Shown here piece by piece: positions 1 through 64,000 of a stretch of 64,000 nt of DNA. Made by a program: the position numbers and the translations under genes. Below the pieces are notes generated by a model that saw nothing but the letters and a program-made list of their open reading frames with translations, was not told the DNA's origin and did not search any database. The stretch is taken from the NCBI GenBank assembly GCA_964016885.1, contig OZ024740.1:185132001-185196000 (forward strand), in the 5' to 3' direction. Every line of letters begins with the position of its first letter. Within the stretch, counting starts at the first letter, position 1. This DNA is from Eledone cirrhosa. Lineage: Eukaryota.

Positions 1-2330
<2,330 letters not shown>

Positions 2331-2677
2331 GCTTAATTAAAAGCATTTTGAAGACCTTACGCTTTTGTTTTAAAGTAGTGACTATTTCACTTCTTTTTTC
2401 AACAAACAAATCGCTGTTTCAGAGCACCAATTCTAATTTTCAAATTTTGCTGGACCTGCAACTGCTCTGTATAATCAGTTCCTGATTATTACTGCAATTC
2501 TATAAGAATCCAATATTTATTATTTTTAATAGGCAAAGGGCAGTGCTAAATTCTGAGGATTACTAACAATATGAAAAAAGAGATCTCTTAGCTTATCTCC
2601 CTTTGTTTGCTGAAAAAAGAAGTAAGTCACTACTTTAAATCTATAGCGTAAGTTCTTCAAAATGCTTTTAATTAAGC
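2331..2677. mobile_element. MITE with about 75-80 bp terminal inverted repeats
   Basis: Left arm gcttaattaaaagcattttgaagaccttacgc...caacaaacaaa is the near reverse complement of tttgtttgctg...gcgtaagttcttcaaaatgcttttaattaagc. It abuts the (TA)n tract. Confidence 0.8.
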
Positions 2678-3350
2678 ATAGAATTTATTGCCAAATACAC
2701 TATATATACATTCATATATATATCCCTATTTCAGGGCACCAATTCTAATATATATATATAAATGTGGCTAGTGTTAGGAAGGGTATCCAACTGTAAAAAA
2801 CCTACCTGAGACACTTCCATATGAGTGAGACATGCTCTGCCGATCATTCCCCCATCAAATGGAACAAAACTGCCTAACCAATGTTAGTGTGGAAGACATG
2901 AAACGATGTTAATGGATATATTCATACATACGTACAGATATATATGGATATATATATATATTTGTGCATGTGTGTGTTTGAATCTAATGATTATGAGATT
3001 TTATAATCACAGTGAATTTGTGTATTTGTGTAAATTGTTAATGTTGAAACAACCAATATATCATCAAATATGCTCAAAATAGCTATATTACTGTTGATGT
3101 TGCTGTTCTTAGGTCAACATGCCCTTGATATGAATATAGTTTAATCTAATAAAATTATAGCAGTAATTTCCATAATTATAGTCATCACTCTGTTTGATCA
3201 CCTGATTCTTAGATTGCTTCAGTAGAAATCATTCTGCTGTAAGCATTTGGATCTGATAATTGGTTCCTTTCTCTACTACTAAGGGTTTCTCCCTGCAGAC
3301 ATTAACATGCAGATTTCCAGGTTGTTTATTATCAATTTGCACTAATCTCA

Positions 3351-3793
3351 ACTTGTACCAAGCTCCGCTTTATGTGAGCGAGACCTGGAAGAGTACGGCA
3401 AAAATAGAGAGACGGCTGAACGCTTTCCACCACGGTGCCTGTGAAGGATCCTTCGTGTGTCCTGGTGCAACCGAGTGCGAAACGAGGAGATTCTGCGGAG
3501 AGCCAAGTCATGGATGCTACAGAGAGTCATCACGGAGCGTTGGTGCCGTCTGGCTGGCCATATTCTGCGTCTGTCAAATGAATGGCATTCAAAAACAGCG
3601 ATGAACTAGACTCCGCCTGGTGGTAATCGGAGGCGGTGTTGCCCAAGGATCACCTGGCGACGAACGTTCCAGAAGGACCTGATGGCAGCCAACATCACCT
3701 GGCACGGTCTCGAAAAATTTGCCGCTGATCGTGACCGTTGGCGAGTACTTACTGCTCGATGTGCTGAGAGGCGCGGAAGAATCTAAGACTAAG
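3351..3793 (+). mobile_element. 5'-truncated RTE-clade LINE 3' end with a 10-bp TSD
   Basis: Frameshifted translation LYVSETWKSTAKIERRLNAFHH...RRILRVSWCNRVRNEEILRR...LAGHILRL...TWRRTFQKDL...AADRDRWR. It has a (TAAGAC)n tail and the TSD actaatctca at 3341-3350 and 3794-3803. Confidence 0.88.
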
Positions 3794-4030
3794 ACTAATC
3801 TCAGCAGCCTGAATAATTGTTGAATTAGCAGAATAGTTAGAATAGTGGTTAGAATATCTTTGAAATTTTTTTCTTGGTCTTGTATTTTGAGTACAAAATC
3901 TGCTAAAATTGACTTGGTGTCTCATCTGCTTGAATTTGTTGTACTAATCAATTACTGGGGCCATTCTCCTTCTTCATCATTTCTCTCTTTCTTTCTCTTT
4001 CTGACTCAGGCATATTAAAGTGGCTTAAGA

Positions 4031-4259
4031 CAGGACCAGATTTAGACCTTTTTGGGCCTGAATCAGTTCAGTTTTGATGGGCCACTCATATAACACGCAT
4101 GCTCACAGAAACAAACACACGCACACATACATATGTATATATATATACACATAAGCAGAAGGAGAGAGAGAAGAACAGTCCCTGTTTGAAAGGGGGCTCT
4201 GTATGATAGGGGTGGGACAGGGCATTAGCGCCCATTACTCCCCAATAAATCCGGCCATG
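4031..4259. mobile_element. Possible degenerate hAT-type MITE
   Basis: Ends caggaccagattta / taaatccggccatg are an 11/14 inverted match. The putative 8-bp TSD is imperfect. Confidence 0.35.
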
Positions 4260-4594
4260 GTTAAGGATGAGATACTTATATTGCAGACCCAGTAGTTTGT
4301 ATCATCACTACTTTGTGGACCGGCAGAAAGAGGACAAACCAGTCCAAATTGCCTTGTAGTTTCTGGTTATTCTCCTATATAAATAGAAGAATAAATGACG
4401 TTCTTATATTCAGGATCTTTTTGGAGAAAGTTTAGCTGCCATTCTGAACAGTTCAAACAACTATATCACAGCTTTATCATTGGTTTACTTTTCAAACATT
4501 TAATGCTGTTCAAATTTTTATTTTTATCATTTATTACAAACAAATTTACAAGAACATTCGTATTAACAAGTGCAAAATACTTTTTTACTATCCT

Positions 4595-4800
4595 TTTCTT
4601 CTACTTCTCCTCCTCCTCCTCCTCCTTCTTCTTCTTCTTCTTTTTCTTTTTCTTCTTTTTCTTCTTTTTCTTCTTTTTCTTCTTTTTCTTCTGTTTTCTT
4701 ATTTTTCTTTTTTTTTCTTTTTCTTCTTTTTCTTCTTTTTCTTCTTTTTCTTCTTTTTCTTCTTTTTTTTTCTTTTTCTTCTTTTTCTTCTTCTTCTTTG
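4595..4800. repeat. Polypyrimidine (TCC)n/(TTC)n/(TTTTCTTCT)n repeat
   Basis: Directly visible. Confidence 0.95.
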
Positions 4801-5782
4801 AAAGTTAAATTTTCTAGCTTAATGAGGTTCTGATAATTAAGGATCAATTGATTGCAAACACAAATGAAACAAAGTTTCTTTATGTTTAGCATGAGGTGAT
4901 GATATAATTTTGTTGCTAAAAGAAGTGAAAGAGAGAAAAGGATAGGGATGGAGTAAAAAAGGGGGAAAAAAAAAATATATAACTTTACTGATACATCAAA
5001 ATTCCTCGCATAATACCATCCAACTTGAAGGAAATTACATTGCTTTCCAACTCTTCCCACCACCAACTGTTTCTGACTCTTCGATTCCTTTTCTCTTTCT
5101 CTCTTTCTTTTACTTTGTCTCATCTGTCTTTGACAGAGAAATGAAAAGATAAAAACCTTCCCTTGCTATTGAGAATTTCCTACCCAATCCTTGTCTCACC
5201 TACATTATTCCCAACCTCCCTGATTGTCTCCCCACTTTTTATTTTATATATTTTTCTAACCTTTCTCCCCTATCATATCTATTCCAAGTTTAACTCCTCT
5301 CTTCCTTTATTTCACCCTTCTCCCACTACATCATTTCTATTTTTTTTTTTTTTTTTATCTTGCCAATATTATCAGTCAACATTTCCCCCCAGAGTCTCTT
5401 TGATTTTGATGTATTTCTATGACTGCTAACAAGTATTTATTTATTCATTCATTTATTTACTTATTTTATTTCGCCTTTTATTTTCTTATGGCTTAGCCTC
5501 TTTTCTTGGGACATTTTTTTTTTATTTGTTCCTTTCATTTTAACATTCCCCACTTCTTTCTCTCTTACTCTCTATTCTTCTTTCTCTCATATTACATTTA
5601 TTTCTCCTTCAACTAACTCCACCATCCAATAAATTTTAGTACCCAGTTAGTATAGCACCTATTTATCCTTCACATTCCACCTCCTTTCCTAATGTCAGCC
5701 TAGTTTCTGTATGCAGGAAACAAATTAGAAATGATTCACAATTTTTTTTATATCCTTACTCTCAAATTTGTTTCCCTGTGTA

Positions 5783-5809
5783 TGATTATTATTATTATTA
5801 TTATTATTA

Positions 5810-5865
<56 letters not shown>
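5783..5865. repeat. (ATT)n microsatellite
   Basis: Directly visible. Confidence 0.95.
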
Positions 5866-6386
5866 CAATGTTGATGTTGTTTTTATTCCCTTCTTTTCCC
5901 ATTTCTGCAATTCTTTCTGAGCTATGTAGTTATAAAACCATGGAATTAAGATAGAAACATTCATATGAGGAAAAAGAGAGGATGGAAAATGATATTGAGA
6001 ATGAAAAAAAAAAAAAAAGAGAGGGAGAAAGAAAGAGGGAGAGAGAAAGTTAGAGTGATATAGGAAGATGTCTATTATATCAAATCTAAAAGATCACTTA
6101 AGCCTTTTATTTATTTGTGTTGCTTATCTTATCTGTATTTCTAAATGCTTATCTCTCTATGAAATAGCAGAGGTCAGCTTGATCCTACCAAGATAAAGAT
6201 AGAAGAAACTTCATCCTGTGATCTGACTTTTGTGTCAACATACGAACTCCCATGATGCAATGCAGCCAAATTAAACAATACATCTAAAAACACAGTCTGA
6301 TGGTGCTATATGCTGTGTGCTATGTGTTGCATGTAATGTACAATGCAGTATAAACAGCAAAGTCAGTTGTACAACAAATGACTTAC

Positions 6387-6559
6387 ATTTGTGAAACATC
6401 TCTAGAGAGACCTTTAGACCCTAATCTGTTGAGCCTGACCTGCACTACTTGAGCAATGGTAGCTATTAAGAATTCAACAATCATCAAACGATTGTATTGT
6501 ATGCAAAATCTTTTATTTCCATCTTGAAAAGAATTCACAAGCAAATTATCACATACATC
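6387..6559 (-). pseudogene. Candidate exon, open frame, cadherin-like
   Basis: ttattcttcag|...|gtaagt; 173 nt; only one frame open: DVCDNLLVNSFQDGNKRFCIQYNRLMIVEFLIATIAQVVQVRLNRLGSKGLSRDVSQ (SF..GN.RF.I resembles cadherin YSI..GN..F.I). Confidence 0.5.
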
Positions 6560-7896
6560 CTGAAGAATAATGAAATTATTGCCTAATACTAGATATCTTA
6601 TTCATAAAATGGAACTGAATTGAATTGTTGTGATGTTTGAAGGAATATTGATTTTTGTTTCCTTAGACCTGATATGTGTGTGAGGTTGGATATAGTCGAA
6701 TGATTTGACCCAAATATATTACTATCTGTACATATTTTGTCAACACTAGAGTGATGAAAGGTATAACTACTGATTTAGGTAGAAATTAAATTCAGAATAT
6801 TGAAGGGTGTGATTAAATATTGATTTCCAGCACTAGCACAAGGCCCAGAGAATGCTAATCAAAAGTACAGTTGAGTAAACCAACACTAATTCCCAACTGG
6901 TACTTTATTTTCTCAACCCCAGAAAGAATGAAATACAAAATGAGCATCAGGCATTTTGCTTGACTCTCAAATGCACCAATTTTCAACTTATTTCATCTAA
7001 AATAAATTGAATAAAAACCTAATAGTGTCACAGCACAAATCAGCTTTTTAAAAGTGATCATGCCCACAGGTATTTTAAGGTTATTTTAAAATAGCGATTG
7101 ACACACATTGCAATTAGTGACAAAGTAATGCAACTCTTTTGGTGCAGTTCATTAAAAATTCATTTTCTAAACATATTGGCATTTCTCCACGGACCTGTGG
7201 ACCATACATGGCAAACATGTGTGCTATGGAACAGTGGTGGCAAAACATTTTTTAATGATTTTGTTCAATCATTGGCTTATGTCTCCCAAAATGTAGATTA
7301 ATATTTTTTACTAAAGATCAGCTATTTGCAAGAAAGGCATGTATTCAAAGGACTAAACACTAGTATATTTGTTTTGATATTTAAAAAGAATTTTATAAAT
7401 TCAAGAGTGGTAAAAGGTAAAGTCTAAGATGTTTGCCCAAGGTCCTGCCTTCTAAATTGAACACTTGTGGTTGAAAGTGAAATTCTTCATTCATTCACTA
7501 CTTGGCTATGCCTCATCGTATTGCCTTTGAATTTGTAACATTATGAAAACCTTGCATTGCAACAGTTGCAAAGATTCTGGATAATTATCTTCAGAGCAAT
7601 TGGGCATTCTACAATTTGACATTTAGCAAGAAACCAAATGCTGATTCTGTCTTATGTTGTGTTGAAACTAATACTATCATTCAAGTTTCTAAGAAGAAAA
7701 ATGAGAAATTAAATGATTTTCATATTCCTTTCTATTAAACTGAATTCTATAGAGATTTCATTATAAGTATTGCTGCTTATAAATTAACTTTCATATAAAT
7801 ATCTCTACCAGATATTTGCTAATGTATACAGTCAATATTGTTTCTTCATTCAAATATGAACACTGAAATACATGTTAGATTAAAATATCAAAATAC

Positions 7897-7955
7897 CTGA
7901 TTTTGATCTCCAGAAAAAGTTACTGTGGCAATATTTTTCTTCTTGGTTTCAATAT
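7897..7955 (-). pseudogene. Candidate exon, open frame
   Basis: atttcag|...|gtattt; 59 nt, IETKKKNIATVTFSGDQNQ. It ends in phase 0 and joins in frame to the 6387-6559 exon. Confidence 0.45.
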
Positions 7956-9469
7956 CTGAAATTCTGTTTGTGTTACTGATAGAATTTTTTACTCTATTTG
8001 TCAATGATGACTGATAGAAGAAAACTGCATGTGGCTGATAAGAAAGTGATTACAATAATTTTGGCATTGATAAGCTTTGATCATTGACTCTAAAAAGACA
8101 GCCAGCATGTTCCTAAAGGCAAAAAAAAAAAAATCCAAAGAATTTTGGGGATTATTCAATACAAAAGTACATTAGCAATAAGCTTTAGAATATTTTTCAT
8201 GGTAACAGTTTTAAACATGCTTTCTAGTTTTGATCAAAGTTCTGGCATAAAATTTGATCTAAAGAAATGATACAGATGAAATAAGTTTAATGCTATTTGC
8301 CAGGAACTTGTAAAAATATCTAATATGTTTGTGCCTTGAGTGCATTGAGGGAAATTCTTTATATGTCATTGTTTACTAATGTTATTTCATGTTTGATAGG
8401 CATTAGGTAGTAAAGATATCTAAAGCATTGATATTATAATCTTTAAAACGTGATAGATTGCTGACGTATTTCAAGGAAGCAGTCACTCTACTTGACATTC
8501 ATTATTGAGATGAATGCTTGATTTGTTTACATCTTGTAGTCAGGTTATTTAACACCCATACTCTCTCGTAAGAAACTGCAATCATCGTCATCCCTTTTTA
8601 TATTCTTGATCTCTTTCTTTACATTTTTCTCTTGATTTTTATATAAAGGTAGACTGATAAATTTGAATAAACACGAAAATGTACACATAAATATGTATTA
8701 TTACTAAAAAGGCCCGAGTTTTCATATTATGATATCATTACATTTGTCATTTCATAGCTACTCATCAAGCTACAACATAAAGAAATATAAACACAGACAT
8801 ATAAGCTCACTCACATAAATTTATATATAGTGTTGCAGATCTACACATTAGAAGCACCCAGTACACACTGTAAAGTGGTTGGTGTTGGGAAGGGCATCTG
8901 GCCATAGAAAGCTTACCAAGCAAGTTGGAAAGACCCTTCAGTTTGTGTGAATAACATAACTTCTCTGCACTTGATAGAATATATAACCATACATAAGCCA
9001 AATGCAGACCCCTTGGCTTGTCTGGGAGGTCCATAGCCCTGACTCAATACTGTTGTAATATATTTAGACCCATCCATCCCTTACTAGCAGGGAAAGTGGA
9101 TGCTAAATGATGATAACGATGATGAAATGTTTGTGGGTGTACATGTGTTTCCCTTGTCTTATTACATCAGTCAGTATTTATTCATAAACTTTTATATGTC
9201 TCTGAACTCATATTTATCTAGCATTACTGTTGAGCAAGCATCACTGTGGGTGTATCATAATACCAAAGCAATCACAGAGATATCCCCATTTGGCAAAATC
9301 AGACATAAACTAGATTATGTTTCATACATTCTATTTTTAATCTTAATTAAAATTACTTGACTGACAACAATTATTGTTATGACAGAATCTACTACTTTGT
9401 TTCCATACAGAGAAAGCTCATGAATTTTATTTCTATTGTCCAATCTGTATGTATGTGCATGTGTATATG

Positions 9470-9740
9470 AAGGCATGTGGCCAAATGGTAAGGGTGTTGA
9501 ACTTACGATCATAATTTTGTAGGTTCAATTCCTGGGCTGGGTTGTGTGTTGTGTTCTTGAGCAAAACACTACATTTCACATTACTCCAATATACTCAGCT
9601 GAAAATAAGTACCAGCAATAGCTGGGGGTTTAAGCATATGATGGACTGATGTCCTGTCCATGGGGGAGCCTTGTACTCTCAATTGCTTCATGCCATGAAA
9701 CTGGGATAAGCCCAGTTCAACATGCTGCTTACAGTGCACA
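9470..9740 (+). mobile_element. Old tRNA-derived SINE with a CORE-like body
   Basis: A/B-box-like tggccaaatggt...ggttcaattcc followed by gtgttcttgagcaaaacact...ctcagctgaaaataagtacc. Confidence 0.7.
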
Positions 9741-12700
9741 AGGGCATGCATGTGTGAGAGTGAATGTAAATATCTGAGTATACATTTCTATTTCTATTGC
9801 CATTATCATCATCTGTCATCCATTTTCCTTGCTGAGAATGACTGGATGGGTTGTTGTGTAGTACTGCTGATCTATCAAATAGGCTAGAGTGCCATGTCTT
9901 ACTACCATATGTACTGAATGTCTTTTGTCACTGTACCAGCACAATTGAATTTATCATGTCTCTGACATGACTGAAGAGTTTTCCAGTCTCTTTGATTGGC
10001 TGCCTTTCCAATCACCAAACCATTTACAGGATGTACTAGAGGTATTTATGTTACCAACACAAATGAAGGTTTCTCTTGACCCTTATTTGGCATAATCTTT
10101 TAAGCCAGATGTCCGTCTGCTCTTCTCCCACCTTATAATCTGTAAGGTGTGCATTTTTCATGGCATCAGTTCTATAGAGGTTGAAAGTTGTTGATTCATG
10201 GGCAGATCCCTCCTTGACCCATGTGAGGGATATTACAGGCTAGTAAGAAAGATGATGTGTTATGTCATGGGTGTATGGCAAATAGGTGATAAAGTATGTC
10301 TATATCTATAATTTTCCTTCCCATAAAACAGTCTGTACATCTGGCAGTATAACATGCAAACACAAGAGAAAAAATATATAAATTGTGTATATCTGTATGT
10401 TATGAATAAGAATTATGATGATATAGCTGTTTGGTGCATGGTAAAATGTATTCCCTTTACATTAATATACACATTATATAATCTGTCATAAGTAGCAAAA
10501 CCTGAAACGAATTTGATATATATAAAGTATTTCTAATAACAAAAGAAAAGAAATACTGTTAAAAGTAAAAACAAAAAATCTATATATATTTGGTAATAGA
10601 CAAAAATATTACACATTCAATAAATTGATTTGTTTTACCTTGTAGGCACAGACTATTAATAACATACTTATAGAATTGCTACTTAGGATTAGATGTAACA
10701 CCAATCCCTCAGCAATATAAGTTCTTAATATAACACCAACCAGACTTATTTTATTGATTCCATAGGAGCTGAAAAATATTTTAATCAACTTTGTTCAGAG
10801 CTCAAATCTCAGAACCCATTGAATAATCAAGATATGTATCTCATTTAAATAATTGTTTTGCACAGCCAAATATCTTTGCTGGTTTTTCTTCTGTGTGTAT
10901 ATATATATATATAGTTTCATTTTAAACCAATTTCTATTTCAGAATAGGAAAGCCAGCATGTACATCATCAGATACATACCCATTGTGTATTTTAGAATAG
11001 GCAAATTAAAACACTCACTTGGAAGTTTTAATATCAATGTGGTTAGGGGAACAACACTTCAAGAATGATAGGTTTAAGTCGATGGCTATTTCCCTTAACT
11101 GAATCCATGTACAACAATAATAATGTATACCAATTTTTGTTTCCCGTCTTCAATCATTCTTTCACACCCTCTACTTCTGCTACTTTATCACATTACTCTC
11201 TAATTCTTCCTCTCTTGTGGAGCTCTTCTTTCTTTCCACCATTTCTCTCTTTCTCTCTTAATCATACTATCTCTGTCTATCTTTTTTTTCTTTCCACCTT
11301 TTCCAACATTTCTTTACTTCCATAACTGCTCCATATCTCATAACTGAATGCTTGGTATTTCCCCTCACTCCATCCTTCCCTGCTACCATTTCAAATTTCC
11401 ACCTACATATTTATTTAACTATTCTATATTCTTTATATTTTTTCTTTCCCTCTCTTCTACATCTTTCAGCACAGCCATAGCTTTCAGCTTCCAGCATGAC
11501 AGAGAGTAGGAAACCAATCAACAAAATAGTAGACATGTGACATAGAATTTTTTGTATTAAGATTTGTAGTAAGCATAGTAAAATAGTCACAAGGATGGAT
11601 TGAAACTGTATCTAAATCCCTAGAATATTGGGAGCTTACTCCATATGCTTCGTTACTCATCATTAGTCTGGAAGGTTTTTTTCAATTTGAAAGCTATCTA
11701 TGCAGTTTCAAGAAATATTTATTGTCTGTATTCTTATTTTTCAATTTATTTCCAGTCTCATTCGTGAGATCTTCAAAACTGCCTGGCCTCTACTTGTCAT
11801 TGTAAATCTTTTCCACTGCATCTTTCAATCTTTCATTCTCTCACAATCTCCCTCATTAAATCTGTTTCACTCTTTCCCACTCACTCCATTCACTATATCT
11901 CTAATACTATCTTCTTATTCTCTCTCATTGTGTTTAACATCTCCCCACTCTATCTTTCACTCGCTCTTTAAAGCATTGTAGTTTTTAATTTGCCTTTGAC
12001 TTTCCTCCTTCAACATATGTTTTCTCTCCTCTCTCTGCACTTGTTTTCTTTATTATTGTGGAGTATTTTTTTGCTCTCTTAAAATTCTGTTTATATTTTT
12101 GAAACAAAAATAAATAGATAAATACAAATGAAAAGATAACAAAAAATATAAACTACATTTGTCTTATTTTTCGTTTTAATTTTGACTTCTTCCACAAAGA
12201 TACTATGAGAGATTTCCTGCTCTTCTAAAAGACAAAGAATTATTTTTTTCATTTTCTTAAATTTTTTTTTTCGGTGGTGTTGATGATGATGATGATTGAT
12301 GGAGGTGGGGAAATAGTAAAAAGTTAATAAAAGAAAACAACAACAAAAAACATACTTTCACTTGAGGAATGCAATTTTATGAGAACAGTTAAATTGGATA
12401 ACACTCAATTCCAATGATTTCCTTTCTGTAAAACCAAGAACTGCTGAACGATTTTCCAATTGTATTGAAATTTGTGGGATTTGGTTATGCAGTTTGCCTC
12501 ATTTATTTCACCAAGGTAAATTTCATATCCATTCTTTTCTTGTCATATGTGGTTTCTATTTTTAAATGTTGCTTACAGCAGTTAAATACAGTTGTAGCAC
12601 ATTTCAGTAATAAAAAAAATTTATGTAAAGAATTACAGGCTGGATTTTTTATACTGTGTGATTCACAAATAGACCCAAATTCGAAGTTGAATTAACTTCA

Positions 12701-13090
12701 TATATATATATATATATGTGTGTGTTTATGTGTCTCTGTGTGATTGTGTGTCTGTGTGTGTGTTTTTATGTATGTGTATGTGTGTGTGTGTTTATGTATG
12801 TATGTATGTGTGTTTATGTATGTATGCGTGTGTGTGTGTGTTTATGTATGTGTGTGTGTGTGTGTTTATGTACATGTGTATGTGTTTGTGTATGTATATG
12901 TGTGTGTGTGCTCATGTATATGTGTGTGTGTATAAATATATGATCTGGTTTACAGTAGGCACAGCATACCCTGCAGTTCACAAGAAGCAACTAAATTGGT
13001 TAATGTCAGTAAGGCCATCCAGCTGTAAAATATGACCTGAGGGGGTCCTACCCAACCCATGCTAGCTTGGAAAGGTTGATATAAAAACTA

Positions 13091-13128
13091 TGGCTTGAGC
13101 TCTGCCGTCGGGGTTCAACATTTTCCTA
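13091..13128 (+). repeat. Fragment of the hammerhead-containing (Penelope pLTR-like) repeat
   Basis: ggcttgagctctgccgtcggggt...cattttccta is near-identical to 42889-42925. Confidence 0.6.
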
Positions 13129-13680
13129 TATATATATATGTATAAGGCAAGTAAACAAGAAAATAAAATAGAAGAACATTACAATACAATGCTGATATAT
13201 AATATTTTAGCACTTCAGTAGGAAATATTAGTCCTTCATTATTTGAAGATAGGTGAAAGAGAATGAAGGAAGTTTGGGAGGGAAATGAGGAAATTAGAAG
13301 CTAGACAAGAGGAAAAGAAGAAAGAAAATGGGAAACAATATATTGACAGGTGGAAAACATGTAGTTAGTCACCATGTATAACATATAAATGGGTGTGTAC
13401 ACTACACAAACTACAGCTGACATTCACAATCAAGTATAACTTCATAATATGTGCCAAGCGTTTACTAAGGGTTTATGCAGTTATAAACAGACATTGGCAC
13501 TCACTTGACTCTCCTTCCCATCATATAACATGAGAGCTGGAATGGGAGAGATCTGCACAACCACTTGACCGGTATTTCTTGTTTTATGCTAAAAGGACGA
13601 AAAGCAAAGTGGAATTCAGAAAACTGATATCAGGAACAAATCTCCAATACTCTACCAATTCTGCCAAATCGAGACCTATT

Positions 13681-13713
<33 letters not shown>

Positions 13714-15274
13714 CATTCTGTATAACATATATTCAACACATAATTGATTAATCATTTAAATGAAGGGGAGTATATATATATATATATATATATGCATGCA
13801 TGCCCTCATGCGCTGCAAGCCACCTTGTTGAGCCAGTGCTTTTCCCTGTTTCATGGTATCAAGTGACTCACAGTACAAGACTTCACCCTGGACAGGACTC
13901 CAGCTATTGTTGGTACTCATTTTCAGTTGAGTATACTGGAGCCACATCAAATGAACGCAGGAATCAAACCCAAGACATTATGATTGTAAGTCCGACACAC
14001 CATTTGGCCACATACCTTCACATTATATGCACCAACATATATTTTACTGTGTATTCTGGTTTTTAGAGTAGGAACATTGTATTCCTGGATGCCATAAGAG
14101 GTGGCTAAAAGAGATAGTATCAGGAAGAACCTCCAGCTGTAAACTTCATGTGAAAATGTGGAAAGTACAAGCAGGGCATTGCCCTTCATATGTCTCGAAT
14201 AGCAAAAATTCCTAATAAGAATTGATCCAAACCATAACAAGACAGCCAAACCGTCCCACCATGGAATATTGATGTATGATAATGACATATATGTGCATGT
14301 GTTTAGAAATGAGATGTAAACCATGCATTCTTTCTTCACCACCACTCCTTAGTAGTTATTTTTACCACAGTTGCCCAAGAATACTCCAAAGCCACACACC
14401 ACATCTAACTCCTATCACAGCAACTTAATGCCTTTGTAGATGTTCATCACCATATGGTCCATACTATCAACCCTTCTGTTCCTATTACTAGCCTTTCAAG
14501 TACCTACACACTTGACATACTTTCTCAACTATACTCACCTCATATCAATCTCCCCTCAAACCGTTCCACACCATGACAGTGTATTTAATTGTTAGGAGAT
14601 AATCATAAATCATCTCTATCTAGAAACAATTACCCCTGATACACATATCATAAACTCACCCTTCTTTATCATATTTCCCCTACCCCTTTGTATCCACCTC
14701 TCATAGGGTATAGAGAACTTTTCAGGCATGAGAAGACAACCACTCTATTGTTGGAGTGAACATGATAAAATACACCACACTGTATACTCTGAAAAATGGA
14801 TGGCTATAAGGCAACCAGCCATAGAAAAATTGCCAAAACATGATTGTAAGGATGCTTTAGTTGTGTCAGAGACATAGCAGCACCCCTCTAGTGATGTTAT
14901 CATGATGAAATGGACCTGTTCAAATGTCACTTGATGAGGATGATGAAAATGTTACACACACATATACATATAAAGGGAGAGGAGGAGAGAGATGCATATA
15001 TTACATTTTACAATATTTCATGTACATACAGCTTGTACTACCTTACATTCCCATCCTTGGCTTTGTTGGAATTAATTTTATACATAGTTGTGTGTGTTAG
15101 TGAGGAAATAGGAAGAAAGGGGTTACATTGCCTTGTTAGAAAGTTTCAAACCAAAAAGAATGAAAATCAAACAACAAAAATAAATAAATAAATGAAATAG
15201 GCTGGCAAAAATGATGAAACGGAATTTGAAACATCAAATTAGAATAAATATATCAATATACATATATATATGCA

Positions 15275-15313
<39 letters not shown>

Positions 15314-17329
15314 CTGTGTGTGTATGTATATATATATATATATGTTTGTGTGTATATGTATATATATATAATTCACTTTAACATATGACATGATGGACTA
15401 AATTAATAAATCGAAAGGGAAATAGACAGAGAGAATGAAATAGTGTGAGAGAATTTGAAATGAAAATGGTTATTTTGATGGATATTCATTAAAAAACATC
15501 AAAAATGATAACATAAACGACAAGGAAATATATGTAAAAAAATAGCTTGATGTTATGATACATTAAAAATTGTCCTTTCTTTCCTTTTAAATATTTTAAA
15601 AAAATTGCAGTATATTTTATTATTTTTATATCAAGGCTTTAAATTTCTTCATTACTTTTTTTGTCCAACCCCCTTTCTCTCCTTTCCTCCCCATTGCTCC
15701 TACTTCATGCACTCAACTATATTCCCTTTAGACCCCACTTCTATTTTATCAAGAATAAAATATATCTCATTCTTCATGTCTTCCCCCATCTCTCTTTTTA
15801 TCAAGAAGTTGATAAATTCTGTTTCCATCAATCTTATAGGCATGTTTTTTACTAAAAGACAAAAACAGAAGAAACAAAACTATTAATATATAAAAAAAGA
15901 ATTTGATATCCTTCAAATATTGATGCAAATTGGCAGACCAGAGTAGGTATGATATGGGTTGAGTTACTGAAGAAATAAATAAACAAATATATAAAATGTG
16001 TGTGTAGATGTGTGTTTGCATGATTGTATGTATGTGTATATATATATCTATATGTATATATACACACTTTTCCTTTTTCTGATATTCTTCTTTCCAGTGG
16101 CTCAGCCTCCAAGGATGTGAGTCACAAACATGCTGTCATGGAGCCATTGTTGGTATGTTTGGTTTGCGGTGTAAGCATAGGTCGGTCCCTTTGATATGCC
16201 ACTCTGAATGACATAAGCAGAGGGATCCACTATGCAGCCAAATTCTCATCACATTTGGAGCCAGATGGCCTCAACCATAATGAGGGTATGTACTCAGATA
16301 GGATAACTCTGTTCCCATTTGAGGGAGAGGTAATCCCTTATCTGTGGTGCTACAAGCTGCAACTCGTTCTCCCCTTCCAAACTTGTTACTTCAGCCACAA
16401 ACCAAACAGAGTAAAGGAGAGTTATCCAAATGCAGGGGTTTGACTGACTGCCTCGTTTTTGCACCAGTCATTGTGGAAACTTCAGTAGTTTTTGATCCCC
16501 AAACTGCTGTTTTCCTCTGGGGAGACTACAACATGTAATACTGACCATTTTCGATGGAAATACCTTCACCATTTTATCTGGGCAGGGTGAGGGGGCACAT
16601 CTAAAACATACAACTCAGATATAGTTGTAGAGTCTGTCACTGCCTCTCCCTTTACCCTTCATTTGTTGCTTGATTTCTTTTTTCATTGTCTTCTTTTTGT
16701 TATTTTGCTTATTTGCTGATAGAAAACAATTTTGGCAATCTGTTTGATTAATAAATTAATAGAGCCTTGTTTATATTTTGTTCTGGTTTTAGTCATTGTA
16801 GTTGTGACCAGTAGATAGTATCAGCAATGGAAAGAGCAATGGAAACATTGTTTCCTTGGTCTGATTTGACAAGTTCCACCTCACACTTTAGGTCTGGGAT
16901 CTTGTCGATCGATTCAAATGAAATTGAAATTCAGTCATTGGACTGCATATAATCTGTAGCATTGGCTCCAATTTGTCTATCATATCAAACTCTGTACATA
17001 TGTTTGAGTCTAGTACATATTTTATAGATCTCTGTTTGTCAAGCTATTATGTTACAGGACATAAATAACAAGATCAGCTTTTTCAGTGATGCAAACACAA
17101 ATGCAGAAATGGACACTGACATAATCATACATACACACACATATGTAGACACACACACACACATGCACATATAGTCGCTGTGCTTCTGTACAACTCCATC
17201 TACCAAATTTCAATCCGAAAGCATAGGTCAACACTGGCCTAAGATGATATGCATTGGGCCCAGCCCAAAGAAAATTTGAAGTGAACTTCTTACCACGACT
17301 ATATGCACACAGACACAGACATGCATATG

Positions 17330-17377
<48 letters not shown>

Positions 17378-17389
17378 CATATATAGGGT

Positions 17390-18110
17390 GAGTAAAATTC
17401 CCGAGATCCATGGACGAGTTCTCTCTAGCAGTCTCTGTCCCTCATCATCGCGGCCATGTCCTGCATCTCCAAGAGACCTGTCTGTCTTTAGGGCATCAAC
17501 ATATGCCAACCTCGGTCTCCCTCTTCTAGTGTATCGATGCTGGTTTAAATGCTAAATGGCTATAAGGTGCAGGTCATCTACATAGAGAGTTTCTAATGTT
17601 TATAGCCTGGAGAACTACAGTGAATAGTAGTGGGCTAAGAACCGAACTCTAATAAATTCCTACTAGTATTGGGTATTTCTCACTAAACTCACTTTCTATT
17701 CTCACTTTGACAGCTCCTCTGTATATGGCTTGCACTGCTCTAACCAACCATTGTCCTACACCTAATTTCCTTAAGGACCACCATATAATAGATCAACAAA
17801 AGCTAGATATAGTGAGTTGTTTTCCGCTAGCAATTTCTTTTGTAGTTTCCCACTAAAAATAGAGCACCTGTGGTACTTTTCCCAGGCATGAAAACAAACT
17901 GCATCTTGTCTGATTTGACACTTTCTCTAATTAATTTCACTATAAGACCTTCCATCACTTTCATAACTTGGTCCATTAGCTTTATTCCTCTATAGTTGCT
18001 CCTCTCTTTGACCTTGTATCAATTTACGATTGTACTGCTGCACAAACCATTGGGTATGACACCATCTTGTATTACTTCTGATGCTTTTAGCATCTCACCA
18101 GCTCTCTCTG
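17390..18110 (-). mobile_element. Two abutting degenerate RTE LINE fragments (a 3' end, and part of an RT domain)
   Basis: TRRGRPRLAYVDALKTD at about 17480-17530. IIWWSLRKLGVGQWLVRAVQAIY at about 17720-17790 is homologous to the 37.6-39.5 kb ORF. Confidence 0.75.
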
Positions 18111-18123
18111 ATTTTCCCACAGT

Positions 18124-18420
18124 TCATCATCATCATCATCATTTTACGTCCGCTTTTCCCTGCTTGCAAGGGTGGGACGGGAACTGATTCTGGCTTGATT
18201 TCTACAGCTGGATGCCCTTCCTAACACCAACCTCATTTACAGTGTGGGCTGGGTGGTTTCTTTGCCGTGGCACCTCCACGACCATTTTGCAGCTGAGTAA
18301 ACTGGAGCAATGTGAAATAAAGTGTCTTGCTCAAGGAAACAACACATCACACGGTCTGAGAATTGAACTCACAACCTTTCAATTCCAAGGCCAGTGCTCA
18401 GACCACTAAGCCATGTGCCT
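18124..18420 (-). mobile_element. tRNA-head SINE with CORE-like body and RTE-derived 3' tail
   Basis: Reverse-complement copy of 35646-36000, ending in a (GAT)n tail. Confidence 0.85.
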
Positions 18421-18429
18421 TCAGTTCAT

Positions 18430-18466
<37 letters not shown>

Positions 18467-19016
18467 TGCGCATGAAAGACGGCAGCTGTATAACAAAGTG
18501 CAGGGCAATAAAGTTAGGCGGTAGCCACGGAGTAGGCAGACGCTGATAAATTCCGACCTCACACACTTACACCTCTCCAAGACAATGTCACTGGACCGAG
18601 ACCTTTGGCGGTACTCAGAAATAGAGAAGACCCGCCTTACCTAAATACAAAGTAAAACCTACTTCAGTCAGTAGGCATCTCTAACAAAATACACCCCCGT
18701 CACCACCCTCACCCCATCCACACCGCCCCTTTCAATGTAAAGTTATGTTGGTGCCACAACATCCAGGCCGAAGCAAATGAGATCGTGTAGGTGTCACGAC
18801 AAAAAAACACAGAGTCCACGCTGTAATGTGGCCGTGTAGGCAACACGGTAAAAACCTCCCAGCCCCACACTGTAAATGTGGTTGGTGTTAGGAAGGGCAT
18901 CCAGCTGTAGAAAACCGCCAGACAGTCCTATGCGAGCAATGACAACAACTCTTGCCTCAAGTGGGAAAACTCCCGTCCAAACCCATGCAAGCGTGGAACA
19001 TGTACGTTAAACGATA

Positions 19017-19047
<31 letters not shown>
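18467..19047 (+). mobile_element. RTE LINE 3' end (ORF end plus 3' UTR), same family as 37070-39850
   Basis: High similarity to the reverse complement of 37070-37655; (GAT)n tail. Confidence 0.9.
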
Positions 19048-19048
<1 letters not shown>

Positions 19049-19070
19049 ATATATATATATATATATATAT

Positions 19071-19814
19071 AAACGGAAACAATGAAACGGAATTTCATTT
19101 CCCACTCTTAGTACGGCTGTTACTTAAATATAAGTATGTACACGTACATGCATATATGTATACAGACGTACAGTAGTATGTATATATATGGATTCACCGA
19201 ACATTTATTATAATGCTCGGTGTGTTTGTAAACAAACATCCCGTATTAAGCCGTAGTGTCTAGCAACCATCGTTGCTCGTTTGTTCAACACTGACAAAGG
19301 AACGCTGTACTAGTTTGAAGCTTATTAGCTATCGTCAGCAACGTATACCTTCCTGCCAGATTGTTGAACGTATATACTTACCTTATGCATATTAACGGCT
19401 GAGTAGCCCAATTTGCATATCGAGTGGGTTAATCGGCCGGGTGCACCGAAAACGATAAACGGAAAAAATGAAACAAAATTTCATTTCCCACTCTTAGTAC
19501 AGCTGTTACTTAAATATAAGTATGTACACGTACATACATATATGTATACAGACGTACAGTAGTATGTATATATATATACACATACATGCACACATATATA
19601 TACATGTACGCTCCTTTGCCAGTGTTACAGAAACGAGCAATGATGGTTGCTAGACACTACGGCTTAATACGGGATGTTTGTTTACAAACACACCGAGCAT
19701 TATAATAAAAGTTTGGTGAATCCATACGTACATATATATATGTGTGTATGTATATATATGTACATACTACTGTACGTCTGTATACATATATGTATGTACG
19801 TGTACATACTTATA
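19071..19814. repeat. Fold-back structure with direct and inverted duplications
   Basis: 19071-19190 is directly repeated at 19457-19576; 19128-19304 is inverted at 19609-19814. Confidence 0.85.
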
Positions 19815-20079
19815 TATATATATATAGTGGTTAGAACACTGGTCTTGCAATCGAAAGGTTGTGAGCTCAATTCTCAGACCGGCTGATATATCATCTTCAT
19901 CATCATCTCCGTTTAATGTCGACTTTCCACGCTAGCATGGGTTATGTATATATATATATATATATGTAAGCACAGACACACATATGTGTATAGTACAACC
20001 AATGATAAAGCTTGCATAACTTAAGCAGGCTATCATAGTTACAAAATAGGGTGTTTATTTTTATCATATGTACATACAT

Positions 20080-20560
20080 ACTGGTAACATGTAACCCAAT
20101 ACAACCTGTGCATGTTCAGGTCATTGGCAACTGAACTGGCAACACCACCAAGCTTGGTTGGTGAAGAGGGTGATTTTGGCCAGCCTGCCGGATGAAAAAC
20201 AAGACCCGTGAAAGGGCAGAGGAACTCGGGAGAGTCAATGGCCAACCTATACATTTTTTTTCTTTTTCAGTGTAGCGAGAGACTCCTAGTCTTCTTTAAC
20301 ACACCTCTCTAGTAGATCACTCTGATATAAAACCTACATTTTTGTTTGCATCCAATGATGTAGACCAGTTCTACTTTTTGGGCAAATGCATTTGATGTTT
20401 AGAGAGTGGGAGTGATCCCATGCAAAACCTTTCCTCACTTAAACAACCTCCAAGCACAGGCATTGCTTCATATGTGACATTTTTTGTGATGCAAGTCCCT
20501 AGCAGGACTAAAAAGCCACATCCATGATGCTCATGCTTAAGTATCAAGTGATGTCATTAT
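20080..20560 (+). mobile_element. RTE 5'UTR-like non-coding repeat, diverged copy
   Basis: Homologous to 36225-36820 (tactggtaacatgta...aactggcaac...aaagggca...gagtcaatggcca...ctctgatataa). Confidence 0.65.
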
Positions 20561-21409
20561 TTCAAATCAAGTTGTAGCCATTATGTATGTGTGTATGTAT
20601 CATTATGATTATCATCATCATTTAATGCCTGCCTTATTTGTTAGCAAGGGATGAATGGGTTTTCACAGACCGAATCACTACTGAAGGTTCCTCCCAACCA
20701 ATTGAATGGCTATTTATATGTATATATATATATATATTTAAACAACCAACCAATGCTACAACCATGAACACCTCCATTACTCTTATAATAATAGCCAATG
20801 CACCTTTTATTATTGCAGCTAAACTAGCAACCACAGAGCTGCTCTCAATATCTCACCCACCTTCTCCGTATTAGTAGTATAAACGTTATCAATACCTCTA
20901 ATTATAGAAACCGCTGCACTCCTATCTATATAAACATATTGGTTGTATATCTGTGTGTATATATGCAAAACTGAGAAATGCATTGCATATGCACACAATT
21001 AATGTATATTCTTGAAATGGTGATAGTGATCCTGGTTTTAATTTGAGCTCTAAATATTTTCATCATAATCATTATCATCACCACCATCATTGTCATCATA
21101 TACTTATCACTATCTTCAACCCATCCTAATTATTATCATCATCATCATCTCCATCATAATTATCGGGAAAAATTGTCATGTTTTTTTTTTATACCTTCTT
21201 TAATTTTTATGTATTTAATTATTCATAACACCACAGATTTCAATATCACATATACAACAATGATAAAAAGGAGTGTGTATATTAACATCGATTTCCTGAA
21301 AGCATGAAAAATCAGCAAATCAATAAATTCCTATTGATGATTAATAATCATAAATATTCAAGTTTAGTTTGAATTTAAACCGTAGTAAAGGTGAACATCT
21401 CTAACATCT

Positions 21410-21635
21410 TTTTCTTTGCTCACTAGTTCTTGAAAGGGTGGTTGGGGCAGAGTCCTCAGACACTCCTTCCAAAAGGTCATGTCAGAAGCAGTTGTCTCCA
21501 ATTGATCCGACTCGATCCCCACGTGAGATCAGCTGAGTTCATGGATGTTATCTAGACTGTTTGCTCAATCGATTGCTGGTTTTGCTTATCAAATCTGTTC
21601 AGCAATTCTTTGCTGAGACATTGTTACCACATGCC
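21410..21635 (-). mobile_element. Expander/Rex3-like RTE 3' fragment (related copies at 29190-29410 + and 48670-49070 -)
   Basis: The three copies are mutually similar. Translations include GHVVTMSQQRIA, WLDSTHELGWSHLGIQP and IRDSLKVEPLFLQIERSQL. Confidence 0.65.
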
Positions 21636-23180
21636 TGTAATTCATGTAAACAATTTCTTTAACATAACTATATTACTAATGATCAATTTATTAATCATTT
21701 TCTTCCCAAAATAATGAAATGTAAATTTGAACTTAATAAAATTTGAAATTTGAAAAATAATGCACTGCTTCATATCTAATATGATAGTTTTTCCTAATTC
21801 TGCCACCCACTGTGTATGTTTCCTTAATTTCCAGTGTTTACTATGTCCTGCCATCACTAGCATTTACAATGTAGCAAAGTCAGAACCAATTCTATTTCTG
21901 TAAAGTGGTTGTGTAGGTGTCATAACAAAAAGCTTCCAGCCCACACTGTAAAGTGGTCATTTAGGAGTCATGACAAAAAATACCCAGCACACTCTGTAAA
22001 TGTGGTTGGCATTAGGAAGGGCATACAGCTGTAGAAATCTAGCCAGAAACAGTTCTGTATTAGCAGGATATGGTCACCTCACTCAAGCTGCCTCAAATGG
22101 GACTTCCCATCTAACCCATGCTAGCATGGAAGGAGGACTTTAAATAGCAATGATGATGATATTAAATCATAGACAACTGAATTTAGATAACCAGCATTGA
22201 TTCAAATGCTTTGGTGTTCATAGATATCTATAGGCACAGTGATAAGACTAGTATGAACCCATTTATTTTTCTATGTCACAGGCCAATTATGCCACATCAA
22301 TAGAAGTTCTATCATTTCATGAATGGATTATTTGGCTGCATCGTAGAATTTTAGTTGAACTGCAAGAAAAGCTACTTCTAAGAGTTTGGTGAACCAATCT
22401 AGTAGAATGTTTGCCTTTAATTTGGAGATAAACATAGTCCTGCGGATTTGCGGGGTCATATTTATATTTATAAATTAAAACAAAGCCAGGGATCAATTTT
22501 GTCATTAAATTCCCCTTGAGAATAAGTCAAAAGAGTTGAGCTGATAATATAACAACACCTCTTTAAAATAAATTGCTTTGTATTGATACCAATGTGAGAA
22601 ATTTAAGATTAATTTCAACTTTCTGCACAAATCAATAAAATAAGTACCAGTAATATATTTATCACACACCAGTGAGCTATACAATCTCTTTTCAAAATTG
22701 AACTTGCAACTAAATCAAATGAAATCAATTTTGAAATAGCAAAAGAAAAAGTAACAACAAACTAAAGTTAAAATTTATAAATATTCAAGAAATATTATTT
22801 AAAAAAAACCTCATCTTTAAGATGTGCTAAATGAATTTTTTTTTTTTTTTTTCCTGATATCTACTCTTAAAAATCTACAACGGAAAACTATTATTCTGTT
22901 AAGAATTTTAACATCTTTTTCTAGTTTCCTTCTTTTCTTACAAAAATCAATCGCTATTTCATCTGACAATCAATACTTTGTTCCTTCCAACTACAGGCAG
23001 ACTTAGTAAATTAATCGAAATGACAGACTGACATTCTAGATGAACTGAGATGATGAATGATATCTAGAAATGAATCTGCCAATGCTGCTACTGCCTCTCC
23101 TATGTAGAATTTTGTCTATAATTACTTCTACTGATGACATGTAATTTATACATATGTACACTCACACACATGCATGCACA

Positions 23181-23217
<37 letters not shown>

Positions 23218-23795
23218 TGTGTGCATATATATATTAATGCATTGATGATGATGATCTAGTTTAAATTGTGAATCATAAGAGGTGATTAAATGGGCTAGAA
23301 TTAGGAAAGGTACTGAATGAAGGATGCATATGCTACTTATAAAATCAAGATTATATTTGGTATTAATAGGTACTGTTATTTCAAGTTTTTGACAAATCTA
23401 TCAGCTTTGTGAATAAAGTAAGTTTATTAGGTTCACTTGTTGTTCATGTGAAAAAATGACCTCATGACATAGTGTGGATAACATAAAATCTACATTAGTT
23501 TATTTAAACAGTGTTTTGTTGCATGTTGTTGAAACATATAACATGCAATATTTGGATTTAAAACATCACTAACAGAGTATTAGTAACGAATTTAGAGATG
23601 TAGGACAAAATAACATACAAAATATAACAAGAAATAACCAAAGAAAAGGATATGAGCAGTTGTGTAATTGGCAAATATATTTATAGAAAAATATCATGAT
23701 TCGGTTTCTTTTTTAATTTTATTTGTTTCCCATATTGTAAATCTGTACACTTCAGCTTGAAATGCACAGTTTATACATGTAATTATATGTCACAT

Positions 23796-24182
23796 ATCAT
23801 CATCATCATCATTTTACGTCCACTTTTCCCTGCTTGCAAGGGTGGGACGGAAACTGATTCTGGCTTGATTTCTACAGCTGGATGCCCTTCCTAACACCAA
23901 CCTCATTTACAGTGAGTGCTGGGTGCTTTTTTTTCGTGGTGCTTACACGTCCACTTTACAGTGTGGGCTGGGTACTTTTTTGCCGTGGCACCTCAACGAC
24001 CACTTTGAAGTGGAATGATAGGAACCCCATTCCTGTCATCACATTTCTACATCTGAGTAAACTGGAGCAATGTGAAATAAAGTGTCTTGCTCAAGGAAAC
24101 AACACATCACTCGGTCTGAGAATTGAACTCACAATCTTTTGATTGCAAGCCCAATGCTCTAACCACTAAGCCATGTGCCTCC
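23796..24182 (-). mobile_element. tRNA-head SINE with RTE-derived tail, full length
   Basis: Reverse-complement copy of 35646-36000. Confidence 0.88.
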
Positions 24183-24372
24183 ATATGTATATCTAAATGT
24201 TTAAAGTCTGTCTTCGGCCCAGAGGTTCATCAGGCCAGTGTTTATCATGGTTTACATGAGATTAAGCATCCTGTCCCCCAATGGACAGGATGACAGTCCA
24301 TTGCAGTATTAAATCTCCAGTTACTGCTTGTACTCATTTTCAGCTGAATATACTGGAACAATTGTGGTCATT

Positions 24373-24612
24373 TCACAATTCCCTCAACATCTGGGTAAGA
24401 GTGGTGTGTACATGTATTCTACAGTTGTTACTGTTCCTCAGCATTTGCTATTCCAGCTAAGGTTGCACTATAGGTAAATATGGTTTCAACAAGATCAGTT
24501 TGTTTACCAAATATATAAGACTTTTGGCATAACTGAGTAACCGTTGACAAACTGTAGCAACAATGAAATACATGTACACACCACATTTACACAAATGTCA
24601 AGGTTGTTGTGA
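24373..24612. mobile_element. Degenerate MITE with about 60-bp inverted repeats
   Basis: Core gtggtgtgtacatgtatt / aatacatgtacacaccac is a perfect 18-bp inverted match within longer imperfect arms. Confidence 0.65.
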
Positions 24613-26746
24613 GACTTATTGAATTTTTATTATGTGCAAACTTATAATTTATAGGTCCATATATGACTTTATTATGGTAAAATCTATATTTCTATATTTT
24701 CTAATATAGTACATATATTACGAAGAAATATATATTGGAATTTCAAAAATACTTTTCAATGTTATTAACATAATTGTTTCTACTTTTAGCACGAGATAAT
24801 GGCATTGTATTAGATGAATCATTTCAGTGCTTGAGAAAATGCATTTGAATATATGGTTGTGGAGGTTGATAAATATAATTGACAGTTCCTCCTCCAAGAA
24901 TAATGTTAAGAATTAAGATATTGTGTACAAATTGCTGGTAAACAAATGTTGTATAGAATATGGTTTTATCAAGGAAGTTATAAGATATACATTAACATAA
25001 CTATGATTAATTTTGGTGTTGGCCATTTATCAAAATCACCATCATTATAATCCTCATTGCTGTTTTACCATCAGTGTTTATAGATTAAATAACTCCCTTC
25101 CAGTATATCATCTCTCAAATCGTTTCTTCCCTTTATCATCTGCATTGTGTTACAGTTTCCTGAGATCGGCTTTCACCACCTCGACCCACATCTTTTTTGG
25201 TCTTCTGCATCTGAAGCTTCCTTCTTCTTGGAACTCCTGAGATTTCTTCACCCAATTATTATCATAATGCACTCTGTCTCCAAACTTATTTATTCTCAAA
25301 AACTTATATATTCTCTTTTCATTTATTTTGTAACTCAGCAAACGTTTTGATTTTATCACTAGTCTTGTCACTGAGAAAATTCTATTCCAGCTGGTGGACG
25401 CTTTTGTAGGTCTCAGATTTATTTCTTTGGTGAACTTATAAATATATGGGTTTGTCTTATAAACAGGGAGAAAAGTAAAACCTAGAAGTGACCAATTATG
25501 GCCAGTATCAGGAGGTCAAATGACAACTATACAAGAAAACCATCAGTTCAACATGGGCTGGATAAAATAACTCACCATTAACGATTTTTTTAATGACTCA
25601 AGCAGGAGTTTGACAATGTCACAGTGGCATGATGAAAATGTTGATACCTCATGAAAGGAAAAAAGAAAATAATAGGATTTTACATGTCTTTATATTCCTA
25701 AAATGTTTCTTCCTTGATATACTTGCTTCAATTTCCACACTTGGTCTCAGACTAAGGTACTTGTCAAACAAGTACATACTGGAATTATATTTTTTATTTA
25801 TTCATATATTTCCTTTACTTTGTAGACTTAAACTATCACTCAATTTAACCACAGAACCTGGCCCTTGGAAGCCTTTAACAGAGTCCTTCTCTTGGATGCA
25901 TTTGGGCTTGGTCTTCTGTCTCAGGATATTTTATCTGACTAGTTTTGAAGGTCGTAGTCATCAGGGGTTATGGATAATGCTCTTTATGCTCTACCTTCTT
26001 TTTATATCATCATGTATAATAGCTTGACAAACACTATTTGGTTCTCATAGAATTGTTACAAAGTGGATTTTCTTTCTCTGGAGTATTTTGCATCTTGAAG
26101 CAGACAAGTTCATCACACCTCCCTGGAGATTCAGAAGATGAAGAGCTAGAACAAATACCTTTAGATAATTTGGTTAATTCTCTAAGAATTCCTTCAAACA
26201 ATTGACTTTGACTAATACTTTATCTTATTGACCCAATAAACGCTTAGATCCTTTTGAGGTTAAGAAATGTATGATTTACTGACTACTATGTGTATGATTT
26301 TAAACATTACAATATCTTTTTGTGTTGTGTCCCTGAAACTGATTCTCTGTGAAGGTTTCTTCAAATTCACTATTCAGTGAGAACATTTACTAGAAAAGAA
26401 ATAAACATGTTGCTGATATTAAGTGAATGTCCTAAATTGCAAAGCTAGTCAACTCTTATTGTTATGTAATCATTCATTATAAAAACAGTGATGAAGAAAT
26501 ATTTAATCTAATATTATTTCTAGTTGTGCATCCGTATAGGCAGCCATTCCCTTGTTCTTTTTGTTCTTTACATATGTGCATATGAGTGTGCTTCAACTAC
26601 TAGTTCATCTAATGCATTTTCCATTGAATAACATTTTCATAACAAAGAATATTGGTAATCATATTCAATGATAAATTTATGTATCTAGTGCATATTTAAT
26701 ATTCAACATGAATGTATTGAAACTGATATGGCCCATAGTTTTTTCA

Positions 26747-26961
26747 CCCTTTAACATTTACTCTATATTTACTATTATATTTTCATGGTAAAGTCTTTAC
26801 CTCACATAATTCTCCCACACAATATCGAATCTATGAGATTTCAACATTATTTATTTTAAGAACAATACCTTAACATCAGTTGAGTGGCCTGTTATGGCTG
26901 GTTTGAACAGAAAGAGTTGAGAGAATTCTAGCCAGAGACAGTTGGTTTAAATGCTAAAGGG
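26747..26961. mobile_element. piggyBac-type MITE
   Basis: ttca|CCCTTTAACATTTA ... TAAATGCTAAAGGG|ttaa: CCC/GGG termini, 13/14 TIR, TTAA target with the left copy mutated. Confidence 0.7.
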
Positions 26962-29536
26962 TTAAAAGGAAATATATTCAGATATATTTAAAGTTTTATT
27001 GTGGAATTAGCAAATCGGTTATTTGATCAAACAAGGGTTTATATTCTTATTTTGTTTTTGTTCATTAGGGAGGGAAGAGCAGTGCCTATATTACCTTTCA
27101 GGGCTTCCAACCCGGGAGTAAGGGAGAGAGAATTGTGTCAACAATCCAGAGATCTGATTTGGACACTTGCAAAAAATAGGACGTTTATAAAGGCACTGAA
27201 TAGCCAAATGGTGATGTAGGACCGGGCAATGGATTAAATCTAATCTTCCCCACTCATCCAAGTTGGTTGCAGCAGGAGTTAAACTTAGAATGCAGAAAAA
27301 AAGAAAACATTTTTGACAAAGCATCTTATGAATGCTCTAACAATTCTGCCACTTGGACTGCCATTGGACTACCACTTTATTTTATCCACACAAATATTAT
27401 GACAAGCAAAGTGAATCTCAGCAAGATTTTAATTCAAAATGCAGAGACCAAATACCACAAGGTATTTTACCATACATTCTTACAACAGACAATTGTGAAC
27501 AAATAAAAAGAACTGTGAATTTTTACACATTTGTAAAACCTTTTGTTGGAATGAAATTTTAAAAGATCTGCTATATATATATATATTTAATTCCAGATAA
27601 AAACATGTATATTTGATTCTGAATATTATTTCATTGACCTTGACAAATATTTCTTTGCCCTATCCTTACTTTCATTCCATTTTAGAGTATTTTCTCTGGT
27701 AGAAAGCCTATAATAGTGTGTGTATGTGATTCTATAAATACCATTCCTATTGTTTAGTAAGATTCATGAATAAAATATATTTCATTCTAAACATAAATTC
27801 ACATAGCTTTGTTGATTTCAATTTATGAATAATTCTGTTTGTCAAAGATATGAAAAAAAAAATAAATAACGGAAAATATATTGTACTTTTCAAATCAAAA
27901 ATTCTCTGTAAGAATGAAAACCTACTCGCTTCCACTGAGATTCTACAAAAGGAAATACTAAACTTTAGTTAGCATTTAGAACTAGTTGTAAATAGAATTG
28001 GTAGATGATTTTAAACATTTGTTAGAAACTTTCAATATCAAACCTGACTACACACTTACATTGCTGCCAACATCAATACTATTCCTTGAATTTATATATC
28101 CTCTACTCTAACTCTGTATTTTTCAAGAAATTAGACATATCATATATGCATGTGTGTATGTGTGAGTGTTGCTTCTATATATCTTGTGAGACCTTCAAAT
28201 GTACTGCACAAAGATGCAGGCCTAGGCAAAGATTTTTTTTAAGAGACCAACTGTCACTCATACATGCGAGTCACATCTCTCCATGCTACTGATATTGTCT
28301 AAGGGGAAATAAAGGGCCAAACAGCCTGGTAGCAATTATGTTGCAGGCAAAACCAGAACACAAAGGGACAAAATTTATACCACAAGGCATAATGTGTGAC
28401 ACTCCCATAATTTAACCAATTCTCTACTCTTGGCCTGTATTTTATCAATCCTCAAAAGATAAAAGGAAAAGTTAATCTGAGAAGGAGTTAAACTTAGAGA
28501 GAAAAGATTTATAACAAGTATCATGAAGAGGGCAATTTATCCAATACATTAATGACTCTGCCAAGTTGTTTTCTTTATGTATCATCATCACCTATCAAGT
28601 ATTTTCTTTTTTTATATTGTGATACACACACATATATCTATATAAATACACACTTTTCTATACAGACACTCACATTATTACGTATACTCTAATGAATATA
28701 TCTTGTTAAGCAATCAACATTTAAAAAATCAAACAATATATATTCATATATGTTTTCCTCATCGTTTTACATATGCTTTTCCAGGTTGGTATATTTATAT
28801 ATACAATTTATAGACAAAATCCAGAATGACTGTGACTTCAAAGTGTTGATGAGAAGAGCTTGTCAGTCAAAATGTCTGGGAAGCCATTCTCAGTGAAAGT
28901 TTCAAGTCATGGTAACTCTGTATTTTTGTTTTAAAAAATATTCACTTTCTAGAACTGTATTGAGAAAAATGTTCAATTAATGTTATCTTTTTTGCAAAAT
29001 AAAATTTGAACTTATAAATAACAGCAACAAAGGTAAATACTCTCAACTATTTAGTTATGCCTTATACTCATTTTTTCCAGTGAAGTAGATTATAACTCAG
29101 AACAAATACTGCAAGGCATTTTGTTTGGTGTTGTAGCATTTCTCCCAATGCTCCCTGCTGGACTGGTATTTTATTTATGAATCCTGATACCAACCAGCAA
29201 TTGACCCAAGGTTAGACCCTGAGCAAAATGGTTGGATAGCACCCATGAGCTTGGCTGGTCACACTTGGGGATCCAGCCGAATCCCTTAGAGATGGTTACC
29301 CGAATCAGTTGGAGACGGTTGCTTCTGACAGGACCCATTGGAAGGAGTGTTTGAGGACTCTGCCCCGATGAACCTCTCGGGAAGAAGTGGGTGAAGAAAA
29401 AGAAGAATATGTAAAGGATGAAAAATATAATATTATGATAGTGGAATTTGAACTCGTATATCAGAGAGCCAAATCAAATAATGCACACAATTGACATAGT
29501 TATGGATGACAATAAAAGGATTACAGACCAACTTAC

Positions 29537-29620
29537 CAAGGTAGAAGTTTTGCATATTACTGTGTTAGAAGCTGCAATTCTGCTTGGTTTAATACTGTCT
29601 TGACAACTGCCTTCTAGATC
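29537..29620 (-). pseudogene. Candidate exon, open frame, 84 nt
   Basis: ttatctag|...|gtaagt; DLEGSCQDSIKPSRIAASNTVICKTSTL, phase 0-0. Confidence 0.4.
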
Positions 29621-30336
29621 CTAGATAATGAGCTAATGATGATGAATAAAGTAAAGCTAGTTCTTGGTTAATTTATGTATATGATATGCATGTGTCAATA
29701 GAAGTAATAATCCTTGTAGCAATACGTGTTTTATTAAATTATAGCGAAAAGAAAACTTACTCTTGCTGCTACTAAGGATTTCACTTCAAATTAATTATCA
29801 AAATTAATTACCATGACAAGTGGAGAGATGCTGTGCTGAATAGGACCCGTCCAACCCTTGCAAGCAGGGAAAAGCGGACGGAAAATAATGATGATGATAG
29901 GAATTAAATTATTAATAATCCTTTTTTTCCAGACTTTAGTCATTTAATTCTGGCTGTGCTCATGCACCACCTCAAGTGTTTTAGTTAATCATATCGATTC
30001 TATTACTTATTGTATTTGATAACTTTCTTTATCAATATTTATTTACCAAATGGCTAGGATAACTCCTTTTGACACCACGATGGTATTATACCAGTACACA
30101 TATGTACAAACATAGATACAGACACACACATACTTCATTAACACCATCAACATTACCATTCACCATCACATTACCATTTAATGTTGGCTATACCAGGCTG
30201 ACATGCATTGGATAGGTTGTCACAAACCAGGCTACTTAATTAAAGCTACTCACCTCTTCAGTAGACAGGGCTTCTGCCTCTCATTTACATACATTGAAGC
30301 ATTTTAGAGACTGTACTATGTGCATTATATTATGGC

Positions 30337-30523
30337 AGTGGATTCACAGTATTGGTAGTGGGTCAGATGCCATGTTTGGATGCATAGAGTTACGGCCCCT
30401 TCCATTCTGAGTTCAAATCCCGCCGAGGTTAACTTTCCCTTTCATCCTTATGGGGTCGATAAAATAAAGCACCAGTAATGCACTGGGATAATTGCTGGTC
30501 TTGTGCCAAAAGTAGAAACAATC
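30337..30523 (+). mobile_element. SINE family B (tRNA head, ccttacggggtcgataaaa body, ccttgtg...agaaac tail)
   Basis: ttctgagttcaaatcccgccgagg...cctttcatccttatggggtcgataaaataaagcaccag, flanked by the direct repeat atattatggca. Confidence 0.85.
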
Positions 30524-30976
30524 ATATTATGGCACCAGTATCAGGGAGGTTGCTAGTCATTGACACAGCTGAAGAGGTTCCTCTACCCTATGGGAGAGAG
30601 GAAGGCATGAGGCCTTGTCCCAAGGTAGGCGGCATCTTAGTTAGTGAGAATAGGATAAGGTGTGAAGGATGGCAAGCTAATGCCACAACTGGTATATGAT
30701 ACACACATACAGAAAGCTTGGTTCATGTAACAGGTGTAACCTTAGCATCATATATTATGGACTTAATGTTACCACTCTGTTGCAAAGGCATTTTCCCTTT
30801 ATCCTACAAGAGCATCCTCATTCTTCTTTGGGTCTATTTGTTGCAGTTATTATCTACCTCATGGAGGAGTCACAAGAGTAACTTATCTCCAGAGAATTCC
30901 TATTGAATATTCTATAATTTACTCTACCTGAGTTGGGGAGAGATATTTTTATTTATCAGATCTAACAATTTCTTAC

Positions 30977-31817
30977 CTACATTAGTCTTTACATTTAGGG
31001 AGTAGACACAGTGAACCAGATTATTTTTCTATTTCTACTACTTCATCTATTTTGTATGGAGGTGCTAGGAGGTGTACTTAATCTTATCTTTGAAGTTGCC
31101 TTCTAATAGGGCCATTGTAGTTGAGTGCTGTCACCAAAAATCTCCTTATTGAATATGGTACGCCTAATACTAGGGACTTGTTTCTTAAAATGTATGAGGA
31201 GATGGAGTGTCAGGAATTTATGTTGATATATATTTTTCATCCGGTACCTTACTGTGTATTGCTTAACTTTACATTTTGTGTTCAAATGATACTGTGAAGT
31301 TTTTGAATGATAGACTTAATCTGTCACCTAGTTCACCACCAACACCAACTGGCCTTTGGGTGCTTTCAGTGAAGTTCAATCTGTTGCAAACATTCAGGTT
31401 GGGTTTCTGGTTAAAGATAACATCTTCTCTTCCCCCCCCACCAGTCTCAGCATCTTTGAAAAGGGTCATAGGCACTGCCCTTCTTGAATATTTGAGAAAT
31501 AAATTTAATAAACATATAAAGCTATAGATTGAAAGGAGGACCTAAGTACTTAGTACTCTGCCTATTGACATTAACAATAACACAACTTTTTCATATTACA
31601 AATGCTCTGCTGTCACTTTAACCTTGTAATTGAGTGTTGTTAGTTTTGCCTGTGGATTCTCCAACAAGATTTATTCTGATTGCAACACTAGCGATATTAA
31701 TGATGATAGCATTGTTCATGATAACAGCTCTCTGAAGTGTAAGAAGATATTTTCTGTTGATAAATGTATGCAATGTATTATAATCAGTAGAATAATATGT
31801 AAACCTTACAGTATTGC
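30977..31817 (-). pseudogene. Disabled cadherin-like exon
   Basis: Strong acceptor tttgtttttcttccatag and donor gtaaga. Pieces in different frames: GNTVRFTYY...FINRKYLLTLQR, YKVKVTA, VIVNVNR...PPFN, YTVRYRM, YININS...YILRNKSL...RFLVTA; several stops. Confidence 0.5.
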
Positions 31818-32654
31818 CTATGGAAGAAAAACAAATTTATCTGACTAAATATCTGAAACAACTGAAATCTGATAAAATAACTATGCTAAGAAAACACAAC
31901 AAAATACATTAACATAAATAAAATAAAATTAAATTGAATTAAAAGACAAATAATAAAAATGAAGAAAAAGCTAGTGCTGCAATGTAGTTATCAAGAAGAA
32001 AATGAAAGTAAAATAAAACAAAATTAAATGTATGATAGAAAAATGAATAAACTGTTTTCATTTGAATTATATAAATTTAGAAATAAAATGTTAACATTCT
32101 CATGGAATTGAAAGAGTGAAAATATAAAACAACAACAAGAAAGAAATAGAAATAATTTTCTAAAATTTTCATAAAAGTAAATATATAAAATTATAATCAC
32201 AAACAAAGTATTAAACTCTGATACAATTAAAAAGAAGACAAGTTTGATGCTATGCATTATTTTTTGGAGAAAATTTGTAAAATTGTTTTCTATACAAATA
32301 GCATGACCAATCTCATTTCATGGAATTTAATATTTAATTTGCAAAAGAACGACAGAATTTTATTTAAGACGACTACATTAGGAATACATTTCCATTTTTA
32401 ACTTTTCAAATAATTTTAAGTTTCCCAAAATATGTTTGTGTGTTTATGTATTTAGATAAATTTATCAACAGTATTTGAAATACATCAAATATAGTTGTAG
32501 AAATAATTTGAATATTCAACCAGTGCATATACAATTGCAGAAGAACCCAGCCAGATACACAAATCTATATTCATATATACATGTGTGTATGTATTTTATA
32601 TATTATGAAACCTGGCAATAGGATGCATATATAATCTGCAGTGTATGCCATAAT

Positions 32655-32765
32655 TGTTTCTAATTTAGGCACAAGGCCATCAATTACCCAGTGCATTACT
32701 GTTACTTTATTTTATCGACCCCGTAAGGATGAAAGGCAAAGTAAACCTTGGCGGGATTTGAACTC
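32655..32765 (-). mobile_element. 3' half of SINE family B, fused downstream of a tRNA-Asp copy
   Basis: GAGTTCAAATCCCGCC...CCTTTCATCCTTACGGGGTCGATAAAA...CCTTGTGCCTAAATTAGAAAC. Confidence 0.9.
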
Positions 32766-32780
32766 AAAAAAATTATGAGC

Positions 32781-32850
32781 CTCCCCGGCGGGGAATCGAA
32801 CTCCGGTCTCCCGCGTGACAGGCGGGGAAACTTCCCACTATACTACCGAG
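32781..32850 (-). tRNA. tRNA-Asp(GTC) retrocopy/pseudogene
   Basis: CTCGGTAGTATAGTGGGAAGTTTCCCCGCCTGTCACGCGGGAGACCGGAGTTCGATTCCCCGCCGGGGAG. Anticodon arm CCCGC-CTGTCAC-GCGGG. It lacks the first 2 nt, has a T-stem mismatch and lies inside a TSD-flanked insertion. Confidence 0.9.
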
Positions 32851-33626
32851 TGTATGCCATAATGAGTCTTAGGGTATTTTTCACCAAAATTGCTCAACAA
32901 ATATTCATAAAATTATGAAATATTTTGAGCTGTAACATAAGCCTGTAGAGTGAAAGAATAATCAGAAAATAGCATAATTCAAGAATAAGAAAGAGTGTGT
33001 GTGGGTATGATACATGTAAACATCAGTAACTGGTTAAAGATTAATTTAAACATAAGCTCAAATCTTACTCCAGGCATTCTGTTCTGCTCTTCAGAAAACT
33101 CATAACTTTGATTGCTTTAAATTTACTCAACTATATTCAGGACCATATATATATATGTTTGTGTGTGTTATATGAAGGGCCCACCCAGCCTGAACTGACA
33201 CAGTCCCATGAAGGTCGAAATTTGGTCATGACTAAATTTGCAGGCAACAAAGATGGAATTGTTAGTGTTGTGATATTTAGTTGTTGCTCTTTACATTTTG
33301 AGTTCAAGTCCTACCATGGTCAACATTCTTTATCATTATCTTAGACTCTATAAAACAAATTACCAGTTAAGTACTGAAGTCAGCTTAGTCAACTGTACTC
33401 TCCCTAAATATCTGTGGTCTTGTGCCAATATATTGGTGACATTAAACAGGACATTTTGTGTCCCTGTTTATGGTGACTTTTATTGCTTTTTCAAAGACAT
33501 CTACAGACTAAATGAATTAAAATAGCTTCAAATGGTGAGAAAGCTGAGATCACATCACAGACAAGATGAAAAATTTCATCATCTTTTGTTTTTGTCAATG
33601 TTCATTACAAAAGTAAAAATTTTGCC

Positions 33627-33965
33627 TTCACATCCATCAACTGGGGTTTTTTTCCGGGGTGAGGGAAAGGTTGTCTGTCGGACATGTGCGACAGACCCCA
33701 CCCCGGAAAAAAACCCCAGTTGATGGATGTGAATCCGAAATATATAGGGACTATTAAATCTCTCCCAAGGTAACTCTCTCTTGTGTTGTTATTTTTATTT
33801 TATCCTTTATACTCTTCCCTTCATTCTTTTACACATCTTACACATCTTATACACACCATGCATCTCAACGTACACCCACTTACATCTCTCTCTCCACCAC
33901 CGGATCTTGTTACCCAGAGATTTACCCATTTGCATTGTCGAGGCTTCCAAACGACTTAAAGATAT
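33627..33965 (+). mobile_element. Penelope-like pLTR remnant with a 5' inverted duplication and a degenerate minimal hammerhead
   Basis: Perfect 35-bp inverted repeat at 33627-33661/33699-33733; ccc-CAGTTGA-T-GGAT-GTGA-ATCC-GAAA-TATAT-A-ggg at 33714-33749. Confidence 0.55.
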
Positions 33966-34156
33966 TTACGTATATACATATGTTTATATATATCTATATC
34001 TATATATATCTATATCTCTCTCTCTATATATATATATATATTTATATATATACAACAATGAATTTGTTTCGTAAACTTTTTGATATGAATCGTATTGAAA
34101 CAAATGTTGTTATATTTGGGGAGGGTCATATTGTTATAGATTTGCAAGAAATAATA

Positions 34157-34345
34157 ATTGTTTCTACTTTTCGCACAAGGCCAGCAATTATCCCAGTGTA
34201 TTACTGGTACTTTATTTTATCAATTCCATAGGATGAAAGGCAAAGTTAACCTCGCAGGGATTTGAACACAGAACATAAAGGGGCGTAACTCTATGCTGCG
34301 CAGCAAGGTTTCTGACGCTATACCGATTCTGCCAGTCCACCGCCA
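34157..34345 (-). mobile_element. SINE family B, full length, with TSD
   Basis: GGCGGTGGACTGGCAG head through ccttgtgcgaaaagtagaaac tail; TSD ttgc(a/c)agaaataata at 34142 and 34346. Confidence 0.85.
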
Positions 34346-35020
34346 TTGCCAGAAATAATAGTAAAACGACACAATAATAATAAAACGATACAATTGCCAG
34401 AAATAATAATAAAACGATACAACATAATCATACTACTGATGATATCACAGATGTGTGATTAAAGATCTCTGATAGGCTATATATATAATATCTATTTTTT
34501 TAACCGCTGGTCAATCAATGATATATATTGATTGCCAGCTAGATTAACTATAAGGGATATAAAATATACAGAAGTGAAAACCAATCCAAACCAAACTGTG
34601 AGTGTATTTTATTATTATTTCTGGCAACATTATAATAAAATGTTTCCCAAATATAACAATATACATATGTATATATCGTTCTTTATATGTATATATATTA
34701 ATTTCATAAACACCGAATATTCAAATTATTATCAAACTGACAAATATTTATGCTGGACTAATATTATAATATAGCCGGTAGAGGTGCCGACGTAGAATCA
34801 GCATCATTAGAGTTTATTAAAGGCTTCATTAATATTTGACATATAGTAACAGTTCATTACATTAAAACACTCATTTATGATTCATTCCAGTTAATATTAT
34901 CATAACTGTAATAGTAATACTACTATTATATATATGTAGATGCATATGAATGTACACATATTTATGTATGTATGTATGTATGTATGTATGTATGTATGTA
35001 TGTGTGTGTATGTATGTATG

Positions 35021-35052
<32 letters not shown>

Positions 35053-35077
35053 TGTATGTATGTATATATATATATAT

Positions 35078-35440
35078 CATCATCATCATCACCGTTTTAC
35101 GTCCGTTCTTCCACGCTAGCATGGGTTAGACGGGTTGTCCTGTTGTGAGCAGTGTCTGGTCGGCTGACCATGCCTTGCTCATACAGGAACTGATTTGGCT
35201 TGATTTCTACAGCTGGATGCCCTTCCTAACACCAACCTCGTTTACAGTGAGTGCTGGGTGCTTTTTCGTGGCGCCTACACGTCCACTTTACAGTGTGGGC
35301 TGGGTGCTTTTTTGCCGTGGTACCTCCACGACCAACTTGCAGTGGGAGGGTGTGGGGGCATGTTGTCTATATGCTTCAGCTTGTACCCGTGGGATGTCGG
35401 GTACTCTGTATTACTGCGGACGCCAGAGGTCATGGTCGTG
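35078..35440 (-). mobile_element. RTE LINE 3' end, second subfamily
   Basis: Near-identical to 43098-43475; (GAT)n tail; embedded in (TATG)n. Confidence 0.85.
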
Positions 35441-35444
35441 TGTG

Positions 35445-35475
<31 letters not shown>

Positions 35476-35645
35476 ATATATATGTGTATGTATGTATGTT
35501 TATATATGTGTATGTATATATGTATGTATATATATGTGTATGTATGTATGTATGTATGTATGTATGTATATATATGTGTATGTATGTATGTATGTATGTA
35601 TGTATGTGTATATATATGTATGTATGTATGTGTATATATATATAT

Positions 35646-36000
35646 ATATATGTATGGAGGCACATGGCTTAGTGGTTAGAGCATTGGCCTTGCAATCGAA
35701 AGGTTGTGAGTTCAATTCTCAGACCGAGTGATGTGTTGTTTCCTTGAGCAAGACACTTTATTTCACATTGCTCCAGTTTACTCAGCTGTAGAAATGAGAT
35801 GATAGGGACTGGGGAGGTCCCTATCATTCCACTGCAAAGTGGACGTGGAGGTGCCATGGCAAAAAAGCACCCAGCACTCACTGTAAATGAGGTTGGTGTT
35901 AGGAAGGGCATCCAGCTGTAGAAATCAAGCCAGAATCAGTTCCCGTCCCACCCTTGCAAGCAGGGAAAAGCGGACATAAAATGATGATGATTGATGATGA
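35646..36000 (+). mobile_element. SINE family A: tRNA head, CORE-like body and RTE 3' tail
   Basis: A box tggcttagtgg, B box gagttcaattc, body ccttgagcaagacacttt. The tail tggtgttaggaagggcatccagctgtagaaa...ggac(g/a)taaaa(gat)n is shared with the RTE 3' UTR. Confidence 0.9.
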
Positions 36001-36044
36001 TGTATGTATGTATATATGTATGTGTATATATATATATATGTATG

Positions 36045-36089
<45 letters not shown>

Positions 36090-36224
36090 GTATGTGTATA
36101 TATATATATATATGTGTATGTATGTATGTATGTGTATATATATATATATATGTGTATGTATGTATGTATGTGTATATATATATATATATGTGTATGTATG
36201 TATGTATGTGTATATATATATATA

Positions 36225-36820
36225 GTTGGTGCTACTGGTAACATGTATCCCAGTACAACCTGTCCCATTGTCGGGTCGTTGGCGACTAAACTGGCAACCC
36301 CACCAAGGTTTCTTGGTGAGGAGGTTGACTTTGGACATCCTGCAGGACTAAAAACAAAACCTGTCAAAGGGCAAAGGAGCTCTTAAGAGTCAATGGCCAT
36401 CCAAAATCACCGGGAGAGATGACCCCTTAGCCTTTGTCAAGGCAGAATTCTAGGAGAAGGAAAACTCTGATATAACACCTGCAACCCTGATGGTATCCAA
36501 TGATGTTGACTTGTTCTTCTTTTTGGTAAATATCATCTTGGTTAAGAGAGTGGGACTGGCTTTGTGCAGTGCCTTTGCTCACTATAAAAGCTTCACGGCA
36601 CAGGCATTGCTTTATATCTGGAGATCTCTCTGCACTTGTCCTCACATGGTACCATGGGCCCAGCACTATGTGTCAACAATTGTCACAAGTGTAGTGTTTG
36701 TACCAGAGTCTTCAAGTCGCTGGCTGGACTAAAAAGTCACACTTGTTCAGCACATCGGTAGGGGTTCTCCTACATGGATATAAAGTAGTGGCCGTACTCG
36801 AAAACGAGTTGGCAGCCACC
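36225..36820 (+). mobile_element. RTE 5'UTR-like non-coding repeat
   Basis: Contains ctaggagaaggaaaactctga, a motif I recall from RTE 5' UTRs. Second copy at 20080-20560; flanked by TA microsatellites. Confidence 0.6.
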
Positions 36821-36980
36821 ATATATATATATATGTGTATGTATGTATGTATGTGTATATATATATATATATGTGTATGTATGTATGTATGTGTATATAT
36901 ATATATATATTTGTGTATGTATGTATGTGTATATATATATATATGTGTGTATGTATATATATATATATATGTATGTATAT

Positions 36981-37028
<48 letters not shown>

Positions 37029-37069
37029 GTATATATATGTATGTATGTATATATATGTATGTATGTATA

Positions 37070-39850
37070 TCATCATCATCATCATCAACGTTTAACGTCC
37101 GTATTCCACGCTTGCATGGGTTTGGACGGGGGTTTTCCTACTTGAGGCAAGAGTGATTGCCTTGCTCGCATAGGACTGTCTGGCGGGTTTTCTACAGCTG
37201 GATGCCCTTCCTAACACCAACCACATTCACAGTGTGGGGCTGGGAGGTTTTTACCGTGTTGCCTACACAGCCACATTACAGCGTGGATTGTGTGTTTTTT
37301 TGTCGTGACACCTACACGATCTCATTTGTTTCGGCGTGGATGTTGTGGCACCAACATAACTTTACATTGAAAGGGGCGGTGTGGATGGAGGTGGGGGTGG
37401 TGGGACGGGGTATATTTTGTTATAGATGCCTACTGACTGTAGAAGGTTTTACTTCATATTTAGGTCAGGCGGGTCTTCTCTATTACTGAGTACGGCCAAA
37501 GGTCTTGGTCCAGTGACATTGTCTTGGAGAGGTGTAAGTGTGTGAGGTCAGAATTTATCAGCTCGTCCCAGGTTTTTCTGTGTCTGCCTATTTCGTGGCT
37601 ACCGTCTATCTTTATTGCCCTGCACTTTGTTATACAGCTATCGTCTTACATGCGCATCACGTGACCATACCAACGTAGCCTTCTCTCGAGTAAACAACAT
37701 CTGATCCCTCTTGTTTCTAATTTTTTCCTTAGTTCGTTTATGCTTTGCCGTTCACGTATATTACTATTACACATCCAGCAGAGCATGCAAGCTTCGTTCC
37801 TCTCTAGTCTGCGTATATCCTCTGCACACAATGCCCAGGGCTCACTGCCATGCAACATTGCTGTTTGTATGCAGGCATCATACAACCTGCCTTTCATTTT
37901 TAGGGAGAACCCTTTAGCAGCTAATAGTGGTATAAGCTCTCTGAACTTTTTCCATCCAGTTCTGACTCTAGCTACTGTACTTTCAGAGCACCCTCCCCCA
38001 CTGCTGATTTTATCGCCCAGGTAACGGAAGCTGTCCACTATTTCTATAGAACCCTCTGCGCAATTGAAAGAGCTAGTATTTTGTGGGCACTTGCTGCTAC
38101 TTATTGCACCAGAACACCGGCCACATGTAAAGTCTATGTTCTTAGTTAGCTTACCTGTGATCCCACTACATCTTTTATGCACCCAAACTTTGCATTTGGG
38201 ACACAAAATGGAATTTCTACCTACGCCTTTCCTACACACCGAGCACGACCATTTCCCAGAAGGGACCGCTGCCTTGTTTTCTTTCCTACAAACTAGAACT
38301 TTGGTCTTAGCCAGGTTAATTTTAAGTCCTTTTGATTCTAGGCCGTGCTTCCATGTTTGGAATTTCTTCTCTAGCTCGGCCATTGATTCCGCTATGAGTG
38401 TCAGGTCGTCTCCGTATAGGAGTTCCCATGGGCAGCCTGTCTTGAACTCCTCTGTTATAGCCTGAAGGGCAATAATAAATAGTAGGGGGCTGAGAACAGA
38501 GCCCTGATGGACGCCAACTTTTACGCAAAACTCTTCACTATATTCATTGTTAATTCTAACCTTGCTGACTGTTTCTTTATACATGGCTTGTATAGCCCTC
38601 ACAAGCCATTCGTCAACGCCTAGTTTTCTAAGAGCCCACCAGATAATGGAGCGGGGGACTCTGTCGAAGGCTTTCTCCAAGTCGACGAAAGCTAAGTATA
38701 GGGGTTTACATTTAGCTAGGTACTGCTCCTGTAGTTGTCGTACAATGAAAAGAGCGTCTGTGGTACTTTTTCCTGACACAAACCCGAACTGCATTTCATC
38801 TAGATCAATTCGCTCTCTGATTAGTTGCGCTATTACTTTTTCCGTGACATTCATGACCTGGTCGATTAATTTAATGCCTCTATAGTTACTCCTATCTAGG
38901 GCATCTCCTTTACCCTTATAACAGTTAACGATAATGCTGCTGCGCCAGTCCTTCGGAACAACCCCATTCTGTATGACTTGGTTGACTATCCGGGTGACCA
39001 TGGTGTGTCCCACCGTACCAGATGCCTTCAGCATCTCGGCAACTATTTCCGAAGGCCCAGCCGCCTTGCCTGTCTTCATATCTTTGATTGCCTTACTTAT
39101 TATACTACCCTCGACTAACACTGCTGGTCCCTCTATTGGGTCGATGTGGGGGAGACTGTCTTTCTCCCATTTATTCTCCTCATTTAGTAGCCTTTCATAG
39201 TGACCGTTCCAAGCTACCTTCTTATCGGCGTCGGTGATGGCAAGTATGCCGTCATCGTTAAGTACACACTTCTCCCCGACAATATCACTGTTTTCCTTGA
39301 CACATTGCCTAGCAATCCTGAACACCTCACGTTTTTGGTCATCGCGTTGTAGAACATGCTTGAACTTTCTTTCCTCTGCTTCCCTTCTTGCTAAGTACAC
39401 TTGTCTCCTAGCTTCCCTCCTGGCCACTTGATAGTCTTCTCTGCTTCCCCCATCCCGCCATACTTTCCAAGCCTGCTTTTTGGCCTTAATTGACCCCTCC
39501 ACCTTACTGTTCCACCACCATGTTACTCTCCTCCTGCCTACAGGCCTGCTCCAGCCACAGACTTCGTCTGCCGCCGTCAGCAGGTTTGCTTTCAGGAATT
39601 CCCACTGTTCCTCTACCTTGTACGTCTCTAATTGCTCTTCCTCACTGTCGAAAGCATCAAGTAATATGCTTTGGAATTTATTTTTGGCTGTGGGGTCCTT
39701 TAGCTTCCATATTTTTCTCCTGAGGATAGTCCTCTTCTGTTGTCTAGTACGTCTCGTCCTGACTATTAGGTCGCTAATTATCAGTCTATGTTGGGAAGTG
39801 CATTCTTCATGGGGAGGGATTTAGGGTTTACGACAGTCACTTTGTCACGT
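37070..39850 (-). mobile_element. 5'-truncated RTE-clade LINE (end of endonuclease, RT, PHD finger, 3' UTR)
   Basis: RT motifs KGKGDALDRSNYRGIKL, QFGF, AFVDLEKAFDRV, GVHQGSVLSPLLF, YGDD, FRYLG; (GAT)n tail; both ends lie in (TA/TATG)n. Confidence 0.95.
37646..39502 (-). CDS. RTE reverse transcriptase ORF remnant with an embedded PHD finger (frame open from about 39820)
   Basis: 618-aa ORF containing CSVC...CPKCKVWVHKRC...CGRC. The terminal TAA is premature: the sister copy at 18471 reads atg-aaa-gac. Confidence 0.9.
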   Translation of the reverse strand: MEGSIKAKKQAWKVWRDGGSREDYQVARREARRQVYLARREAEERKFKHVLQRDDQKREVFRIARQCVKENSDIVGEKCVLNDDGILAITDADKKVAWNGHYERLLNEENKWEKDSLPHIDPIEGPAVLVEGSIISKAIKDMKTGKAAGPSEIVAEMLKASGTVGHTMVTRIVNQVIQNGVVPKDWRSSIIVNCYKGKGDALDRSNYRGIKLIDQVMNVTEKVIAQLIRERIDLDEMQFGFVSGKSTTDALFIVRQLQEQYLAKCKPLYLAFVDLEKAFDRVPRSIIWWALRKLGVDEWLVRAIQAMYKETVSKVRINNEYSEEFCVKVGVHQGSVLSPLLFIIALQAITEEFKTGCPWELLYGDDLTLIAESMAELEKKFQTWKHGLESKGLKINLAKTKVLVCRKENKAAVPSGKWSCSVCRKGVGRNSILCPKCKVWVHKRCSGITGKLTKNIDFTCGRCSGAISSSKCPQNTSSFNCAEGSIEIVDSFRYLGDKISSGGGCSESTVARVRTGWKKFRELIPLLAAKGFSLKMKGRLYDACIQTAMLHGSEPWALCAEDIRRLERNEACMLCWMCNSNIRERQSINELRKKLETRGIRCCLLERRLRWYGHVMRM

Positions 39851-39881
39851 ATGTATGTATATATATATGTATGTATGTATG

Positions 39882-39914
<33 letters not shown>

Positions 39915-39915
39915 G

Positions 39916-39948
<33 letters not shown>

Positions 39949-39949
39949 G

Positions 39950-39986
<37 letters not shown>

Positions 39987-40049
39987 GTATGTATATATAT
40001 ATGTATGTATGTATGTATATATATATGTATGTATATATATATGTATGTA

Positions 40050-40082
<33 letters not shown>

Positions 40083-40350
40083 ATATATATGTATGTATGT
40101 ATGTATGTATATATGTATGTATGTATGTATATATATATATGTATGTATGTATGTATATATATATGTATGTATGTATGTATGTATATATATATGTATGTAT
40201 GTATATATATATATATGTATATATGTATATATATATATATGTATGTATATATGTATATATATATATATGTATGTATATATATATATGTGTGTATGTATGT
40301 ATATATATATATGTGTATGTATGTATATATATATCTATGTGTGTGTGTGT
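39851..40350. repeat. (TA)n/(TATG)n microsatellite
   Basis: Directly visible. Confidence 0.95.
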
Positions 40351-40351
40351 A

Positions 40352-40500
40352 TAGAACAAAGAGGATGTGGTAAAATACCAGGTGGAGCATAACACACCAG
40401 AGTACTCAATACTTAGGGTAGTAGAGTGGTAAATATGAAAAGAGTCAGGTCCCCGATGGCTGGTCTCTGGCAGTTTGTACAGCTAGATCCGAATTCTGGA
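40352..40500 (-). repeat. Diverged copy of the hammerhead-containing pLTR-like repeat
   Basis: Shares accagagtactcaatacttagggtagtag with 42788-42817. Confidence 0.65.
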
Positions 40501-40816
40501 TGTGTGTGAGAGTGCGTGCGTATATATATATATTATACATACATATTTTATATACATATACACATTGAAAGAGAAACAGTCCTCATAAAGTTTAAAAAAT
40601 TCCGAATAAACCTTTTACACCTGGATATGTCTTCATAAACAATAACTCTCTACTTGAGTGGGCCATGGTGTCCAAATCCTGATTTAAAATCTTTTTCAGG
40701 TCGTGCTATTAAGTTAGACATGGCCTGCGCCAATACTGGCCAAAACCTATCAAAGTTATATAAATATTATATATATATTTATATATACATACATATTGTA
40801 TACACATTTTAATTAC

Positions 40817-40899
40817 CTGTACAGGCAATATTTATTAGAATGCTGTTGAAGTATGCACAGAATTTTTGGGGAAACAAACTTAAGAAGGAGGAAGACTCT
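40817..40899 (-). pseudogene. Candidate cadherin-like exon
   Basis: ttatttcag|...|gtaatt. It ends ILINIACT-G in phase 1, compatible with the phase-1 start (G)NTVRF at 31817. Confidence 0.45.
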
Positions 40900-41510
40900 C
40901 TGAAATAATTATCAGTTATTGCTTCTTTTCTCTGAGCTACCGCTGTAACAAATGGATGACGTTATCTAACACATGGATTTTTATGAGGCTCTTTACTTTT
41001 AAACTAACCAAATATTAATAATATTGTGATATTATTATAGCAATATTATTATTCACATTTTGTTTATATATAAATATAAATATATATATATATATGCATA
41101 CATAAATATATATATGTATATATATATACACACATACAAAAGTTCTGCTCCATCGATCCCCTTCATGTTTCTAACTTCTCCACCTCTCTTCTCTCCTATC
41201 TCTCTATAAGCCTCTCATTTCTTATCTCATGCTTTAGACTCTTTTTTCCCCTATCTTTCCTGCTCTCCGTTCAATATGTGGTTATATCTTAACCTAACTT
41301 TTTACTATATATGTAGCATTCAGCTGTTTACAGCTACCCTTCATGCAGAGAATACTACACTTTTATGAAAATCCTATCCATTCACCGCTTCGAATCTTTT
41401 CAATTAATGTTATATATATATAAATGTTGAGGGTTGGTGAAATAACTTACTGCCACTACAGGAATTGATGATTCAAGTACCTTAGCGGTATGTCGCATAT
41501 CCAATCTCTC

Positions 41511-54049: not shown

Positions 54050-54830
54050 TATATGGGTGATTACTCAATGTTAAATTTAATGATACTAACAAAACTGCGG
54101 AAACGGATGAAAAAATCCTAATTTAGTAGGAAATCTAACCTATTTACGATGGTGGCAAGAAAAGGAGAAGTTGTTATGTTTGGGAAAGTGTAGGCCCTCA
54201 AAGATAAGGAAGTTGTTTTAGTCAAATCAGACCAGTATGATCTCGGATTGCAATGTTTAAAAAAATCATTGATAAGAATGACATGACAAATAAACCTAAA
54301 ATAGCCTGGATATTCAAAACTATATATGTTTTCATTATCTAACTAGAGAATGAGAATATATAGCACTCCAGCACTGGATAAATAAAAGGAAATAGAATAA
54401 TCATTGCTGAAAGCCAGTCAGCAGAGGGATTGTTTGTTATTTCTTTTTGTTTGTGTTAGTTATCTATTATTTTTTTTTAATCCACATCAACATACCAATA
54501 GTAATGCAATATTTCTTCGAAATATACAGCGGAACTTCAATTATTCACTTATTATTATTTTTATTTATTTTTAAGGATGAATAATTGGAGAAAGAAATAT
54601 AATGGCATACCATCTAAACTCTTTTTTACATTCTTGAAGAATGCATATAGACTTAAATGGAAACGATTGTGGTTTTGAGAAAGTAAAAGTTAATAATGTA
54701 TATATACATACGAGCTCATACAAATATATTTTATCAATAAGACGATTCATATTAAATAACATAGGAATCTTAAAAGTAGTGACAATTGTTAGAAACACAA
54801 TAAGTACAATGATACTATTGATTTTCTATT
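54050..54830 (-). pseudogene. Two disabled cadherin-like exons (about 54611-54830 and 54050-54295)
   Basis: LTIVTTFKIPMLFN...IYLYE...TLLTFTF...|gtatgc; attttag|GLFV...NIAIRDHTG/...LSLRAYTFPNITTSP. Confidence 0.4.
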
Positions 54831-55939
54831 TATAATATTATGTTTTCTATGGTTTTTATTTTACCAACTGGTTTCCATTCCACATCTGTTAAATCAAACT
54901 TAGTTACGTCTATACTATACACTGAATCTAAGTGAATAATTCATATATGATGAAGGGGGAGGTTGATGCATATACACACAAGCAGTCACAAACATACAAA
55001 TGTGTATATATATATATATAATAAATACAGAAATATTCTCTCTACAACGTTCAAATATTATAGAAATACTTCAGAATAACATATATATATCATAAAGAAT
55101 TACTTTTAAGTTTCATGAAACTTAACGTATAAGTAACTGTCACCATTTATGGTATTATAAAGTATAATAACAATTAATTTTGTTATTTATGATGTAAAAA
55201 ATATATTTATTTTACTCTAACTTTTGTACTGAATTCTACGTAAGATAATACTTGCACATTTCTATATATATATGTTTGTGCATACCAAATTATCAAATAA
55301 TGATCCAAGACAATATATTTATTTCATATATATTTATTTACTCATCTATATCTCCGTATGAAACCATACATAAGCAAAATGCAGATCATTAGACTCCCCA
55401 GTAGATGAGCAGCCCTGCTACATTAGTAACTTGGTTTATGTAGACATGTCCAACAATTACTAGCAGGGAAAACATACATCAAAAGGATTATGATGATAAT
55501 CTCCAAAATGAAGTTTTGTATGTCCTCCCACATTAGTCCTAAGTACTAGATAATTAATTGTATTGTATTCAAGATGGAAGAAAGGCAGGTGATAACAAAT
55601 TTGTCATTAAATATATAATACTATTTCAATCTTAACAATATAAAGAAATATGTCTAGGAAATCAATTGACAAGCTCCCATACCTTGTTTGCTTACTGAGT
55701 TGGGTAGAACTCATCAGATCAGACCAAGGAAACAATGTTTCCATTCGCCTTTCTATTGCTGATGCTATATACTGGTCACAACTCCTGGCAGAAAGAGCAA
55801 TATGGAATGAAGTGTATTGCTCAAGGATATAATGCATCGTGCAGTCCAGGAACCAAACTTACAAACTCACTATTGTGAAACTAATACTCTAATAACTAAG
55901 CCATGTGCCTTCACTATGGCATAAAAAAAACACAGCTGT

Positions 55940-56760
55940 CATTCAAAATTAAATGTGATTTGGTAGTGTGTTCCATTCTTTCACTAATGCTTTTAAGCAC
56001 TCATGCAAGTCCATCATCGACATGAAGATCCTAGAGAAAAGCTGCATGCAGAGAATTGTTTGTACACTACAAATCAGCTCTTCTCCTCAATGTTAAAACT
56101 GGATATATACAGAATGAACACACACATATGAAATATATACAACTAGGTAGAAAACTGGGTTGTGCACTCTACACATTTCTTTAGGCAAACCAATATCCAG
56201 CATCTACTGCTTGTTGTCTTCAGAGCCCTAAGCCTACGAAACATATGACCTATTCTCACACCTGTTATCTGAAGTTGCTACACTTTAATGTCAATATAAC
56301 TATGGTTAATCCGAAGACCATTCTCACAGAGGGAGACATTGGATATACAGTTAGCCCACTACAGCCCTTCACTGCAGAACTATTCATTAAAAAAATGGCT
56401 TGAAGATGAGAATAATCAATGTAAGATGGCAAACTGCCCCATCCACAACTTAGACATATATCTCCTATGAACGTATGTGGTATATGCTCCTCAATGTGTT
56501 AAATGTCGCAAATTTTATATGGGCGGATCTGTATGACAACTACACATCAATATCAAAGAACACCTCAACACACATGTATCCTCCTTAAGAAACACATAAA
56601 TAAGTGCAAGTGCAAGAACATTATAAAAATATAAGAGATAAAAATCTAACCCATGGATCGGAACACCAGTAATCTCTGAATACAATATAGTAATACAAAA
56701 TTGAAATCCCTTTCAACAATAAACTGGAACTAAACACCTAGTGGCTAACATAGACATACA
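55940..56760 (+). mobile_element. Penelope-like element relic (RT C-terminus and GIY-YIG endonuclease)
   Basis: CKMANCPI...*TYVVYAPQCVKCRKFYMGGSV*QLHINIKEHL at about 56420-56570; RKAACRELFVHYKSAL...K.GYIQNE upstream. Confidence 0.8.
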
Positions 56761-57156
56761 CAGTACCACATTACATTCCATTTAAAAAATGATACAACAA
56801 TAGCTTAGAACAGTATAAAGCTTTGATCTAATACCACGTATTCCAATCTCCACTTACAGCAATGAAAGAAAAAAATAGTTCCACTTTCAAATTTAAAAAA
56901 ATGGCAGCTTAAGAGCAATAAATATTAAACAGTTTTGCAGTAGTATTTTCTATTATTTTGATGAAGGGATTTTATATCAAAATATAAGAGCCTGTATAGT
57001 AGTGCAAAATAACAACATCCCAACATTATTGTCTCAACATAATTTTTAACATTTACTGTCCAATTCAAGTGATGGTAGCCTTCAAATAAAAAGACTATAT
57101 ATATATATATATAAGAAGGAATTTGCAGTTTACTTGAAGCATTGCATATGGTAGAT

Positions 57157-57956
57157 AGAATTCGAAGTTGGAAAGCCCCGACAATGCAGGGTTTGGACAA
57201 AGTCAAAATGCACAAAAAGTAGGGTTTGTTCTTTTTTACTTTAATTTATTCATATGACCTGATATTTCGAGATTAGTATCTCTTCGCCTGAGGAAAATAA
57301 AGGAACTGTAGAAGATCATGCCACCTAGCTTTGACTTTGGAGGCAGTCGATTAACTGCCCTTAGTTTTGACGTCAGTAGCTGAATACACTCTTTTTTCAA
57401 CTTCGTGTGTTGATGCAAGCAGACGCGTTTCATGGTGGTGAAACAGCGATATCACACCATGCGATCACGGGATATTTGAACACCGCCACAAAATGATAAT
57501 TACGAATTACCAATCAAGGAGCAACTGATATGATAACCTATTTTGTTTATTGCTCTGATTAAAATGCTCATGTACATATAATCTCGATATATGTTCTTTT
57601 TGCTTAATTGTTTACCTACACCTAACAACAAATAGAAGACACGTTCTACCAGCCAAGCTAGGGAAACGACTCCCCCCACTAAATCGTAAAACAACGCAGC
57701 CTTCTAATATGGTGACCATCTCTCCTAAAGAACTATTCCAGTGTCTGATGTGGCTTGCTCTACCATGCTGGCCGAAAGTGGTTTTAGTATTTATTTATTT
57801 ATTTATTTTAACCTCTTTTGTGTTAAAATTAAGGTCAAGACAGGTCAAAGGGGCAAAGAATCGTTTCCCTTTAAACACTACTTTTTGTGCTTTTTGCATT
57901 TTGAATTTTTCTCTGTCGAAACCCTGCTTTGTCGTGGCTTTCCAACTTCAAATTCT
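57157..57956. mobile_element. Non-autonomous DNA transposon (800 bp) with about 70-bp TIRs
   Basis: agaattcgaagttggaaagccccgacaatgcagggtttggaca... versus ...tgtcgaaaccctgctttgtcgtggctttccaacttcaaattct; TSD unclear. Confidence 0.8.
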
Positions 57957-57957
57957 C

Positions 57958-58034
<77 letters not shown>

Positions 58035-58083
58035 ATAAATTAACGGAGCCATAGACTCTCGCCATTCCCTATATATATATATA

Positions 58084-58119
<36 letters not shown>

Positions 58120-58379
58120 TTGTATATGTAAATAAGTGTATGTATGTCTATATTTCTGTATGTATATATTTATGCCAGAAAATAAATACAAAAACAAGAT
58201 GGAGGATGCACCTAAACTGCATACTCCATCTTGTTTTTAACTTGTCTCTATGCATCGAATGAGACAGTTTTGTTTTAGTCTTGAAATATCTGGTAATGCT
58301 TAAATAAGTCAAGCTGTTAATATAATATTTTACACATACACATATACTAGTGTGCAATTTAACAAATATAGTTTGATGC

Positions 58380-58937
58380 TTTCATCTGTTTCTGTTCAAA
58401 ACAATCTTTTAAAAAAATCACGTGACTCTTTATCAATAAATCTTTGTAAAATACATCAAGTTCATGAACTGCCAGGAAGAAATAGGAATTCAGCCGTTTC
58501 AGGCAATTTCGAAGAAAGAAGAAGAATTGTGTTCAAAAGGCTGTTAATGATGTTGAAAAGTGTAAAAAGAAAATACAGACATTGCAGCAATAGCAGAATA
58601 CCAGACATTAAGTAAGTTGTAGGCCAACGGCTTAAGTGTCTTTAACCCACTTGTCATTTCTGCAAAATAGAGTTCTGACGGAAATGTCAAGTCCCCCTCT
58701 CCTCACAGCATACAAATCTATTTCATATTACAAATTTTATTAACTGTATTTTGCCAACGGACACCTTCACAACTAGATTCTTTAGATTCTACACTTTTCT
58801 TTTTTCTTTTCCATTCAGTAATGAATCTTGTCACAATAGATGTATTCCATTTCTAAATATTGCAACAAAGAGTGATTAGCAAGAAGTAAGCTCCCTGCTG
58901 GTCAGGGTAATAATGTTCTGATCTCTGGTCAACTATT
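58380..58937 (-). pseudogene. Two disabled cadherin-like exons (58714-58937 and about 58380-58659)
   Basis: tttacag|IVDQR...GAYFLLITLCC...|gtatgc; ttttgcag|MTSGLKTLKPLAYNLLNVWY. Confidence 0.4.
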
Positions 58938-59961
58938 CTGTAAACACACTTTAAAAATTCATGAATGTCATAATTGCTACACTTTTACTTAAAGTATAAA
59001 TATCCTATAGTTTGAGGCTTTTTGTTCTTAGAAAAATAAATGAAATGTTAAAATAAAATTACAAGACAAAAAACATAGAAGAAAATTGAAGCTTCTTTCG
59101 GAGCCAAATACAAAATATTTGTTGAAAACGTTTCATTTCCATTACGAATACCTACAGATGTATAAAGTTATAACAAATCATTTTACCAAATACTGCTAAA
59201 AGATAGGAAATCATACCTAATCCAAAAGATGTCATCAACATTACATGATACATAAAAGTGGGGATTGGTATGAACAACAGATCAACAAATTAGAATGTCT
59301 TGCAATGTTTAGTTTCTTTATATCATAAGTTCAAATCCTGCTGACTTAGTACTTTATCATTTCGTAGTGAAGGAATAAGAACAATAAAATAAGTACCATT
59401 CAATAACTAGGATCGATTTGATCAAATATACTGCCTTCCCACATTTATGGCCTTGTGCCAATATTAAAAATTAATGTTACACCAAAAATAAGTTTTCATG
59501 AGCAGTTTCTTTGTAGTTGTCTCTCTCTCTCTTAACCACTTTTTCTCACTATCTTACTCTTTGTTGTTCCCACTGTATCTGTCTCTTTCTCTCTCTGTTT
59601 CTATCCCAGTCCCCCACCCCTACAGAAACCATATAAACTAACTATATTAATGAATTACTCTGATCATATACAATGCTAGACATGTCTATGCATAATTCTA
59701 TCAACTACATTGCAACTAATAAAGCCAGAATTCATTATTAAGTCAACTGAAAATAGAGAATTATTATTTATGAGGGAAATCAAGCATAAATTAGCTAATT
59801 AAACTTTACAATATACATTACAGTATTCTTGATGAAACTAATTGTCTTGGCTAATAGTGAAGTTATTTGATATGTGAATCAATTGCTTCCACTGTGTCTC
59901 TGAGAACACAGTTCTTTTTTAAGAGAAGATGGTAAACATAAAAGTATTTTAGACTACATAC

Positions 59962-60420
59962 CAAAATTTTAGTGGTCTCTTTCTATCCTATCTCATGAGA
60001 GTTTGCTTTATTTCTACTCCCTGTACCTAACTCTGACAATAGTTGTACATTCGCACCAAGTCCAGGAAAATCCCCCTACTTTAAGGTAAACAGCAAGATT
60101 GATGCCTCAGTACTGAGTACATCCTTTGAACGAAGAGATTTTCATGGGGACCTAATTATCATTATTCTCCTTTGAGAATATTATACATGCTTCTTCAACC
60201 GGGTTAACAGAAAACATCAACTATAACTTGATGCTGTGCAATTTCCCTTTACTTATTGAGACAAAGCTTTCAATAGAAAAGTTTCATGTCAATAATTTCT
60301 TCAATACATTTTATTGTCTTCTTTATCTAAGTATTTAAGTTAGCTTTACCATATTTGTAGTCATGACTTGAGAGCGAAATAATACCCATTGCAGTATTTA
60401 TTGAGAAGGATACACTCATT
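59962..60420 (-). pseudogene. Disabled cadherin-like exon
   Basis: 60327-60419: MSVSFSINTAMGIISLSSHDYKYGKANLNT* (cadherin F.I...G.I.....LDYE pattern); donor gtatgt at 59956-59961. Confidence 0.55.
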
Positions 60421-61024
60421 TAACTTCCCATGACCCAAAGCTAACTCACAGAAACTCTTGAAGTATATAGTATTAGGTAACAACATATATTCATGTAAGT
60501 TTCCATACCACAAGGCTAATCAACAAGGTATCTTGAAGTATGTAGTATTAGGTAACATAATATTTATTCATATAATAGATCTGCACTTCTTTACTGCAAA
60601 TAACAGTATATAATGATGTCAACTCTGACTGCTCATATTAAATACCTTGACCCCAAGAATAGGGCATTGAGAATGTATAGATGATTGACTCTTTGGCTGA
60701 GAATATATTGATTTCAGCAATAAATACTAATTACCATACATTTTCCTCAAAATAAGTTTTCATAATTAAGCTCTTTATTCTATTCTTTTTCTAAATATTT
60801 AATGTTTACAATTTTCATTCTTTTAATGAATGTTTCATATCATGTGTTTCTACTTGTCACAAGGAAACCAATAATGTGCAAATATCAGTAAATCATGAAT
60901 ATGTTATATATTCTTTCAGTTGCTTGTGATTCCTTAAATGTCATAATGAACTTTATTAGAACTAAATTCTCGATTACATATTTAAGCTACATGCCATTAT
61001 ATATACATATGCATCTACAATTAC

Positions 61025-62217
61025 CTTTTGAGTGCTTGACACCTAGTGCTCGTGTCTGATTTTATAAGGTTAAGCAGATAAGCTTTTCCTTGGAAATTGG
61101 AGGACATATAATGATTGAATTAATCTACCAGCTGATTTAACACCTTAACAACAGGTATATTGTCTGCAGAGTCTTGTCTGTTGCAAACATTTGAAACTTG
61201 ACTCTGGTCTAAGGATAAGTTCCTACCTTCCCCCCTCTTGACTCAGAGTACTTGTCCTGAAAACAGTCATGGACAGGGTCCTTTGTCATTCTGACTAAGA
61301 AGTAAATTAGAGTAAATAGTAGGTACATTCATAGATGGTGTGCTACATATTCTCAACAAGACATTAACATGAATAAAGTCTGTTTACTGGATTAACATTT
61401 AAAGATCTATATTTGTTTTTAATAAAGTGGTAGAAGGGCAGAGGTTTTAGTGAATTGGATGTAGTTCTTTGCATCATTTATTTCAGCTAGGGCAGAGAAA
61501 GAACAGTATTAGTAGAGCATCAGACAACAAGCTTTATGGCATACAGTTATGGCTCTTTATGTTCTGAGTTCAAATCCTGCTGAGTTTAGCTTTACCTGTT
61601 ACCCTGACAGCGTTGAAAGAAAATACCAATAATGCACTGGGATAGATTTACTCAACTTTTCACTCTCTCAGAACTTGCCCTTGTGTCTAACCAGAAACCA
61701 TCATTTATTCTAGCTCTTTTTATTCTTAAATTCTTAAATCAAATCCTACCAAGGCCAACTTTACTTTTCCTCATTCTGGGTTTGATTATGTACCAATCTA
61801 GGCTGATAGAATGATGTCAGAATTGTTAGAGCCTGATGGGATGCCTTGTGGCATTTGTTCTGGTTCTTTGCATTCAGAGTTCCCAATCTGCTGTGTACTA
61901 CCTGATTGGTAAACTAGATCCATCGCCCAGTTTACCATCACCACCTGACTGTTGGGCATCTTTATTGGAGTTCACTCTGTTGCAATCATTTGTTCCAGAT
62001 CTCCAGTTTGAAAATACTTTTCTCCTGTCCACTAGGCTTAGAGGTTTTGAAAAAGGTCATGGATACTTCCCCTCCCTCTATGACTAAACCATAAAAGTAT
62101 TTTACATCAGATTGGAGAAAATGATAAGACATTATCTTATTTGTTTTAATATTAAAATGTTGGTTATTAAAGAATGATTTCGTATTACACTGTTTCTCTG
62201 TCATGAATATTGCTATA
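61025..62217 (-). pseudogene. Two disabled cadherin-like exons (61902-62217 and 61025-61163)
   Basis: atcttag|IAIFMTEKQCNTKSFFNNQHFNI...FKTSKPSGQEKSIFKLEI; ctgcag|NIPVVKVLNQLVD*FNHYMSSNFQGKAY...|gtaatt. Confidence 0.45.
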
Positions 62218-63849
62218 CTAAGATATCATTATAGATTAAATTTATTGGAAAGTGAACAATACAGTAAAATAAAAATAATGGCAATGAAATAATATGCAAA
62301 AGAAATGTAACTAGTATTTATTATTTGGATAAGCTGTATCCAGTCATATCTTATAAAGAATCTACAATCAATCTTTGAGTAATATACAACATCTTCATGT
62401 CTACAAATTCACTTCTAAATATTGCTGTTCCATCTATGTAAGAGGTTTACAAAAGATTTGATAAGAAATAAAATAGAATTTCAATATATTTGAGAACCAA
62501 AGGTTGACAAAACTTTTTCCTCTTTTCTCCAATTCATTACAAATCATTGTTATGCACAGAATCAATATGATTTTGTAACATGGCAGAAGATATATGAATT
62601 GTATTTGCTATTTTTTTTCACTTTGAGAAAATGCACATACAGTTCCGTAGTTATTGCTAAATAAATGTATATGCTATAATAGATATTGTCATATGACTCT
62701 ATAAACCATAAATGCTATGTATTTGCATTCTGTACAAATGCATGATTTATCTATAAAATACATCGCTAATACATTTTATCCCCAATTTAAATATATTTTA
62801 AATAGCCAGAAACAAAATTTTATTGATGCAAGCAGGTCTTCACAAACACAAATACACTCGTTACACATATCGACACACATACTCTTACACACACACACAC
62901 ACCACACACACCACACATACACACATATTTGTCTATAAAATATATACAGTATAGACTCATATATAAGTGTGTTTGTGTGTATAAGTATGTAAACAAAGAA
63001 AGAAAGAGAGATAGTGTCCAGCATCTAATTAATTATAGAATATTTTTCATACTAATAGAACCATTATAAACGCATGCATGTATAGTTGAGATGCATACAT
63101 GAAATAACGAACATATACAAACACACAGCATTCAATAGAATGGAAATGGACCCCACATTTTTCTTCATTTTTTTCCTTACTGAAATAGATATTGGAAAGC
63201 ATCATGTAGTAGTATATCATTATGTGAATTTTATAGAATTTTCATATCCATAAAATGTGGTTTTATTGATAATATAGAGGATCATTTCCAGAGTCCATTT
63301 ATGTAAATATGTTGAGCCTTTTATCTTTGCCTGCCTACACCTAACTCAATCAATAATAAAAAGAAGCAACACACAGAGGCATACACACACACACTCACTC
63401 ACACACTCACTCACTCACTCACACACATATATTAAACAGGCCTCCTCTACTTAAGGCCTGAATGCATCTCTTGTTAATTCCCATGAATGATGATGCTGTG
63501 TGTTTTTTTTTTTACCCCTTACCTTATTGCAGTTTTGGTGGTCTTATTCACGCCAGTCACCAATCTAATAATTTCTCAAAACCATGAAGACTAGGCATTT
63601 TTAGAGGTGGCATTTACTCACTGTGTCATAGCTACATCATTGGGTTGTAAGTGTTTTCTTAGGAGCTACAGATATCACACATTGCCCCATATCTCCAAGT
63701 AGCTTACTGCTGTTAGTCTACATTCAGACCTTAGTCAAAGGGGCTTGTTTGAAAAATGTATTGCAGTCTCCATTTCATGTCATAACAACTGTTGATGGGC
63801 CTAGAACCTTTCCTGAGATGTGGGATGGATACACAAAGATGGTTCGAAA

Positions 63850-64000
63850 GGGAGAAAACATTGACAATTATAACCTTGAATATCACAACCATTACAGGTA
63901 CTAGTGGAGGAGGCTAAATCTAGTTGCAGGAACTTGTGGAAGAGGCTAGATGTTACTGGCTAGATATAGCCGAAGTTTCCTCAACAGTGTTCCCTGTCTC
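63850..64000 (+). mobile_element. Degenerate RTE LINE, start of the AP-endonuclease domain (runs off the window)
   Basis: TLNITTITG.../QELVEEARCYWLDIAEVSST resembles the TWNV..L.G..ELV.E..RY.LDI.G.SST start of RTE ORFs. Confidence 0.6.

What the first reader, a model, noticed from the sequence alone, without database searches (positions are those of the whole stretch)
32640..32863. TSD-flanked chimera of an unprocessed pre-tRNA-Asp and a SINE 3' half (possible SINE head swap)
Seen on the minus strand: tRNA-Asp(GTC) missing 2 nt at its 5' end (32850-32781), no CCA, then the trailer GCTCATAA and a T7 run, joined directly to the SINE-B B box (GAGTTCAAATCCCGCC), body and tail. The whole unit lies between perfect 15-bp direct repeats agtgtatgccataat (32640-32654 and 32849-32863). 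Known: oligo-T ends Pol III transcripts, and LINE reverse transcriptases make chimeras by template switching (as in U6-L1). Inference: RT started on SINE RNA and jumped onto the oligo-U end of a nuclear pre-tRNA in a single insertion event. The internal T7 should block read-through, so the copy is probably dead on arrival unless that run mutates.
Basis: partly seen in the sequence, partly recalled or inferred. Interest (0 to 1): 0.72.

Follow-up and report, generated by a model that had tools for sequence, protein, structure and literature searches.

The report
Unprocessed tRNA fused to SINE half
A copy of a tRNA transcript still carrying its raw 3' end is fused to the back half of a short mobile repeat (SINE) inside one insertion footprint, likely because a retrotransposon's copying enzyme jumped from one RNA to the other; it is a single, probably dead copy, and this genome holds dozens of similar fusions.

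Summary
Observation confirmed. A perfect 15-bp TSD encloses tRNA-Asp(GTC), its trailer, T7 and the 3' 111 nt of an abundant SINE. Two intact genes on another chromosome carry the same trailer (3 of 84 differences). The junction is unique, so it is no subfamily. A relative's contig leaves the sequence at the TSD edge.

Targeted searches gave 33 distinct tRNA-retroelement fusions, including this one and two doubtful ones. They cover at least 8 tRNA types and three partners. Some keep 5' leaders or unspliced introns, one is tripartite, and one of 17 unbiased hits is a mature CCA tRNA.

Best reading (0.85): TPRT began on the SINE tail, likely by an L1-clade (Tx1-type) LINE sharing its 3' hairpin and ATT target. 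The RT then jumped onto the oligo-U end of a nuclear pre-tRNA. RNA ligation is not excluded. The 'head swap' founded nothing: T7 should stop Pol III and three stems are damaged.

This is a variant of known U6-LINE/SINE chimeras. The scan already noted the class in this genome and others.

The parts
32849..32863 (-). Upstream target-site duplication (15 bp, begins ATTAT on the element strand); its last 2 nt are shared with tRNA positions 3-4
   Evidence: plain copies of this SINE also have ATTAT-starting TSDs of 11-20 bp
32781..32850 (-). tRNA-Asp(GTC) copy, positions 3-72, no CCA; A and B boxes recognisable; acceptor, D and T stems each damaged
   Evidence: ARAGORN; Rfam alignment; 3 substitutions against source genes L033/L034
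32773..32780 (-). 8-nt 3' trailer of the pre-tRNA, identical to that of source genes L033 and L034
32766..32772 (-). T7 run = Pol III terminator of the source gene (T6 in L033, T8 in L034); last T also fits the SINE consensus (1-nt overlap)
   Evidence: (loose-end consensus)
32655..32765 (-). 3' half (111 nt) of the abundant short-type SINE: B box, core, tail with 3-bp-stem hairpin (32668-32678)
   Evidence: 6 of 111 differences from the majority of 46 copies
32640..32654 (-). Downstream target-site duplication; its first 5 nt double as the SINE's ATT tail (priming site)
   Evidence: 82 of 112 SINE tails continue with ATTAT
51545..53464 (+). Decayed, 5'-truncated L1-clade (Tx1-type) LINE elsewhere in the window; its 3' end shares the SINE's hairpin loop, 13-nt spacing and ATT tail, so it represents the likely partner family (start approximate)
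   Evidence: RVT_1; zf-RVT; sequence; Tx1 label taken from earlier scan notes

Best explanation
This is a single-copy chimeric retrocopy, likely made in one insertion event when a LINE reverse transcriptase copying a SINE RNA jumped onto the oligo-U 3' end of an unprocessed tRNA-Asp transcript. Shown: one TSD around both parts; source genes with the same trailer and terminator on another chromosome; similar divergence of both halves; a TSD of this SINE's usual ATTAT type; many parallel fusions, some with leaders or introns. Inferred steps: (1) an L1-clade/Tx1-type ORF2p nicked an ATTAT site and primed on the SINE's ATT tail. (2) It copied 111 nt up to the B box and stopped. (3) The cDNA's terminal A paired with the last U of a nuclear pre-tRNA from L033 or L034, and the RT copied trailer and tRNA. 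(4) The 5' end was joined 15 bp away through 2 nt of microhomology. Pol III would stop at T7, so the unit is predicted not to be transcribed whole, and it has left no detected daughters.
For: TSD encloses both parts, with no repeat around the SINE alone. A sequential insertion looks different: L133 has a SINE with its own TSD beside a tRNA-like T-arm. Source genes: 2 of 5 exact trailer hits are intact genes 13 kb apart on C7. Ages agree: head plus trailer 3 of 84 (3.6%), SINE half 6 of 111 (5.4%; median of 45 copies 4.5%). In run X1 (organism A) a 4085-nt contig aligns over 32011-32655 and not into the SINE, with 1973 nt left over. Recurrence: 5 of 10 trailer hits are chimeras; 7 of 9 T-loop..TTTT..SINE-start hits are tRNA-like; 16 of 17 T-loop..LINE-tail hits are tRNAs, 15 with trailers and 1 with CCA; reversed-pattern controls gave 0. 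Nuclear template: intron-retaining tRNA-Lys chimeras L106, L144, L147, with an intact gene L143 carrying the L106 intron and trailer. Jump rather than ligation: at least 7 chimeras join at the very 5' end of the SINE (L031, L101, L102, L104, L106, L107, L108), and L041 joins a second pre-tRNA to a 5' leader. Such ends would be 5'-triphosphates (inferred), which RtcB joins poorly (PMC6789731, passages). R2 RT jumps with 0-2 bp of pairing (PMC8594491, passages). Partner LINE: shared hairpin loop, 13-nt spacing and ATT tail.
Against: No direct evidence for the jump; at this locus the SINE is internally truncated, so a ligatable 5'-OH fragment is conceivable. The letters beyond the TSD in the relative's contig were not displayed, the alignment ran 1 nt past the TSD, and a tRNA-only allele is therefore not excluded. 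The SINE-LINE tail similarity is short. A search for a LINE with the exact SINE tail found none in 30 of 655 hits examined. T7 is longer than a typical Pol III U-tail (recalled). Many chimeras lie in (TA)n or tandem SINE arrays without a clear TSD, so some could be genes with a later insertion. Transcription was not tested.
Confidence: 0.85

Rival explanations
1. RNA ligation first: a pre-tRNA 3' end was ligated (RtcB-like) to a SINE RNA fragment and the fused RNA was retrotransposed in one pass, as shown for human U6/L1.
For: U6/L1 chimeras with 4-8 T at the junction arise by RtcB ligation (PMC6789731, passages). Here the SINE is internally cut. For the second partner (LINE tail), 10 of 30 sampled copies begin within 1 nt of one position and the T-run junction has no microhomology, which could mark a processed RNA end.
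Against: RtcB needed a 2',3'-cyclic phosphate and a 5'-OH. Nascent Pol III ends are 3'-OH (recalled). Joins at SINE 5' starts, at a pre-tRNA leader (L041) and behind a mature CCA (L120) are hard to explain this way.
Confidence: 0.08
2. Two independent insertions: a pre-tRNA retrocopy came first and a 5'-truncated SINE later inserted into its T-run.
For: 5'-truncated copies of this SINE do occur behind genomic T-runs (e.g. L057, L062, L065 among 13 hits). The tRNA's absence in the relative was not seen directly.
Against: The SINE has no TSD of its own. Its tail runs straight into the same 15-mer that precedes the tRNA, and that 15-mer starts with the SINE's ATTAT target. L133 shows the extra TSD expected for a sequential insertion.
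Confidence: 0.05
3. Member of an established SINE subfamily with a tRNA-Asp head (a completed head swap).
For: The structure resembles a SINE: tRNA head with A and B boxes, core and LINE-like tail.
Against: 1 of 13 T6+B-box hits has a tRNA upstream. The five chimeras with this trailer type have four different junctions, and none repeats this one. T7 lies inside the unit.
Confidence: 0.01
4. DNA-level recombination or conversion between the B boxes of a tRNA gene and a SINE copy.
For: Both parts carry similar B boxes.
Against: A homologous crossover would leave one B box and no trailer. Here both B boxes, the trailer and the terminator are kept, and both flanks are the TSD.
Confidence: 0.01

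Closest known systems
U6 snRNA chimeric retrocopies with LINEs and SINEs (U6/L1; U6-L2 and U6-Mon-1 in platypus; U6-RTEX and U6-AnolisSINE2 in anole). PMC4476161: passages and section 10 read
   Same: Oligo-T-ended Pol III RNA in sense, 5' of a truncated LINE or SINE, inside one TSD; several LINE clades; SINEs serve as first template.
   Different: The 5' partner here is a pre-tRNA with gene-specific trailer (in other copies also leader and intron). It carries an internal Pol III promoter, unlike U6. That paper suggests template switching may be largely restricted to U6/U6atac in mammals.
Human tRNA/LINE-1 chimeras. bioRxiv 10.1101/2025.02.02.635956: passages read; supplements closed
   Same: tRNA sequence and retroelement inserted together within 9-19 bp TSDs.
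   Different: Those 21 loci are mostly antisense tRNA halves ascribed to twin priming. Here the tRNA is sense, near full length and unprocessed. The word 'trailer' does not occur in that main text; its supplementary table of loci could not be seen.
WEIRD/Mg-SINE/MGL bi- and tripartite chimeras of Magnaporthe. PMC2104539: abstract read
   Same: Template jumps at preferred sites of the first template; double jumps (as in L041 here).
   Different: The captured RNA is not a pre-tRNA.
L1-mobilised pre-tRNA and tailless retropseudogenes. Schmitz 2004: not held, seen only as cited in PMC4476161 and PMC4494074
   Same: Nuclear pre-tRNAs can be retrotransposed.
   Different: As cited, direct priming on the small RNA without a SINE or LINE tail.
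SINE head addition by template switch (SINEU; tRNA added to 7SL SINEs). PMC4494074 and PMC4758252: passages read
   Same: Proposed route by which SINEs gain or exchange heads.
   Different: Those are amplified families; this is an unamplified copy with an internal terminator.

Membership tests
Template-switch chimeric retrocopy (U6/LINE type) | Both parts in the same orientation inside one TSD | tested here: met
Template-switch chimeric retrocopy (U6/LINE type) | 5' part is a copy of a cellular RNA ending at its natural 3' end, with a source gene elsewhere | tested here: met
   L033/L034, same trailer, ends in the terminator T-run
Template-switch chimeric retrocopy (U6/LINE type) | 3' part is the 3' end of a LINE-mobilised element with its normal target site | tested here: met
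Template-switch chimeric retrocopy (U6/LINE type) | Empty orthologous site lacking both parts | tested here: inconclusive
   SINE half absent in organism A; letters beyond the TSD not shown
Template-switch chimeric retrocopy (U6/LINE type) | Join made by the RT rather than by RNA ligation | not testable with these tools
   only indirect arguments from junction classes
SINE family (new tRNA-Asp-headed subfamily) | Multiple copies sharing the same head-body junction | tested here: not met
SINE family (new tRNA-Asp-headed subfamily) | Pol III transcript spanning head to tail (no internal T4+) | tested here: not met
   T7 at 32766-32772; RNA itself not examined
Functional tRNA-Asp gene | Intact cloverleaf stems | tested here: not met
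   non-standard pairs in acceptor, D and T stems
SINE mobilised by a Tx1-type LINE | Shared 3' end and target with the LINE | tested here: inconclusive
   same 5-nt loop on a different 3-bp stem, 13-nt spacing, ATT tail; similarity short; clade shown only as RVT_1 + zf-RVT, no tree

The most novel reading that the evidence does not exclude
Oligo-U-ended pre-tRNAs are a main acceptor class for RT jumps by several LINE machineries in this lineage. They supply a standing pool of promoter-plus-tail proto-SINEs in which the copied terminator is the main barrier. Copies whose T-run is already interrupted (L041, L117, L124) are read through, and such a copy can found or has founded a new SINE family. 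The same fossils record start sites, introns and terminators of tRNA primary transcripts.
Probability: 0.2. Interest if true: 0.7.

Novelty: new variant of a known kind. Interest (0 to 1): 0.43.

Why it matters
The locus itself is a dead by-product. The class matters for two reasons. Template switching is the standard but rarely observed explanation for how tRNA heads meet LINE or SINE tails, and here dozens of such intermediates can be counted, traced to source genes and sorted by processing state. They also point to a testable bottleneck: the jump lands on the terminator, so the new unit is born with a stop signal between promoter and tail.

Tried and rejected
(1) The C3 tandem Asp/Glu array (1336-bp unit) as source: different trailer. 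(2) LINE partner by exact SINE tail with a non-SINE upstream: 655 hits, 30 examined, all SINE variants or truncated SINEs, none with RT similarity. (3) The window's RTE-like ORF (37649-39820) as partner: its 3' region lacks the SINE tail. (4) Runs X2 and X3 showed no orthologous flank contig, only repeat matches. X4 matched 32000-32678 with no difference and showed no empty allele, and it may be the source sample. The tRNA side and far flank were not covered by reads. (5) Folding the trailer-plus-SINE region gave no unusual stability (z -0.06). (6) Modification-induced RT errors: no recurrent mismatch position seen by eye among Asp chimeras. (7) Schmitz 2004 not held. (8) Paper searches listed no paper whose title or abstract start describes sense pre-tRNA-trailer-SINE chimeras as a class; one search returned nothing; subscription journals are largely not searched. 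(9) U6/5S chimeras and RNA expression were not examined.

Full report
OBSERVATION. The minus strand reads: 15-bp repeat (32863-32849), tRNA-Asp(GTC) from position 3 to the discriminator, an 8-nt trailer, T7, 111 nt of SINE from B box to tail, and the same 15-bp repeat (32654-32640). ARAGORN and Rfam both call the tRNA. The repeat is far beyond chance: 0 of 3000 random non-microsatellite positions gave 12 bp or more. The last two bases of the upstream repeat equal tRNA positions 3-4, a 5' microhomology. The window is C1:185,132,001-185,196,000 of a 3.0-Gb genome. That it is octopus-like is recalled from the repeat sequences and stated in earlier scan notes; I did not test it.

SOURCE GENE. The best DNA hits are a tandem Asp/Glu tRNA array on C3 with a different trailer. 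An exact search for the acceptor end plus trailer plus TTTT gave 5 hits, control 0. Two are intact genes on C7, 13 kb apart (L033 with T6, L034 with T8); one is the finding; two are further chimeras. Head plus trailer differ from either gene at 3 of 84 positions. With the two lost 5' bases, these damage the acceptor, D and T stems. The SINE half differs from the majority of 46 short-type copies at 6 of 111 positions; 45 of those copies have a median of 4.5% (one short row dropped). The two halves are thus compatible with one age.

ONE EVENT. The only convincing flanking repeat encloses both parts. It starts with ATTAT, as do 82 of 112 SINE tail continuations and several 11-20-bp TSDs of plain copies. 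So the insertion was primed at the SINE tail in this SINE's normal way (inference). L133 shows the alternative anatomy, a SINE with its own TSD next to a tRNA-like arm. In run X1 (organism A), a 4085-nt contig aligns over 32011-32655 with 34 substitutions and 24 gap letters and does not continue into the SINE, although 1973 nt remain. The SINE half is therefore absent there. The letters beyond were not displayed, so a tRNA-only state is not excluded.

NOT A SUBFAMILY. T6 plus the SINE B box occurs 13 times genome-wide and only the finding has a tRNA in front. A 2-mismatch trailer search gave 10 hits (control 3): 5 intact genes and 5 chimeras, none repeating this junction. Among 16 hits of T-loop..TTTT..SINE core, most are rearranged SINEs. 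The tRNA-like ones are the finding, L135 and L130 (both doubtful) and L133 (sequential).

A RECURRENT PROCESS. Three partners take up pre-tRNAs.
(a) The same SINE, mostly joined at its very 5' end: 7 of 9 hits are tRNA-like and 2 are SINE-SINE; L104/L105 are one duplicated event; L101 has a perfect 17-bp TSD.
(b) The ~60-nt 3' end of a young RT-encoding LINE (RVT_1; 1739 exact 46-mers). 10 of 30 sampled copies begin within 1 nt of the same base, and the T-run junction shares no homology with the LINE. With T5 required, 6 of 11 hits carry tRNA sequence by eye. With no T-run required, 16 of 17 hits are tRNAs. Of these, 15 have trailers: 8 with T4 or more at the junction, 6 with short or interrupted T-runs, 1 ending just before the T-run. 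One is a mature tRNA-Asp with CCA (L120).
(c) A third SINE (L044, 16-bp TSD with one mismatch).
My hand count over searches is 33 distinct events including the finding, of which L055 and L135 are doubtful. They cover Asp, Glu, His, Pro, Arg, Asn, Leu and Lys plus one odd tRNA-like RNA. This is a lower bound from exact patterns. Many lie in (TA)n or SINE arrays where a TSD cannot be read, so some may be genes with later insertions.

THE TEMPLATE IS A NUCLEAR PRECURSOR. L106, L144 and L147 keep the tRNA-Lys(TTT) intron; intact gene L143 has the L106 intron and trailer. L035 and L041 keep a 6-nt leader matching L033 and L042 and starting at an A after a C, a plausible Pol III start (inference). 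L109 and L116 share an 11-nt leader. L114 and L122 follow the C3 array Glu trailer up to the first or a later T-run. L041 is tripartite: Glu 3' half with trailer and T4, then leader-bearing Asp precursor, then LINE tail, like the double jumps of PMC2104539 (abstract).

MECHANISM. The SINE consensus upstream of the junction ends in TTCT, so the T-run overlaps it by one exact base. The R2 RT engages RNA 3' ends with 0-2 bp of pairing, adds untemplated bases (most at high dATP, a condition that suppressed jumping in that assay) and favours templates complementary to a +1 overhang (PMC8594491, passages). A cDNA ending in A would therefore favour U-ended RNAs (my inference). RtcB ligation, shown for U6/L1, needs a cyclic phosphate and a 5'-OH (PMC6789731, passages). 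That fits poorly with joins at SINE and pre-tRNA 5' starts or behind CCA, but it cannot be excluded at this internally cut SINE. For the enzyme, earlier scan notes proposed a Tx1 LINE. I checked this on a decayed LINE in the window with RVT_1 and zf-RVT. Its end has the same 5-nt loop on a different 3-bp stem, 13 nt, then ATT repeats, as in the SINE. The similarity is short, and a search for a LINE with the exact SINE tail failed in 30 of 655 hits, so the partner is likely, not shown.

COMPARISON AND NOVELTY. It works like U6-LINE/U6-SINE chimeras (PMC4476161, passages and section 10) and meets the testable structural criteria, with a pre-tRNA in place of U6. Human tRNA/L1 chimeras are mostly antisense halves (bioRxiv 2025.02.02.635956, passages; supplements closed and may hold sense cases). 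Pre-tRNA retropseudogenes are known (Schmitz 2004, as cited). Searches listed no paper describing this class. The scan itself has noted it before, in this genome (e1-9570173) and others; these notes are leads, not support. Verdict: real, a new variant of a known kind, interest 0.43.

Noticed in passing
L041 (G000:C3:264.17 Mb): Tripartite chimera: 3' half of pre-tRNA-Glu with T4, then full pre-tRNA-Asp with 6-nt leader and an interrupted T-run, then LINE tail; suggests two successive jumps and lacks a T4 terminator before the tail.
   Followed up: partly
L101:1530-1602 and L135:1450-1522: Two diverged copies of an odd tRNA-like sequence with a GGA anticodon and no long variable arm, with near-identical trailers; source gene not looked up.
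   Followed up: no
L070-L099: A young RT-encoding LINE (1739 exact 46-mers of its tail) inserts into (TA)n; 10 of 30 sampled copies are cut within 1 nt of the same base at the foot of the 3' stem-loops, a strong RT stop or RNA processing site.
   Followed up: partly
L046 and L055: tRNA-Leu 3' pieces begin 1-3 nt after T-loop A58, as a methyl-A block would give; L055 holds the piece inverted. Only two cases, and most of my patterns required the T-loop.
   Followed up: partly
G000:C3:277.25-277.33 Mb (L002-L030): Tandem array of 1336-bp units, each with tRNA-Asp(GTC) and tRNA-Glu(TTC) on opposite strands; one unit has an internal partial duplication of the Asp gene.
   Followed up: partly
window 37649-39820 (-): 724-aa RTE-like open frame with RVT_1 and a PHD-finger hit (E 3.6e-5) C-terminal to the RT.
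   Followed up: no
L150, L152: Further intron-containing tRNA-Lys retrocopies: L150 with an inverted 5' duplication, L152 with a duplicated 5' piece and joined to an unidentified sequence in a tandem repeat.
   Followed up: no
window 24116-24173 (-): Second Rfam tRNA hit is the head of the third SINE family (the one fused in L044), not a gene.
   Followed up: partly
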